Shown piece by piece: positions 1-50,904 of a stretch of 50,904 bases of DNA. The stretch lies in NCBI GenBank assembly GCA_964642045.1, contig CAZXLZ010000001.1, positions 1-50,904 of the forward strand. The letters run 5' to 3'. A program made the position numbers and the translations under genes. Source of the DNA: an uncultured Clostridiaceae bacterium (GTDB taxonomy: Bacteria; Bacillota; Clostridia; TANB77; CAG-465). The notes below the pieces were generated by a model. That model did no database searches. It worked only from the letters and a program-made list of their open reading frames with translations, and was not told where the DNA came from. Each line of letters begins with the position of its first letter. Position 1 is the stretch's first letter.

Positions 1-1349
1 GTTTCTTCCAAAGTTTCATCTTGTATTTGTATATCTTCATTTTTTTCTTCTTTAACACCATCATTTTCTTTTATTTCTTCAGTTACAGTTTCACTTTTTG
101 TCTCTTCTTGCTTCTTATCTTTTTCTATTTCTTCTTCAATCTGTTTTTGTTTTTTAGCTCTTTCTTTCTTTCTTTCATCAGCTGCTTTTTTATGTCCTTG
201 TACTATTATTTCTTGTACATTTTCTTTAATATCTTGAGGAACTTGTAATTCTTCAGACATAAGTATAGCTGTTCTATCTACATCATCTTCAAAATCTTCT
301 ATTTGCTGATCTGAATCAACTATTCTTCCCTCTTGTATAGCAAGCTTTATAGCTGTTTCTAATCTATTAAGTGCCTCTTCTTGTATTTGTTTCTTTAATA
401 GTTCATTCTTTTTCTCATGAATATCTTTAGTTGTAGAATACATTCTATAGAATCCTGATTCTAGCGCTGTACGAACATCTAATAATTTTTGATCATCTCT
501 ATTGTATGTAATATATATAAGTTCAGCAAGTTCATTTGAATCAAGTACTCTTGCTGAAACTGAACAAGTTTGAAGTGCACTAACTATACCTTGAGCTCTT
601 GTATATAACTCTCTATAACAAATATCAAAAAGCTCTTCTTCACTAAATTTTGTTGTTGCATTTACTTCAGATTTATGATATGAAAGAACAACATAGAATT
701 TTCTTTGAAGCATATGCTTATTTAAACTTAATTTTTCAACATAACGAGTTATATCATGAGCATATTCTGATATATTGTACATTTTTTCTCTTTCCATTTG
801 TGCTACTGCTAGTTCTTTATCAGTTGTATTCATACTATTTGCAAGTTTGTTATAATATTCACTTTTTTCTTCATATTCTTTATTAAAGCCTTCTACTCTT
901 TCTTTGTACATGTTAAGACTTGTCTTAAGGTCAATCGCTCTTGCTTGAACATATAACTGTATTGGAGTTGTAAGAGTATTTAAGAATGTTATGAATCCTT
1001 CTTCAACAGCAAGTTGCTCTACTTCAGACATAAGATCATAGTTTATACCTTTACATTGAAGTACCATTGTGAATTTACTACCCTTGTCTTGTATTATCAT
1101 ATCATCTTGTATTTTTTCAAACTCCATAAATTCAAACAAATCTTTTTTTGGAATGTCATTCTTAGAATTTTTAGTGTATGAATATCCTGATTCACTTTCA
1201 TTTGTTTTATTATTTTTAGCTCCACCTTTTATATTCTTTATATCTATTTTGGAAACTCCTGATTTTTTACCTGTTCCCTGATTTTTTTGCTGATAGAAAT
1301 ATGCTATTAAAAGTATTATACCAGCACCAATAAATAAAAATCCTAACAT
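1..1349 (-). CDS. T4SS-associated membrane protein with VirB4/TraE N-terminal-like domain, partial (C-terminus lies outside the window)
   Basis: The minus frame is open from ATG 1349-1347 to the window edge (449 codons). An N-terminal TM segment (MLGFLFIGAGIILLIAYFY) is followed by FEFMEFEKIQDDMIIQDKGSKFTMVLQCKGINYDLMSEVEQLAVEEGFITFLNTLTTPIQLYVQARAIDL. That stretch resembles the N-terminal domain of Gram-positive VirB4/PrgJ/Tn916-ORF16 ATPases. No Walker A is visible; the protein continues into coiled coil and a K/E-rich tail. The start overlaps the upstream stop (TAATG). Confidence 0.45.
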   Translation of the reverse strand, partial: MLGFLFIGAGIILLIAYFYQQKNQGTGKKSGVSKIDIKNIKGGAKNNKTNESESGYSYTKNSKNDIPKKDLFEFMEFEKIQDDMIIQDKGSKFTMVLQCKGINYDLMSEVEQLAVEEGFITFLNTLTTPIQLYVQARAIDLKTSLNMYKERVEGFNKEYEEKSEYYNKLANSMNTTDKELAVAQMEREKMYNISEYAHDITRYVEKLSLNKHMLQRKFYVVLSYHKSEVNATTKFSEEELFDICYRELYTRAQGIVSALQTCSVSARVLDSNELAELIYITYNRDDQKLLDVRTALESGFYRMYSTTKDIHEKKNELLKKQIQEEALNRLETAIKLAIQEGRIVDSDQQIEDFEDDVDRTAILMSEELQVPQDIKENVQEIIVQGHKKAADERKKERAKKQKQIEEEIEKDKKQEETKSETVTEEIKENDGVKEEKNEDIQIQDETLEE

Positions 1350-1696
1350 TATTTTTTCTCTCCTTTGTCATATCTATATATATATATTTTCTTTTTCCTA
1401 ATAAAGGCTATTGATCTAAATAAAATATCCCTTATCTGTTCTCCTCCTGCTTTTTTTAGTGGTCCCATTACGTTAGAATCAGGAATTTTAAAGCTTCCTA
1501 TTACAAATCCTAATACTGCAAATACTCCTACTATTACCCATCCTACTATTGCAGGTAAAAAAGCAGATATAAGCGTCTTAATTAATAATCCAACAAGTGC
1601 AAAAGCTATTGTAAATATAAGTCCTGTAATTGAAAATATATAAAGTATTCTAGATTCACCTTTAACACTCCTTGGAACTGTATATGTTCTTCCCAT
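1349..1696 (-). CDS. PrgI/TcpE-like small conjugation membrane protein
   Basis: 115-aa ORF with two hydrophobic helices after YTVPRSVKGESRILYIFSITGL. It is translationally coupled to the VirB4-N-like gene. The family assignment is from memory of PrgI-family architecture. Confidence 0.45.
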   Translation of the reverse strand: MGRTYTVPRSVKGESRILYIFSITGLIFTIAFALVGLLIKTLISAFLPAIVGWVIVGVFAVLGFVIGSFKIPDSNVMGPLKKAGGEQIRDILFRSIAFIRKKKIYIYRYDKGEKK

Positions 1697-1836
1697 ATTC
1701 TTCCTCCTAAAATTATCCTATAAAATTTTATCATGAAAAATTTTTTTGTTCAATTTTAGGCATATTTTTTTATTATTTTTACTTTATTTATATATAGTTG
1801 AGAGCAATTTGTAATATTGATGTAACATTATTAATA

Positions 1837-1869
1837 AAAAAAACATTCACCTACTTTTGTAGATGAATA
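1837..1869 (-). terminator. Intrinsic terminator downstream of the triple-pilin gene
   Basis: Minus-strand RNA AUUCAUCUAC-AAAA-GUAGGUGAAU forms a 10-bp stem with one G-U pair, followed by U8. Confidence 0.7.
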
Positions 1870-1882
1870 TTTTTATTTTAAT

Positions 1883-2905
1883 TTATTTTAGTATATCACT
1901 TCCTACTTTTTGTACAAAAGTTATAATTTCAGTTGTTCCAAACACTATTGCAGCTCCTGCTAAAAGAATCACAGTTTGTCTCTTTATATCAGCTCTTTGA
2001 TCAGCAGACATAAACATATATCTCACACCTGTGCCTACAATAACCGCTACTGCTAATATTTGTATAATTACCTTAGCCGTTCCCCAAATTCTATCTATTA
2101 CACCTCTTACATCTTTAATGTTTGAATCGTCATATCCTGGAGTTCCAACAGAATTAACTGTATTATTATCTACTCCTAAAACTTCTGTTGTAGCTTTTGT
2201 AATAAATCCTATTACATCCGTTAAGCAGAACACAATTACCAGTCCTACTATAACAGGGAATAATTTTTTCTTAAGATCTGCTTTAGTATCGGCTGATTCA
2301 AACATATATTTTAATCCCGTTGCAGCAAGGCCAATTACAGCTAAGATTTTAACAGAGTATGCAACCATAGTCCATATGCTTGTTTGCATAGTGTCAAAAC
2401 TATCAGCAGTAAATATCCCTTCAGCAATTCCAAAGAAAAAGTCCTTTATTCCTTTCGCCATATAGAAAAATACTACGCCTACTGACATATTTATAGCACT
2501 TTCTTTTATAGATGCTTTTTCTGCAACACCAGACCATACATATCTAAGTCCCATAATAGCAGCTGCACATATTATAATTAAATTTCCAATAACAAATATT
2601 GCATCAATAATGGTATTAAAAACATCTGTAAAATCTAGTAAACCCGTATCATCTCCACTAACGCCATTTTTAATAGAATTCTTGAAAAAATCATTCGCCT
2701 TACTTATAATATCATTAAGACTTTGACTACTTTTAGCATTACCAGTAGTTGTAGTCGTTGTCGGTGCATTAGGATCTGAACCTCCATCATCCATTACAAC
2801 TGGACCACCCTTACCACCAGGTAGCGCTGCATACACATTCAAAAGCATTGGAGCAATAATAAGCATTATTCCAAAAGCTATAATAAATCTATTTATTTTT
2901 TTCAT
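1883..2905 (-). CDS. Secreted membrane protein with three tandem TrbC/VirB2 pilin-like repeats
   Basis: 340 aa with a signal peptide and a Thr-rich stretch. Three helix-loop-helix units follow, each carrying the motif G(L/V)(R/K)Y(V/M)(W/F)xxAxxKAx(I/L)K. The instances are GLRYVWSGVAEKASIKE, GLKYMFESADTKADLKK and GVRYMFMSADQRADIKR. The neighbouring 118-aa pilin-like gene has the same motif. Confidence 0.5.
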   Translation of the reverse strand: MKKINRFIIAFGIMLIIAPMLLNVYAALPGGKGGPVVMDDGGSDPNAPTTTTTTGNAKSSQSLNDIISKANDFFKNSIKNGVSGDDTGLLDFTDVFNTIIDAIFVIGNLIIICAAAIMGLRYVWSGVAEKASIKESAINMSVGVVFFYMAKGIKDFFFGIAEGIFTADSFDTMQTSIWTMVAYSVKILAVIGLAATGLKYMFESADTKADLKKKLFPVIVGLVIVFCLTDVIGFITKATTEVLGVDNNTVNSVGTPGYDDSNIKDVRGVIDRIWGTAKVIIQILAVAVIVGTGVRYMFMSADQRADIKRQTVILLAGAAIVFGTTEIITFVQKVGSDILK

Positions 2906-2921
2906 CTTGTATCCTCCGCAT

Positions 2922-2954
2922 AAAAAATATTACAAGAGTCCATCTTGTAATATT
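2922..2954 (-). terminator. Intrinsic terminator between the single pilin gene and the triple-pilin gene
   Basis: Minus-strand AUAUUACAAGA-UGGAC-UCUUGUAAUAU followed by a U-run. Confidence 0.7.
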
Positions 2955-2981
2955 CATGTTTGTTTATTTTTATATTATAAA

Positions 2982-3338
2982 CTATGTAGTAACTTCATTT
3001 ACAGTTTTTGTTATGAAGCTAACAATTGTTCCAGCAGCGAAAACTAAAATAGCACCTACTACTAATGTAATAGTTTGTTTCTTTATATCAGCTTTATCAT
3101 TTGCTGATGCAAACATATATCTAACTCCTGCAAAAACTATAGCAGCAACAGCTAGTATTTGTAATATTAAAGAAACTGAACCCCATATTTTCTTTGCTGC
3201 ATTATCAATGCTTTCTACACTACCATTTGACAAATCACTAGCATTACTCCACGTAATTCCAAAAACATTAGAAACTATAAGTAGTCCTACTAACACTACT
3301 GGCATTATTTTGCAAAGTATTTTTGTAATTTTTTTCAT
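2982..3338 (-). CDS. TrbC/VirB2-like pilin
   Basis: 118 aa: signal peptide, TM, GVRYMFASANDKADIKKQ loop, second TM. This matches the size and topology of TrbC/VirB2 family proteins. Confidence 0.5.
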   Translation of the reverse strand: MKKITKILCKIMPVVLVGLLIVSNVFGITWSNASDLSNGSVESIDNAAKKIWGSVSLILQILAVAAIVFAGVRYMFASANDKADIKKQTITLVVGAILVFAAGTIVSFITKTVNEVTT

Positions 3339-3535
3339 AAAAAATTCCTCCTTAAATTTACAATTTTATTATAACATTTATTTTTTCATGTTCAATACTT
3401 TTATTTAATTTTTGTCATTTTATTATATTTATTTGCAGATTTAATACACTTTATGAAATATTTTTGTAACAAATTTAATTTTGTATATTATTTTTTATTG
3501 ATTTTGTATATTACATTGGTTATAATACTTTTGAG

Positions 3536-4040
3536 GTGATATATATTAAAAAGTTTTTTATTTCTTTTATTTTTATAATTTTTATCTTAATTTTATTTTT
3601 TTCTGAAAATAATTTAGATTCTAATTTCCACTTTCCCACTGATTATTATAACTATATATCTTCATATTTTGGAAGTAGACAGTTATTTGGAAGCTCTAAT
3701 TTTCATACAGGAGTAGATTTTTTAGCTCCACAAGGCACTGAAGTTAGGGCATGTAATTCTGGGTATGTTAAGTATGCAAGTTTCTTAAATGGATATGGCA
3801 ACTGTATCATTTTACTTCATGATAATGGTTATAGGTCACTATACGCACATCTTAGTGAAAACTTTATTGTAAATGTTCGGAGACTTTGTTAGTACTGATC
3901 AGATTATATCCTATGTTGGCCCATACATGCTTTCAAATGGAGTTATAAATGGAAATACAACAGGACCTCATTTACATTTTGAACTGTATAATGAAAAAGG
4001 AGACCTTATCGATCCCCTTTCTATTAATTATTCACAGTAG
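3536..4040 (+). CDS. M23 family metallopeptidase, interrupted by a one-base frameshift at CGG 3878-3880
   Basis: The N-terminal part has HTGVDFLAPQGTEVRACNSGYV...LYAHLSENFIVNV. The +1 frame continues GDFVSTDQIISYVGP...TGPHLHFELY to TAG at 4038-4040. The join restores the M23 consensus V-G-D-x-V...GPHLHFE. Confidence 0.75.
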
Positions 4041-4671
4041 CATTTATTTCTTCACAAACACCAAATTTTGATGCTGATACTTCATATGCCACATTTTTTA
4101 TTACGCTTCCATCTTCTAATTTTTTTTCATAATTCCTTGCTTGAATTCTACCCTCTATTTTTACTTTTGTTCCTACTTCTAAATTTTCAGAAAATTTCGC
4201 GTTTCTTCCCCAAAGTATACAAGGTATGTAATCTGATTTTTTATATGATCTATTTACTGCTATAAGTACATCTGATATTTCCCTACCAAGTGGTGTTTTT
4301 CTATATACTGGTTTTTTACATATAAATCCTTCTAAAGCTATATTATTTAATTTATTAACTTCCTCTTCAGTTTTTACTTCAAACTTCTTAGCAAATACAG
4401 ATAGTATAAGTTTACTTCTCTCTTTAGATAAATCATTATATGATCTAAACTGACCTTCTATTTCTACAAATGTACCAATATTTAATTCATTAATATTTAT
4501 AAGTCTTTCAGATACTATAACAGGTAAATTATCTTTAAGTTCACTTAGTCTATCAACTTCAACAAAAACTTTATAGAATTTTTCTTCATAGACTTCATGA
4601 CTAAAAACAAATTCACTATTTATTACTCCACCTATTTTTACCGTATTATTTGTTATAACTGTATTTTCCAT
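4024..4671 (-). CDS. Single-stranded DNA-binding-like protein with two OB folds
   Basis: 215 aa with two repeats of an SSB-like pattern (N.V.I.G.I...FY.F.V...R.S...D.LPV.VSE..I...G..V.I.G..RSYN; second unit G..V.I.GRIQARNY). Its 3' end converges on the M23 gene with a 17-nt overlap. Confidence 0.55.
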   Translation of the reverse strand: MENTVITNNTVKIGGVINSEFVFSHEVYEEKFYKVFVEVDRLSELKDNLPVIVSERLININELNIGTFVEIEGQFRSYNDLSKERSKLILSVFAKKFEVKTEEEVNKLNNIALEGFICKKPVYRKTPLGREISDVLIAVNRSYKKSDYIPCILWGRNAKFSENLEVGTKVKIEGRIQARNYEKKLEDGSVIKNVAYEVSASKFGVCEEINATVNN

Positions 4672-4855
4672 ATTTCCTCCTTGGATACTTACATATATTT
4701 AATCTTATGTTATAAGTCACAAAAAAATGACTGGATACTTAGGTATTATATCACAGTCATTTACATTTGTAAAGTTTTATGTGTCTTAAAGTTTGTATAA
4801 TCATTTATAAATAGTAATTGTTACGTGTTTTTTTCAAAATATTTTATTTTTTAAT

Positions 4856-6136
4856 TTATGGTTTTAGTGCAGTAATAGGTACAACATATACTCCATCTGG
4901 TCTTTTTACAATAGCATCATATAGTCCACAAATCACACACAGAAACTTAGGCTTAACTTCTGCTAATTCATAAAATCTTTTAAGACTATCTACAGCCTCT
5001 TCTTCTCTATTTGAACCTAATTTTATTTCTATTGCTCCATATTCGCCATCTGCAATTTCAACAATTGCATCAACTTCCACACCTGTATCATTTTCTCTAT
5101 AATGATACAGGTTAGCACCTATACTCTCAGCATATATTTTTAAATCTCTTTCACATAATGCTTCAAAATATAAACCCATAGTTTCCAAATCATTTACTAA
5201 TTTTTCAGGTGTTATATTTAAAATTGCACATCCTAATGATGGATCTACAAAATGTCTTTTTGGATTTTTCCCTACATTTAATCTCGAACGAATTTTATAC
5301 ATAAAAGATCTCTGATTTTCAATTAAATGCAATCTATTTAGTACATCTAAATAATCTGTAATCGAATTTCTACTTACAGTAATACCTTCATCCATATTAT
5401 TATCTTCAATATCTTTCATTAATACATTATTAGATGAAACTGTACTTTCATTTCTAGCAAGAGATCTAAGTAACATTTCCATTTTTTCTTTATCTCTTTT
5501 TATTCCATCTATTTCTATAATATCTTTATCTAGAACTGCATCAATATAACTTCTTGATATTTTCATAGCACCAGATATACTAATATTAATAGTCTCAGGC
5601 CACCCCCCTCTAACTATTAATTCAGCTAAACGTTTTAGTTCTACTTTTTCTACTCTTTTATTTTCTACTTTATTACAAAACAGATCTTTCAAAGAAACGT
5701 CTCCAGTAGAATCTCCAGATTCATACAAAGACATTGTATACATTTTCATTTTACATATTCTTCCTGCACCTGAATGATGTATTTTATCGCTAATTGGAAC
5801 ACTTGAACCTGTTAAGATATATTTACCTTTTTTTGAATCTTCATCACATTTGAACCTTACTGCATCCCACACAGCAGGTACTTCTTGCCATTCATCAATA
5901 AGCTCTGGCATATCTTTATTTAATACTAAATTCACATCCATTTCTGCTAAATGTTTTTCTCTAAAATTATCTGCTGTATTGTTTAAGTATGTAACACTAT
6001 TAGAATGATTTAAAGCCGTCCATGTTTTCCCACACCACTTTGGTCCTTCAATACTTATAGCGCCAAATATTTTTAAATTTTCTTCTATTTCTTTATCTAT
6101 TAATCTTGGAATATAACCACTTTTTGTAAGTTTCAT
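4856..6136 (-). CDS. AAA+ ATPase with DUF4143 C-terminal domain
   Basis: 426 aa. P-loop GPKWCGKT, and an overall AAA_14 plus DUF4143 layout remembered from widespread ATP-binding proteins. AGGAGG RBS upstream. Confidence 0.75.
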   Translation of the reverse strand: MKLTKSGYIPRLIDKEIEENLKIFGAISIEGPKWCGKTWTALNHSNSVTYLNNTADNFREKHLAEMDVNLVLNKDMPELIDEWQEVPAVWDAVRFKCDEDSKKGKYILTGSSVPISDKIHHSGAGRICKMKMYTMSLYESGDSTGDVSLKDLFCNKVENKRVEKVELKRLAELIVRGGWPETINISISGAMKISRSYIDAVLDKDIIEIDGIKRDKEKMEMLLRSLARNESTVSSNNVLMKDIEDNNMDEGITVSRNSITDYLDVLNRLHLIENQRSFMYKIRSRLNVGKNPKRHFVDPSLGCAILNITPEKLVNDLETMGLYFEALCERDLKIYAESIGANLYHYRENDTGVEVDAIVEIADGEYGAIEIKLGSNREEEAVDSLKRFYELAEVKPKFLCVICGLYDAIVKRPDGVYVVPITALKP

Positions 6137-6191
6137 TAAATGCCTCCTTTAATTAAATAATATCATATTTTTTTTTGATTTTCAATATCAA

Positions 6192-6251
6192 TGTGCATTT
6201 TTTGAGTAATTCGTTGTGCATTTTTTGACATTTTTATTGTGCATTTTTTGA
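6192..6251. repeat. Three direct repeats TGTGCATTTTTTGA with 23-nt period, upstream of the DUF4143 ATPase promoter
   Basis: Copies at 6192-6205, 6215-6228 and 6238-6251. In gene orientation they read TCAAAAAATGCACA(A/T) and sit just upstream of a TTGATA-N18-TATGAT promoter-like element. Confidence 0.85.
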
Positions 6252-6403
6252 TACTTAATTTTATATTCCTGTAGCTGTCAAGAGAGTAGGCACAAATTTT
6301 TTAATTTTATATTTTTAAAGTATCCATTATACTACTTTTTTATCACTTTCTATTTTTAAAGTAGACACATATCTTATGAGGATGCTCTTTTGTTTTATCA
6401 CCA

Positions 6404-6700
6404 TTAATTTTTTAAGCATCCTATTGGAACAACTAGAATTCCATTTCCAGTTGTATATGCCATCTTTGTATTTGTAACAATCATTAAAAATTCAGGTTTT
6501 CTTAATCTACCATTTTTTAAATTAAGTCTTTTAATTCTGATAAATGCTTTTCTGCTTCTTCTGTAATTTTTCACTTTCTATTTTTGTTTCTATCAAGCAA
6601 TACTTACCATTATCAAAATGAGCTACTTCATCACATTCTAATCCATATCTATCTTTATAATAATTTGATGTTCCTTCTATCGAATATATTTTATACTATA
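6404..6700 (-). pseudogene. Relic C-terminal fragment of a second DUF4143 ATPase gene
   Basis: Minus-strand translation across several frames gives KIYSIEGTSNYYKDRYGLECDEVAHFDNGKYCLIETKIES, then EEAEKHLSELKDLI, then KPEFLMIVTNTKMAYTTGNGILVVPIGCLKN-stop. This is colinear with the C-terminus of the intact neighbour (KIYAESIGANLYHYREND...EIKLGSN...KPKFLCVICG...GVYVVPITALKP). Confidence 0.6.
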
Positions 6701-6749
6701 CCTTTTATTTATTTCAATATTTTGTTGTTTTTAGATATAATAGACACTA

Positions 6750-7521
6750 TTATTTTAAAATCAGCATCGCTAAAAAATACAATAAAAAATGCTGAAGTGG
6801 ATAAAATGCGTAAAAAATAATAGTAATGATTTTAGATTTTTTTCCTTTTTCACCATTATACATAAACATAAACGGTAATGATAAAACAGCAAAAGCTTCG
6901 AATGTATTCATGTATATAGCAATAAATAATAAAGTTGAGATTGTAAGAAAAATATAATATTTATTTTGACTTATTATATTTTCTAAATAAAGTTTCTTTG
7001 CAAAGTACATAAGTACAATATATATAATAAGCTCAAATGAATAATCAGCCTCAATAAATATGTAAGCCAAAAATATTAGTGCAGTAAAAAGTATTAATAC
7101 TTTAAGCTTTCTATCTATTTTTTCTTTATTTTTATATAAGTTTATGACTTCATCTAAAACCTTTAATACAATTAAAGAAAAAGCAAATGTTATAATTACA
7201 TTTATTTTTAAAATACTTTTATCTACAATATATTTGGGATAAAAATAATTATTTAATGTATATAGTCCAAAAACTACAATTTGAGTTATTACTCCGAACA
7301 GTAAAAAGCCTTGATACATATTTGTTTATATTCTTTGTATGAAAGAATCCTTCTACTATCATAAATGCAAAAAGTGGCATTGCAATTCTTCCTACTACTC
7401 TTAAAGCTATATATTCTGTTTGTCCAAAAATTTTACTAAAATATACAGCTATATGGTCTATAATTACGGCCATTATAGCTATACATTTTAATTTATTGGA
7501 ATTTATAAATTTTAAATTCAT
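6750..7521 (-). CDS. traX: TraX family protein, interrupted by a one-base frameshift near 7294-7310
   Basis: The N-terminal ORF has LKCIAIMAVIIDHIAVYF...GRIAMPLFAFMIVEGFFHTKNINKY, typical of TraX. The C-terminal polytopic part is in the +1 frame. The shift lies either at the in-frame CGG (complement of 7294-7296) or in the adjacent T5 run. Confidence 0.7.
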
Positions 7522-8831
7522 TCTTTACCTTCTTTTAAAAGTTTCATCATATTAGATTTATATGCTTCTACACCAGGCTGATTAAATGGATTTACTCCTG
7601 ATATATATGCACTTATTGCACAAGCTTTTTCAAAGAAATATATAAGTTCTCCTATACTATATGCATTTAATTCTTCTATTTCAATTACCATTGTTGGAAC
7701 CATACCATCTATATGTGCTTTTAATGTTCCAAGATATGCCTGTTTATTTATATAATCTATATCTTTGCCAGCTAAGTAATTTAGCTCATCTTCATTTTTC
7801 TCAACTTCTGGAAGTGATATTAAACTTTTGTCAATCTTTACAGATAGAACAGTTTCAAATATATTTCTTTTTCCTTCTTGAAGCATTTGTCCCATTGAAT
7901 GAAGATCTGTTGTAAGATTCACACCAGCAGGAAAAATTCCTTTTCCATCTTTTCCTTCGCTTTCACCAAAAAGTTGTTTAAACCATTCAATAAACATAGC
8001 CATGCAAGGTTCATATGCAGCCATAACTTCTATATCTTTACCTTTTGCATTTAATATATTCCTATATGCAGCGTATCTATAACACATATTAGTTTCAAAG
8101 TTTTCTTCGCTATATACATAAGATGAAAAAAGTGCGCCATCAATTACATCTTCAAAATCAATATTTGCAACTGCCATAGGAAGAAGACCTACTGGAGTTA
8201 ATACTGAATATCTACCACCAACATCCTTTGGTATAACAAACTTTTCATATCCATTTTTTCTTGCTATATCACAAAGAAGTCCATCATAATCATCTGTTGT
8301 AACATATATTCTTTCTGCTGCTCCAGCTACTCCATACTTTTGTTCAAGTATTAATCTAAATATTCTAAATGCTATAGCTGGCTCTAGCGTTTTACCTGAT
8401 TTAGATATTACATTTATAGCAAATTCCTTATCTTTTACAAATTCAACTAAATCTCTTAAATACTTTCCACTTAGGTTATTGCCAGCAAATATTATCTGAG
8501 GATGCTTTCTTTCATTTCTTGACTGTAAATTAGAAAATGTTGAATCAAGCATATCTATAACAGCCTTAGCACCTAAGTATGAACCACCAATACCTATTAC
8601 AATAAATACATCTGCTTGTTTTTGTATCCTATCACTACAAAATTTTATATGCTCTATTTCTTCCTCTTTTATCTTATTTGGAAGATCAAGCCAGCCAAGC
8701 ATATTATTTCCAGCACCATTTTTATCTTTTAACATTTTAGCTGATTCCATTACTCTATCTTTCATAAGTTCTAGTTCATAATCTTCAACGAATTTTTTTA
8801 CTCCATCTTCATTAAAATTTATTGCTTGCAT
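7518..8831 (-). CDS. pgi: Glucose-6-phosphate isomerase
   Basis: Motifs GIGGSYLGAKAV, GGRYSVLTPVGLLP and ESEGKDGKGI. The start is moved to MQAINF because GAGGAGG precedes that ATG by 6 nt; the longer ORF start overlaps the RBS. Confidence 0.9.
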   Translation of the reverse strand: MQAINFNEDGVKKFVEDYELELMKDRVMESAKMLKDKNGAGNNMLGWLDLPNKIKEEEIEHIKFCSDRIQKQADVFIVIGIGGSYLGAKAVIDMLDSTFSNLQSRNERKHPQIIFAGNNLSGKYLRDLVEFVKDKEFAINVISKSGKTLEPAIAFRIFRLILEQKYGVAGAAERIYVTTDDYDGLLCDIARKNGYEKFVIPKDVGGRYSVLTPVGLLPMAVANIDFEDVIDGALFSSYVYSEENFETNMCYRYAAYRNILNAKGKDIEVMAAYEPCMAMFIEWFKQLFGESEGKDGKGIFPAGVNLTTDLHSMGQMLQEGKRNIFETVLSVKIDKSLISLPEVEKNEDELNYLAGKDIDYINKQAYLGTLKAHIDGMVPTMVIEIEELNAYSIGELIYFFEKACAISAYISGVNPFNQPGVEAYKSNMMKLLKEGKE

Positions 8832-8942
8832 AAAAAACCTCCTCTTATAGTTCAAATTTATAATAATTATACCACACCTATAGTAGTTTTTTCATCAATA
8901 TTTTATAATAATACAAAAATTGTAATAATAGCGTAACAATGT

Positions 8943-10388
8943 TTATTTAATGCACTCAAATATTATAGATTTTTCATCTTCATAAACATTTTTAAAATTT
9001 GTATCCTTTCTTAAGTATTCTACAACATTAGAGTTTAATTCAACAAATACATAATCTACACTATACTTTTCTATTATGTCCATGTAATATGTAGCGTTAT
9101 TTCTAAATTTTTCTGCATCTTTGGCTATTTCTACTTTATTATATTCATAAGTATAAAGGTCACACCTATTGTCAACAAATACTTTTATGTCATTAAATAG
9201 CATATAACTTCCATAATTATATGAGTTAAGTATTATTTTATCTTCAGATATGTTCTCTTTTATATACTCTATTGCCCTTTCCGGATAGTTATCATAAAAG
9301 AAATTATAGGTTTTTATTGAAAAATTGCTTGCTATTATCTGTATATATAATACTAATAATACAACAAATACTATACCTTTATTACTATTACAAATATCTT
9401 TTACTATTTTAAATTCACCTTTAAACGAATTTAATATAAGTGGAAAACATATAATAAAGAGCATATAATGCCTTACACTTATTAAAGCCATTATAGATGT
9501 TATAATAAGAATAAAAATCTCATATGGATTTTTAGAACTTTTTGATGCCGAATATATTATAACTGTTAATATCATAAACACAAAACCTATAGGGTTATTT
9601 TCTATAGTAAGTGACTGAAACTCGCTTATATATTCATTTATAAACGTATTACCTACAGTCTTAAAGACGTATAAAACATTATCTATTCCGAAAGCATTAA
9701 GAAACATTAAAGGAATCGATATTAAAGAAATTATTATTAATGATATCATCAGTTTTTTATTGTATTTTATAAATGCATCTAATATATAAACTCCCATTAT
9801 TATATAGTAAAAAGGCCATACTCCTGCATGGAAATTCGTAATAAGCATTGGTATAATTGTAAGAGTTATATATATTATCCATTTTCCTGATTTTTTTAAA
9901 TTTTCATTTCTAAGAAGTGTTATAACTATAAGCTGCACTAAAAATAGTACAATAGAGAACATATAAGCTCTTACAGATAAAAAATTACCTATAAAAAACA
10001 TTTCTATATATAATGATATATAACTAAAAATTTTATCTTTAGTAATTAGATAGTTTAGCCTATAAAATAACATAGAGACTATAAGTGCTATAATTATTTG
10101 TAAAATATATAATCCCACAAATCTAAAATGTAAATATACATTATATACTATTATAGTAACAATAAAATGTTGTGATATATATTTAAGTCCATCATGAACT
10201 GAAAAAATGTCTTCATTTGTTATTCCTCTTGTTTGATAAAGCTCTCCACATTTTATATCAAAAAAAGTGTCACTTTGAATTTTTACTTTACAAAGTGATA
10301 TAATATATATTATTAAAATTATAGCCATAAATATGATTTTTATGTTTTTTTTATTCTTATTAACTTTAATATTTAAATTTTTATCCAT
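8943..10388 (-). CDS. Polytopic membrane protein, GT-C-like glycosyltransferase candidate
   Basis: 481 aa with more than 10 predicted TM helices, then a soluble C-terminal domain. This architecture is reminiscent of the PMT_2/ArnT-like family. No motif could be verified. Confidence 0.4.
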   Translation of the reverse strand: MDKNLNIKVNKNKKNIKIIFMAIILIIYIISLCKVKIQSDTFFDIKCGELYQTRGITNEDIFSVHDGLKYISQHFIVTIIVYNVYLHFRFVGLYILQIIIALIVSMLFYRLNYLITKDKIFSYISLYIEMFFIGNFLSVRAYMFSIVLFLVQLIVITLLRNENLKKSGKWIIYITLTIIPMLITNFHAGVWPFYYIIMGVYILDAFIKYNKKLMISLIIISLISIPLMFLNAFGIDNVLYVFKTVGNTFINEYISEFQSLTIENNPIGFVFMILTVIIYSASKSSKNPYEIFILIITSIMALISVRHYMLFIICFPLILNSFKGEFKIVKDICNSNKGIVFVVLLVLYIQIIASNFSIKTYNFFYDNYPERAIEYIKENISEDKIILNSYNYGSYMLFNDIKVFVDNRCDLYTYEYNKVEIAKDAEKFRNNATYYMDIIEKYSVDYVFVELNSNVVEYLRKDTNFKNVYEDEKSIIFECIK

Positions 10389-10390
10389 AT

Positions 10391-10423
10391 ATAATCCCCT
10401 TAATATATTCTTAAGGGGATTAT
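10391..10423 (-). promoter_or_regulatory. Perfect 12-bp hairpin that sequesters the RBS of the 8943-10388 gene
   Basis: ATAATCCCCTTA (10391-10402) pairs perfectly with TAAGGGGATTAT (10412-10423). On the mRNA the 3' arm contains the AAGGGGA SD, 7 nt before ATG 10388. Confidence 0.4.
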
Positions 10424-10481
10424 ATCATAATATATTTTTAAAATCAATAAATAAAATTTAGTTCTATTAAAGCTGTTAATA

Positions 10482-11627
10482 TTAATCAATATATATAATA
10501 TCAAGTAAATTAGCTAAGCATCTTGATGCTCTATATGCCTCATCTAAGGTATTACCTGTAGAACCTATCTCAATTAAAATAGACATATTATTTAAGTCCT
10601 GGTTATATATAGAGTTACGTATAATCATAGGTCTAAAAAGTCCCGGATATACCTTTTCTGCAAGGAGCATCATCTTTAATGCTAAATTCAAATTTTCATC
10701 ATAGTATTCATTTCTTGTTCCATCATATCCAACACCTATAATGAGCATACACTGTGCAACCTCTACACCGCCTATAACGCATTTTGGCGCAAAACTTAAA
10801 TCCTCAATTGCATCTCTATGTAAATCAATAGATATTCCAAACTCACCATACTTTTCTTTATTTGCAAGAATAGATGCGCCAGAACTTCCATATGACATGG
10901 TATACGAACCATAATCATGCCCTGTTTTATCCTGAATTATAGTTATATTCCTTTCTTTTATAAATTTAGTAAATCTACTTGCAACACTTATCATGTTATA
11001 ATTTTCATCTGTCGTTCTATACGTTCCCGTATATGAGAAATTAAACATTTCACTGCAAGAATAAGTTTCTGATGCATGCGTATCATATACAAATATTTTA
11101 TCATTAGATTTAGTAAGTGTAATATTTTTGTTCATTATATCTGTATAAGGAATATTTGGAAGATCTGAAAAATCTTTTATTAGTATAGTAGAAGAAATAT
11201 TTACAGCTTCATACCCTGGACCTTGTGAGATAACATATCCTACATTAGTTAAAGAATTTAGATAATTTCTAGCCTCTGCTTTATCAATATTATCTATAAG
11301 TCCATAATTTACATTATCTATTATAACTTCTTCTGGTTCTTCTTTAATTTGGGCTATTTCATCATTATTTACTTCAGCTACTATATAATTTTTTTCATTA
11401 AATACAGGATATATGTTTCTTACTATTTCTACCGCACTTGGCATTATATCTATATTTTGAAGACTATTACTTAAATAAAATATATTTTTATATATACTAC
11501 TATTTTCAAAAGTGTACATTAAAAGTATAGCAAGAATAATAAGCAAAATTATTTTTTCTACATACTTTATTATTCCATCTTTATTCTTTAGTAGATTACT
11601 TTTCATTTTATCAAAAAAAACAGTCAT
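10482..11627 (-). CDS. spoIIP: Stage II sporulation protein P
   Basis: N-terminal TM, IFVYDTHASETYS and IDLHRDA motifs, and a C-terminal amidase-like region typical of SpoIIP. Confidence 0.8.
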   Translation of the reverse strand: MTVFFDKMKSNLLKNKDGIIKYVEKIILLIILAILLMYTFENSSIYKNIFYLSNSLQNIDIMPSAVEIVRNIYPVFNEKNYIVAEVNNDEIAQIKEEPEEVIIDNVNYGLIDNIDKAEARNYLNSLTNVGYVISQGPGYEAVNISSTILIKDFSDLPNIPYTDIMNKNITLTKSNDKIFVYDTHASETYSCSEMFNFSYTGTYRTTDENYNMISVASRFTKFIKERNITIIQDKTGHDYGSYTMSYGSSGASILANKEKYGEFGISIDLHRDAIEDLSFAPKCVIGGVEVAQCMLIIGVGYDGTRNEYYDENLNLALKMMLLAEKVYPGLFRPMIIRNSIYNQDLNNMSILIEIGSTGNTLDEAYRASRCLANLLDIIYID

Positions 11628-11683
11628 AATTACACACCCTAATTCCTTAGTTAATGTATATTACAACTGTAAATTTTTTATTA

Positions 11684-12100
11684 CTATAAAATGTTATCTA
11701 TTTCTTTTGCGTACTTGTCCATAAGCTTTACTGCTCTTTCTTTTAAATCTACAACCTCTTTTTTTATATCAAGCAATTTTTCTTTTTCTAATTCTATCAA
11801 ATGCTCAATTCTAGCTTTTTCTTCATTTGCTTCAATTCTTGCAGATTCTATTATCTTTTTAGATTGGTCTTCTGCAGTAATTAAAGCATTAGCTACTTTT
11901 TCTTGTCTTTGGATATAGTCTGCTTCAAATCTTTCTATTTTTTTCTTAACTATTGTAAGTTCATTAGATAATCTATTAGAGTCTGACCTTTCAACCTGAA
12001 GTTTTGTTTCATATTCAGATTTTAGTTCTTTTATATAGTCATCCACCTCTGATTTATTATAGCCAAACATCTCGTTTGAAAATTTCTTGTCTAAATCCAT
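11684..12100 (-). CDS. DivIVA domain-containing protein
   Basis: MDLDKKFSNEMFGYNKSEVDDYIKEL is a DivIVA N-terminal motif, followed by coiled coil. The start is set at the ATG preceded by GGAGGGG. Confidence 0.7.
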   Translation of the reverse strand: MDLDKKFSNEMFGYNKSEVDDYIKELKSEYETKLQVERSDSNRLSNELTIVKKKIERFEADYIQRQEKVANALITAEDQSKKIIESARIEANEEKARIEHLIELEKEKLLDIKKEVVDLKERAVKLMDKYAKEIDNIL

Positions 12101-12355
12101 CTTTAATACCCCTCCAAGATTTTCAAATCTAATTGTACAATATTTGGTTCGAATTTTCAAGTTATTTTAAAAATTTATAACTGCAAATAAAAAATATAAC
12201 ACATGTAATTAATAAAATTTAATAATTTGTAACATAAAAAAATCTAATATTGTTTAATATAAAAACATATTAAGATATATTCTTATTTTAATTTAATATC
12301 AAAAAGCACCAATTTTACTAGATGATAATTTATTTCATTTTCTTAAGCAATATAT

Positions 12356-12384
12356 TTCTTAATCTGACATTCATATGCTATAAT
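12356..12384 (+). promoter_or_regulatory. Extended -10 promoter of the small-peptide (toxin-like) gene
   Basis: TGcTATAAT at 12376-12384. The -35 at 12356-12361 (TTCTTA) is weak. Confidence 0.45.
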
Positions 12385-12425
12385 CAAAATATCCTTTCTA
12401 AGGATAGAAAGGAGGGTAACGTAAA

Positions 12426-12515
12426 ATGTATTTACTTATACAAATTGTGAATGTGATAGCACAAATTATAAATGCAATCTGCAATTTATATAATACTACT
12501 CACAAACACAACTAA
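12426..12515 (+). CDS. 29-aa hydrophobic peptide, type I toxin candidate
   Basis: ATG 12426 lies 10 nt after AGAAAGGAGG. The peptide is MYLLIQIVNVIAQIINAICNLYNTTHKHN, with a hydrophobic N-terminus and a polar, basic tail. The SD is half buried in a perfect 9-bp 5' hairpin (12392-12400 / 12405-12413). An intrinsic terminator follows directly. Confidence 0.45.
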   Translation: MYLLIQIVNVIAQIINAICNLYNTTHKHN

Positions 12516-12519
12516 GCTA

Positions 12520-12550
12520 TTAGCATGAGTTCCAGCTCATGCTAATTTTA
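12520..12550 (+). terminator. Intrinsic terminator of the peptide mRNA
   Basis: TTAGCATGAG-TTCCAG-CTCATGCTAA followed by TTTTATTTTATT. Confidence 0.75.
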
Positions 12551-12574
12551 TTTTATTCCATTTTTATGATTTTA

Positions 12575-12727
12575 TTCAAAAATTGAGAAGATAGTTCCAG
12601 CTATCTCCTCGTAACGTATTTGTATTTACTTTTTCCTTCCCTAACCTTCAGAAAGGAGGTGATCAATATGGTTAGACCAATTATTTTTCACCATTGTGCA
12701 TCAAGATTATATAATAATCTAAATACA
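12575..12727 (-). ncRNA. Convergent ~150-nt sRNA, antitoxin candidate, carrying a 16S 3'-tail mimic
   Basis: It is bounded by a consensus minus-strand promoter (12734-12762) and a minus-strand terminator. The terminator is GAGGAGATAG-CUGGAA-CUAUCUUCUC plus AAUUUUUG (12585-12610); it forms a G-U pair on this strand but an A-C mismatch on the other. There is no ORF with an RBS. It contains GATCACCTCCTTTCT and AAGTAAATACAAATACGTTAC, complementary to the peptide SD and start region. Confidence 0.55.
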
Positions 12728-12733
12728 TCAATA

Positions 12734-12762
12734 ATTATAACATTTTATAAATAACTTGTCAA
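12734..12762 (-). promoter_or_regulatory. Consensus sigma-A promoter of the sRNA
   Basis: Minus strand reads TTGACA (12762-12757), 17 nt, TGtTATAAT (-10 at 12739-12734). Confidence 0.7.
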
Positions 12763-12838
12763 CATTGTATATAGAAGTTTATAGCAATAATTTTATATTC
12801 AGATACTGTACATTCATTTAATATTATTTATTATATTT

Positions 12839-13429
12839 TTAAACTATAATTCTAAAAAATACCTGTTCTATACATAAACTAAGCATTATAAATGGTATGG
12901 TCATGATAGCATATATAAGCATCTTAAAAAGTATTCGTATAACTCCATTTAAATTTAACTTCATTAATAGCTCATCTGAACTTTTTAAGCACTCTACCGA
13001 AAGAACTATATATATAAGAATCAATATAAAATTAGGTAAAATCGCAACAGAAATACTACTAAGTATACCTTTTAACGGTCCAAACACACTAAATAAAATG
13101 CAGATATACATAGATAAAGATATACCTTTAAATAAAATAACTGCTGAGACTATTCCAAAAGATATTACTGTAAAAGATGCAAATATAAATACTGCTATTA
13201 GGCAAGAATTTATTTGCATTCCATTTTTTATAATATTAATCCCTGTAAAACCTTCTACACTTGCTATATCAACAGTATTTTTTACCGAGTTTATAAGCTG
13301 TAATTTATTTTCCCCGCCTAAAAATCCAAATATAACAAAACCAATAATTATTCCTAAGATATAAATAATCACAAAGAGTGTTAAGTTTTTTAGATTATAT
13401 AATATATATTTTTTCACTTGTTCTTTCAA
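12839..13429 (-). CDS. spoIIM: Stage II sporulation protein M
   Basis: 196-aa polytopic protein. LFKGISLS and AILPNFILILIYIV are colinear with B. subtilis SpoIIM FLKGVVVGF and VLPQNLFIVPAYII, as recalled from memory. Confidence 0.65.
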   Translation of the reverse strand: MKEQVKKYILYNLKNLTLFVIIYILGIIIGFVIFGFLGGENKLQLINSVKNTVDIASVEGFTGINIIKNGMQINSCLIAVFIFASFTVISFGIVSAVILFKGISLSMYICILFSVFGPLKGILSSISVAILPNFILILIYIVLSVECLKSSDELLMKLNLNGVIRILFKMLIYAIMTIPFIMLSLCIEQVFFRIIV

Positions 13430-13474
13430 TATTTATCACCACACACCACATTATATGTGAGGCTTAAAAATTAA

Positions 13475-13939
13475 TTACAAGTTTTTAATTGCTCCTACTG
13501 CTAGTCTATCACATCTATTGTTATATTCATTATCTGCGTGCCCCTTTACTTTTATAAACTTTACATCATGAATAGACATGCATTTTAATAATCTTTCCCA
13601 AAGTTCAACATTTTTAACTGGTGATTTATCAGATTTAACCCAGTTTTTCTTTTTCCAGCCAAATACCCAGCCTTTTTCCACACTATCCACAACATACGTA
13701 CTATCACTGTATACTGTAACTTCACATGGATATTTTAAATGTTCTAGTCCCATTATTACAGCCATCATTTCCATTTTATTATTAGTAGTATTTTTATCAG
13801 CTCCAACAATCTCTTTTTCATTCCCATCACACATTAAAATTGCTGCATATCCACCTGGACCAGGATTACCACTACATGCACCATCTGTATACATAGTTAC
13901 TTTTTTCTTCTCATCTGAAATCATATTTTTCTCCTTCAC
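13475..13939 (-). CDS. rnhA: Ribonuclease HI
   Basis: YTDGACSGNPGPGGYAAIL, NNKMEMMAV, DSTYV and KGHADNEYNNRCDRLA. Confidence 0.85.
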   Translation of the reverse strand: MKEKNMISDEKKKVTMYTDGACSGNPGPGGYAAILMCDGNEKEIVGADKNTTNNKMEMMAVIMGLEHLKYPCEVTVYSDSTYVVDSVEKGWVFGWKKKNWVKSDKSPVKNVELWERLLKCMSIHDVKFIKVKGHADNEYNNRCDRLAVGAIKNL

Positions 13940-14019
13940 TTGTTTAAATTATATATTTATGATAAGATATTATATCATACACAAAAATTTTATACAATCA
14001 TATTGGAGGTTTGTTATTT

Positions 14020-15210
14020 TTGAAAGTATTAGGAATAATTGCAGAATATAACCCTATGCATAATGGGCACATATATCACCTAGCAAAAGCAAAGGAAGTG
14101 ACAAAGGCTGACTACACAATTCTTGTTATGTCAGGAAGTTTTACTCAGACAGGAAATATTTCATGCATTAATAAATTTACTAAGGCTAAAATTGCAAAAA
14201 ATCTAGGAATTGACCTTGTTTTAGAACTTCCTACAATCTATTCAACTGCAAGTAGTGAATATTTTGCATATGGTGCAATTAAGTTATTAAATAGTTTAGG
14301 AATTGTAGATTATATATGCTTTGGAGGAGAAACAGATGATGTAAAGCTTCTTGAAAGTATTGCAGATAAAATAATCTTAAATCAAGAAAAGATTTGGGAA
14401 AACATTAGAAGTATGGATAAAAATATATCCTTTGCAAGTAACAGAAGCATGGCTTTAATGAATTTTTTGGATGCTGATGAATATGTAGAAGTAGGAAAAC
14501 CTAATAATATACTTGGAATAGAATATATAAAAGCAATAAAAAAACAGGAAAGTAGCATTGTCCCTTATGCTATAAAAAGGAACAAATCTGGTTTTAAAGA
14601 TTTAGAAATAAATAGTGATATGCCTAGTAGCACAAGTATACGTTATACATTAAGAAAGCATGACCTATCTTTACTTATTCCCGCAGTTCCTGGTGATGTA
14701 TATTATGAACTTATGACAAACGGTTACGTTTTAAATGAAGATATGTTTAAACTATTAAAGTATAAAATTCAGGCAATGTCTAAAGAAGATTTAAGTAAAA
14801 TAAATGAGATAAAGGAAGGTCTAGAAAACAAAATAAAGAAGGCCATTGTTGAAGCAGAAGATTATGATGATTTACTTAGAATTGTAAAATCTAAAAGATA
14901 CACTGCAACTACACTTAAAAGAATATTTGTGTATATAGTTTTAGATATCACAAAAGAATTTTTCAAGAGTTCCTACGAATATGGTAAAATCTATGCACAT
15001 GTCCTTAGTATGAATGAAAATGGTAAAAAGCTTTTATCTGAAATATCTAAAAAATCGAATATTCCTATATTTACGTCAATAAATGATAATATTTTAAATA
15101 AATTAGATAGAGAAATGTTTAGAATGTTAAATTTAGATATTTTTGCATGTAATACTCATTCTATTGTGTCAAATAGTAAATTAAATTTAGATTACACAAA
15201 TAAATTATAA
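14020..15210 (+). CDS. tmcAL: tRNA(Met) cytidine acetate ligase (UPF0348 nucleotidyltransferase)
   Basis: GIIAEYNPMHNGHIYHL and the overall length match. The TTG at 14020 is 9 nt after GGAGG and is preferred over the 14011 TTG. Confidence 0.75.
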   Translation: MKVLGIIAEYNPMHNGHIYHLAKAKEVTKADYTILVMSGSFTQTGNISCINKFTKAKIAKNLGIDLVLELPTIYSTASSEYFAYGAIKLLNSLGIVDYICFGGETDDVKLLESIADKIILNQEKIWENIRSMDKNISFASNRSMALMNFLDADEYVEVGKPNNILGIEYIKAIKKQESSIVPYAIKRNKSGFKDLEINSDMPSSTSIRYTLRKHDLSLLIPAVPGDVYYELMTNGYVLNEDMFKLLKYKIQAMSKEDLSKINEIKEGLENKIKKAIVEAEDYDDLLRIVKSKRYTATTLKRIFVYIVLDITKEFFKSSYEYGKIYAHVLSMNENGKKLLSEISKKSNIPIFTSINDNILNKLDREMFRMLNLDIFACNTHSIVSNSKLNLDYTNKL

Positions 15211-15216
15211 CAAATA

Positions 15217-15244
15217 GCAGCTTATAACTAAAGTTTTAAGCTGC
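15217..15244. terminator. Bidirectional hairpin between convergent tmcAL and holA
   Basis: GCAGCTTA (15217-15224) pairs with TAAGCTGC (15237-15244), with T-rich flanks. Confidence 0.6.
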
Positions 15245-15251
15245 ATTTATT

Positions 15252-16169
15252 TTACATCATACATATTATTTTTTTTAGACCAATATCAAAATCTAACTTC
15301 CCTATCTTTGTATTTTTATCATACTCATCAAATTTTTTTATAATATATTCAAGCTGCTTAATAGTATATTTCCCAGCATTTTTACAAAGTTTAGAATAAA
15401 TAAAAGGATGAATTTTAAGTATAGAGTTTGGATCAGATAATGCTTTATCCTCTTTCATTAGCTTTATCAAATATAACTGCTTTATTTGTTTATATAACAT
15501 TATTGATATTTTTATTGATGGCTCTTTTTGCCTAATCAGTTCATCTAGCATACCTGCCGCTTTTTCATGATTTTTTTCCATAGCCATGTCAAGCATATCA
15601 AATATTTTAGAATTTAATGTTTTAGAACATACTTTATCAATAACCTCTTTAGTAACATTTGAATTTTCTCCTAAAAAAGCCACTAATTTTTGCATTTCAT
15701 TTATATTATTAGTCTTATCTATTCCACAAACAGATACCATATATTCTGCTACATCCTTCTTAATTTCTATATTATACTTTTTTAGTATTGAAATTATATA
15801 TAGTGCCATTTCATTTTCATTTAGGAATTTAAATTCTTTAACAGTTGCTTTTTTTGCTAGCTCTTTATACTGTGAAGTTCTCTTATCTACGCTATCTTCT
15901 ATTATAATATAAACGTCCTCTTCATCAGAGCTTTTTATCATATTTTGTATATCGAATTTAAGAGAAGTATCTTTAATTATTACTAGCTTATTTTCACCAA
16001 AAAAGTTTACCATATCATATAGTTTATCCAGCTGATCTATATTATCATTTGTTATATTAAAAAAGTTAACGCTAGCTTCTAGCCTATCAAACTTTTTCTT
16101 TATACTCTCTACTTCTCTATATAGCTCATATTTTTCTTCACCATAAAATAAATAAATCATATATATCAC
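15252..16169 (-). CDS. holA: DNA polymerase III delta subunit
   Basis: YLFYGEEKYEL N-terminus, about 300 aa, and a delta-subunit-like helical C-terminus. Confidence 0.8.
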   Translation of the reverse strand: MIYMIYLFYGEEKYELYREVESIKKKFDRLEASVNFFNITNDNIDQLDKLYDMVNFFGENKLVIIKDTSLKFDIQNMIKSSDEEDVYIIIEDSVDKRTSQYKELAKKATVKEFKFLNENEMALYIISILKKYNIEIKKDVAEYMVSVCGIDKTNNINEMQKLVAFLGENSNVTKEVIDKVCSKTLNSKIFDMLDMAMEKNHEKAAGMLDELIRQKEPSIKISIMLYKQIKQLYLIKLMKEDKALSDPNSILKIHPFIYSKLCKNAGKYTIKQLEYIIKKFDEYDKNTKIGKLDFDIGLKKIICMM

Positions 16170-17489
16170 CTATTTTAAATAATTCATCTTTTCTCTTATG
16201 ACCTTAATATTTTCCAAACTTCTTTTTGCATACATCTCATATTTTAACTTTTTGTCCTTAATCCTTGTATCTAGTCCTCTAATTATTCCAAAATTTGCAT
16301 TCATTGGCTGATAGTCCTTATTTTCTGTTGATATATATTTAGAAAGTGCTCCCATAATGCTTAAATCTTCTAGTTTTAATATATCATTATTTTCTTTTGC
16401 TATTATGTCTAGAGCAACTATCATTCCTGACATAGCCGATTCAACATATCCTTCTACTCCTGATATCTGTCCTGCAAAATATATATTATCATTACTTTTT
16501 AAACTAAAATTACTATTTAGAAGCTTTGAGCCATTTATATATGTATTCCTATGCATAACACCATACCTTAAAAACACTGCATTTTCAAGTCCGGGTATCA
16601 TTCTAAATATCCTTTCTTGCTCACCAAATTTAAGACTCGTTTGAAATCCAACCATATTATATGCCTTGCTTCTACTATCTTCTGCTCTTAACTGAACAAC
16701 TGCATAACTTCTTTTTCCATCTATTTCTAACCCAACGGGCTTTAACATTCCAAAAGTTAAAGTTTTTTCTCCTCTTTTTGCCATTTCTTCTACTGGCATG
16801 CAGCCCTCAAATAACAACAGTTTATCAAAGTCATGTCTACTTGCACTTTCAGCTGAAATTAAGGCATTATAGAAATTAAGGTATTCTTCTTTATTAAGCG
16901 GAAGATTTAAATAATCTCCCTCACCTATTTTTCCATATCTATCCATTCTATATGCAACGCTCATATTTATACTATCTGCATCTATAATAGGAGCTGCTGC
17001 ATCATAGAAATATAGATTATCTTCATTAAAAAAATTTTTTAAGCTTTCTGAAAATTCATCTGATGTAAGCGGACCTGTTGCTATAACTGTCTTCTCACCA
17101 GTAGTTATAAAGCTAGATATATCTGTAATTTCTTCATGTATAACCTCTATATTATCCATTCTATTTATTTTTTCTGTTATATATAAAGAAAATTTTTCTC
17201 TATCTACTGCTAAAGCTTGTCCTGCTTCTACTCTTGCATAATCTGCTGCCTCTAGCATTAAACTCCCAAAATATCTCATTTCTTCTTTTAAAAGCCCACA
17301 TGCATTAGTAATACTTTCAGATTTTAGAGAATTACTGCATACAAGTTCTCCAAAATTATCACTTTTATGTGCAGCGCTTTTTTTATATGGCTTCATATCA
17401 TATAACTTTACATTTATTCCATTTCTAGCAAGTATATATGCACATTCACACCCTGCAAGCCCCGCACCAATTACATTAACATTTATCAT
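16170..17489 (-). CDS. trmFO: Methylenetetrahydrofolate-tRNA-(uracil-5-)-methyltransferase
   Basis: VIGAGLAGCECA FAD motif, and a 439-aa TrmFO/Gid pattern throughout. Confidence 0.9.
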   Translation of the reverse strand: MINVNVIGAGLAGCECAYILARNGINVKLYDMKPYKKSAAHKSDNFGELVCSNSLKSESITNACGLLKEEMRYFGSLMLEAADYARVEAGQALAVDREKFSLYITEKINRMDNIEVIHEEITDISSFITTGEKTVIATGPLTSDEFSESLKNFFNEDNLYFYDAAAPIIDADSINMSVAYRMDRYGKIGEGDYLNLPLNKEEYLNFYNALISAESASRHDFDKLLLFEGCMPVEEMAKRGEKTLTFGMLKPVGLEIDGKRSYAVVQLRAEDSRSKAYNMVGFQTSLKFGEQERIFRMIPGLENAVFLRYGVMHRNTYINGSKLLNSNFSLKSNDNIYFAGQISGVEGYVESAMSGMIVALDIIAKENNDILKLEDLSIMGALSKYISTENKDYQPMNANFGIIRGLDTRIKDKKLKYEMYAKRSLENIKVIREKMNYLK

Positions 17490-17575
17490 TTTTTACCTCG
17501 TAATATATAATTTCATTATATTACAAATTTCCTTTGTTTTCAAGGAAAATTATTAATTTGTAATATATAGTAAAC

Positions 17576-17604
17576 TTGACATAATATGTTTTTTATGCTA
17601 TAAT
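17576..17604 (+). promoter_or_regulatory. Consensus promoter of cassette 1
   Basis: TTGACA (17576-17581), 17 nt, TGcTATAAT (-10 at 17599-17604). Confidence 0.7.
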
Positions 17605-17628
17605 ATTAGTTAAGTATTAATAATTTTA

Positions 17629-17672
17629 AATACGCATCAGTATGCATATTGTTTGTGTGCAATTGCGTATAA
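17629..17672 (+). promoter_or_regulatory. Conserved leader element, copy 1
   Basis: AATACGCATCAGTATG (17629-17644) is identical to 18041-18056. TGCGTATAA (17664-17672) is identical to 18079-18087. ATACGCAT-CAGT-ATGCATAT can form a local hairpin, or ATACGCA can pair with the distal TGCGTAT. Confidence 0.5.
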
Positions 17673-17695
17673 TAATTTTTGAAAGGAAAAGAAAA

Positions 17696-17908
17696 ATGAA
17701 AAAAATAATTACTTTTTTAGTATTGGCCATTCTCGCTTCAGTTCTGCTCACAGGATGCGAGCAAAACAAAGAAATTACGTTCAAGGAAAGCGATGAATCT
17801 TCATCCTGTCTTATAAAAGACAGATATGGAGAAAACAAGCCTGTTCCCATAAAAAATGGGGGCGCTATTGAAATTGACGACAATACAGTCGTCATTGACC
17901 TTGGCTAA
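17696..17908 (+). CDS. Small lipoprotein (70 aa)
   Basis: MKKIITFLVLAILASVLLTGC has a signal peptide and lipobox. G+C is visibly higher than in flanking DNA. Confidence 0.7.
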   Translation: MKKIITFLVLAILASVLLTGCEQNKEITFKESDESSSCLIKDRYGENKPVPIKNGGAIEIDDNTVVIDLG

Positions 17909-17912
17909 TTTT

Positions 17913-17945
17913 ATCCCACTTCTTTAATTAGAAGTGGGATTTTTA
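17913..17945 (+). terminator. Intrinsic terminator of cassette 1
   Basis: ATCCCACTTC-TTTAATTA-GAAGTGGGAT followed by TTTTT. Confidence 0.8.
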
Positions 17946-17988
17946 TTTATCATATATTTAAAAAATCACATTTTTATTTACATAATTA

Positions 17989-18018
17989 TTGACATTTTAC
18001 ATAATATTATGTTATAAT
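17989..18018 (+). promoter_or_regulatory. Consensus promoter of cassette 2
   Basis: TTGACA (17989-17994), 18 nt, TGtTATAAT (-10 at 18013-18018). Confidence 0.7.
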
Positions 18019-18040
18019 ATATATGTATTACCATATAACT

Positions 18041-18087
18041 AATACGCATCAGTATGTGTATTTTTAGTTTAATGCTAATGCGTATAA
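18041..18087 (+). promoter_or_regulatory. Conserved leader element, copy 2
   Basis: It has the same 16-nt and 9-nt blocks as copy 1. The local hairpin ATACGCAT-CAGT-ATGTGTAT is fully paired with one G-U. Confidence 0.5.
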
Positions 18088-18118
18088 AAATAAAAACTAT
18101 GTATAAATGGAGGTACTT

Positions 18119-18727
18119 ATGAACAACAAAGCTTCATATCTTGGATGGATAGTGGCAGTTATACTTGCTGCTATATTGGCAATTATGGTGTATATGCAGT
18201 ATTTTGGTGGACACACTATTGTCTGCAACTGCATGCAAAACAATCAAGATCAACTTCAGCAAAATCCTGCTCCTGCCCCTACTCCTACCACGACCACTAC
18301 CACGATCAAAGAGCTGCCTGATAAGGCATATAAGGAGATGAAGCAAAGTAGCATCTCCTATGAATGGAAAAATTCAAAAACGCTCGAAATTCGTTTTGAG
18401 CAGTATAAGAATCTTTCCACTGCTGATGGAAAAGATGTGGTATTCTTTCCAAATGAAGCTGAATACCAAAAGTTTATCAAGGACGTGAAAGACAATCCCG
18501 AGCTGTACAAGGAGTCTGATCCTGGTTATTACAGCAATACTCGGATTGTAAACTTGCTTGATGGAAAATTTCCAGAAATAGCCAGCTGGCAAATCCCATC
18601 TGGCAGCAATGTTCTCCTTATCACATTTAAGGAAGAACCAAGCGAGATCTTTTCATTGAAAAGTGCAACAGGCTACTGGCAAGGTCTTCACATTTACCTT
18701 GAGGAGGAGACCCAAGTAACCGAATAA
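18119..18727 (+). CDS. Membrane-anchored extracytoplasmic protein with Pro/Thr linker
   Basis: The ATG at 18119 is 7 nt after GGAGG. An N-terminal TM is followed by a NPAPAPTPTTTTTT linker and a roughly 130-aa unknown domain. A hand count of line 18241-18300 gives 30 of 60 G+C, against 18 of 60 in line 18781-18840. Confidence 0.7.
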   Translation: MNNKASYLGWIVAVILAAILAIMVYMQYFGGHTIVCNCMQNNQDQLQQNPAPAPTPTTTTTTIKELPDKAYKEMKQSSISYEWKNSKTLEIRFEQYKNLSTADGKDVVFFPNEAEYQKFIKDVKDNPELYKESDPGYYSNTRIVNLLDGKFPEIASWQIPSGSNVLLITFKEEPSEIFSLKSATGYWQGLHIYLEEETQVTE

Positions 18728-18738
18728 GAAAAGAAAAA

Positions 18739-18774
18739 ATATAACATAGCTAACAAGCTATGTTATATTTTTTA
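18739..18774. terminator. Bidirectional terminator between cassette 2 and the convergent 146-aa gene
   Basis: ATATAACATAGC-TAACAA-GCTATGTTATAT followed by TTTTTT. Confidence 0.7.
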
Positions 18775-19212
18775 TGTTATAACAGTTCTATCTCCATCTT
18801 GCATTTTAACGTGCATTATCTTCTCTATTTTTATATATGGTACTCTAGTTCCTTTTTGATAATCAGTAAACTTGTATTTTATAATCCCAACTACTTTTAC
18901 CCAAGTCTCTTCTTTAAAACTATCATACTCACCATCAAGAAGTATACCTACCATAGTTTTACCATCTGAAAGTACATAATCTCTTACAATATAACAGTTA
19001 TCATATTCATCATAATGCAAATATCCTGTAATAGATATTCTTAAATTTTCATATTTATCAAAATCTGTTGCTATACTTTCTACTTTTTTGGCATAAAAAT
19101 TAGTTGTCACATATACATCTATTTTATTTTTTTCATTTATATATAATATAGCAGTAATTGCTACAATTGCTGTAACTATTATTATACTCAAAATTATAAC
19201 TATTTTCTTCAT
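18772..19212 (-). CDS. Membrane-anchored hypothetical protein (146 aa)
   Basis: N-terminal TM MKKIVIILSIIIVTAIVAITAILYI. No family recognised. Confidence 0.6.
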   Translation of the reverse strand: MKKIVIILSIIIVTAIVAITAILYINEKNKIDVYVTTNFYAKKVESIATDFDKYENLRISITGYLHYDEYDNCYIVRDYVLSDGKTMVGILLDGEYDSFKEETWVKVVGIIKYKFTDYQKGTRVPYIKIEKIMHVKMQDGDRTVIT

Positions 19213-19226
19213 AAAATCACAAAAAA

Positions 19227-19255
19227 ATTATATCTTAATATTTAACATATGTCAA
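19227..19255 (-). promoter_or_regulatory. Consensus promoter giving a near-leaderless mRNA for the 146-aa gene
   Basis: Minus strand reads TTGACA (19255-19250), 17 nt, TATAAT (19232-19227). Only 14 nt separate the -10 from ATG 19212, and no SD is present. Confidence 0.6.
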
Positions 19256-19614
19256 CATTAATATTTTTACAAAATATTTATTTTAAGTACTTGCATATTT
19301 TTTTTATTTATAATATACTGAATACGTGTAGAATTATCTACTAAGTATACTTTACCTTCTATTAGGCATGAATTATGCGAAAAATAAAGGAAAGTATATA
19401 CAGAATAAATAAATTAAAGCTCATATGATTATATAAAGCATTTGTAAGTAAATAACTTTGTATTCAGACATGGTTATTTTGAATTAAACTATATAACCTA
19501 CGATAATTTATTCTCCTCTTAATATAATAAATTATATCAAACCTTTCTCCTTTTTTCGGTTTTTAGGTTATAAGTTTTAAAATAGCAAGCTTATAAAAAG
19601 CTTGCTATTTTTTG

Positions 19615-20745
19615 TTAAATATTGATCTTAAGTCCTCTTAAATCTTTTGCCAAAGAATGATTTTTAAATGCTTCATCCCCCGTTACCTCTTTAATTATTT
19701 TTAAATCAGGTAAATTTATCTTTTCATTCATATCATTTACCTCAATTTCCAGTACGGCATATTCATCAGAGAAAGGATATATATCAAGTTCAAAATACCT
19801 GTCTTGGAATACAAAACAATATCTTGTCTTGCTAATTTGGTGAAGTGATGTATCAGCCTCTACAAGATAGTTTATGTACTCCTCTTTAGATATATCTCTA
19901 TTTCTTTCAATCCTTACACCTTTAGAAATATCAGATTTTTCTGTGTAAGTAAAGCTATATCCAAGAGACTTACTACCTCTTTGCCTAACTCTTCTTTCAG
20001 ATGTGCCACATGATTTTAAATAAGTCTGAATAATTTCTGACCTACTTACATATCCGAGTGTAGCAATCTCCTCTTCAGTAGGCCTTTTTATAAGGAATTT
20101 TCTTTCAATTTCAAGGGGTGCAGGCTCTCCTAAAAGTGAAAATACTTCTTTTACAACTCTGTTTATTTTCTCTTTAAAATCCACAGAGTTATCAAATATC
20201 CTAAGATGAGGATGACCTACCTAGGCATTTCTTGTTTTAATATCAAGCTCTCTTGCTTTCTCAGGTGACTCACTTCTTGCTGCATTATTTCCACAATCTT
20301 CTTTTGATGGATCATTCCACTGATAAAACTCCTCTGCCCCATTTGCAGCGGTAACCAGATGCAATACTGCATCGTACCTTTTATATATATCTGATAAAGT
20401 ATAATCATGCTCTCTTAGTAATCTCTTAAAAGTATACATACCAACATATGCGGCAGCATCTGCTATTCCCCTATCGTAAAATATTATTGTTTTAGCCGGA
20501 TCATAAAATGAGGCGGCTTTCTCATACATCTTTTCATTGTTTAACTGAAGTTCAAGCACGAACCTTTGAAATTCAAGCATGCTAATATTTTCTGATGGCA
20601 CTATTCCGTTCAGTATAAGCTGAGTTGCTGCCTCAGGGACAAAAAACACTTTCATATTAAGGCGAGTTTCCAAAGCTTCTATAAGCTGTATCTTACTTTT
20701 ACTTTTCCCTCCACAAGGACCACCAACAATAGGAATTCTGAGCAT
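19615..20745 (-). pseudogene. AAA (AAA_28-like) ATPase fused to a CYTH domain, interrupted by an in-frame TAG
   Basis: The P-loop part (GGPCGGKSK) ends ...TRNA-TAG (20223-20221). The same frame continues VGHPHLRIFDNSVDFKEKI...EIERKFLIK (the CYTH ExExK motif). Confidence 0.7.
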
Positions 20746-20968
20746 TTAAATTTCCTCCTTTAAAATTTTAAAAATAATGTTTAATAAATTAGATTTAACT
20801 CCTTTCTAAATATTAATTAGAAAACTAAATTGTGCTACATAAAACATTATATCATTTTAACAGACATAATGCAATAAAAAATGTAACATGCAAATATTTT
20901 TACACATTACATTTTTTTATTATCTTTTCTTTTTAGATGTAGCTACTTTCTTTGCTTTTACGCTTCTT

Positions 20969-22985
20969 TTAGTAGCTGTTTTCTCCTTTGTTTTTTTTTG
21001 TTTTATCTTCTTCTAAAACTTCACCTTTTGTAGGTTTAGTCCAAGAAATATAATCACATTTTGAGTCTTCACTATTTGTATTGTTTTCGCAAACAAAAAA
21101 CTTTCTTCTAGTCTTAGTTTTCTTAATAATTACTTTTCCTCCACATTTAGGACAAGGAACATCTACCTCTTCAACAATACTCTTTATATTCCTACACTCT
21201 GGAAAGCCAGGACAAGCTAAAAACTTACCATATCTTCCCATTTTTACAACCATATTTTTTCCACAGAATTCACATATTACATCTGATACTTCTTCGGTAA
21301 GTTTTACTTTTTCAATCTTATCTTGAACCTTTTCTAGATTTTTTATAAACGGCTGATAAAACTCTCTAACAGTATCAACATATGTACTATCACCAGTAGA
21401 AATTTTATCTAAATTTTCTTCCATAGAAGCAGTAAACTGCTCATTTACAATATCCTCAAAGTTTTCTTCCATAATTTTATTTACAACTTCACCAAGCTCA
21501 GTTGGTTTTAAGTTTCTATTATCTTTTTCTACATATAGTCTATCTAAAATTGTAGATATTGTAGGAGCATATGTACTAGGTCTACCAATTCCTTTTTCTT
21601 CTAAAGCTTTAACTAGAGATGCTTCTGTATATCTAGCAGGTGGCTCTGTAAATTTTTGGCTATAGTCTAGCTTCTTACACTTTAACTTTTCACCTATCTC
21701 AAACTCTGGAAGAAACATTTCTTCATCTTCACTAGATGCTATATCTTTTCCTTCTATATAAAGTTTCATAAATCCATCAAACTTAACTATGCTTCCATTT
21801 ATATTAAAAATATATCCGCCGAGCATCAAGCGTAATTTTTGTTGTATCATATACTGCTTCTTTCATTTGACTTGCTAAAAATCTATTTAGTATAAGAGTA
21901 AGAAGTTTTTTTTCATCAACATCTAAAGAATTTAAAGTTTTATCTATATTTTTAAGATTTGTAGGTCTTATAGCCTCATGTGCATCTTGTGCATTCTTAC
22001 TTGTTTTATACTGCCTATTTTGATAGTATTTATCAGAATAATTTGAAATTATATATTTTTTAGCCATTTCTATAGCTTCATCTGATATTCTAACAGAGTC
22101 TGTTCTCATATATGTGATATGACCTGCTTCATAAAGTCTTTGAGCCACTTGCATAGTTCTTCTAACAGTAAAACCTAGCTTTCTTGCGGCCTCTTGCTGA
22201 AGTGAAGAGGTAGTAAAAGGTGCAGCAGGATTTCTTCTTTTTTCTTGATTCTTTATATCTATCACTTCAAAATCTTTATTTTTAAGATTTTCTACTATAT
22301 TTAAAGTATCATTTTCATTTGAAAGCTCTATCTTGCCATTTTTATCCCCATAAAATTTAGCTATTATATCTCTTTTATCTTTATCTAACAAAGCTGATAA
22401 ATTCCAATATTCTTCAGGTTTAAAATTTCTAATCTCTCTTTCTCTATCCATTATTATTTTAAGAGCTACAGACTGAACTCTACCAGCACTTAAACCTTTT
22501 TTTACTTTCTTCCACAAAAGTGGACTTATTTTATATCCAACTATTCTATCTAAAACTCTTCTTGCTTGCTGTGCATTTACTAAATCAAAATCTACTTTTT
22601 TAGATTTTCCAATGGCTTTATTTATCGCACTTTCAGTTATTTCATGAAATTCAATTCTACACTTTTCATTATCTTTTATATCAAGCACATTCTTTAAGTG
22701 CCAAGCAATTGCCTCCCCTTCACGATCAGGGTCGGTTGCAAGATATATTTTAGATTTATTTTTAGCTAGTTTCTTTATTTCATTTATTATTTTTGCTTTA
22801 CCCTTCATAGTAATGTATTCTGGTTTAAAGTTATTATCAACATCAATTGCAAATTTACTTGCAGGAAGATCTATTATATGACCTTGAGATGCTATTACAT
22901 CATACTCATCTCCTAAGTATTTTTTTATTGTTTTTGCTTTAGATGGTGACTCGACAATTATTAATTTATCTGACACTGTTTTCAA
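20969..22985 (-). CDS. topA: DNA topoisomerase I, interrupted by a one-base frameshift at CGG-CGG (complement of 21816-21821)
   Basis: N-terminal Toprim region [18 protein letters not shown]; active-site region HITYMRTDS; C-terminal Zn-ribbon repeats CxxC. The halves join as ...KITLDA / [10 protein letters not shown]. Confidence 0.9.
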
Positions 22986-24216
22986 CCCTTTCAGTTATTC
23001 TACTTACTATATTTATAGCTTTTTCTTTATTTTTTTCATAATTTTCTTCATCTACATTTTTAGAAAGTGCTAAATTAATTGCATCTGCTAAGTCTAACAT
23101 ATCTTCTTCATTTAGCCCTTTAGATGTACATGCTGCTGTTCCTATTCTTATTCCACTTGTTATAGATGGCTTTTCTGTATCAAAAGGTATAGCATTCTTA
23201 TTAACCGTGATGTTTACTTCTTCAAGAAGTTTTTCTGCTTCTTTTCCTGTCACCTTTTTACTTCTTAAATCTATTAAAATAAGGTGATTATCAGTTCCAC
23301 CTGATACTAAGTCAAATCCTCTTTCTATAAGAGCGGTAGCTAAAGTTTTGCAATTTTTAACAAGCTTATCTGCGTATTTCTTAAACTCATCACTCATAGC
23401 CTCTTTAAAACATACTGCTTTTCCAGCGATTACATGTTCAAGTGGTCCACCTTGCACCCCTGGAAATATATTTTTATCTATCTTTTTTGCAAGTTCCTCG
23501 CTATTACAAAGTATAAGTCCACCTCTTGGTCCTCTTAATGTCTTATGAGTTGTTGTTGTAACGAAATCTGCATAAGGTACAGGTGACATATGGTTATCTG
23601 TACAAACAAGTCCTGCAATGTGTGCCATATCTACCATAAGATATGCATGAGCAACATCCGCTATTTCTCTAAACTTTTTAAAGTCAATAGCTCTTGGATA
23701 ACTACTTGCACCTGCAACAATCATTTTAGGTTTAACTTCTTTAGCGAGTTTTAATATTTCATCATAGTCTAAAATTCCATCCTTATTTACAGAATAAGGA
23801 ACAAAATTATATGTTTTTCCAGAAAAGCTAACTTTAGCACCATGAGTTAAATGTCCGCCACTAGATAAATCCATTCCAAGCACAGTATCACCTGGCGTAA
23901 GAACTGACATATATACTGCCATATTAGCCTGACTACCAGAATGAGGCTGAACATTTGCATATTTAGCACCAAAAAGTTTTTTTGCTCTTTCAATTGCTAA
24001 AGTTTCTATTTCATCTATATTCTCACATCCGCCATAATATCTTTTAGATGGATATCCTTCAGCATACTTATTTGTAAGTTTGCTACCTACAGCCTCTAAA
24101 ACTGCTTTAGATACAAAGTTTTCTGAAGCTATAAGTTCAATGTTGTTTTTTTGCCTTGCTTCTTCCTTTTTTATTAGGTCATATATTTCCTTATCTACTA
24201 TTTCTAAATCTGACAC
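22966..24216 (-). CDS. glyA: Serine hydroxymethyltransferase
   Basis: [21 protein letters not shown] and [14 protein letters not shown]. The GTG at 24216 is 10 nt after AAGGAG and avoids overlap with the upstream gene. The ORF extends to 24240. Confidence 0.9.
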
Positions 24217-24223
24217 TATAGCA

Positions 24224-24787
24224 TCACTCCTTATTTTCATCTTTCACCTTTAATAATATGCTTCTTAAGCATTCATATTCATCATGAATTTTTGGATTTA
24301 TATAACTATTAAAAGATATTTTATCATCATCTTCTAAAAACTGTCTAATTTTAGTTGCAGATACTTCAAGCTGATTTCTACTAACAAATATTTCTGATAT
24401 ATTTTTTACAGTATCTTTACTAAAACATTTAAATATATTTTTATCTTTACCATATATTATACACTCTAAATTATCTTTTAATATATTTTCTGCCTCTTTT
24501 ATTACATACTCTCCCCATTTAAAAGTAAGGTCATTTTCATTTGTTAAATCTTTTAGAGGTTTTACTATTAGCCTTCCTTCTTTTATTTTATCACTATATA
24601 TTTTTTCTATTAATTTTATTCTATATTCAGCAGAATATGGATTTCTTTCTGTTTTTTCCTTGTCAGAGCTACTAACAAAAACAATAAGTCTATCTGCTGA
24701 AGAAAGTCCAAGATTAATTAATTTCTCATGTCCAATATGTATAGGTTGAAACCTACCAACAATCACTGCGTTTTTAAATGTATTCAA
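24224..24787 (-). CDS. NadM/NadR-type nicotinamide-nucleotide adenylyltransferase-like protein
   Basis: [17 protein letters not shown], the (H/T)xGH cytidylyltransferase motif in the GRFQP context. Confidence 0.7.
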
Positions 24788-24868
24788 ATTCTTTCACTTT
24801 CCTTTTTATAATACGTTAGTATAATACAACATATTTATTAAAAATGCAAGAGTAGTAATATATAAATA

Positions 24869-24898
24869 AACCTAGCTATGGCATTTTGAAGCTAGGTT
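24869..24898 (-). terminator. Hairpin downstream of the GH18 gene
   Basis: AACCTAGCT (24869-24877) pairs with AGCTAGGTT (24890-24898). Confidence 0.55.
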
Positions 24899-24951
24899 CA
24901 TTTATTATATATTTTGTAACTTACATTTTAGTTTATTTTTTTAACTTTATT

Positions 24952-26601
24952 TTAATTAAATTGTAAATACTGAATATTACTTACAATTGCTGGCCAAATA
25001 TCATCAGTTTCAAATCCTTTTCTCCATGCAGATATACCAGCTAAATTATACTTATTTACAATATCAACCCTATTTTTCATGGAAGTTGCATCTTCTACCC
25101 ACATTTTATATGTAACATTACCTCTTGTATATTCAAAATAATTTTGACCAGTTTTTTCATCATATGTTAAATCAATAGCATTTCTATTTATATAATTTGC
25201 AGCTTGAGAAATTGTATATATAACTGTTGTAGGTTTGCTTTCACCTTGCTTTTCAGTCCAAAGTCTTGTATAGAATGGAACACCTAATATTATTTTATTA
25301 TGTGGTATATTCGAGTCATTCATAAGTGATAATATATTATTTTCAACCCATTCAAGTGATGATACACTTCCACTAACTTCAGACCATGCACCATTTTGAT
25401 CATATCCCATTAATACTACATAATCAGCTGCCTCACCTATTTTTGTTCTATCTAAGTATGTAGTAAAGTATGTATCTACTGAAAGTACTTTTCCTCTTTC
25501 ACGCATAAGTGGGGCAAGTTCCCTTATAAACTGAGTAAATAAATCTCTATCATCTGTTTTCATTGCTTCAAAGTCTATATTTATTCCATCCAAATTATCT
25601 CTATCTACTATATTTAAAATATTTCTTATTAAATTTTCTCTTGCGACTTCACTATTCATAACTACTGAAGTTGCTTTAGAAGAATAATTTGCATTATCTA
25701 TACCATTATTTACTACTCCCCATACCTGATATCCGTAGCTATGAGCTCTATCTATATATCCGATAGTAAGCACGCCACTTACATTTCCTTGTTCATTGGA
25801 AAGCTCATAAGCAGTAGGAGCTGCTACATTTACTCCATCTATTCTATCGCCAAGACCGTTAAGAGTGCTTCCATATTGCCAAAACATAACATATTTTTCG
25901 CTGTTTTCATTTGGTTTATTTTCATCTATATTTGGAACATTATTTGCTACATCAACATTTTGTTTAAAAATATACCCAACATTTCCTGACATAGTCTTTA
26001 GTTTTATCCATCTATTATGTTTTAGAGCCTCTTCATAAACTATTACATCATCATTTAGGTTAAGTGTTTCCATCACTTTAGAAGATGTATTTATATCCTC
26101 ATACACATTTACTTTATTATATTTTATTTTTGAAGTATTCTCTTCTTTTTTGCTTATAGTTACAATCTTATTTTCTTCATTATATGAAAGTGTTATATCG
26201 TAAAACTCTACTATGTCTGAAAGTGGTAAAAATACCACATTTCCTATTTTTTTTGCTTCATGCTTTAATTCTTTATCTTTCAAATTAACATTTATTATAT
26301 TAGAGTTTAATTTTATTTTAGCTACTGAATCTTTATTAGTAATAATAATCTTTTCTGCTATTTCATCGTAAAATAAATTTTTATCTACAGTTTTATAAAA
26401 TGTACTAAATGCAACATATATACATCCATCCTCAAGAAATGGTCTATGTGCATCATCTAAATCAGTATTTTCTCCAAATATTACAAGTGTATCTACTTCT
26501 TTTTTATCTTCTTTATTTATTAACATGACATACGCCATAATTCCTATCAAAATAGCAGAAAATATTATGACATATACATATCTTAGTATTTCTTTTAACA
26601 T
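24952..26601 (-). CDS. Glycoside hydrolase family 18 protein with N-terminal anchor and SH3-like domain (YaaH/YdhD-like)
   Basis: LDGINIDFEAM matches the GH18 DxxDxDxE motif. There is an N-terminal TM and a central SH3b-like stretch (NRWIKLKTMSGNVGYI). Confidence 0.75.
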   Translation of the reverse strand: MLKEILRYVYVIIFSAILIGIMAYVMLINKEDKKEVDTLVIFGENTDLDDAHRPFLEDGCIYVAFSTFYKTVDKNLFYDEIAEKIIITNKDSVAKIKLNSNIINVNLKDKELKHEAKKIGNVVFLPLSDIVEFYDITLSYNEENKIVTISKKEENTSKIKYNKVNVYEDINTSSKVMETLNLNDDVIVYEEALKHNRWIKLKTMSGNVGYIFKQNVDVANNVPNIDENKPNENSEKYVMFWQYGSTLNGLGDRIDGVNVAAPTAYELSNEQGNVSGVLTIGYIDRAHSYGYQVWGVVNNGIDNANYSSKATSVVMNSEVARENLIRNILNIVDRDNLDGINIDFEAMKTDDRDLFTQFIRELAPLMRERGKVLSVDTYFTTYLDRTKIGEAADYVVLMGYDQNGAWSEVSGSVSSLEWVENNILSLMNDSNIPHNKIILGVPFYTRLWTEKQGESKPTTVIYTISQAANYINRNAIDLTYDEKTGQNYFEYTRGNVTYKMWVEDATSMKNRVDIVNKYNLAGISAWRKGFETDDIWPAIVSNIQYLQFN

Positions 26602-26746
26602 ATATCCTCCAATAATTATAATAAATTACATTTTTTTTAATTTTTCTTAATTTACAAGAAAATTATATAACAAAGGTATATAAAAAGCAAGTATAAAAAA
26701 TAAAATGCCTGCAATTTTGCTATATGCTACTCTTGCAGACATTTTA

Positions 26747-26815
26747 TTAAATTTTAAATATTGATTTAAAAACAAATCTCATAAATCTTCCTGGCTTATA
26801 TACAACTATTTTCAT
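26747..26815 (-). CDS. Possible 22-aa cationic peptide
   Basis: GGGGAG lies 9 nt before the ATG. The peptide is MKIVVYKPGRFMRFVFKSIFKI. A hairpin and U-run follow at 26703-26745. Very short, so weakly supported. Confidence 0.2.
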   Translation of the reverse strand: MKIVVYKPGRFMRFVFKSIFKI

Positions 26816-26842
26816 ATATGTATTCTCCCCTTTTCAATTTGC

Positions 26843-26995
26843 TTAGCACAAGAACCAAGATATACCAAGTATAATCATTGCCGCAGCAACTAGCATAATC
26901 CATCCCCAAAAAGGAAGAATAAGTGATAAAATTATCCCTACACCTACTGCTAAAATTACGAGTCCAATTGTCTTTCTAAAAACCCCAAAAAACAC
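26843..26995 (-). CDS. Small two-TM membrane protein (50 aa)
   Basis: GTG start 9 nt after AGGAGA. The protein is VFFGVFRKTIGLVILAVGVGIILSLILPFWGWIMLVAAAMIILGISWFLC. It falls below the ORF-track size cutoff. Confidence 0.4.
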   Translation of the reverse strand: MFFGVFRKTIGLVILAVGVGIILSLILPFWGWIMLVAAAMIILGISWFLC

Positions 26996-27086
26996 TTTAT
27001 ATATCTCCTTTCTTGACTTAATACTAAAATATATTTATAATATATTTAGTATATAATATGTAATATTTTAGTTTAAGGTGAATATA

Positions 27087-27749
27087 ATGAGTAAAAATTT
27101 AGAATCAAAAGAAAATATAGATAAAATAATATCAATTTTAGAAAATGAATATATGCATGCAAAATGTGGTCTTAATTATACATCTCCACTAGAGCTTACT
27201 TTAGCATTAATCCTTGCAGCTCAGTGTACAGATAATATGGTAAATAAAATTATACCTATTCTTTTTAATAAATATGATACTTTAGAGAAACTTGCAGATG
27301 CTAAATTAGAAGATATAGAAAAAATTATAAAACCTTGTGGATTTTATAAAAACAAAGCAAAAAACATATCACTTACGTGCAAAAAGATATTAAGTGATTT
27401 TAATAAAAAGATTCCAGATACAATGGAAGAGCTTACATCCCTTTATGGCATCGGTAGAAAAAGTGCAAATATTATCTTGCAAGAGTGCTATAATAAAGTG
27501 GAAGGAATTGCAGTAGATACTCATGTATCGAGAATTACATATAGGATGGGATTTACTAAGTCTAATATTCCTTTAAAACAAGAGCAAGAACTAATAAAAA
27601 AGATAGATAGAAAATACTTTAATAAAATAAACCATATACTTGTAAATCACGGAAGAGCTATTTGCACAGCCAAAAAGCCATTATGTGGTAACTGCCCTAT
27701 AACTGAATATTGTTTAAAAATAGGAATAACTAGAAAAAAACATAAGTAG
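27087..27749 (+). CDS. nth: Endonuclease III
   Basis: HhH-GPD region LYGIGRKSANI, catalytic DTHV, and the 4Fe-4S cluster CxxxxxxCxxCxxxxxC at the C-terminus. The ATG at 27087 follows AAGGTGA. Confidence 0.9.
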   Translation: MSKNLESKENIDKIISILENEYMHAKCGLNYTSPLELTLALILAAQCTDNMVNKIIPILFNKYDTLEKLADAKLEDIEKIIKPCGFYKNKAKNISLTCKKILSDFNKKIPDTMEELTSLYGIGRKSANIILQECYNKVEGIAVDTHVSRITYRMGFTKSNIPLKQEQELIKKIDRKYFNKINHILVNHGRAICTAKKPLCGNCPITEYCLKIGITRKKHK

Positions 27750-27779
27750 AATTTTAACTCTACTTATGTTTTAGTTTGT

Positions 27780-30140
27780 TTAACAAAATGCAAGCTCACG
27801 CTCAAGGAATATTAACTTTTCTGATTCAAGATCACAGTCAATATTATACTCTTTCCCTTGGATAACTTTGCCCTCTGTTATTGCAGCTATAATTTGCTTT
27901 GAAACAATATTTTTTACCAATTGACTTACATGTCTTGCACTACCATCTTTTAAATGGTTTAATATGCACTCAGTTACATCATCTGATACAGTAAATTTAA
28001 AGCCTTTTAATTTGAATGAATCCTGAAGCTTAGCTACTTCAATGCTTGCGATTTCTTTAAGCACTTTAATATCAAGATTATTAAGAACTATTACCTCATC
28101 AAATCTATCAAGTATTTCCTGCTTTATTCCCTTCTTTATATCATTCAAAACATCACTATTATTATCATGCTCTCCAAAACCAAGACTTTTTGAATTATTA
28201 GTATATGATGCACTATTTGCTGTACATATTATTATGGTCTGATTGAAACTAACCTCTGTCATAGAAGCATCAGTTAATTTTCCTTCATCAAGAATCTGAA
28301 GAAGAAGATTAAGTACATCAGGATGAGCCTTGTCAATTTCATCAAGAAGAACTATCGAATAGGGATTTCTCCTTACTTTTTCAGTAAGTCCAACTACTTC
28401 ATCAAAGCCGACATATCCAGGAGGTGCACCTATAATCTTGCTCACACTATGCTTCTCCATATACTCCGTCATATCAAGTTTAATAAGCCTATTTTCATCA
28501 CCAAGTAAATGTTTTGCAAGAAGTTTTGCAAGATATGTTTTACCAACACCAGTTTTGCCTGATAAAAAGAAGCTAGCAAGAGGCCTTTTCTCATTTGTTA
28601 TTCCGAAATATGACATTGATATAGTATCAAAAATCTTTGTTACAGCCTCATCTTGACCAAAAATTTCGGATTTAATGTTTTCTCTAGCAGACGCTGTTAA
28701 ATTCACATTTTCTGATGTAATATCAGAAATATTGACATTCTTAAACGTAGATACAACACTTTTTACTATATCATTCGTCAAAACTTGCTCTCCTTTTATT
28801 ACACACAAGGCAGATGCTTCATCAATTACATCAATTGCTTTATCAGGAAAATTTCTTTCAGGTATATATTTATCTGAAAGATCTATAGCAAGCTTTATTG
28901 TACCATCCGGAATAGAAATACCATGATAATCTTCATAGCTTTCCTTTATTCCAGTTATGACCTCAAAAGACTCCTCTTTATCCATTTTACCTACTATGAC
29001 AGGATTAAATCTTCTTTCAAGTGCAGCGTCTTTTTCAATTTTTTTCCTATACTCGTCAAGAGTAGTTGCACCTATAATCTGAATTTTTCCACGAGAAAGA
29101 GGAGGCTTTAAAATATTTCCTGCATCAATTGCACCTTCTGAAGCTCCAGCTCCTACAATGTTGTGAAGTTCATCTATAAAGAGTATTATGTTCCCTGCTT
29201 TTTGTACTTCATTTAATACTTCGTTTATTCGTTCCTCAAAATCTCCACGATATCTTGAACCAGCAATCATACTATTTAAGTTCAAACTGTATATAACCTT
29301 ATTCATTAAATTTTTGGGTACATTACCAGTTGCAATCTTCATAGCTAGACCTTCAACAATAGCAGTTTTACCTACACCCGCCTCGCCTAAAAGTACCGGA
29401 CTGTTTTTGGTTTTCTTGCTAAGGATATTAAGCATTCTATCAATTTCATGTTCTCTTCCAATAAGTTTCGAAAGTTCATTATTAACTGCACGTTTTGAAA
29501 AATTTACTCCAAATTTATCCAAATATTTATAACTTATATCGACAATTTTCTCATAACCATAATTACATGTTAAACATTCTCGAGACGAATTTGGAAAAAT
29601 AGTATATATATTACTAGGGATTTTCTCATATATATATTCATTCATGAAGTAGTGAGCGTCATATAAAAACTCTAACGGTTTTATTTTTTTCAACATTTTC
29701 TTAATAAACGAGCTATTAATATCAAGCTTAACGTGCACATCTTCAAATAATTTTATAATATCCACGTAATAATGTGGAAAATGATTAATATGGTTTAAAA
29801 AATGAGTGAAGAATCTTATTGTGGAAGCTATCTTAGCATTATCATATTCATAAGACTTTATAATTGCCTGTAATCTGTCATCATATGGGAGTATAAAAAG
29901 CTTTGATATTTTTTCCTCTTCCTCATTGTTCGGAAAATCAAATAAATTTCTCTTAAAAATCATCCCTTTTGTTATTCCAAGTTCAAGTAAAAAGTACCTT
30001 GGAACACATTCAGTAGTAAAAAATCCATACAAAATATCCATTGGTGATACATAATAAGCACCATTTTTCTTAGCAAAATCCATTGCCCTTCGAAAAACCT
30101 CTCTTAAGTTGGTTGTGCATAAATTAAAATTAAGTGCCAT
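27780..30140 (-). CDS. Divergent ClpA/ClpC-family AAA+ unfoldase paralog
   Basis: Two AAA modules ([33 protein letters not shown]), GAPPGYVGF, and an LGF tripeptide in D2. The roughly 230-aa N-terminal region has only one recognisable Clp-N repeat, and the middle coiled coil is nearly absent. The start at MALNF follows AAGGAGAA. Confidence 0.8.
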   Translation of the reverse strand: [786 protein letters not shown]

Positions 30141-30291
30141 AACTTTCTCCTTCAATAATTATTTTTTGATTTCCTAAATTCTTGCGCATATATTATACCA
30201 CTGCACATATTGTTATGTCAACATTATATGTAAATTTAAATAATAAAAATATGCATTTCAAGTACATTGTTACTTAAAACGCACATTTAAA

Positions 30292-32725
30292 TTAAATTTT
30301 TGTTATTTTTTCTACTTTAATTTTATTACTTTCAGTTTCATCAGTTATATAAACCTTTTTATTTTCTTTAATTTTTCCATTTATAATTTCACTTGCAATT
30401 AAATCTTCTACATTAGTTTGAATAGCTCTTTTTAATGGTCTTGCGCCATATTCTTTGTCAAAACCAACATTTGCTAAAAATTCTACTACCTTATCATCAT
30501 AAACAAGGTCAATCTTTTTATTTTTTAGTCTTTGTGAAAATTCATTTAGAAGTTTTCTTGTTATTTCTTGTATATTTTCTTTAGTTAGTTTTCTAAATAC
30601 TATTATCTCATCTAGTCTATTTATAAACTCAGGTTTAAAATTCTTTTTAGCTTCTTGTATAACTTCTTTTTTTACTTCTTCATAATCTCTATTTTCATCT
30701 AATTTATTAGAAAATCCCATTTTACTTTTTTCTGTTATATTTTTAGCACCAATATTAGATGTTAAAATTATAATTGTATTTTTAAAATCTACTTTTCTTC
30801 CAGTAGAATCTGTAAGCACACCCTCATCTAAAATTTGTAAAAGTATATTATATATGTCACTATGGGCTTTTTCTATTTCATCAAAAAGCACTACGCTATA
30901 CGGATTTTGCCTTACCTTTTCTGTTAAAAGTCCACCATTTGAATTATCATATCCAACATATCCGTGGAGGCGCCCCTATAAGCTTAGACACACTATGTGC
31001 TTCCATATACTCTGACATATCTAATTTTATAAGCGAATTATCATTTTCAAAAATATTATCTGCTAGAGCCTTTACAAGCTCAGTTTTTCCTGTTCCTGTA
31101 GGTCCAAGAAGTAAAAATGTACCTATTGGTCTTTTCTCATCTTTTATACCTACTCTTGCTCTAATAATTGACCTGCACAAACTCTTTACTGCCATTTCTT
31201 GACCAATTACTCTCTTTATTATATTTTGCTCTAAATCCTTTAACTTTTCTGTTTCTGTTTTATTAAGCTTAGATATAGGAATTTTGGTAATGGTGGAAAC
31301 TGCATCATATATGTCATCAACTTTAAGACTAATTACCTTGTTTTCCTTATATTTAAGATCATTTAATTTATTTTCAGTTTTCTCATACTTTTCCTTATAT
31401 TTAGCTGCTTTTTCAAAATTTTCTTCAATTATTGCTTCTTCTTTATCTAGGTCAATCTTTTTTAATTTATCTTCTAAAGTTTTTATACTATTTGGCGCAC
31501 TAAGTGAAGTTACTCTCTTTTTAGAACAAGCTTCCTCAAGTACATCTATTGCTTTATCTGGTAAAAATTTATCGTTTATATATCTTTTACTAAGATTTAC
31601 GCACGCTTCTATGCAGTCATCTGGAAGTAGTATATTGTGATAAATTTCATAACTTGTTTTTAAAGATTTAAGTATGTCTATTGCCATTTCTTTAGTTGGT
31701 TCTTCTATATTTATAACCTGAAATCTTCTATCTAAAGCTGCATCTTTTTCTATGTGTTTCCTATATTCTGATATGGTAGTTGCACCTATTATCTGAACAG
31801 AGCCTTTAGAAAGCATTGGCTTTAAAATATTAGCTGCATCCATTGCGCCTTCTGCAGAACCAGCACCTACAATATTATGTATCTCATCTATGAAAAGTAT
31901 AATGTTTCCATCCTTTTCGCACTCAGATATGCACTTTTTTAATCTTTCCTCGAAATCCCCTCTATACTTAGCACCTGCTACCATTTGTGATATATCAAGT
32001 AAATATACTTTTTTATTTGCAAGCTCAGGTGGTACTTTTTTATCTACAATTCTCTTTACTAAGCCTTCAACAAGTGCTGTTTTACCAACTCCTGGCTCAC
32101 CTATGACTAAGGGATTATTTTTAGTCTTTCTAACAATTATTTGAACCATTCTATCTATTTCATTTTCTCTTGATACAACATTACTTAATTTGCCAGAGAT
32201 AGCCTCATCATTCATATTTATTCCATAAGTATTTAAAGTTGGATATACCTCTTTATAATCAGTTTCCTCTACAAATGTTCCAACAGGAGAATCTTCAGAT
32301 ATTACTTTCATTAAATCTACAAATATCTTCTGAGGATCTACCTGTGCATCTATAAGTATTCGTATTGCTATACTATCTACTTCTCTCATAAGGGCTAAAA
32401 GTAAATGTTCTGTTCCTATATAGTTATGCTTCATTTTAATAGATTCTTTTTTACTTTGTTTAATTACTTTGCTAGCTTTAGGTGTATAATCAATATCTTT
32501 TATATGAACAGCTGTATCTTGAGCTCCATCTATTTTTAATATCTCATTTTTTATATATTCCTTAGTTATATTTTGCTTGCCAAGTATTTTAGCTGCAAGC
32601 CCTGCGCCCTCTGCTACTAAACCATAAAGTAGATGCTCTGTACCTATAAACTGATAGTTATTTTCCTTTGCAAATTTCTTTGCTATATTTAAAGCTTCTT
32701 CAGCTCTACTTGTAAATTCATACAT
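30292..32725 (-). CDS. clpC: ATP-dependent Clp protease ATP-binding subunit ClpC, interrupted by a one-base frameshift at CGG (complement of 30962-30964)
   Basis: Two Clp-N repeats, GEPGVGKTA, an M-domain coiled coil and GPTGTGKTE. The break falls inside the conserved [12 protein letters not shown] motif. The +1 frame continues [34 protein letters not shown]. Confidence 0.85.
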
Positions 32726-32856
32726 ATCATCTAGTCCCCTTTCTAGCTATCATCTATTATACATTAGATTTATATGCTTGTAAATTAAAAATAGTTTTTA
32801 TGACAATATTTTTAAAGTTTTAGCAATATAAGGGACTAAAAAAGCCCCTTATACCT

Positions 32857-34068
32857 TTATACTTTTTCTAATATCTCTTTTATACTGTTTACTACATAAT
32901 CCATTTCTTCTACCGTATTATCCTCACTTAGACTAAATCTTATTGTATTTTTAGCTTGGATTTCACTCATACCAATTGCTAAAAGGACATGTGAAGCTGA
33001 AGATTCTGATGAATTACAAGCACTTCCAGTTGATACATAAATTTTATGCATATCAAGCATAAGCACCATATCCTTTCCATTAATTCCATCTATAGTAACA
33101 CTTAAATTACCACTAGTTTTATATATACTATCTGCATTTATTTTTATTCTCTCATCTAGATTTTCTAATTTTTCCTTTAGATAATCTCTAACTTTTGATA
33201 CTTTCATATTTTTATCTATTATATTTTCACTTGCAAGCTCCATTGCTAGTGCCGCTCCCATTATTCCACATACATTTTCTGTTCCTGCCCTCTTACCTTT
33301 TTCTTGATGTCCTCCATATATTACAGGTTCAAAATCTACCTTATCTTTTATATATAAGATTCCTACTCCTTTTGGGCCATGAAATTTATGAGAAGACATA
33401 CTTAAGCTATCTATATTAATATTTCTTACATCTATATTTATATGTCCTACTCCTTGAACAAAATCACTATGGAAAATTACCCCTTTATACTTAGCTATCT
33501 TTCCTATTTGTTCTATATCTTGAATTGTACCTATTTCATTATTTACTGCCATTATAGATATAAGTATGGTATTTTCTTTTATTGAATTCATAAGCTCATT
33601 TATACTTATTCTACCTTTACTGTCAACATTTAAATAAGTTACTTCAAACCCCTCTTTTTCTAATCTCTTACATGTATTTAGAACAGCCATATGCTCAATC
33701 TTAGTAGTTATTATATGATTACCTTTTTTTCTATTTGCTCTTGCTATACCAATAAGTGCTAAGTTATCAGCTTCACTTCCAGAAGAAACAAAATATATTT
33801 CACTTTTTTTAGCTCCAATTATTCCGGCTATTTTACTTCTGGCACTTTCAAGCATTTCTTTAGCTACCGCACCTTTAGAATATATTGATGATGGGTTACC
33901 ATATACTTTTTCCATAGCATCACACATTTCTTTTATAACTTCTTTATTCATAAAAGTTGTTGCACTATTATCTGCATATACTTCAATATCATTTCTTTTA
34001 AATAACCTATCCTTTATTTCATTTTCTAAGCTAAATATACCACATTTTTCTTCAATTATACTCATCAC
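32857..34068 (-). CDS. nifS: Cysteine desulfurase (NifS/IscS family)
   Basis: SSGSEADN, SMSSHKFHGPKGVGILY (PLP lysine) and STGSACNS (active-site Cys). Confidence 0.85.
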   Translation of the reverse strand: MMSIIEEKCGIFSLENEIKDRLFKRNDIEVYADNSATTFMNKEVIKEMCDAMEKVYGNPSSIYSKGAVAKEMLESARSKIAGIIGAKKSEIYFVSSGSEADNLALIGIARANRKKGNHIITTKIEHMAVLNTCKRLEKEGFEVTYLNVDSKGRISINELMNSIKENTILISIMAVNNEIGTIQDIEQIGKIAKYKGVIFHSDFVQGVGHINIDVRNINIDSLSMSSHKFHGPKGVGILYIKDKVDFEPVIYGGHQEKGKRAGTENVCGIMGAALAMELASENIIDKNMKVSKVRDYLKEKLENLDERIKINADSIYKTSGNLSVTIDGINGKDMVLMLDMHKIYVSTGSACNSSESSASHVLLAIGMSEIQAKNTIRFSLSEDNTVEEMDYVVNSIKEILEKV

Positions 34069-34181
34069 AAAATATCACCTACAAATATATTATGATGAAA
34101 TACAATTTTGGTTAAAAAATTGTTAAATTAAACACAAAAACACCACTTAAAATTAAGTGGTATTTTATAAATAAGCTAACT

Positions 34182-34427
34182 TTAACAAAAAGCCTCCTCA
34201 AAATGATCTTTTAAAATTCTTTCTTTTTCCTCTTCAGTAATTCTGTTATCTGCAACGCAGTAAAACATATCTTCAAGAGTAGGGTAATCATGCATTATAT
34301 CATGCTCATAGAGCAGCCGTTCTGCTTCAAACCATGTTAGATCATCATTGCAAACGTTTTTAACATTTTCATCACGAAGGAGTCTGCATATTCTTTCAAG
34401 GTATTTTTCTTGTAAATCTTTAAGCAT
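34182..34427 (-). CDS. Hypothetical protein (81 aa)
   Basis: Clean ORF with GGAGG upstream and slightly elevated G+C. No family recognised. Confidence 0.5.
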   Translation of the reverse strand: MLKDLQEKYLERICRLLRDENVKNVCNDDLTWFEAERLLYEHDIMHDYPTLEDMFYCVADNRITEEEKERILKDHFEEAFC

Positions 34428-34566
34428 GGTAATTACCTCCTAAAACGCATTTTATTTTCATAGGAAATTATATCATTACTTTATTACTTTTACAATATAT
34501 TAATGAAAAAATCCCTTAAAATATATAATATTTTACGGGATTTTATATTATATTATTTTATATAAT

Positions 34567-34995
34567 TTACTTAAGAAGGCAGAAACCAATTATAGCTAAG
34601 AATGCAAGAAGCATACATGCTGCTACAATAAATGATGTACCAACGTAATTTTTACATCCTTCATTTTTGATAAAGTATATGCCTACTGCTATAAGAAGTA
34701 CTGAAATTGCCATAACTAAATATGCTATAGCCCAAAAGTATGAAGTTCTAGCAGTAACAAATACTTCATCTGTAGTATTGTACATGCTAACTATATCACC
34801 TTTTATATTATCTGATAAAGCACTATTGCTAGCTATATTTTTTAGATTTACTTGATACTCACTATTACCAGAAACTATATTTGATTTATATAAATCAGTA
34901 CTTGATTTAAAAAATGCAAGTGGAACTATACCTATAGCTGCAACAATAACTATTGCTATAATTAAAACAACTAACATAACTGACGTTTTCTTCAT
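34567..34995 (-). CDS. Membrane protein (about 142 aa, 4 TM)
   Basis: Hydrophobic segments at both ends. The ATG at 34995 follows GAGGTG. Confidence 0.55.
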   Translation of the reverse strand: MKKTSVMLVVLIIAIVIVAAIGIVPLAFFKSSTDLYKSNIVSGNSEYQVNLKNIASNSALSDNIKGDIVSMYNTTDEVFVTARTSYFWAIAYLVMAISVLLIAVGIYFIKNEGCKNYVGTSFIVAACMLLAFLAIIGFCLLK

Positions 34996-35061
34996 AATCA
35001 CACCTCATAAACTACATAATATTTATAACATATAATAATTTTTTTTGCAATACACTTTATG

Positions 35062-37083
35062 TTAATTTTCGACAATTTTCAAAAATTCTTCTATTGTCAT
35101 TATTGATATCTTTAACTCTTCTGCTTTTTTATACTTACTTCCTGCATTCTCCCCAGCTATTAATATATCTGTTTTCTTAGATACTGAATTTACAAATTTA
35201 CCTGAGTTTTCCTCAATTATTTTTACTATATCATCTCTTGAATAATCATCAAAAGAACCAGTTACACATATAGATTTTCCTTCTAGTTTATTTGAAGAAA
35301 GATTTATTTTATTTCCTTTTAAATTAACGCCATAATTGTTTAATTTTTCTATTATTTCCATAGTTTTTGGCTTTTCAAAGAACTCTACTACTGATTTTGC
35401 CATTATATCTCCAAAGTCTTCTAGGTTTGATAGCTCTTCTAAACTTGCTTTAGATATTTCATATATATCCTCATATTTATTTGCAAGTATTTTGGCTGCT
35501 TTTTTTCCAACATTTCTTATACCTAGTCCAAAAATAAGTTTATCTAAAGAATTGTTTTTAGTTTTTTCTATTGCATTTATAAGATTAGTAGCTGATTTTT
35601 CTTTAAAATTATCCATTGAGTAAAAATCTTCATATTTAAGAGCATATATATCTGATACATCTTTAATTTTACCGCTATCAATTAGTTTTTCTATAAGTAT
35701 ATCACCCATTCCAGAAATATCCATACAATCTCTACTTACAAAATGAAGCATACTTCTATATAAAAGAGCTGGACATTCGCTATTAATACATCTTAAATCA
35801 ACAGTTCCTTCATCTTGAGCTAAAGGCTCTTTGCACACAGGACAAACAGTAGGTCTTTTAAACTTATTAAGCTTCTTTTGCCTTTTCTCTAATACTACAT
35901 GGTCAAGTTCAGGTATTACATCTCCAGCTTTCTGAATAACACATATATCTCCTACTCTTACATCCTTCTCTTCTAAATAATCAAAATTATGAAGTGTTAC
36001 GCTTGATATAGTAGAACCAGCAACTTTTACTGGTTTTAAACAAGCCATAGGAGTTACTTTACCAGTTCTTCCGACTTGCATTATTATATCTAAGACTTCC
36101 GTTTCTTGCTGCTCAGGTGGATATTTATATGCAACTGCCCACTTTGGAACTTTTATAGTAGTTCCAAGCATTTTTCTTAAAGATAAATCATTGACTTTAA
36201 CAACTGCTCCATCTATATCGTATTCTAGCTCATTTCTTAAAGAACCTATCTTTTTTATTGCATTTATTACTTCTTCATTACTTTTACATAGAATAGCATA
36301 ATCTAAAGTGTGAAGTCCAAGCGTGCGGCAATATTCTAAGCTTTCACTATGTTTATCAAATTTCTTTGTTTCACATTTTTGTACATTAAATATAAATATA
36401 TCTAGATTTCTATGTTCTACTAAAGAAGAATCTAGCTGTCTAAGTGTACCTGCTGCTGTATTTCTAGTATTTGCAAGTAGCTTTTTCCCACTTTCTTCTA
36501 GTTCTTTGTTTAACCTTTCAAGCTCTTTTCTTGGCAAAAATACCTCTCCTCTTACTTCAATGGTATCATTAGTAGGAAGTTTTTTAGGTATGCTTTTTAT
36601 GCATTCTATATTTTGAGTAACATCTTCCCCTACGCTTCCATCTCCCCTGGTTGAGCCACAAGTAAGCATACCATTTTCATATTCTAGTGAAACAGAAAGT
36701 CCATCTACTTTTGTTTCAACTGAAAATTCTATATCATTACTTCCAAACTTACTTCTAATCTTATCTAGAAACTCTTCTACATCTTCAAATGAGAAAACAT
36801 CTTGCAGACTTTGCATTTTAACTTTATGTTCGACCTCAGAAAATATAGTTTTATTTTTACCTCCTACAATTTGAGTAGGCGACTCTTTACTTATGTACTC
36901 TGGATGTTCTTTTTCTAATTTTTTAAGTTCCTGAGTCAGTTTATCATACTCAAAGTCTGATATTTCAGGCTCATCATTTTCATAGTACAGTTTATTATGA
37001 TACTTTATTTCTTCTCTTAGCTCATCTATACGCTTATATACTTTTTCATTATTATTATCATCAAACATACTTAACTGATCCAT
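35062..37083 (-). CDS. ligA: NAD-dependent DNA ligase
   Basis: Adenylation motif TKVDGLS, Zn finger CPVC...C, HhH repeats and a C-terminal BRCT domain (ICVTGSF...). Confidence 0.95.
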   Translation of the reverse strand: MDQLSMFDDNNNEKVYKRIDELREEIKYHNKLYYENDEPEISDFEYDKLTQELKKLEKEHPEYISKESPTQIVGGKNKTIFSEVEHKVKMQSLQDVFSFEDVEEFLDKIRSKFGSNDIEFSVETKVDGLSVSLEYENGMLTCGSTRGDGSVGEDVTQNIECIKSIPKKLPTNDTIEVRGEVFLPRKELERLNKELEESGKKLLANTRNTAAGTLRQLDSSLVEHRNLDIFIFNVQKCETKKFDKHSESLEYCRTLGLHTLDYAILCKSNEEVINAIKKIGSLRNELEYDIDGAVVKVNDLSLRKMLGTTIKVPKWAVAYKYPPEQQETEVLDIIMQVGRTGKVTPMACLKPVKVAGSTISSVTLHNFDYLEEKDVRVGDICVIQKAGDVIPELDHVVLEKRQKKLNKFKRPTVCPVCKEPLAQDEGTVDLRCINSECPALLYRSMLHFVSRDCMDISGMGDILIEKLIDSGKIKDVSDIYALKYEDFYSMDNFKEKSATNLINAIEKTKNNSLDKLIFGLGIRNVGKKAAKILANKYEDIYEISKASLEELSNLEDFGDIMAKSVVEFFEKPKTMEIIEKLNNYGVNLKGNKINLSSNKLEGKSICVTGSFDDYSRDDIVKIIEENSGKFVNSVSKKTDILIAGENAGSKYKKAEELKISIMTIEEFLKIVEN

Positions 37084-37239
37084 ATATCACATCCTAGCTC
37101 TTTAAATGAGCTAGATTTCTCCTTTCTAATATATCTTATCCTTATTTTAAAATTATATCATAAACCTACTAAAAAACAAATGGAATTTTGGCATTTTTAA
37201 GCAAAATAAAATACAGGCGACTGCCTGCACTTTATTATA

Positions 37240-38694
37240 TTACATTATTCCATATTTTCTCTTACAAGATTTTAAGTTTTTATTCATTATCTTTTCCCAT
37301 ATCTTATATTCTTGCATATCCTGATTAACAATTTCAATATGGTATGTATCTTCTGAAAGCTTTATTATTCTAACTATATCATTCTCTTCATAAGCAATAT
37401 TTTCCAAATTTTTGCAAAGTATAGATATAAATGTTTGACCTTTTCTTTGGAACATCTTAGATGAGTTTTCTATATACTTCTTATTTTCCTTACAATCTAT
37501 AATCTCAATATGTATATCTCTTTCTTTTGTTATAACTCCTGCCTCATCTACTACTTTTGCTTTATCTGGGAATTCAAAGAATGCTGGTATTAAATCTCTT
37601 ATATAGTTAGGTATTTTTATAATATCTAAATCCTTTTTATTTTGCTGTTTAGCTGGAAGCTGCATAATGAAGTTTGTTACATTATTTAAATCTACTTTCT
37701 TAACTTTAAGAAGCTCTACTTCATCATTAAAAGATTTTTCTCCACTGTCATCCATCTTTTCTTTATTTGCTTCTTTCTTTTTCTCCTTAAGTTTAACTGT
37801 AGATTTTGTAAATAACATATCATTTAAGTCTATTTCTTCATCTAAGTTAATATCATCATCTATCTCTTCTTCATCTATAACTTCATCTTCAAAGCCTTGA
37901 TCTACCTTATTTTCTACTTTTTCTTCTTTTTTGGATTTTTTCTTAGTTTTTTCTTCTTTAGCATCTGTCTTTATTACAGCTTCTGATACCATTGATACAT
38001 CAATATCAAAATCTGAAAAACTATCATCTAATTTTACTTCTGGCATTCCAAAATCAGAAGCTACTATATCTTCATCTGATTTTACATCCTTACTATCTTT
38101 TTTAGCTTCATCTTTTTTGCCCAAAAGTTCAGCTATTGACTTAACACTATGTTCATACTGTTTATTTGAAAAGATAATTTTGCTATCTATAAGATCTGAA
38201 ATATCAGATTTTTTAAGAAGAGTAAATTCTAAATCTTTTAAGCTAGATAACTGTTTTATTTTCTCTTTATATTCCCTTTTCTCTAAATCTGATTTTAAAT
38301 CATATTCAAACTTAGATATCATAACTAAGTCTTCTGTCATAGAATTTTCAGATATTTTTCCAGATGAGAAATATATAACAGCTCTCTTATCATTTTCAAA
38401 AACAATAGATGTTCCTTCAAATTCTTTTATTTCGTTATTGTTATAATAATATACTTCCTTTGAATAACTTAAAATACTTTCAAGTAAACTTTTGGTAGTA
38501 TTCTTTTTGTCTACTCCCATATACATTACAAGTTTAACAGATGTATCTATTATATTTTCTTCAATAATATTAAATCCTGATTCTTTTACAGTTCCCGCAT
38601 ATATATACATTTTTTTAGGATTAAGACTCATCTCATTTTCTATACATTTCTTTAAATTTAAATCTTCATTTTGCATGATAACATCTAGCTTCAT
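37240..38694 (-). CDS. Hypothetical protein with a possible inactive PLD-like N-domain, K/E/D-rich linker and B3/EcoRII-N-like C-domain
   Basis: 484-aa clean ORF. The domain guesses rest on pattern similarity only (see finding). Confidence 0.6.
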   Translation of the reverse strand: MKLDVIMQNEDLNLKKCIENEMSLNPKKMYIYAGTVKESGFNIIEENIIDTSVKLVMYMGVDKKNTTKSLLESILSYSKEVYYYNNNEIKEFEGTSIVFENDKRAVIYFSSGKISENSMTEDLVMISKFEYDLKSDLEKREYKEKIKQLSSLKDLEFTLLKKSDISDLIDSKIIFSNKQYEHSVKSIAELLGKKDEAKKDSKDVKSDEDIVASDFGMPEVKLDDSFSDFDIDVSMVSEAVIKTDAKEEKTKKKSKKEEKVENKVDQGFEDEVIDEEEIDDDINLDEEIDLNDMLFTKSTVKLKEKKKEANKEKMDDSGEKSFNDEVELLKVKKVDLNNVTNFIMQLPAKQQNKKDLDIIKIPNYIRDLIPAFFEFPDKAKVVDEAGVITKERDIHIEIIDCKENKKYIENSSKMFQRKGQTFISILCKNLENIAYEENDIVRIIKLSEDTYHIEIVNQDMQEYKIWEKIMNKNLKSCKRKYGIM

Positions 38695-38843
38695 AAAAAT
38701 ACCACCTCATATATCTAAAACTTTATCATATAAATAGATTTTTTTCAAGCATTTTTAATTAAATTTCTTTAACTCGCTTTCCAAAATTCTATTGATTTAG
38801 ATATATCTTTATGTTATATTATAAATTGGAGGTTTTTTTAACA

Positions 38844-39575
38844 ATGATTAAAGAAAATTATAGATTTATAGCTAAAAGGGGGCTTCATTCTAGAAACGAA
38901 AACATTCCTGAAAATTCTATTGGTGCTTTTGAAAATGCTATAAAAAATGGTTTTGCCGTGCATTTTGAAGTGCAGCTTACTTTAGATAATGAAGCTATAG
39001 TATTTGGTGATGAAAATTTTACTAGACTATGTAGTTTGGATTTATCTCCTCTGCACTGTCCAGTAGAAGAAGCTTGTAGGTTAATGCTTAAAGGAACTGA
39101 GTATAAGATTCCTACTTTAAAAAAGCTATTGGAAGCTATAAATGGAAAAGTTCCAATACTTATAGAAATAATAAATAATGATAATGAAGTTGGAATATTA
39201 GAGAAAAGAGTTGCACATTGTCTTGAAGACTATCATGGAGTAGTTATGATTGCATCTAAAGATCCTATGACAGTATTATGGTTTAAAAATAATGCTCCTG
39301 ATATAACTAGAGGTCAAATTGTAGATGAAGATGAAATAAATAAAAATTCAAACTTTTTAAAGAAAACAATTTTAAAAACTCCAATTCTTAATTTTGAAAG
39401 TAATCCTCAGTTTATAATGTATGATATTAACAAATTAAAAGAATCATATGCTGATGACTTACATAAAAAAGGTCTTGAACTTATTGGATATACTGCTGTG
39501 TCAGAAGAAACTCTAAAAAAAGCAAGAGATCTTTGTGATGGAGTAATTTTTGAAGAAGTAACTATAGAGGATTAA
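38844..39575 (+). CDS. Glycerophosphodiester phosphodiesterase family protein
   Basis: IAKRGLHSRNENIPENSIGAFENAI...FEVQLT matches the GDPD HR...ENT...E.D pattern. The ATG at 38844 follows GGAGG. Confidence 0.8.
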   Translation: MIKENYRFIAKRGLHSRNENIPENSIGAFENAIKNGFAVHFEVQLTLDNEAIVFGDENFTRLCSLDLSPLHCPVEEACRLMLKGTEYKIPTLKKLLEAINGKVPILIEIINNDNEVGILEKRVAHCLEDYHGVVMIASKDPMTVLWFKNNAPDITRGQIVDEDEINKNSNFLKKTILKTPILNFESNPQFIMYDINKLKESYADDLHKKGLELIGYTAVSEETLKKARDLCDGVIFEEVTIED

Positions 39576-39665
39576 AATAACATAAATAATAACCCATATA
39601 GGTTAATTATACTTTCTAAAATTTAGCTTAGTACAATATACCTATATGGGTTACTTTTAACAAAT

Positions 39666-40334
39666 TTACCTACGTATCATCAATCTTTCTTGTGTTTCTT
39701 TAATCTTCTTTTTCAATTCAAGTAAAAACTCATAAAACTCTTTGTCTGAATCGCTCCAAGAAATAAATGTTTTATTGTTTTTGTCTTTATTGTAAAAATC
39801 AAAATGCATTTCAACAGGCATTCCTACATGAATCTTTTCTTTATCTTTGTCTAAAGAAGATGAACTTACAGCCTCTTTTTCACATTTTATGCTATATTTT
39901 GCGGATATAGCATATGACCATCTAGCAAAATTGCTCTTAAATGCAATTGAAAGAGCATAACTAGGTATATTTATAAAAAATACCGGAAGCTCATAACCTT
40001 TACATACATGGCCGCCACATATCTTGACCCTTGGAAGTGCCCTAAAAAGATCATCCTCAAAACAAACAGCATCGTAATAGAAAATATCAATAATGCTCTG
40101 TGCGAACATAAACTGCTCAAACTTCTTTTGTTCATATTTTGGGCCATCAAACTTCACATTTGAAGCTAACAAATAACTAATGACATCTGCGGCATAGGAT
40201 TTAGAAAAATGGTTCTGAAATTTTTCAAGCACTTCTGGATCTGTTTCATAGCTTGGAATAAACTTTGTATAACAAAAATCGCGGGTTCCCCTAAGTGCAT
40301 AAATAACGCTGCAATTTGCTTTAAGTTTTTCCAT
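39666..40334 (-). CDS. Paralog A of an unknown four-member family
   Basis: 222 aa, GGAGGA RBS. It shares KANCSV, SYETD, QFMFAQSIIDIFYYD, LPVF and FYEFLL blocks with 41526-42185. Confidence 0.7.
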   Translation of the reverse strand: MEKLKANCSVIYALRGTRDFCYTKFIPSYETDPEVLEKFQNHFSKSYAADVISYLLASNVKFDGPKYEQKKFEQFMFAQSIIDIFYYDAVCFEDDLFRALPRVKICGGHVCKGYELPVFFINIPSYALSIAFKSNFARWSYAISAKYSIKCEKEAVSSSSLDKDKEKIHVGMPVEMHFDFYNKDKNNKTFISWSDSDKEFYEFLLELKKKIKETQERLMIRR

Positions 40335-40370
40335 TATGTAATTCCTCCAAAAAAATTTCTGTTATTTGTT

Positions 40371-41018
40371 TTAAGACCTTTTTTTCTCTTCCTCATTAAT
40401 TTGATCCCTTATCTTAAGAAGTATATCATAGAACTCACTATCAGATGAAATTCTTGTGATAAATCTCGCATTCCATTTATCATATGAATCGCACTGATCC
40501 TTTACCCATTTTGGAAAGCCTTCTACGAGTCTTTCTCTATCATTAAGCTCATCTTCAGAGCTAAATACTCCGAGATTATCAATGGGTATTTCAGAACATA
40601 TTGCTACTACCCATTCATTGAAATCATGCTTAAAAGTAAGAACAAGTCCATATTCTGGCATATCTACACAGAAAACAGGAAGAATATAACCTTTACTGTT
40701 ATGGGAGCTGCATATTTCAACTCTCGGTATATCATCATACAAGTAATTTTCCTGCCAGTAGAATATATCTACCACCATTTGTGCAAATACACACCGGCCA
40801 AGCTTCATATTATCACAATATATTGCTTTACGTGTTGCCTCGAACATTCCTATCGTAAGATAGCTCATCAAATCGGCAGTACCATTGATGTTACACTGAT
40901 TAAAGAGCTCCATAACGCTTTCGTCCGTTTCATAGCTTTCTACATAATCCCTCTTGTCAAATTCAGGGAAGCTCTTAATGACACTAAGAACGCTGCAATT
41001 TGCTTTAAGTTTTTCCAT
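40371..41018 (-). CDS. Paralog B of the unknown family
   Basis: 215 aa, GGAGGA RBS. It shares long identical runs with 42224-42892. Confidence 0.7.
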   Translation of the reverse strand: MEKLKANCSVLSVIKSFPEFDKRDYVESYETDESVMELFNQCNINGTADLMSYLTIGMFEATRKAIYCDNMKLGRCVFAQMVVDIFYWQENYLYDDIPRVEICSSHNSKGYILPVFCVDMPEYGLVLTFKHDFNEWVVAICSEIPIDNLGVFSSEDELNDRERLVEGFPKWVKDQCDSYDKWNARFITRISSDSEFYDILLKIRDQINEEEKKRS

Positions 41019-41164
41019 TTGTAAATTCCTCCATGTTTAAAAAGATTTTTAGTTAGAAATCATCTTCTAAAGTTTACGTAAGTATTATATCATAATTATT
41101 GTAAAAAGTAAAGTAAGATATAAAAATACCTCTACAAATTCAAATATTTGTAGGGGTATTTTAA

Positions 41165-41375
41165 TTATTTTTTATTTAGATAAGTCTCTAGAATATACAT
41201 TGCAGCAAATCTATCTGCATAAGTATTCTTTTTGACTAATACTCAGCTCTTCCATCATTTTATAGCTACTAACATTGGTTAATCTTTCATCTGCTCTTAT
41301 ACTTTCCAAACTATTTTTTCAAGCTCTGAATTAAGGTATCTATTTTTTTGAAATTCTTCTATCCATTGTTGCTTC
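41165..41375 (-). pseudogene. Degraded copy of the ruvX 3' end
   Basis: Near-identical to 43037-43262 at the nucleotide level, but with indels and no open frame. Confidence 0.75.
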
Positions 41376-41400
41376 AGAAAATGCAATAAAAAATATTTTT

Positions 41401-41463
41401 TCTAAAAAAGCAAGATATCTTTACTACGGAGTAATTTTTGGGGAAATAACTATAGAGGATTAA
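41401..41463 (+). pseudogene. Copy of the last ~60 nt of the GDPD gene
   Basis: TCTAAAAAAGCAAGATATCTTTACTACGGAGTAATTTTTGGGGAAATAACTATAGAGGATTAA compares with 39512-39575, TCTAAAAAAAGCAAGAGATCTTTGTGATGGAGTAATTTTTGAAGAAGTAACTATAGAGGATTAA. Confidence 0.75.
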
Positions 41464-41525
41464 ATGATTATATAAGAAATATCCCACACAAGCTAATACA
41501 CTTGTATGGGACATTTTTTAGCAAA

Positions 41526-42185
41526 TTAAAAAAGTAAAAGTACTTTCCTAAGCTGAGTTTTTACTCTAAGTAAAAACTCATAAAAATCTTTTTCCGTCTC
41601 ACTATAAGAAATAAACTTTTTATTGTTTTTCTCCTCATCATAAATGGAAAAATGCATACTTTCAGGCATTCCTATTTGTATCACCTTCCTTTTATAATAA
41701 TATAACCATTCAGAATTTTCTTTGCTCAGCTTATCTAAGTAAAGATCATTAATGCTATTTTCTGAATCAATAGCAAAAAACCAGTGATAAAAATCATTCT
41801 TAAACACAATTTTGAGTTTATACTCAGGCATATCTATACAAAACACTGGAAGTACATTATGTTCAGCTGAATAAGTGCCGCATATTTCAAGTGTTGGAAG
41901 TTCTATGCACAAGTCATAATAGAAAATATCAATAATGCTACGTGCAAACATGAACTGTTTAAGTTTGCTTTGAATCATATCTGTACCATCAAACTTCAAA
42001 TCTTCTGAAACTATTAAATAACTAATTGCATCTGAGCCAACAGTTGTAGAAAGTTTGGTTTCCATTTTTTCCAAGACTTCACGATCAGTTTCGTAGCTTT
42101 CGATAAAATCATCAAAACCAAATCTAAAATCAGGAATATTCTTAAGCACGTTAAGAACGCTACAATTTGCTTTAAACTTTTTCAT
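41526..42185 (-). CDS. Paralog C of the unknown family (A-type)
   Basis: The start at MKKFKANCSV follows GGAGGA; the longer ORF start lies in the RBS. Confidence 0.7.
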   Translation of the reverse strand: MKKFKANCSVLNVLKNIPDFRFGFDDFIESYETDREVLEKMETKLSTTVGSDAISYLIVSEDLKFDGTDMIQSKLKQFMFARSIIDIFYYDLCIELPTLEICGTYSAEHNVLPVFCIDMPEYKLKIVFKNDFYHWFFAIDSENSINDLYLDKLSKENSEWLYYYKRKVIQIGMPESMHFSIYDEEKNNKKFISYSETEKDFYEFLLRVKTQLRKVLLLF

Positions 42186-42223
42186 ATGTAATTCCTCCAC
42201 AAAAAAGATTGCTGTTATTTGTT

Positions 42224-42892
42224 TTAAGACCTTTTTTTATTTTTATTAATCTGATCCCTTATCTTAAGAAGCATATCATAGAACTCCCTATCAGATGAAA
42301 TTATTGTGATAAATCTATCATTATCTATGATACTCTTATTACATTTATCGTATGAACTGTAATATATCTTCACCCCACTCGGAAATCCCTCTAAGAGTCC
42401 TTCTCTATCATTAAGCTCCTCTTCAGAGCTAAATACACCGAAATTATCAATGGGTATATCAGAACGTATTGCTACTACCCATTCATTGAAATCATTCTTG
42501 AAAGTAAGATTAAGTCCATATTCTGACATACCTACATAGAAAACAGGAAGGATATAGCCTTTACTGTTATGATAGCCGCATATTTCTACTCTCGGTATAT
42601 CATCATACGAATAATTTTTCTGCCAGTTGAATATGTCTACCACCATTTGTGCAAATACACACCGGCTAAGCTTCATCTTATCATAAGATGTAGCTTTAAG
42701 TGTTTCCTCGAACATTCCTATCGTAAGATGGCTCATCAAATCGGCAGTATCATTGATGTTACACTTACACTGATTAAAGAGCTCCATAACGCTTTCGTCC
42801 GTTTCATAGCTTTCTACGTAATCCCTCTTGTCAAATTCAGGGAAGTTCTTAATGACATTAAGAACGCTGCAATTGGCTTTAAGTTTTTCCAT
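42224..42892 (-). CDS. Paralog D of the unknown family (B-type)
   Basis: The start at MEKLKANCSV follows GGAGGA. Closely related to 40371-41018. Confidence 0.7.
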   Translation of the reverse strand: MEKLKANCSVLNVIKNFPEFDKRDYVESYETDESVMELFNQCKCNINDTADLMSHLTIGMFEETLKATSYDKMKLSRCVFAQMVVDIFNWQKNYSYDDIPRVEICGYHNSKGYILPVFYVGMSEYGLNLTFKNDFNEWVVAIRSDIPIDNFGVFSSEEELNDREGLLEGFPSGVKIYYSSYDKCNKSIIDNDRFITIISSDREFYDMLLKIRDQINKNKKRS

Positions 42893-43036
42893 GTGAAAAT
42901 CCTCCATGTTTAAAAAGATTTTTAGTTAGAAATCAATTTCTAAATTTTACGTAAGTATTGTATCATAATTATTATCAAATGTAAAGTAAGATATAAAAAT
43001 ACCTCTACAAAATAAGCATTTGCAGGGGTATTTTAA

Positions 43037-43447
43037 TTATTTTTTATTTAGATAAGTCTCTAAAATATACATTGCAGCAAATCTATCTGCATAAGTATTC
43101 TTTTCTTTTTGACTAATACTCAGCTCTTTCATCATTTTATAACTACTAACAGTAGTTAATCTTTCATCTACTTTAGTTACTTTATGAACTATTTTTTCAA
43201 GCTCTGGAATTAGTAAATCTATTTTCTTAGACTTTTCTGACAGACTTCCATCCATATTTTTAGGATAGCCAATCACAATCTCTTCAACATCATAATCTTT
43301 TGCTACCCTTTTTATACCTGAAATGAAATTCTTATCACTTCTATTTATAACTAAATTTTCTAGACCATTTGCAACTATTTTTAAAGGGTCACTAACAGCA
43401 AGACCTACCCTTACGTCGCCATAGTCTATAGCTAAAATTCTTCCCAT
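43037..43447 (-). CDS. ruvX: Holliday junction resolvase-like protein RuvX (YqgF)
   Basis: ILAIDYGDVRVGLAVSD N-terminus, 136 aa. Confidence 0.85.
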   Translation of the reverse strand: MGRILAIDYGDVRVGLAVSDPLKIVANGLENLVINRSDKNFISGIKRVAKDYDVEEIVIGYPKNMDGSLSEKSKKIDLLIPELEKIVHKVTKVDERLTTVSSYKMMKELSISQKEKNTYADRFAAMYILETYLNKK

Positions 43448-43448
43448 A

Positions 43449-43694
43449 TTATAATTCCAAATACTTCTTAATCATTTCTTCTAAAAGATCATCTCTTTCT
43501 ATTTTACATATCAAAGCTCTTGCATCTTTATGAGAAGTAATATATGTAGGATCACCTGACATTATATAACCAATTATTTGACTTATTGGCTCATATCCTT
43601 TGTCCTTTAATGCATCTACTACTTGTAGCATTATATCCTTTACTCTTTTCGATTCCTCTTTTTGTGGTTTAAAAATCGCTGTATCTTGATTCAT
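43449..43694 (-). CDS. IreB family regulatory phosphoprotein (UPF0297)
   Basis: 81 aa with GYEPISQIIGYIMSGDPTYITSHKDAR. It sits directly upstream of ruvX, as in many Firmicutes. Confidence 0.8.
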   Translation of the reverse strand: MNQDTAIFKPQKEESKRVKDIMLQVVDALKDKGYEPISQIIGYIMSGDPTYITSHKDARALICKIERDDLLEEMIKKYLEL

Positions 43695-43747
43695 ACTTAA
43701 ACACGCTCCTTTTTTATATTATATCATAGTTTAAGACTAAATTTCCA

Positions 43748-44812
43748 CTATATTATCTTTATTGTATCAATATCTTTCATATTTTCCACATAATCCACCA
43801 TTTTCTGAATCTGTTTTTCCAAGTTACTTTGCTTCTTAAATGTAGACATTACAATTTGAATATCTAATGTAACAAACGTGTTATCTACTTTTTCGATCGC
43901 ATTAGATTTAATATTTGCAAGCATTCTTTCAATATTTGAATGAATAGTTTCAGCTGTAGAATTAGGATAAATTATTACAAACTTAGCTCCACTATATCTT
44001 ACACTGATTGTTTCATTACCTACAAGTTCCTTCATAACATTTATAGCTTTTAGTAAAATTCTATCTCCTATTTCTCTTGAATATGTATTATTTATATCAG
44101 CTAGATTCCTAAATTGTAAAAATACTAATGTGTTATTTTCATAATCTGCAACTTTCTTTTTTGCTTTTGAGTATAGAAAAATATTGTTATAAAAGCCTGT
44201 TTGTTTATCAGTATTTTCAGCTGCTTCAATCATATTTTGATATAAGGTGTTTTCTAAAAATACACCCATATTATTTTTAAGTTTTGCAACTTCATTTTTT
44301 GACATATTATCAAAAGCATTTTCTACTTCATCTTCAATAATCCAATATCCAAGATATGTATTGTTGTGATATATAGGTGAAAACATACAAGATTTAATAT
44401 TTCTTTCTATTGCAGTTTTATAACCTAAATTTTTATCCGCAGAAGTTGTAATATACTTTGATACATTCTTCCCTACATTAGCTCTAAATTCACTTGCATC
44501 TGCAAGAGTAGCTAAGGCTTCTCCAAAATCAGTTTCTATATTTGTAGCTTCAACATTATAGTTATTACCATCAAATGTTACAATAGTTGAATATTTTGGG
44601 CTATACGTATCTATTATTATCTTATTTAGTTCTTTTATCTTATTTTCTGCAGGTATAGTTGCTCCCATAATTTCAAACATACTTTGAATAACTCTCATTG
44701 CTGACAAGTTCTTTGATACAACTTTATAATATTTTATATCATTGTTCATTTTTAGGAGCACTATCATTAAAAATGCTATTATTAATAGCAAAATTATCAT
44801 AATTGTTATCAT
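43748..44812 (-). CDS. Membrane-anchored protein with a degenerate GGDEF domain
   Basis: N-terminal TM and a central sensor-like region. The C-terminal part reads DKQTGFYNN...FRNLADINNTYSREIGDRILL...RYSGAKFVII, which is colinear with D.LTGL.NR...D.D.FK.IND.YGH..GD..L...R.GGDEF. The signature is replaced by SGAKF. Confidence 0.6.
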   Translation of the reverse strand: MITIMIILLLIIAFLMIVLLKMNNDIKYYKVVSKNLSAMRVIQSMFEIMGATIPAENKIKELNKIIIDTYSPKYSTIVTFDGNNYNVEATNIETDFGEALATLADASEFRANVGKNVSKYITTSADKNLGYKTAIERNIKSCMFSPIYHNNTYLGYWIIEDEVENAFDNMSKNEVAKLKNNMGVFLENTLYQNMIEAAENTDKQTGFYNNIFLYSKAKKKVADYENNTLVFLQFRNLADINNTYSREIGDRILLKAINVMKELVGNETISVRYSGAKFVIIYPNSTAETIHSNIERMLANIKSNAIEKVDNTFVTLDIQIVMSTFKKQSNLEKQIQKMVDYVENMKDIDTIKII

Positions 44813-44825
44813 ATAATTCTCCTTA

Positions 44826-46580
44826 TTAATCTACTTCTTTTTCTAAAGTTTCTTCCGCTTTTTCTTCTGAAAAATACTTTTCATCAACTTTCTTTGAATT
44901 AAGTAATCTATCAAATAGACCTGGTCCCTTCTTTTCTTTTTTATGCTCTTTTTCTTGCTTTTTATCAAATGCATTACCAATAGGATATATAGCATTTATA
45001 AGTTTATTTAGAGCAGTTTTAAAATCATCAGTAAAACTTGAAAATACATTTGTATACTTAAATACCATCTCTACATATTTTCTATAATTATCTTCATGAA
45101 AAGGTATTACAAAATACGATATATTTCCGTTTGTAAATATTTCATCATAAGTCTTTAGATCATAACTAGTATATGTAGCAATTCCTTCTAATATATCTTT
45201 AACTGTAAGAGCACACTTCATATGTTTATTTATTATAATACGGATCTTACTCATTGGAAGACCTCTATTTTTAAGTTCTCTTAAGAAAACTGTAAGCTGA
45301 CTTACATTTAAAACATCCATATCCTGAACTACATATATTTCTTGACAAAGTCTAAAGTAGTCCATTGGTGTTGTAAAATCAGCATCTATAAGTATTACAG
45401 TATTACTTTCCATAACAGTTTCAATAAGTCTTCCAGCATTATATGATTTTCTATCTTCACCTGGCATAGAAGTATATATGCTTAATGCATCATAATTTAA
45501 TGGTTCATTCATACCTTTTGATGCATATTTCAAACTTTCTGCTGCTATATTTCTTTTACCTTCATTATCATATGTATATATAGTATATGAATCTCTTTTT
45601 CTAGTCAAATCTACAATAGCAGTCTTTATATTCTTCTTAGCAAGATGGGTTGCTACAGCATTTATACAAAAAGTTGTACCAGATTTTGGAGCTCCAACAA
45701 AACATATTACTTTTTTATAATCCTTTGGGACCTCATATACTGACTGATATACCTCTTTTTCCATTACTTCAGTTACAACAGGCGCTTGATGATTTACTTC
45801 TTTTAATACGATTTTTTCTATAATCTCCGGAGCTTTTTTTATCTCCATTACGTTATCAGAATTTTGAAGAACCTCTTCTTTCTTTTCTACTTTTACTTCT
45901 GGTTCTGCACCAGCTATAGAAATTATTTGTTTATATTTTTCATTATTGAAAGATAAATACTGCTTTACATCAGCAGGTAAAAATCGAATTACAATTTTTA
46001 ATTGTTCATCCGTATATTGTGATGCAACTCTATCAAATATTTCATTGTATTTGTCTGCTACACCATTTAAATTTCTGAAATATGAAACTATCCTTTGAAG
46101 TTCTATTTCAGAAACTTGCACACTTCTATATACACTTTGTCCAACTTTATCTTCATAATATTTCTTTACATCTTTTTTTAGTAATAATGTATTAATTATA
46201 GAGCAAACTTTTCCTTTTGTCCTATCTTGTCCAGTAAGTACTGAATAAATTCCAAGATTAAATAACTTAGATAAAAATTCATCTCCTAGTTTCCTTTTAT
46301 CTGAAGCTATAAATATAATTTTCTTTGAATCAAAAACATCGGTTAAATTATCTATATTTGTAAATAAATAATCATCAATCTGTGCTGAATTAGTTGTAGG
46401 AAATTTTTCAAGTTCCTCTAAAACAACTACTCTATCATAATCTGCCATTTCTACTTCTTGCAGTAGTTGTTTAAAGTAATACACATTTTTATACTCAATC
46501 TTCTCTTTATATTTTTCTTCATAGAAAGTAACTATTCCCTTTACAGTATTATCATTGTTAATCCCAAATAAAACTTTCAT
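44826..46580 (-). CDS. ParA/MinD/CpaE-like P-loop protein with an N-terminal receiver-like domain
   Basis: 584 aa. The C-terminal part has ICFVGAPKSGTTFCINAV...VILIDADF, a ParA-like layout in which the P-loop lacks the canonical GK(S/T) lysine. The N-terminal ~120 aa have a flavodoxin/REC-like alternation. Confidence 0.45.
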   Translation of the reverse strand: MKVLFGINNDNTVKGIVTFYEEKYKEKIEYKNVYYFKQLLQEVEMADYDRVVVLEELEKFPTTNSAQIDDYLFTNIDNLTDVFDSKKIIFIASDKRKLGDEFLSKLFNLGIYSVLTGQDRTKGKVCSIINTLLLKKDVKKYYEDKVGQSVYRSVQVSEIELQRIVSYFRNLNGVADKYNEIFDRVASQYTDEQLKIVIRFLPADVKQYLSFNNEKYKQIISIAGAEPEVKVEKKEEVLQNSDNVMEIKKAPEIIEKIVLKEVNHQAPVVTEVMEKEVYQSVYEVPKDYKKVICFVGAPKSGTTFCINAVATHLAKKNIKTAIVDLTRKRDSYTIYTYDNEGKRNIAAESLKYASKGMNEPLNYDALSIYTSMPGEDRKSYNAGRLIETVMESNTVILIDADFTTPMDYFRLCQEIYVVQDMDVLNVSQLTVFLRELKNRGLPMSKIRIIINKHMKCALTVKDILEGIATYTSYDLKTYDEIFTNGNISYFVIPFHEDNYRKYVEMVFKYTNVFSSFTDDFKTALNKLINAIYPIGNAFDKKQEKEHKKEKKGPGLFDRLLNSKKVDEKYFSEEKAEETLEKEVD

Positions 46581-46601
46581 ATATTCAAACCTCTCTTTAG
46601 T

Positions 46602-46925
46602 TTATAATGTTATGAATGCGTAAAAAAGTGGTAATGCTTGTATAATTGCCATAAATATTGCAACACCTACAATAAGCCTTTGACCTGTTATCTTATGCTC
46701 TAACATTTCTGAACCTATTACATAATACTCATACATAGCATAAATAAATATAATAGTCATAACTGGCCATGAATATCTCTGCATTATAACAAGCACTTTT
46801 AAAAATGAATCATAAACCTTATCATTTGTTGATACTTCTATATTTTCTCCAAATACAAAACCTGAAGTCACTGCAAGTAAAATAGCAACTATAATTGCTA
46901 TTATTGTAACCTTTTTATAAACCAT
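46602..46925 (-). CDS. Small membrane protein (107 aa, 3 TM)
   Basis: The start at MVYKKVTI follows GGGGGAG. Hydrophobic throughout. Confidence 0.55.
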   Translation of the reverse strand: MVYKKVTIIAIIVAILLAVTSGFVFGENIEVSTNDKVYDSFLKVLVIMQRYSWPVMTIIFIYAMYEYYVIGSEMLEHKITGQRLIVGVAIFMAIIQALPLFYAFITL

Positions 46926-47027
46926 TATTCTCCCCCTGCCTAATTTCAAAAATAATTTTACACATATATTTTACTATAAATAAATATTATAAGCAAGATT
47001 TTTCCTTTTTTTATTGATATTTTTTTA

Positions 47028-47064
47028 ATAAAAAGAAAGGAAGCATATAAACTATGCTTCCTTT
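47028..47064 (-). terminator. Intrinsic terminator downstream of smc
   Basis: AAAGGAAGCATA (47036-47047) pairs with TATGCTTCCTTT (47053-47064). On the minus-strand RNA it is followed by CUUUUUAUU. Confidence 0.7.
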
Positions 47065-47252
47065 ACGCTATTTTGGTGTGAGTCAGCGTAACTCAAATAT
47101 CAAATGCTTTTGTTCCTAAAATAATTCCATATATTTTAATATCAAATTATCTTTCAGACAATGACTATTATAATCCTTATTCTACAGCATGTCAATAATT
47201 TTATAGTTTTTCGACAAAAGTAGACAAAACTAGCCACGCAATATTAAATTTA

Positions 47253-50904: not shown

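Follow-up and report, generated by a model that had tools for sequence, protein, structure and literature searches.

The locus considered here occupies positions 12356-12762 of a stretch of 50,904 nucleotides (the window, 50.9 kb) from a low-GC spore-former and lies between a DivIVA-domain gene and a spoIIM-like gene, in a sporulation region where profile searches recognize SpoIIP, a DivIVA-domain protein and a SpoIIM-like protein as flanking products. The module spans about 400 bp and comprises, on the plus strand, an open reading frame for a 29-aa peptide (ORF1) within a predicted mRNA of about 166 nt (RNA I, 12391-12556) and, on the minus strand, a predicted small RNA of about 150 nt (RNA II, 12576-12728), the two transcripts being convergent and non-overlapping as predicted. 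Promoters and terminators have positions and orientations that fit such a module, and each terminator serves one strand only. The sequence features that the original prediction had listed for this locus are all present where it had placed them and are jointly above chance. A riboswitch or leader of a flanking gene was rejected as an explanation, since the two flanking genes, both encoded by the minus strand, start or end well outside the element.

The peptide gene and its mRNA

RNA I is preceded by an extended -10 promoter (TATGcTATAAT, 12374-12384, plus strand), read from the sequence, which includes the previously claimed TGcTATAAT (12376-12384) and the TRTG/-16 motif of Gram-positive promoters. 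The -35 element is poor (TTCTTA, 3/6 matches), because of which the promoter was missed by the two-hexamer scan, and for want of a good -35 it is predicted to be weaker than the promoter of the small RNA. The transcript, whose ends are placed from the promoter and the terminator, folds with a minimum free energy (MFE) of -44.8 kcal/mol (z -5.9), a stability equalled by 0 of 200 shuffles. The 5' end of the RNA is itself occupied by a stem-loop of 9 perfect bp (12392-12413, plus strand, -10.4 kcal/mol; arms 12392-12400 and 12405-12413), as had been described; it covers AGAAAGGA of the Shine-Dalgarno (SD) sequence AGAAAGGAGG (12406-12415, plus strand), which is also the first copy of repeat block A, lies 10 nt 5' of the ATG and has a probability of being unpaired, P(unpaired), of 0.18. 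Where the par family has an upstream helix that closes off the 5' end of RNA I, the MFE structure here shows only weak A-U pairs between 12416-12427 and the 3' U-tract, which the centroid lacks. At the 3' end, the strong plus-strand terminator expected by the original prediction is found as T1 (12519-12556, stem 12519-12546), with apex AGUUCCAGCU and a stem of 12 bp including the closing U.G pair (-15.2 kcal/mol, z -6.4), followed by the U-tract TTTATTTTAT; it is a terminator in the plus direction only, and no T-run was read after it on the minus strand.

ORF1 (12426-12515, plus strand) is present in the ATG ORF listing and encodes the peptide previously assigned to it, MYLLIQIVNVIAQIINAICNLYNTTHKHN, a candidate membrane-active toxin. 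Its ribosome-binding site is a GGAGG 10 nt before the ATG; in the window, GGAGG with a start codon marks a real gene start in 17 of 23 cases and is spurious in 4, and in this genome the combination predicts real starts well. The peptide has a mean Kyte-Doolittle hydropathy of up to 1.88 and a hydrophobic moment of about 0.5 (18-residue windows), with a polar Q/N stripe at positions 6, 9, 13, 16 and 20, and a single-sequence AlphaFold2 model of a 30-residue query (an upstream K plus the peptide) gives one helix over residues 2-29 (pLDDT 87.8). In these models it looks like a membrane helix, namely a single amphipathic hydrophobic helix of membrane-grade hydropathy with a polar stripe. Generic attributes of type I toxin genes are found in silico, i.e., an ORF shorter than 60 aa, a hydrophobic membrane-helix peptide and a ribosome-binding site; in comparison with classical type I toxins, however, the peptide has no strongly charged C-terminal tail (it ends in TTHKHN), and its amphipathicity exceeds that of a classical transmembrane toxin. 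It contains no P, G or W; the PXXXG motif is missing because there is neither proline nor glycine, and there is no Pfam Fst match, in agreement with the earlier remark that no Fst signature is obvious. The codon usage of ORF1 is atypical, falling in the lowest 1% of 29-codon chunks from the long genes of the window; this test is non-discriminating, as ORF1 and ORF2 (the frame opposite RNA II discussed below) both look non-genic. A long hairpin internal to ORF1 gains about 10 kcal/mol in stability when read on the minus strand, which counts against the type I reading preferred below.

The small RNA and its predicted contacts

The perfect minus-strand promoter claimed for RNA II was found by the promoter scan at 12762-12734 (TTGACA-17-TGtTATAAT, 12/12 with extended -10) and is among only six 12/12 promoters in 50.9 kb; TATAAT follows TTGACA at 16-18 nt for 6 of the 24 TTGACA sites in the window, against about 0.15 expected (about 40-fold enrichment). 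Promoter, terminator and fold delimit a predicted antitoxin RNA with four hairpins, in which hairpin 1 (12727-12697), hairpin 2 (12692-12658) and hairpin 3 (12657-12634) are followed by a single-stranded linker (12633-12611) directly 5' of the terminator T2, all on the minus strand and all from the predicted fold. Its MFE is -42.8 kcal/mol (z -5.5), compared with -30.8 kcal/mol (z -2.9) for the plus-strand version, and the G.U pairs number 5 on the minus strand and 1 on the plus; the region is strand-specific, folding 12 kcal/mol better on the minus strand. Against shuffles, RNA I (z -5.9) and RNA II (z -5.5) both stand out as far more highly structured. As had been claimed, the ORF list contains no frame linked to a ribosome-binding site on the minus-strand RNA, which in silico is thus an adjacent non-coding RNA gene with its own promoter and terminator, as generic for type I systems.

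T2 (12576-12610, stem 12610-12585, minus strand) has the loop CUGGAA, with the YUNR motif CUGG and a P(unpaired) of 1.00, and is followed by AAUUUUUGAA. It is a terminator in the minus direction only, and the statement that its stem pairs properly only on this strand is borne out by the energies (-12.0 versus -9.4 kcal/mol on the plus strand), the G.U pair 12607/12588 becoming an A-C mismatch on the plus strand. The U-tract begins 2 nt past the stem, so termination may be leaky. No terminator was found between the stop codon of the spoIIM-like gene (12839) and T2, so the 3' UTR of this upstream gene is probably a second source of the antitoxin sequence. RNA II further contains GAUCACCUCCUUUCU (12650-12664, minus strand), which includes the anti-SD block A', is buried in hairpins 2 and 3 (P(unpaired) 0.14) and has exactly the sequence found at the 3' tail of 16S rRNA in Firmicutes.

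The direct repeats said to be common to both transcript regions are confirmed and are unique to the locus: AGAAAGGAGG, GTAACGTA, TGTATTTACTT and AGTTCCAGCT, four blocks that contain G/C, each occur exactly twice in the 50.9-kb window, both times here. The two regions share 5 exact direct repeats that are 8 nt or longer, where dinucleotide shuffles have 0.65 on average, and these 5 add up to 49 nt; the probability of four or more is 0.003, 0 of 3000 shuffles exceed a total of 36 nt, and comparable repeat density elsewhere in the window is confined to repetitive coding regions. Block A covers the SD over 10 nt, and blocks B (GTAACGTA, 8 nt) and C (TGTATTTACTT, 11 nt) span the start codon (12416-12437, plus strand), where repeats and cofold place the predicted binding site of the small RNA. 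This stretch has a P(unpaired) of 0.35-0.53 in RNA I, and the linker blocks C' and B' (AAGUAAAUACAAAUACGUUAC, 12611-12631, minus strand), the predicted accessible antisense element against the start-codon region, have values of 0.74 and 0.66 in RNA II. In the cofold of the predicted transcripts all the intramolecular hairpins are kept and a single intermolecular helix is added over the start codon, between 12416-12437 and 12611-12631; its ddG of -18.1 kcal/mol is exceeded by none of 300 shuffles (-4.6 +/- 2.3) and none of 391 genomic fragments (-5.4 +/- 2.4), i.e., by 0 of 691 controls overall.

The pairing had been proposed to cover both SD and start codon. The start-codon part stands, blocks B and C being accessible, and the SD part is doubtful: block A is not colinear (the order is A-B-C in copy 1 and B-C-18 nt-A in copy 2) and is hairpin-buried in both RNAs (P(unpaired) 0.18 and 0.01), and the SD/anti-SD block may not pair at all. 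The predicted contact therefore consists of B and C over the start codon together with a loop-loop contact. The latter was also part of the original prediction and is found as a 10-nt apex of T1 (AGTTCCAGCT, 12528-12537) that a repeat search shows to be identical to the T2 apex (12593-12602), so that the RNA loops UUCCAG and CUGGAA are complementary and can form a kissing contact, with a duplex energy of -6.3 kcal/mol if only the 6-nt loops are taken and of -17.1 kcal/mol over the 10-nt apices. The stems beneath these apices are unrelated, a pattern that points to selection on the loops rather than to a decaying duplication.

The pairing segments and the loops are the accessible parts of both RNA folds, and the in silico picture generic for a type I system, above-chance pairing at a site able to control translation with both segments accessible, is found here as well. 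Chance origin is rejected on the cofold controls, the promoter enrichment and the repeat shuffles; sequence elements, strand-specific folds, accessible pairing segments and a pairing energy far past chance are observed.

Relatives and comparison with known systems

The ORF1 peptide and the module have no detectable relatives in the collections searched. At the RNA level, nothing in the whole window reaches the Rfam gathering score and, with E up to 10 over 12100-12900, only three unrelated chance-level matches appear (E at least 5); the comparison with the par/RNAII models that had been proposed thus gave no antitoxin match at the locus or in the window. At the protein level, Pfam (including Fst) and NCBIfam, with E up to 10, gave no match for the ORF1 or the ORF2 peptide, PHROGs returned for the two only one family of unknown function (E 0.06), phmmer with the 30-residue translation against 1.84 billion representatives gave one spurious match to a tandem-repeat protein, and the doubled ORF1 peptide had no match in a word-indexed collection of 5.8 billion clusters. 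A DNA pattern combining GGAGG, ATG and the hydropathy register of second codon positions had 0 matches in genome, viral and metagenome contigs; the register without the SD had at least 120 metagenome matches, all attributable to chance and none with an SD or a similar peptide. The pattern of 5' hairpin plus SD had 4 unrelated matches in viral contigs, and tblastn and blastn against plasmids and phages gave nothing meaningful. A pattern of two AGTTCCAGCT copies had 101 matches in viral contigs, which were spaced in 3-nt steps and mostly without flanking stems, and these were discarded as coding tandem repeats. The search for further copies and relatives suggested at the outset therefore yielded no second copy in the 50.9-kb window and no homologue in any collection searched.

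The surroundings were followed through the flanking proteins. Exact-protein look-ups of three flanking proteins found no record and a genome-contig scan with the SpoIIM-like protein found no match; a homologue search with the same protein returned only three relatives (46-64% identity), from whose loci the module is missing. Of these 3 nearest relatives, 2 have a gene for a ParE type II toxin at the same position, in convergent orientation to the spoIIM-like gene, and the third has only a spacer; from the ParE genes, the site appears to collect addiction-type modules.

The closest documented design is that of the par family, i.e., pAD1 par/Fst-RNA II of Enterococcus faecalis and fst-Sm/srSm of Streptococcus mutans, with which the locus shares convergent promoters with the antitoxin gene 3' of the toxin gene, a 5' stem-loop that conceals the SD, complementary terminator loops for the first kissing contact, a helical toxin peptide of about 30 aa and, as in par_EF0409, the lack of a terminator between the antitoxin and its upstream gene (PMC7472228, PMC3543317). 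Direct repeats in oppositely directed RNAs over the SD and the start codon, as DRa and DRb in the par family, are also found here, but block A, the counterpart of the par SD repeat, is permuted and out of order as well as buried. In contrast with the single bidirectional terminator and the overlapping 3' ends of par, two one-directional terminators stand 38 nt apart and only their 10-nt apices are alike; RNA II is about 150 nt long with four hairpins instead of about 40-70 nt; the YUNR motif, which in par is in the toxin (RNA I) terminator loop, although not universally, is here in the antitoxin loop CUGGAA and missing from UUCCAG; and the ORF1 peptide has neither the PXXXG, nor the conserved Trp, nor the charged C-terminal tail of Fst. 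Membership in the par/Fst family was therefore rejected on the missing shared bidirectional terminator, the missing PXXXG and the missing Pfam, NCBIfam and Rfam matches; of the original par/Fst reading, the functional layout of a peptide mRNA and a convergent pairing RNA is retained.

Other systems share single aspects. SprA1/SprA1AS and SprA2/SprA2AS of Staphylococcus aureus, cis-encoded and trans-acting, are convergent neighbours in which, as proposed here, a non-overlapping antitoxin segment represses by imperfect pairing at the toxin ribosome-binding site and start codon, the overlap not being what represses (PMC6393315); the Spr RNAs, however, overlap at their 3' ends, unlike those predicted here, their antitoxins pair through a 5' domain and not through a 3'-proximal linker beside the terminator, and the PepA toxins (SprA) belong to the Fst family, to which the ORF1 peptide does not. 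The toxin TisB of enterobacteria is, like the ORF1 peptide, a 29-aa amphipathic helix. TisB/IstR-1, Zor/Orz and ShoB/OhsC also have neighbouring, non-overlapping antitoxins with about 20 nt of complementarity (PMC8594479), but in these Gram-negative pairs the two genes diverge, the antitoxin lies on the 5' side of its toxin gene and the target is a standby site or 5' UTR; they have no sequence similarity to the present pair. In bsrG/SR4 of Bacillus subtilis, as here, the antitoxin terminator loop contacts a loop of the toxin mRNA first and the toxin SD is in a helix (PMC3834814); SR4 differs in its extensive overlap with the bsrG 3' end and a mainly RNase III-dependent decay, and the bsrG toxin is unrelated to the ORF1 peptide. 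Among the type I systems of Clostridia, experimental validation exists only for those of Clostridioides difficile (CD2517.1/RCd8 and others), which are convergent as well (PMC6563280), but have long 3' overlaps, absent here, toxins of 34-53 aa with lysine-rich tails and a linkage to prophages or CRISPR arrays; no search gave any similarity of the ORF1 peptide to their toxins.

Interpretation and alternative explanations

The in silico evidence gives good support to the functional reading, in which, as in par, a convergent small RNA pairs with the translation-initiation region of a small-peptide mRNA. On balance we lean towards an orphan type I toxin-antitoxin module that is par-like (pAD1) in its working and different in its build. 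In the scheme that follows we infer that both RNAs are made, that the peptide is translated and toxic, that the contacts form in the order given and that an RNase takes part. A weak sigma-A promoter would give a stable toxin mRNA of about 166 nt whose 5'-terminal hairpin conceals the SD, and its product, the 29-aa amphipathic hydrophobic single-helix peptide, would insert into the membrane and damage it. The much stronger, perfect-consensus convergent promoter would supply the non-coding antitoxin RNA of about 150 nt. The two RNAs would meet first through the complementary terminator loops UUCCAG and CUGGAA, with a U-turn motif on the antitoxin side, as is documented for the terminator loop of SR4, the first contact with its toxin mRNA (PMC3834814); the antitoxin linker just 5' of its terminator would then zip onto the 22-nt stretch holding the toxin start codon, and the resulting helix would stop ribosome loading and probably make an RNase III substrate. 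Mechanistic templates for these steps are documented in par (PMC7472228), fst-Sm/srSm (PMC3543317) and SprA2 (PMC6393315).

The same RNA mechanism could operate without a toxin-antitoxin pair, ORF1 encoding a harmless small membrane or amphipathic peptide, e.g., a sporulation-associated one of the SpoVM type, with translation tuned by the small RNA or by the spoIIM 3' UTR. Antisense control of non-toxic small proteins is known, the peptide is amphipathic (moment about 0.5) rather than plainly transmembrane, has no charged tail and matches no toxin family, and SpoIIP, DivIVA-domain and SpoIIM-like genes surround it. We nevertheless judge this fairly unlikely: the ORF1 promoter is of the sigma-A and not of a sporulation-sigma type, as judged from the consensus sequences; the absence of the module from 3/3 relatives and the type II toxin module at the site in 2/3 fit an accessory addiction-type cassette over a conserved sporulation factor; and toxin silencing classically relies on the combination seen here, an SD-hiding 5' hairpin, a strong antisense promoter and a weak promoter for the sense RNA (PMC7472228). 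A further explanation denies any regulatory pair: the minus-strand hairpins would belong to the spoIIM-like gene as its 3' UTR and terminator, ORF1 would have arisen by chance and stay untranslated, and the repeats would be remnants of local duplication in an intergenic spot that varies. T2 may indeed serve the spoIIM-like gene, as no terminator intervenes after its stop codon (12839), the spot varies among the relatives, the codon usage of ORF1 is not gene-like and no conservation argues for function. Such an origin is quite improbable in view of the perfect promoter matches about 40-fold above chance, that of RNA II being one of the six in the window, of an interaction energy outside all 691 controls, of complementary segments that coincide with the accessible segments of both folds, and of a repeat identity concentrated in the loop apices, the linker and the start-codon segment, next to stems that are unrelated, which is not the pattern of neutral decay.

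ORF2 (12668-12754, plus strand), a 28-aa frame of uncertain status opposite RNA II, is at the centre of another alternative, in which it is a real second small gene translated through T1 read-through and the minus-strand RNA is mainly its fully overlapping cis-antisense, the complementarity to ORF1 being secondary or left from a duplication of the ORF1 5' region. Its SD, AGAAAGGAGGTGATC, matches the 16S anti-SD perfectly over 15 nt and is separated by an 8-nt spacer from an ATG with 28 open codons, which makes a better ribosome-binding site than that of ORF1; pairing with the ORF1 SD accounts for only 10 of these 15 nt and the antitoxin model needs no ORF2 SD, so that its length and ideal spacing count against that model. 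GGAGG with a start codon is spurious in just the 4 of 23 window cases mentioned above, and ORF1 and ORF2 have TTATATAATA (LYN) in frame in common. On the other side, an RNA that masks an SD necessarily resembles an SD on the opposite strand; the promoter scan found no promoter for ORF2 itself, T1 is strong with no plus-strand promoter between it and ORF2, and the perfect antisense promoter is located within ORF2. The ORF2 peptide lacks hydrophobic character, the codon usage of the frame is atypical, and the minus-strand fold of the region is 12 kcal/mol better, hairpin 3 and T2 having A-C mismatches on the plus strand. We consider this alternative very doubtful. An equally low probability is given to a more specific form of the preferred type I reading, a new design in which an ancestral shared terminator would have split into two private ones that keep the kissing loops, and in which the antitoxin would carry the perfect 15-nt copy of the 16S tail, with a mother-cell sporulation gene (spoIIM-like) also producing this antitoxin as its 3' UTR. 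If true, silencing of the peptide would be wired to the sporulation programme, and the peptide would act only in cells or compartments without expression of the spoIIM-like gene.

Type I systems are rarely found by homology search because their toxins are tiny and fast-evolving; the type I module favoured here, if true, would be a new toxin family recognized from RNA architecture alone and would extend the known type I systems in Clostridia beyond C. difficile. The Gram-positive families catalogued so far all have overlapping 3' ends (PMC8594479), and the module, if true, would indicate that the logic of par, i.e., kissing terminator loops plus start-codon pairing through direct repeats, can work without a shared terminator. 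The ParE modules at the same position in the relatives suggest a replaceable slot for addiction modules beside a sporulation gene, and the likely read-through from the spoIIM-like gene may link a membrane peptide to sporulation.

Elements of a predicted convergent transcript pair

The candidate module occupies a 740-nt gap, in a window of 28% G+C, between the genes of a DivIVA-domain protein (11684-12100) and of a membrane protein (12839-13429), with the genes of SpoIIP (10482-11627; Pfam E 1.7e-51) and RNase H (13475-13939) farther out, all four on the minus strand. The membrane protein had been named SpoIIM; it does align over its full length with TIGR02831 (E 1e-4), but its 22 bits fall far below the cut-off of 100 and Pfam gives no match. 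It is only weakly SpoIIM-like.

On the plus strand, an extended -10 element (TATGcTATAAT, 12374-12384) without a usable -35 precedes a perfect 9-bp hairpin (12392-12413, -10.4 kcal/mol), which begins 1–3 nt away from where the putative toxin mRNA, RNA I, should start and covers AGAAAGGA of the Shine-Dalgarno (SD) sequence. A 29-codon reading frame, ORF1 (12426-12515), follows with GGAGG 10 nt 5' of its ATG, and then the terminator T1, a 12-bp stem with a U-tract (12519-12546, -15.2 kcal/mol, z -6.4). The minimum free energy of RNA I (12391-12556) is -44.8 kcal/mol (z -5.9). On the minus strand, the promoter TTGACA-17-TGtTATAAT (12762-12734) precedes the putative antitoxin small RNA, RNA II, which ends at the terminator T2 with a 10-bp stem and the loop CUGGAA (12610-12585). 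These elements of both strands lie where the original prediction had placed them. Promoters perfect at 12 of 12 positions occur six times in the window; TATAAT stands 16–18 nt downstream of 6 of the 24 TTGACA sites with about 0.15 expected, so in this window such sites are overwhelmingly real.

The predicted RNA II (12727-12576) folds at -42.8 kcal/mol (z -5.5), in comparison to -30.8 kcal/mol (z -2.9) for the same region read as plus strand. Five G.U pairs are spread over its hairpins 1 and 3 and its terminator. Each of them turns into an A-C mismatch when the plus strand is read, and the plus-strand fold has a single G.U pair of its own. With the change of strand, hairpin 3 weakens from -8.5 to -2.0 kcal/mol and T2 goes from -12.0 to -9.4 kcal/mol, in agreement with the earlier view that the T2 stem pairs properly only on the minus strand. 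As evidence from a single sequence, this speaks well for the minus strand as the functional one in this region.

Elsewhere in the window, two perfect sigma-A promoters with extended -10 elements (plus strand, 17576 and 17989) share a leader motif, AATACGCATCAGTATG...GCGTATAA, which begins about 25 nt after each of them (~17631-17672 and ~18042-18087). The first promoter precedes a 70-aa lipoprotein-like ORF (MKKIITFLVLAILASVLLTGC..., 17696-17908) with a terminator at 17913-17940, and the second a 206-aa ORF (18107-18727). This common leader may be an operator or a cis-acting RNA; Rfam gave no match over 17576-18106.

Repeats and predicted pairing between the two RNAs

The regions of RNA I and RNA II have in common five exact direct repeats, each 8 nt or longer, totalling 49 nt; shuffled controls have a mean of 0.65 repeats, with a probability of 0.003 for four or more, and the highest total in any of 3000 shuffles is 36 nt. 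The G/C-containing blocks AGAAAGGAGG, GTAACGTA, TGTATTTACTT and AGTTCCAGCT each have two copies in the 50.9 kb, at this locus only, which bears out the direct repeats originally described. Comparable repeat density is found in only two other places, the dense internal repeats at ~37750-37900 and ~48200-49400, within ORFs 37240-38694 and 47253-50348 (1031 aa), suggesting that these encode repetitive proteins; they are outliers of the repeat-density control alone.

In the cofold of the two RNAs all intramolecular hairpins are kept and one intermolecular helix is added, between RNA I 12416-12437 (GUAACGUAAAAUGUAUUUACUU, with the AUG inside) and the single-stranded linker of RNA II (12631-12611). 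The gain is -18.1 kcal/mol, a value matched by none of 300 dinucleotide shuffles of RNA II (-4.6 +/- 2.3, best -14.6 kcal/mol) and none of 391 random 152-nt window fragments (-5.4 +/- 2.4, best -13.8 kcal/mol). The pairing segments are the accessible parts of both predicted RNAs, with unpaired probabilities of 0.74 and 0.66 for the blocks of RNA II, 0.35–0.53 for those of RNA I and 1.00 for the CUGGAA loop. The repeats had been thought to cover both the SD and the start codon, and only the latter is paired in the cofold. The order of the blocks is A-B-C in the first copy and B-C-18 nt-A in the second, so that A, the SD block, stands out of line with B and C; since A is buried within a hairpin in both RNAs (unpaired probability 0.18 and 0.01) and is unused in the cofold, direct SD masking by RNA II is doubtful. 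At its predicted 5' end (12720-12728, AUGUAUUUA) RNA II has the same sequence as the toxin start region 12426-12434; this end is therefore complementary to RNA II's own linker, which it could mask.

The two terminator loops are perfectly complementary, as predicted, because T1 and T2 carry an identical 10-nt apex, AGTTCCAGCT, on unrelated stems. A duplex of the 6-nt loops is worth -6.3 kcal/mol, and -17.1 kcal/mol once each stem gives up its two uppermost pairs. Selection for contact between the loops would leave identity restricted to the apices; a decaying duplication would not. CUGG, in the terminator loop of RNA II, matches the YUNR U-turn consensus, a motif absent from the RNA I terminator loop.

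Coding potential and alternative readings

The ORF1 peptide, MYLLIQIVNVIAQIINAICNLYNTTHKHN, reaches a mean Kyte-Doolittle value of 1.88 with a hydrophobic moment of ~0.5 in 18-residue windows, and its Q/N residues at positions 6, 9, 13, 16 and 20 share one helix face. AlphaFold2, run without an alignment on 30 residues (the upstream K plus the peptide), gives a single continuous helix over residues 2-29 (pLDDT 87.8). In the same calculation a plain transmembrane Fst helix has a moment of 0.07–0.3; the peptide is closer to small peptides that form pores or perturb membranes. Proline, glycine and tryptophan are all absent from it, and with them the Fst hallmarks listed in PMC7472228, in line with the earlier remark that it has no obvious Fst signature.

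Translation of ORF1 is favoured by the window's 23 cases of GGAGG with a start codon at 4–11 nt, 17 of which open ORFs of at least 81 aa. Codon usage says little or counts mildly against it: at -0.07 bits per codon, ORF1 ranks within the bottom 1% when the long genes of the window are cut into 29-codon chunks. A harmless peptide under control of this same antisense RNA is an unlikely reading; taking both readings together, control of ORF1 by the small RNA, whether the product is a toxin or harmless, is fairly probable. A further possibility is that T2 leaks, giving a structured full-length cis-antisense RNA that may end at 12413-12392, where the 5' hairpin is also terminator-like on the minus strand. 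Most of ORF1 is filled by a long imperfect inverted repeat (12445-12511), more stable as minus-strand RNA (-25.0 kcal/mol, z -4.5, four G.U pairs) than as plus (-15.3 kcal/mol, z -3.3, none); this bias may reflect either the G-poor plus strand or such an antisense RNA. The region opposite RNA II could instead be read as a gene, the 28-codon ORF2 (12668-12754, plus), whose SD AGAAAGGAGGTGATC, with an 8-nt spacer before the ATG, is perfectly complementary over 15 nt to the 16S tail and, on the minus strand, matches the 3' tail of 16S rRNA exactly; the antitoxin model accounts for only 10 of these 15 nt. Several points count against a real gene: between the strong T1 and ORF2 no promoter is seen on the plus strand, the perfect antisense promoter lies inside ORF2, the fold favours the minus strand, and the product is not hydrophobic.

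Relatives, proposed mechanism and known systems

The SpoIIM-like protein has just three homologues among 5.8 billion protein clusters (46–64% identity), so the lineage is poorly sampled. In one relative (contig L002) the order is RNase H, spoIIM-like gene, a 317-nt spacer, DivIVA gene and spoIIP. In the other two a ParE-family type II toxin gene (PF05016) lies directly downstream of the spoIIM-like gene and convergent with it (L001 3489-3767, minus, E 2e-5; L003 810-1197, minus, E 5e-11), in L003 with a partial partner gene upstream. The position is therefore a variable toxin-antitoxin slot in relatives, which is independent, circumstantial support for the module and shows it to be accessory, outside the conserved sporulation gene set.

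Further copies, a search for which the original prediction had proposed, were found neither in these three loci nor in the collections searched. With the peptide, phmmer against 1.84 billion representatives returned one spurious match, to a repeat protein, and a word-indexed search of the 5.8 billion clusters none; the comparison with Rfam and Fst models, also proposed earlier, gave no similar entry in Rfam, Pfam or NCBIfam. Gene finders rarely call ORFs under 30 aa, so protein databases are nearly blind to such peptides. Scans of unannotated DNA for the module were likewise negative: a pattern of SD, ATG and hydropathy register, the last captured via second codon positions, had 0 matches in genome, viral and metagenome contigs, and a looser one gave chance matches only. 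Searches of plasmid and phage collections were negative too.

The analysis shows the elements, the strand-specific folds, the accessible pairing segments and the pairing energy, and a mechanism modelled on par (PMC7472228), fst-Sm (PMC3543317), SprA2 (PMC6393315) and SR4 (PMC3834814) can be proposed. The toxin mRNA, stable but weakly transcribed, would be held translationally shut by its own 5' hairpin; abundant RNA II would dock through kissing of the terminator loops, after which its linker would zip over the toxin start codon, blocking initiation and perhaps bringing in RNase III. The SD would be masked in cis, by the 5' hairpin, and the start codon in trans, by RNA II. As no terminator separates T2 from the stop codon of the spoIIM-like gene (12839), the antitoxin sequence should also be carried by the 3' UTR of that gene, much as at par_EF0409, where read-through reaching RNA II has been noted (PMC7472228).

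The par-like regulatory logic first suggested is retained as a prediction; membership of the par/Fst family was rejected, since the single shared bidirectional terminator, a defining feature of par, is missing and every toxin-family test failed. According to the T1TAdb survey, all Gram-positive families have a 3'-side antitoxin overlapping the toxin mRNA, while non-overlapping families are divergent and Gram-negative (PMC8594479). An orphan type I toxin-antitoxin module is the best reading of the locus, somewhat more probable than not. Because its pair is convergent, 3'-side and non-overlapping with matched private terminator loops, unlike those families, it would be a new variant, based so far on one sequence; for the specialist such a variant would be neat and easily testable, not surprising.

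Follow-up and report, generated by a model that had tools for sequence, protein, structure and literature searches.

A candidate leader RNA stem-loop common to two promoter-gene-terminator units beside trmFO in an uncultured Clostridia genome

Organization of the locus

The window, that is, the whole 50,904-nucleotide stretch of DNA analyzed here, is contig C1 of a metagenome-assembled genome of an uncultured Clostridiaceae bacterium (GCA_964642045.1, CAZXLZ010000001.1:1-50904), which comprises 1.26 Mb at 27.8% GC and is 81% complete. The closest of the representative genomes with the same locus is that of Clostridia bacterium RGIG5057, from the roe deer rumen. Two genes on the plus strand lie here between trmFO (16170-17489, minus strand) on one flank and, on the other, a minus-strand DUF1980_C gene (18772-19212), which is convergent with the second unit and is followed by the minus-strand CYTH, AAA_28, and topA genes. 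The two genes are thus inserted in the opposite orientation to all of these minus-strand neighbors.

With the parts that surround it, each gene would constitute an autonomous transcription unit that encodes a single small cell-envelope protein and is driven by a perfect sigma-A promoter with an extended -10. In unit 1, the promoter (17576-17604, plus strand) is formed by TTGACA at 17576-17581, a 17-nt spacer, and an extended -10, TGc-TATAAT, that ends at 17604, while that of unit 2 (17989-18018, plus strand) has TTGACA at 17989-17994, an 18-nt spacer, and a second extended -10, TGt-TATAAT, ending at 18018. Both promoters match the consensus at 12 of 12 positions, with the TG present. The assembly of 1.26 Mb contains 53 perfect TTGACA-N13-15-TGnTATAAT sites, however, so a perfect promoter alone is not unusual in this genome. 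Downstream of each promoter, a 16-nt block, AATACGCATCAGTATG, is found at 17629-17644 and 18041-18056, which are the only two exact copies in the window, and also in the whole 1.26-Mb assembly. This block is 24 nt from the -10 in unit 1 and 22 nt in unit 2, and is followed, 19 and 22 nt further on, by the distal sequence TGCGTATAA (17664-17672 and 18079-18087). The gene of unit 1 (17696-17908, plus strand) encodes a predicted lipoprotein of 70 aa, and ends just before an intrinsic terminator (17913-17940, plus strand), a terminator-like hairpin with an 11-bp stem followed by a T-run. The gene of unit 2 (18119-18727, plus strand) encodes a 202-aa membrane-anchored extracytoplasmic protein, and is followed by a bidirectional terminator (18734-18773), a terminator-like hairpin with an 18-bp stem that is common to this unit and the convergent DUF1980_C gene. 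The first-pass annotation had described two back-to-back units with these repeated parts, and the promoters, the 16-nt block, TGCGTATAA, the genes, and the terminators are all located where it had placed them.

The 70-aa product has a signal peptide with an LTGC lipobox, which can be read directly in MKKIITFLVLAILASVLLTGC and conforms to the bacterial-lipoprotein pattern [LVI][ASTVI][GAS]C, and the Pfam lipoprotein-signal models give weak matches to it, below their cut-offs. This protein is a singleton orphan, for which a search of 5.8 billion proteins recovered no homologue. The 202-aa product has an N-terminal transmembrane helix and a Pro/Thr linker, PAPAPTPTTTTTT, in addition to a conserved alpha/beta domain of approximately 130 aa, and is presumably located on the outer face of the membrane. 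The AlphaFold model of this protein has a mean pLDDT of 60, which is low confidence, and its best Foldseek match in the PDB has an E-value of 0.75, with no fold match, so the model provides nothing usable. The search of Pfam with both unit proteins and eight other cassette proteins found no match above the cut-offs.

Relatives and base composition

A full HMMER pass over 1.84 billion representatives recovered four relatives of the 202-aa protein, at 27-45% identity, and one low-complexity match, and word-indexed searches of 5.8 billion clusters, using both the sequence and a profile, found no further relatives. In an alignment, the proteins share only 26-47% identity. All four genes lie beside trmFO, on the opposite strand, and thus occupy the same chromosomal site, which in the larger contigs is bounded by holA-trmFO at one end and by topA at the other. 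Every orthologous locus has a TTGACA-N17-18-TGnTATAAT promoter and a leader that contains CGCAU...AUGYG...AUGCG; the leaders of the relatives are approximately 85-105 nt long and carry the same motif, and the conservation of this leader element at the orthologous loci covers at least four other species. The locus from the same genus, G004, also contains two tandem units, the first gene of which is unrelated to the lipoprotein of the window, and the other five representatives of the genus have different genes upstream of trmFO. No regulator gene was found in or adjoining any of the five loci. An origin of the hairpins as integron attC sites or IS200/IS605-type single-stranded DNA hairpins was rejected, as the terminator and leader hairpins are unrelated, and there is no recombinase gene in the five loci.

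Base composition was compared with 976 ORFs of the genome, which have a mean GC of 28.5% (sd 3.7) and a mean GC3 of 17.2% (sd 5.4). The gene encoding the 202-aa protein has a GC of 41.1% (z 3.4) and a GC3 of 42.1% (z 4.6), which place it in the top 1% and 0.6% of the ORFs, respectively, while the lipoprotein gene has a GC of 38.1% (z 2.6) and a GC3 of 37.1% (z 3.7). Both genes are therefore true compositional outliers, in agreement with the higher GC than in the neighbors that the first-pass annotation had noted in sampled lines, and the in-frame CGG (Arg) codon, which is used at 0.61 per 1000 codons genome-wide, is indeed present at 18542-18544 in the 202-aa gene. The proposal of a foreign origin, in the sense of a recent import, is not supported, given that 26-47%-identical orthologues occupy the same site in other species and all have a GC of 42-47% (GC3 0.40-0.45), within loci of 30-34% GC. 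The high GC that has been kept in all of these diverged orthologues points to a maintained trait of the family, and provides no evidence for recent import. The phage and plasmid collections contained no match to the units.

Predicted structure and covariation of the leader RNA

The leaders of the two units are predicted 5' untranslated regions of approximately 85-95 nt. The comparison covered ten leaders from approximately five species: the two of the window, five that belong to the four orthologous loci (G004 contributing two), and three from other contigs of the same genome. As RNA, the element is predicted to form a stem-loop of 33-49 nt with two helices: P1, in which xCGCAU(A) is paired with the distal (U)AUGCGx', and which is followed by a small internal loop, and P2, in which the proximal AUGYG arm is paired with a downstream complement. 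The two helices together comprise 10-19 bp, and P2 is nearly absent from leader L040. The duplex has an almost two-fold symmetry, as the 5' strand, CGCAU-nn-AUGCG, faces an identical sequence on the 3' strand. In unit 1, the stem-loop (17630-17670, plus strand; P1 17630-17636:17664-17670, P2 17640-17646:17654-17660) covers most of the 16-nt block (17629-17644) and the distal TGCGTAT, and in unit 2, it lies at 18042-18085 (plus strand; P1 18042-18049:18078-18085, P2 18051-18055:18072-18076), where it matches the motif descriptor given below. The CGCAU arm may also pair with the proximal AUGYG arm, from which it is separated by 4 or 6 nt, to form a stem of 5 or 6 bp with a 4-nt loop that is always NANU across the leaders. 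The small proximal hairpin and the alternative pairing of ATACGCA with TGCGTAT, both of which had been proposed initially, are present in the unit leaders.

When full leaders were folded with RNAfold, the nested P1/P2 structure was recovered in six of seven, and it was found in all ten when only the cores were folded; in unit 2, the minimum free energy (MFE) structure of the full leader favors the proximal hairpin. In every one of the ten leaders, the sense strand gives a more stable fold than the antisense, and the summed energies are -147.2 vs -102.4 kcal/mol. In unit 1, the MFE is -14.3 kcal/mol for the sense strand vs -7.6 kcal/mol for the antisense, and in unit 2, it is -12.4 vs -11.3 kcal/mol.

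The helices were drawn by hand, and, as MAFFT did not reproduce the structural alignment, covariation was evaluated from a hand alignment with purpose-made pair counts, rather than from a covariance model. Immediately outside the invariant CGCAU:AUGCG core, six leaders have an A:U pair, two have U:A, and one each has C:G and G:C; in L040, the outer two P1 pairs have changed from A:U/U:A to G:C/C:G, with matching partners. Double-sided changes were found in 11 of 19 pairs, and the covariation score is 0.80 vs 0.26 for shuffles, with none of the 1000 reaching 0.80. The proximal arm keeps a U (or G) at that same outer position, irrespective of the 5' arm, and this absence of covariation indicates that selection acts on P1 rather than on the small hairpin; the distal pairing that had been offered as an alternative is the one that covaries. 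The helices also contain 14 G:U pairs and one A:C, although, given that they were drawn by hand, these and the other pair counts lean toward structure, a bias that does not affect the strand test.

The position of the element relative to the promoter is fixed, with 25-29 nt between the -10 and CGCAU in all ten leaders. Helix P1 would start approximately 17-21 nt from the predicted 5' end, and the intervening segment is predicted to be unpaired. Between the end of P1 and the start codon, the spacing varies from 17 to 33 nt.

Distribution of the motif

The first-pass annotation had not recognized the leader as a known riboswitch, and this agrees with Rfam 15, in which a permissive E-value scan of 17400-18900 of the window found no match in either leader, and a scan of the four orthologous loci returned nothing at E<=0.05. 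A simple descriptor, requiring CRCAU together with a proximal AUGYR arm and pairing of the distal arm through position -1, recovered five elements in the assembly, compared with approximately 0.5 in shuffled sequences. Four of these five lie directly behind consensus promoters, that is, the element of unit 2 and those on contigs C3, C20, and C66, while unit 1 is missed due to a single U:U mismatch. At least three further copies (C3, C20, and C66) thus precede orphan genes elsewhere in the genome, which are unrelated and have no Pfam match, and which also oppose the direction of their housekeeping neighbors, such as tsaD, rpoA, and ffh. The six other representative genomes of the genus lack the C3 protein. 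Longer hairpins of the CACAU type occupy the same position on contigs C69, C17, and C30.

In wider scans, a strict 20-nt pattern applied to 401 genomes of the order gave real hits only in G000 and G004. A GTDB-wide scan for a promoter plus CGCATNNNTATG returned 48 hits, essentially all of them chance matches (tRNA leaders, argG ARG boxes, and hisZ leaders), with only the G004 contig being real. The hits that a family-level scan added came from terminators on the opposite strand and from the RNase P RNA 5' end. A scan of JGI metagenomes had no hits. The search of 61 relatives for a 15-mer with two mismatches was uninformative, as its hits occurred at the control rate and were all within genes. 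The element appears to be a lineage-restricted leader RNA motif, as yet undescribed, of a familiar general kind.

Possible functions of the stem-loop

The motif shared by the leaders is most likely an RNA structure, rather than a DNA operator or a riboswitch. What the comparisons demonstrate is its conservation, covariation, strand bias, and fixed position, and the role proposed for it is an inference. The reading preferred here, if only tentatively and at somewhat less than even confidence, is that the stem-loop is a post-transcriptional stability or processing signal, or a protein-binding site, in two autonomous transcription units. The element would then be a member of a small, lineage-restricted family of promoter-plus-leader modules, which precede orphan genes of this Clostridia genus that evolve fast and are mostly GC-rich. 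It may act as a determinant of mRNA stability or processing, or, alternatively, as a docking site for a (dimeric) double-strand-RNA-specific factor, and either role would result in a high, coordinated expression of both genes. RNase III, which is encoded on contig C19 (10502-10891), is the obvious candidate for this factor in view of the near two-fold symmetry of the duplex, and its presence, together with this symmetry and the conserved helix sequence, favors the post-transcriptional reading. Some features are less easily accommodated, however, as the predicted unpaired 5' segment of 17-21 nt is unlike a terminal stabilizer, the 10-19 bp are short for a canonical RNase III site, and conservation inside the helices at a fixed distance from the promoter would also be expected of a DNA site.

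It had been suggested initially that the element might be a three-half-site operator, and a duplex-DNA operator would involve a dimeric repressor bound to the CGCAT-N4-ATGCG palindrome at approximately +20 to +35, with a weaker downstream site, which would block elongation. The near-perfect palindrome, the fixed distance of 25-29 nt from the -10, and the conservation of the arm sequence rather than the loops are all compatible with this, and the ARG-box-like CGCAT/ATGCA palindromes that precede argG in L085 and L086, from other Clostridia, indicate that such sequences can be operators. The spacing of the half-sites is inconstant, however, and a gap of either 4 or 6 nt, which a hairpin with a 4-nt loop can accommodate, would not be expected of half-sites recognized by a dimeric DNA-binding protein, while the second site varies in both spacing and register (25, 28, 33, and 36 bp from center to center). 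The mismatches are of the G:T type in 14 cases vs a single A:C, the sense strand folds better in ten of ten leaders, and the covarying partners are 25-45 nt apart; there is also no regulator gene in or adjoining any of the five loci. Taken with these points, an operator is quite improbable. A second suggestion was a switchable leader, and one version of this, which is unlikely, though less so than the operator, is an RNA switch or the target of a trans-regulator, in which the 5' arm would pair with either the proximal arm (the tetraloop hairpin) or the distal arm (nested P1/P2), the fold being selected by a species-specific RNA-binding protein, a small RNA, or a translating ribosome, to co-regulate both genes. 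The 5' arm has both pairings available in every leader, and the two copies within one genome agree over 16-20 nt, loop included (CAGU in the window, AAUU/AAAU in G004), while differing from the other copies; this within-genome identity would fit matching to a common trans factor, although local duplication of the module accounts for it equally well. The invariable NANU form of the loop is also in keeping with this model. The reading frame of the proximal-arm AUG reaches the main start codon in seven of ten leaders, compared with 1.4 of ten in shuffles, and in leaders W2 and C20 it ends in a UGA that overlaps the main AUG, as do the frames from the distal-arm AUG in L040 and L090. Against this, the upstream AUGs have no Shine-Dalgarno (SD) sequence, and a pseudo-start control found 38% of all leader positions to be already open, which leaves a marginal AUG-specific excess. 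The leaders also have no expression platform, with no U-tract directly past the stem, no anti-SD, and a variable SD spacing of 1-23 nt, and there is no complementary sequence elsewhere in the genome.

Riboswitches are characterized by conserved unpaired or junction nucleotides, which form the ligand pocket, and by an expression platform, whereas the internal and apical loops of the present leaders are unconserved (UCA/AAU, UU/UU, AA/AA, etc.), and there is no terminator or SD-sequestering platform, which together make a riboswitch unlikely. An intrinsic-terminator attenuator, in which a U-tract would directly adjoin a G+C-rich stem, was also rejected, as the U-run, if any, follows an A-rich spacer of 4-7 nt, and is absent from leaders W2, C3, and C20; a terminator scan called no terminator-like site in the leaders. 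The least probable of the alternatives, and a very unlikely one, is that the element has no present function, being a copied promoter-leader module or a palindromic selfish repeat, with an incidental hairpin. Promoter reuse has been documented in prokaryotes (PMC3575422), promoter-leader modules recur before non-homologous genes in this genome, and AT-rich leaders form A:U-rich helices readily. The element has nevertheless been kept where the proteins have fallen to 26-47% identity and the rest of the leader is unconserved, and it has undergone compensatory changes, with its position remaining fixed despite the turnover of the sequence. Of the foreign origin with co-regulation that had been proposed for the two genes, the second part is plausible, through the common leader.

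Comparison with known systems

Stabilizing stem-loops are known from the 5' untranslated regions of Firmicutes and other bacteria, and include the ermC and aprE leaders, the Lactobacillus slpA leader, and the 5' hairpin of Escherichia coli ompA. In common with these systems, the units combine a strong promoter with a long leader that contains a stable stem-loop, have a good SD and a strong terminator, and encode cell-envelope proteins. The classical stabilizer hairpin, the stem of which prolongs the half-life, is located at the very 5' end of the mRNA, however, whereas that of the units is predicted to lie 17-21 nt from a 5' end that is itself defined by a predicted start site. In addition, a pure stabilizer would not require any particular helix sequence, unlike the units, in which the CGCAU/AUGCG helix sequence is conserved.

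The RNase III processing sites of leaders, such as those of the phage T7 R1.1 type and of the rnc and pnp leaders, canonically comprise about two turns of double-stranded RNA, or approximately 20-22 bp. The irregular duplex of the units, with its small symmetric internal loop and near two-fold symmetry, in a genome that contains rnc, is similar to these sites, but is shorter, at 10-19 bp, and its cleavage is hypothetical. Translational attenuators of the ermC type have four-segment leaders and control resistance genes. The present leaders are similar in having four mutually complementary segments, and an upstream AUG frame that reaches the main start in several copies, but differ in that the SD of the main gene lies outside all of the segments, the upstream AUG has no SD, and the genes are not resistance genes. 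In Clostridium cellulolyticum, stem-loops direct the selective processing and stabilization of transcripts (PMC4423207).

The units are also comparable to phage morons (PMC3594210), in that they are self-contained promoter-ORF-terminator cassettes with a composition unlike that of their neighbors, inserted amid genes of the opposite direction. Unlike morons, they have no prophage context, being flanked by trmFO, holA, and topA, with no phage or plasmid match, and they are conserved in position across species and carry a common leader RNA. An identity as phage morons was thus rejected, as the architecture and composition agree, but the prophage setting does not. Mobile promoters and promoter reuse (PMC3575422) offer a further parallel, in that a similar module is found upstream of non-homologous genes in one genome, but here the likeness is limited to the consensus hexamers and the hairpin, rather than extending to near-identical copies.

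GC-rich cassettes behind perfect promoters

The GC-richness of the unit genes does not reflect ordinary codon bias, and high expression was rejected as its cause on the evidence of native highly expressed genes (gap, eno, rpsM, rpsK, rpsC, and rpoA), the GC3 of which is only 0.125-0.146. Across the genome, genes located behind perfect promoters have a median GC3 of 0.253 vs 0.163 (Mann-Whitney p 1.6e-10), and a GC3 of at least 0.30 is associated with a perfect promoter at a Fisher odds ratio of 9.0 (p 6e-8). The two units thus belong to a class of orphan cassettes that are GC-rich and strongly promoted. A broader and rather doubtful conjecture is that the lineage keeps a dedicated class of such cassettes, each with a perfect promoter, a CGCAU-type leader at approximately +18, a GC-rich coding body maintained against the AT bias, and a strong terminator, whose messages would be recognized by a single double-strand-RNA-binding factor, or armored against AU-specific RNases, and would form an RNA-defined regulon of fast-evolving envelope and accessory proteins.

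If the element is a functional RNA, it would represent an undescribed, lineage-specific cis-element that links several fast-evolving orphan genes, all unrelated, in the tiny genome of a gut or rumen Clostridia bacterium, and would hint at a mechanism for the long-lasting presence of GC-rich genes with perfect promoters in a genome of 28% GC. This bears on the expression of accessory and surface proteins in uncultured bacteria with small genomes, and on whether selection at the level of the mRNA can act on the composition of synonymous sites, while the promoter-leader module may offer a compact candidate expression part for low-GC Firmicutes. Where the promoter is of the TTGACATAAT subtype, the downstream genes have a median GC3 of 0.356.

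Related leaders and GC-rich orphan genes in the assembly

The leader element of the two cassettes next to trmFO (a 5' arm CGCAU, a proximal arm AUGYG, and a distal arm AUGCG) is not confined to this locus; six more leaders of the 1.26-Mb assembly carry a stem-loop of the CGCAU or CACAU type, which is either the same as that of the window or closely related to it. These stem-loops, all on the minus strand, are found on contigs C3 (near position 15642), C20 (near 4199), C66 (near 444), C69 (near 1216), C17 (near 966), and C30 (near 9695). Each lies 3' of a consensus promoter, begins 17–20 nt from the predicted start site, and precedes an unrelated orphan gene.

Across the whole assembly, high third-codon-position GC (GC3) is strongly enriched in the genes preceded by perfect TTGACA-N13-15-TGnTATAAT promoters, with a median of 0.253 vs. 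0.163 (p = 1.6e-10), rising to a median of 0.356 for the TTGACATAAT promoter subtype. These genes are mostly short orphans with leader hairpins, for example, on the plus strand of contigs C56 (near 3949) and C39 (near 7299), and on the minus strand of C18 (near 997), C4 (near 29675), C21 (near 14994), and C22 (near 13766).

Sequences resembling the leader element

The 5' end of the RNase P RNA in this family, as observed in the relatives L097 and L099–L102, reads GUCGCGCAUAU...AUAUGUGAGGAAAGUCC, and therefore fits simple CGCAU/AUGYG patterns, which makes it a source of false positives in motif scans based on these patterns. Tandem palindromes of the CGCAT-N4-AT(G/T)C type, spaced 20–21 bp apart, are also present upstream of argG in two other Clostridia MAGs (loci L085 and L086). 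These palindromes look like ARG boxes and have no relation to the leader element.

Reading frames in the leader and the 202-aa gene

In seven of the ten leaders compared, a frame starting at the AUG within the proximal arm stays open up to the main start codon (window positions 17642–17695 and 18054–18122, and the equivalent places in related leaders). These frames are either in frame with the main start or end in a UGA that overlaps the main AUG, as in unit 2, the downstream cassette. No Shine-Dalgarno sequence was found upstream of the proximal-arm AUGs in the leaders with such frames, and their excess over a pseudo-start control is statistically marginal.

The CGG arginine codon of the 202-aa gene (18542–18544) must be read in frame, because a +1 shift at this point meets a TAA two codons later, with the loss of the conserved C-terminal domain. 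The arginine is retained in the closest orthologue (L040), likewise as CGG.

Surroundings of the cassettes

The genus is variable in the interval upstream of trmFO, where its representatives (loci L035–L039) have differing genes in place of the cassette, among them ABC exporters, prepilin-like genes, and one for a 742-aa protein. A third perfect promoter, TTGACA-17-TATAAT, lies on the minus strand at 19227–19255, ending approximately 14 nt upstream of the start of the DUF1980_C gene, a distance that suggests a near-leaderless transcript.

Follow-up and report, generated by a model that had tools for sequence, protein, structure and literature searches.

Organization of the locus

Four paralogous genes (A to D) lie in tandem and in a single orientation between the convergent genes GDPD and ruvX in a contig of an uncultured Clostridiaceae bacterium (Table 1). 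The whole stretch analyzed, 50,904 nucleotides or about 51 kb, is referred to here as the window. Genes are separated by 36-38 nt within each pair, and the open frames of C and D extend beyond their ATG codons, to a GTG at 42200 and to 42907, respectively. Each unit retains a terminator of the ruvX type together with a promoter-like site and a Shine-Dalgarno sequence, so that the array can be read as a pair of bicistronic operons, D-C and B-A. Hairpins of the array fold with z-scores of -5 to -7. The hairpin at 39588..39655 shares only about 50% identity with the one that follows C. The regulatory spacer is about 85% conserved between the window and a sister lineage (L001), although synonymous sites are near saturation. 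Besides the adjoining ruvX, ligA is found 3 kb away, and a scan of the window detected neither a prophage nor an integrase nor any further phage gene.

Table 1. Features of the duplicated array and its flanks (window positions)
Feature	Position	Strand	Evidence
Intact GDPD (glycerophosphodiester phosphodiesterase) gene, left flank of array	38811..39575	+	Pfam GDPD, E 2.7e-11; 81% aa identity to L001 orthologue
GDPD codons 36-48 and last 20 codons, sources of relic 41362-41463	within 38811..39575	+	Sequence match
Highly divergent block of unit 1 (terminator and nearly all of A)	39577..40315	-	Counterpart 41465-42166 in unit 2
Long hairpin common to convergent GDPD and A, bidirectional terminator, in the probably replaced block	39588..39655	.	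Fold -30.6 kcal/mol, z -5.2
Paralog A, 222 aa, A/C/E subtype, second gene of B-A operon	39666..40334	-	ORF; alignment; family HMM, E 2.6e-47; AF2 pLDDT 90.9
Paralog B, 215 aa, B/D subtype, first gene of B-A operon	40371..41018	-	ORF; alignment; family HMM; 81% aa, 90% nt to D
Promoter-like site for B-A, TTTACT-17-TATAAT with TG	41084..41112	-	10/12 consensus (scan by itself no evidence); duplicate of D-C promoter
ruvX terminator hairpin, duplicated copy	41123..41162	.	Terminator scan; fold -16 kcal/mol, z -6.9
ruvX 3' relic, about last 70 codons, frameshifted, stops in every frame	41165..41366	-	Alignment to ruvX 43037-~43255; 88.5% identity
GDPD 5' fragment, codons 36-48, SIGAFENAIKNGF; true proximal breakpoint of duplication	41362..41400	+	32/39 to 38916-38954
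GDPD 3' relic, last 20 codons and stop, fused to 5' fragment after ~0.56 kb deletion	41401..41463	+	86% to 39512-39576
Terminator hairpin after C	41473..41520	.	Fold -24.7 kcal/mol, z -7.4
Paralog C, 219 aa from ATG, A/C/E subtype, second gene of D-C operon	41526..42185	-	ORF; alignment; family HMM; A-C dS about 1.0
Paralog D, 222 aa from ATG, B/D subtype, first gene of D-C operon	42224..42892	-	ORF; alignment; family HMM
Promoter-like site for D-C, TTTACA-17-TACAAT with TG	42957..42985	-	Promoter scan; kept in L001
ruvX terminator hairpin	42996..43034	.	Fold -15 kcal/mol, z -5.3; kept in L001
Intact ruvX, right flank of array; distal duplication breakpoint near codon 65 (about 43255)	43037..43447	-	Pfam RuvX, E 1.1e-34

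Tandem duplication and its junctions

Local alignment of 39400-41420 against 41300-43400 returned a single colinear block (39512-41349 against 41401-43228; 1912 columns, 77.3% identity) that includes the flanks, and within direct-repeat families the copies start 1848-1889 nt apart. Colinearity and spacings of the two units far exceed chance. Between units, the spacer is 90% identical and the A-B intergenic region is 89% identical to that of C-D, while the ruvX relic has accumulated several indels, including a 5-nt deletion. The array is thus the product of a genuine tandem duplication between ruvX and GDPD, and the earlier proposal of a segmental duplication carrying relics of both flanking genes is borne out by the alignment, the spacings and the decayed ruvX relic.

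The match of 41362-41400 to GDPD exceeds the runner-up anywhere in the window (27/39), and this segment continues without a change of frame into the GDPD 3' relic (SIVASENAIKNIF followed directly by SKKARYLYYGVIFGEITIED and a stop). Since the segment is itself GDPD-derived and in frame with the relic, two separate junctions are present: a ruvX/GDPD duplication junction at about 41360-41367 and an internal-deletion junction at 41400/41401. With GDPD codons 36-48 as the source of this segment, the unit first duplicated measured ~2.4 kb, from GDPD codon ~36 to ruvX codon ~65, and the truncated GDPD copy shed ~0.56 kb internally afterwards. The joining of ruvX to GDPD sequence described earlier therefore stands, but not its placement at 41376-41400, which falls within the GDPD codons; the ruvX relic ends at about 41366 rather than ~41375, and a unit of ~1.9 kb describes the present spacing and not the original size.

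Unequal divergence of the four paralogs

The four proteins align over their full length, and the 56 invariant columns contain all the motifs from which their homology had been proposed. Identity is 81% (aa) and 90% (nt) for B-D, 51% and 66% for A-C, and about 40% between B/D-type and A/C-type paralogs; A and C have thus diverged far more than B and D or the non-coding relics (86-90%), as noted in the first-pass annotation. Synonymous divergence of B-D (dS 0.16, bootstrap 0.09-0.25) is in line with four separate relic/spacer segments at 86-90% identity, whereas that of A-C (dS 0.99, bootstrap 0.69-1.48) is about six times higher, with no overlap of the bootstrap intervals. For the flanking genes, dS between the window and L001 is 0.79-0.87. 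Identities in 60-nt windows are 0.43-0.73 within the divergent block and 0.85-0.95 outside, and the edges of the block are sharp: one coincides with the GDPD stop codon, the other falls near codon 6 of the A/C-type gene. The suggested pairwise comparison gave dN/dS of 0.37 for A-C and 0.59 for B-D, both below 1; the latter (bootstrap upper bound 1.17) fits relaxed constraint and adaptive change equally. Protein evolution is fast, with an A-E dN of 0.48 compared with 0.10-0.11 for flanking genes, and C is the most degenerate paralog at polar positions conserved in the family.

Because A-C synonymous divergence reaches the between-species level, one A/C-type gene and its terminator were probably replaced after the duplication, via homologous recombination, by a foreign allele that would be as diverged as that of another species. 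Of the two causes offered earlier for the A/C divergence, cassette replacement agrees with the dS contrast and the sharp edges, whereas diversifying selection is at odds with the A-C dN/dS. Divergence of A and C in place under strong diversifying selection would explain their lower protein identity relative to B-D, but it is very unlikely given that dS is raised along with it and that the non-coding terminator within the block is as poorly conserved as described above. An old duplication followed by gene conversion homogenizing B/D and the relics is less parsimonious than replacement, since it calls for separate conversion tracts flanking C. The genome may have been assembled from a metagenome, and the flanking proteins have no exact copy on record elsewhere, as might be expected if an assembler had concatenated two strain variants of a two-gene locus. 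Such an artefact is nevertheless extremely improbable: functional genes of a second strain should be intact, whereas the GDPD relic is a fragment with an internal deletion and the ruvX relic is frameshifted, which argues for real decay over a chimera, and joining would have required a k-mer common to ruvX and GDPD.

Distribution and origin

The proposed survey of copy number at the GDPD-ruvX junction found zero copies in L134, one in L001 and four in the window. L134 is the outgroup, with a GDPD identity of 62-64%, compared with 81% between the window and L001. At its empty site, the ruvX and GDPD stops are 40 bp apart and have one hairpin common to both, and the single gene of L001 has its own promoter, leader and terminator. 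In 14 related species, the region within 8 kb of ruvX contained no family member. The four genes have a GC3 of 0.26-0.36, about twice that of five neighbouring core genes (0.13-0.18), and are probably of foreign origin. Bacterial copies form a distinct long-branch subfamily whose distance (32-48 bits) is about the same to phage members as to other bacterial ones, and no donor can be named. The family may also be an old bacterial resident subject to repeated loss, since two other bacterial contexts exist.

Searches of Pfam, NCBIfam, PHROGs, PADLOC and PDB returned no match to the family, in keeping with the earlier failure to recognize a domain. The structure check also suggested there yielded a confident AF2 model of A (pLDDT about 91) with no Foldseek neighbour, and the proteins may be soluble, two-domain members of an undescribed family. 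At E<=1e-3, 61 clusters were recovered among 1.84 billion representatives, just one of them close. The more distant relatives whose surroundings were examined belong to very large phages or to the two other bacterial contexts (L128, L132). In IMG/VR, 40 loci were found, always single copy, on contigs that reach 673 kb, 33 being longer than 80 kb, in a scan made with a phage-type alignment that over-represents phage contexts in the sample.

Neighbours at phage loci include topoisomerase II subunits (the genes of which directly enclose the family gene in L089), methylases (among them a C5 methylase), helicases, QueD, an SbcC-like protein, phage RNA polymerase beta, tail proteins and a Metallophos phosphoesterase that we take to be Mre11-like. 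Among bacteria, the L128 gene neighbours tag, ogt and an Exo_endo_phos gene, and the L132 gene follows infB-rbfA. No partner gene is conserved across the phage loci, the commonest neighbour occurring in 9/43. Conserved polar positions in 83 members comprise T-H-x-S-K-S, R-x-N-F-x-x-W and E-G-F-P, several of which have been lost from the window proteins, most of all from C (H, K, S and E gone).

A BFVD Foldseek hit was annotated 'ALC protein'. T4 Alc, an inhibitor of host transcription, is likewise phage-encoded and similar in size to short phage members (about 160-170 aa), but it is unrelated, with TM-scores of just 0.26-0.32 and hhalign probabilities of 0.05-0.4% when the family profile is aligned to T4 Alc itself or to a profile of seven Alc members.

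Interpretation and alternatives

We favor, at a probability of roughly one half, the reading that the locus is a strain-variable accessory cassette, amplified after its insertion between ruvX and GDPD, two convergent core genes, and that it may be conflict-related. The four genes arose from a pair of old paralogs (B/D-type then A/C-type), which the ~2.4 kb duplication copied, leaving unit 1 with an intact GDPD and truncated ruvX and unit 2 with the reverse. Internal loss from the truncated GDPD came next, with the ruvX relic decaying via frameshifts, and one A/C-type gene and its terminator were probably exchanged at some point after the duplication. The bacterial proteins would most plausibly be dispensable, fast-turnover factors in genetic conflict, which might, for instance, bind whatever the phage homologue targets or mimic it; a housekeeping role is unlikely.

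The recurrence of DNA enzymes beside the gene in independent contexts (phage loci, L128 and the window), together with conserved motifs suggestive of a defined binding or active site, would suit an accessory factor that binds or modulates a repair or topology enzyme, or inhibits the host version, with bacterial copies serving or countering that role. We regard this as unlikely, as the associations are loose, such genes are abundant in large phage genomes anyway, the L132 member lies after infB-rbfA, and the window proteins lack several of the conserved residues. It is similarly doubtful that the genes are functionless passengers, that is, selfish or decaying imported DNA whose duplication was a neutral accident heading for loss: presence/absence variation, the raised B-D dN/dS, the degeneration of C and the decaying flanking-gene relics would all be expected, but the four ORFs are intact next to a frameshifted ruvX relic of the same age, dN/dS is below 1 for both pairs, and the promoter/leader spacer is better conserved between lineages than synonymous sites.

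Homogeneous polyimmunity loci consist of tandem same-orientation paralogs without an intervening toxin gene (Zhang et al. 2012, PMC3482391), and the layout of the array, including its short within-pair gaps, is as published. Orphan immunity proteins against interbacterial polymorphic toxins, amplified and swapped to cover a changing toxin set, in line with the immunity-array analogy of the first-pass annotation, would also fit the variable copy number, fast protein evolution and allele replacement. This reading is nonetheless improbable: none of 50 members matches any Pfam Imm, SUKH or SuFu family, and no PADLOC model matched; a toxin domain was found neither in ten window ORFs between 27.8 and 50.3 kb, in agreement with the first-pass remark that no toxin gene is adjacent, nor among called or annotated neighbours of relatives. 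The distant relatives examined are single-copy genes beside replication/modification genes, and large phage genomes near DNA-metabolism genes are an unexpected place for immunity genes.

Comparison with known systems

Polyimmunity loci (PMC3482391), with which the orphan immunity genes of gut bacteria (PMC12247911) are grouped here, resemble the array in toxin-free tandem arrays of one orientation with short gaps, in copy number and content varying among close relatives, and in rapid protein evolution with allele exchange. The window family differs in matching no described immunity family, in having no member seen beside a toxin, and in the location of its examined relatives in large phages beside DNA-metabolism genes; its array also consists of a two-gene unit doubled by one segmental duplication, not of many cassettes added one by one. 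Phage accessory genes of the early-region or 'moron' type, which occur in both phages and host chromosomes, are likewise small, soluble and unannotated, patchily distributed among phages and bacteria, equipped with their own promoter and terminator, and atypical of the host in codon composition; the window differs in its 51 kb devoid of phage genes, and the bacterial copies in forming a long-branch subfamily with no nameable donor.

Bacterial tandem segmental duplications produced by illegitimate or microhomology-mediated recombination are usually unstable, with nearly identical copies. The locus resembles them in its head-to-tail units, its one novel junction between ruvX codon ~65 (distal breakpoint) and GDPD codon ~36 (proximal), where a 5-7 nt microhomology, TC(C/T)AT, is possible, and its flanking genes, each present once intact and once truncated. 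In contrast to the usual case, this duplication persisted to about 10-14% divergence and has gained an internal deletion and, probably, an allele replacement.

Tandem duplication of a segment between GDPD and ruvX

Local alignment of the two halves of the array gave a single colinear block (39512-41349 against 41401-43228; 1912 columns, 77.3% identity). The two head-to-tail units are similar along their full length and carry relics of both flanking genes, so that the tandem segmental duplication proposed in the first-pass annotation is borne out; repeat families in the window are spaced 1848-1889 nt apart. The homology claimed for the four encoded proteins also held, with 56 invariant columns in an end-to-end alignment of A, B, C and D that contains every motif listed earlier. 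Protein lengths (B 215, A 222, C 219 and D 222 aa) agree with protein-database gene calls, and the open frames of C and D are 15 nt longer on the upstream side than the ATG starts in the table. Gaps of 36-38 nt separate A from B and C from D, and approximately 0.5 kb of relic DNA lies between the two pairs.

Positions of features in and beside the array (unit 1 holds B-A, unit 2 holds D-C)
Feature	Position	Strand	Remark
484-aa protein gene	37240-38694	-	two domains, acidic low-complexity linker between
GDPD	38811-39575	+	flank of array
Hairpin after A	39588-39655
ORF A	39666-40334	-	between GDPD and ruvX
ORF B	40371-41018	-	between GDPD and ruvX
Promoter-like site	41112-41084		unit 1; extended -10, TTTACT-17-TATAAT
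Duplicated ruvX terminator hairpin	41123-41162		unit 1
ruvX relic	41165-~41366	-	aligns to last ~70 codons of ruvX
Hairpin after C	41473-41520
ORF C	41526-42185	-	start is ATG after GGAGG
ORF D	42224-42892	-	start is ATG after GGAGG
Promoter-like site	42985-42957		unit 2; extended -10, TTTACA-17-TACAAT
ruvX terminator hairpin	42996-43034		unit 2
ruvX	43037-43447	-	flank of array

At the novel junction, the ruvX relic abuts GDPD fragments (41362-41463), and both flanking genes are also present as truncated copies. The predicted join of ruvX-derived to GDPD-derived sequence was found, but the stretch taken earlier as the junction (about 41376-41400) is itself GDPD-derived: positions 41362-41400 match GDPD 38916-38954 (codons 36-48) at 32 of 39 positions, a score attained by only 4% of random 39-mers from the window, and the next-best match in the whole 51-kb window reaches 27/39. 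Without a change of frame, this stretch continues into the GDPD 3' relic (SIVASENAIKNIF followed by SKKARYLYYGVIFGEITIED and a stop). The duplicated segment therefore spanned about 2.4 kb, with its limits near GDPD codon 36 and ruvX codon 65, and the truncated GDPD copy later lost approximately 0.56 kb internally. The ruvX/GDPD junction lies at about 41360-41367, where a short TC(C/T)AT microhomology may be present. The ruvX relic has several indels, one of them a 5-nt deletion, and is interrupted by stop codons in all frames; frameshift decay of this kind speaks against the chimeric joining of two strains during assembly, which we consider very improbable. The duplication is tidy and most probably real, and the evolutionary mechanics of the array are ordinary.

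GGAGG precedes the first gene in each unit, and all four hairpins are far more stable than shuffled controls (z -5.2 to -7.4). The promoter scan was by itself uninformative (30 sites seen, 29.8 expected). However, the spacer from ruvX to the first gene is approximately 85% identical between the window and the sister-lineage contig L001, while synonymous sites of the flanking genes are far more diverged (dS ~0.8), indicating that the spacer is under constraint. The array probably comprises two bicistronic operons, D-C and B-A.

Unequal divergence and probable allele replacement

Nei-Gojobori estimates with bootstrap ranges agree with the unequal divergence noted earlier, and the two pairs give contrasting dates. 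B and D share 81% amino acid and 90% nucleotide identity (dS 0.16, 0.09-0.25; dN 0.097; omega 0.59, 0.35-1.17), whereas A and C share only 51% and 66% (dS 0.99, 0.69-1.48; dN 0.36; omega 0.37); A/C-type and B/D-type proteins are about 40% identical, with dS saturated. Between units, identity is 86%-90% in each of four independent relic or non-coding segments: the relics of ruvX and of the GDPD 3' end, the spacer, and the A-B/C-D intergenic region. As this divergence equals the synonymous divergence of B and D, they all trace back to a single event.

The block of high divergence is sharply bounded, on one side by the GDPD stop codon (39577) and on the other at about codon 6 of the gene (about 40315), and the non-coding terminator within it is about 50% identical between units. 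Cassette replacement and diversifying selection had both been offered as causes. With synonymous and non-coding sites so strongly diverged, in-place diversifying selection does not account for the pattern, while the dS of A-C and the sharp edges favor replacement. Most parsimoniously, judging from the sequences, one A/C-type gene together with its terminator was replaced by an allele whose divergence is of between-species magnitude. The alternative, an old duplication followed by gene conversion of everything except A/C, would need separate tracts on either side of C, including the 39-nt and 64-nt GDPD fragments.

Copy number across relatives and origin of the array

Among 1.84 billion cluster representatives, the only close relative was P0005 (E-value 8e-53), located on L001, a 1.6-kb contig. 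From the ruvX 3' end, this contig continues through the same terminator-promoter-leader spacer into a single family gene (termed E, 213 aa), which is followed by a hairpin and then by the GDPD 3' end. The E protein is 40%-44% identical to all four window proteins; its indel pattern is of the A/C type throughout, ruling out a B/A recombinant. The flanks of the window and L001 share 81%-82% protein identity (dS 0.79-0.87, dN 0.10-0.11), and the segmental duplication is therefore younger (dS 0.16) than the split of the two lineages (dS ~0.8). In L134, a locus reached via the neighboring 484-aa protein, conserved upstream genes are followed by ruvX and GDPD, which converge so that their stop codons lie 40 bp apart; this site lacks a family gene. 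Its GDPD is 62%-64% identical to those of the window and L001, versus 81% between the latter two, placing L134 as the outgroup. Copy number thus runs 0, 1 and 4 in L134, L001 and the window.

Fourteen more distant species (RuvX 61%-77% identical) retain synteny upstream of ruvX, and neither GDPD nor a family member occurs within 8 kb downstream. In L004-L016, the conserved upstream gene order breaks directly after ruvX (about 8400 onward), and the ruvX 3' end is both synteny breakpoint and insertion site. Two minus-strand window genes lacking a Pfam match (44826-46580, 584 aa; 46602-46949, 115 aa) lie in strict synteny upstream of GGDEF-IreB-RuvX in L134 and 13 of 14 related MAG species (L003-L005 and L007-L016; L006 is too short to show them). 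Elsewhere in the window, a ClpC-type ATPase gene (30292-32725, minus strand) adjoining an intact Clp ATPase (27780-30155) is split, by a frameshift, a stop codon or a sequencing error, into a 592-aa ORF (Clp_N, AAA, AAA_lid_9 and the first 57 positions of AAA_2) and a 199-aa ORF (AAA_2 positions 80-166 and ClpB_D2-small).

The paralogs are compositionally anomalous: GC3 is 0.26-0.36 in all four versus 0.13-0.18 in GDPD, ruvX, ligA and the 484-aa and 584-aa genes, and by overall GC, B and D are the third and fourth highest of 44 window ORFs. The raised GC3 suggests that the genes were imported from a source less rich in AT, and we infer a foreign origin. The locus grew in steps: insertion at a convergent-terminator site, gene duplication, segmental duplication that left decaying relics of both neighboring genes, internal deletion and, probably, allele replacement.

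An undescribed protein family shared with large phages

Searches of Pfam, NCBIfam, PHROGs, PADLOC and PDB sequences returned nothing above noise for A-D or any of 50 aligned relatives, consistent with the earlier statement that no domain was recognizable. None of these proteins matched a defense-system model in PADLOC-DB 2.0, and PHROGs v4 gave no match at E <= 0.001, with only one member each at E 0.006-0.007. Four different members queried by tblastn against 50,697 deposited GenBank phage records had no match. An exhaustive HMMER search identified 61 clusters at E <= 1e-3; in a word-indexed homolog search, a four-protein profile returned the window proteins alone and a 50-member profile nine unnamed proteins. 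Family pattern scans of GTDB genomes and JGI metagenomes found none, as did an exact-DNA scan of JGI metagenomes for the conserved leader; the RuvX and GDPD proteins of the window had no exact match either. Cluster look-ups gave the family no name beyond "hypothetical protein," and the window had no hit in Rfam or tRNA scans.

A first AlphaFold2 model from four sequences was poor (pLDDT 66), with meaningless Foldseek matches. With relatives in the alignment, the model became confident (pLDDT 90.9, pTM 0.86), predicting a helical N-terminal half and a C-terminal half composed of a four-strand meander, a helix, a fifth strand and a long C-terminal helix. Foldseek found no match to this model at E < 1e-3 in PDB or BFVD (best TM-scores <0.4). 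An "ALC protein" lead from BFVD was rejected against T4 Alc and a seven-member Alc profile (hhalign probability <=0.4%), as was T4 Ndd, tested alongside. Conserved across 83 non-identical members are W, Q-x-x-F-x-R-D, T-H-x-S-K-S-x-x-L-P-V-Y, R-x-N-F-x-x-W, E-G-F-P and F-T...Y-x-L-Y-x-F; the polar conserved set is partly kept in the window proteins, most in B and D and least in C.

This family, absent from the curated resources searched, is present in large phage genomes. An IMG/VR scan using a phage-type alignment recovered 40 loci on contigs of up to 673 kb (33 >80 kb), with one copy each. Annotated phage neighbors include both topoisomerase II subunits, C5 DNA methylase, helicases, QueD, an SbcC-like protein, phage multisubunit RNA polymerase beta, tail proteins and a Metallophos phosphoesterase, which we take to be Mre11-like; no single neighbor recurs in more than 9 of 43 loci. 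A 135-aa family ORF sits exactly between GyrB-like and GyrA/ParC-like topoisomerase II subunit genes on L089 (8146-12009), a large phage contig also encoding multisubunit RNA polymerase beta.

Other members have bacterial surroundings. In L128-L131, the family gene lies between the gene for a 485-aa HExxH protein and ogt, with tag, an Exo_endo_phos gene and a TraG coupling protein nearby; L128 (1-10809) represents a bacterial or conjugative-element context, its TraG/T4SS coupling protein being 6 kb from the family member. In L132-L133, infB-rbfA and a 490-aa protein precede the family gene. The L132 bacterium (19.7% GC, infB-rbfA context) carries a second variable-looking mini-array directly after the family member, comprising two tandem paralogs (3244-3684 and 3732-3989) of another small unannotated family. 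A PDB sequence search of the L128 485-aa and L132 146-aa proteins returned nothing. The window proteins are approximately equidistant from phage and bacterial members (32-48 bits), so no donor can be named.

The 484-aa protein encoded near GDPD had no Pfam, NCBIfam or PDB match and no annotation, and at least 167 clusters of full-length homologs occur in uncultured Clostridia. Its gene is divergently paired with GDPD in L134, L135, L136 and the window. The L132 490-aa protein, directly upstream of the family member, is a full-length homolog (43% identity, E 3e-111), while the L128 485-aa protein proved unrelated. Two lineages that differ in their flanks therefore carry a family member next to this protein or one gene away from it. 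A functional link, common ancestry followed by repeated loss, or coincidence could lie behind this.

Possible function and significance

The array is a strain-variable set of genes from a new, undescribed orphan family, which might have a conflict-related, dispensable role in the bacterium. In a more far-reaching reading, at a probability of about 15%, this family, which has no fold neighbor in PDB or BFVD and which very large phages have in common with a few gut Clostridia rich in AT, would in bacteria form a new conflict module: a host-held, rapidly swapped and amplified decoy or blocker of a phage takeover factor that may work with the clade-wide 484-aa protein. An accessory role in DNA metabolism and a status as functionless passengers are less probable alternatives of about equal weight.

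Regardless of function, the locus is a clean, datable example of bacterial accessory locus growth, and it flags a family missing from every curated library searched yet with a confident predicted structure, common to large uncultivated phages and gut Clostridia in the contexts examined. Undescribed, with a confident, neighborless model and this occurrence, the family is of moderate interest and within reach of experiment. Should the conflict reading hold, the family would offer a new entry into phage-host interactions in a group without cultured representatives, and could be tested by heterologous expression; if wrong, the locus is an ordinary strain-variable orphan-gene array.

Homogeneous polyimmunity loci, arrays of toxin-immunity genes, consist of tandem same-family paralogs in one orientation with short gaps and no intervening toxin, and vary in number and content between related strains (PMC3482391). 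That the window array is such a locus, a resemblance raised in the first-pass annotation, appears rather improbable in our analysis. No toxin domain was seen among the called or annotated neighbors, a subset of all neighbors, in about 50 loci. Against an immunity function, A-D and the 50 relatives match no Pfam family (Imm, SUKH and SuFu included), nor any NCBIfam or PDB entry. While the array thus differs from polyimmunity loci in matching no established immunity family, it shares with them the layout, in its closely spaced minus-strand paralogs with no toxin gene between, and the strain variation, in its changing copy number from the outgroup to the window.
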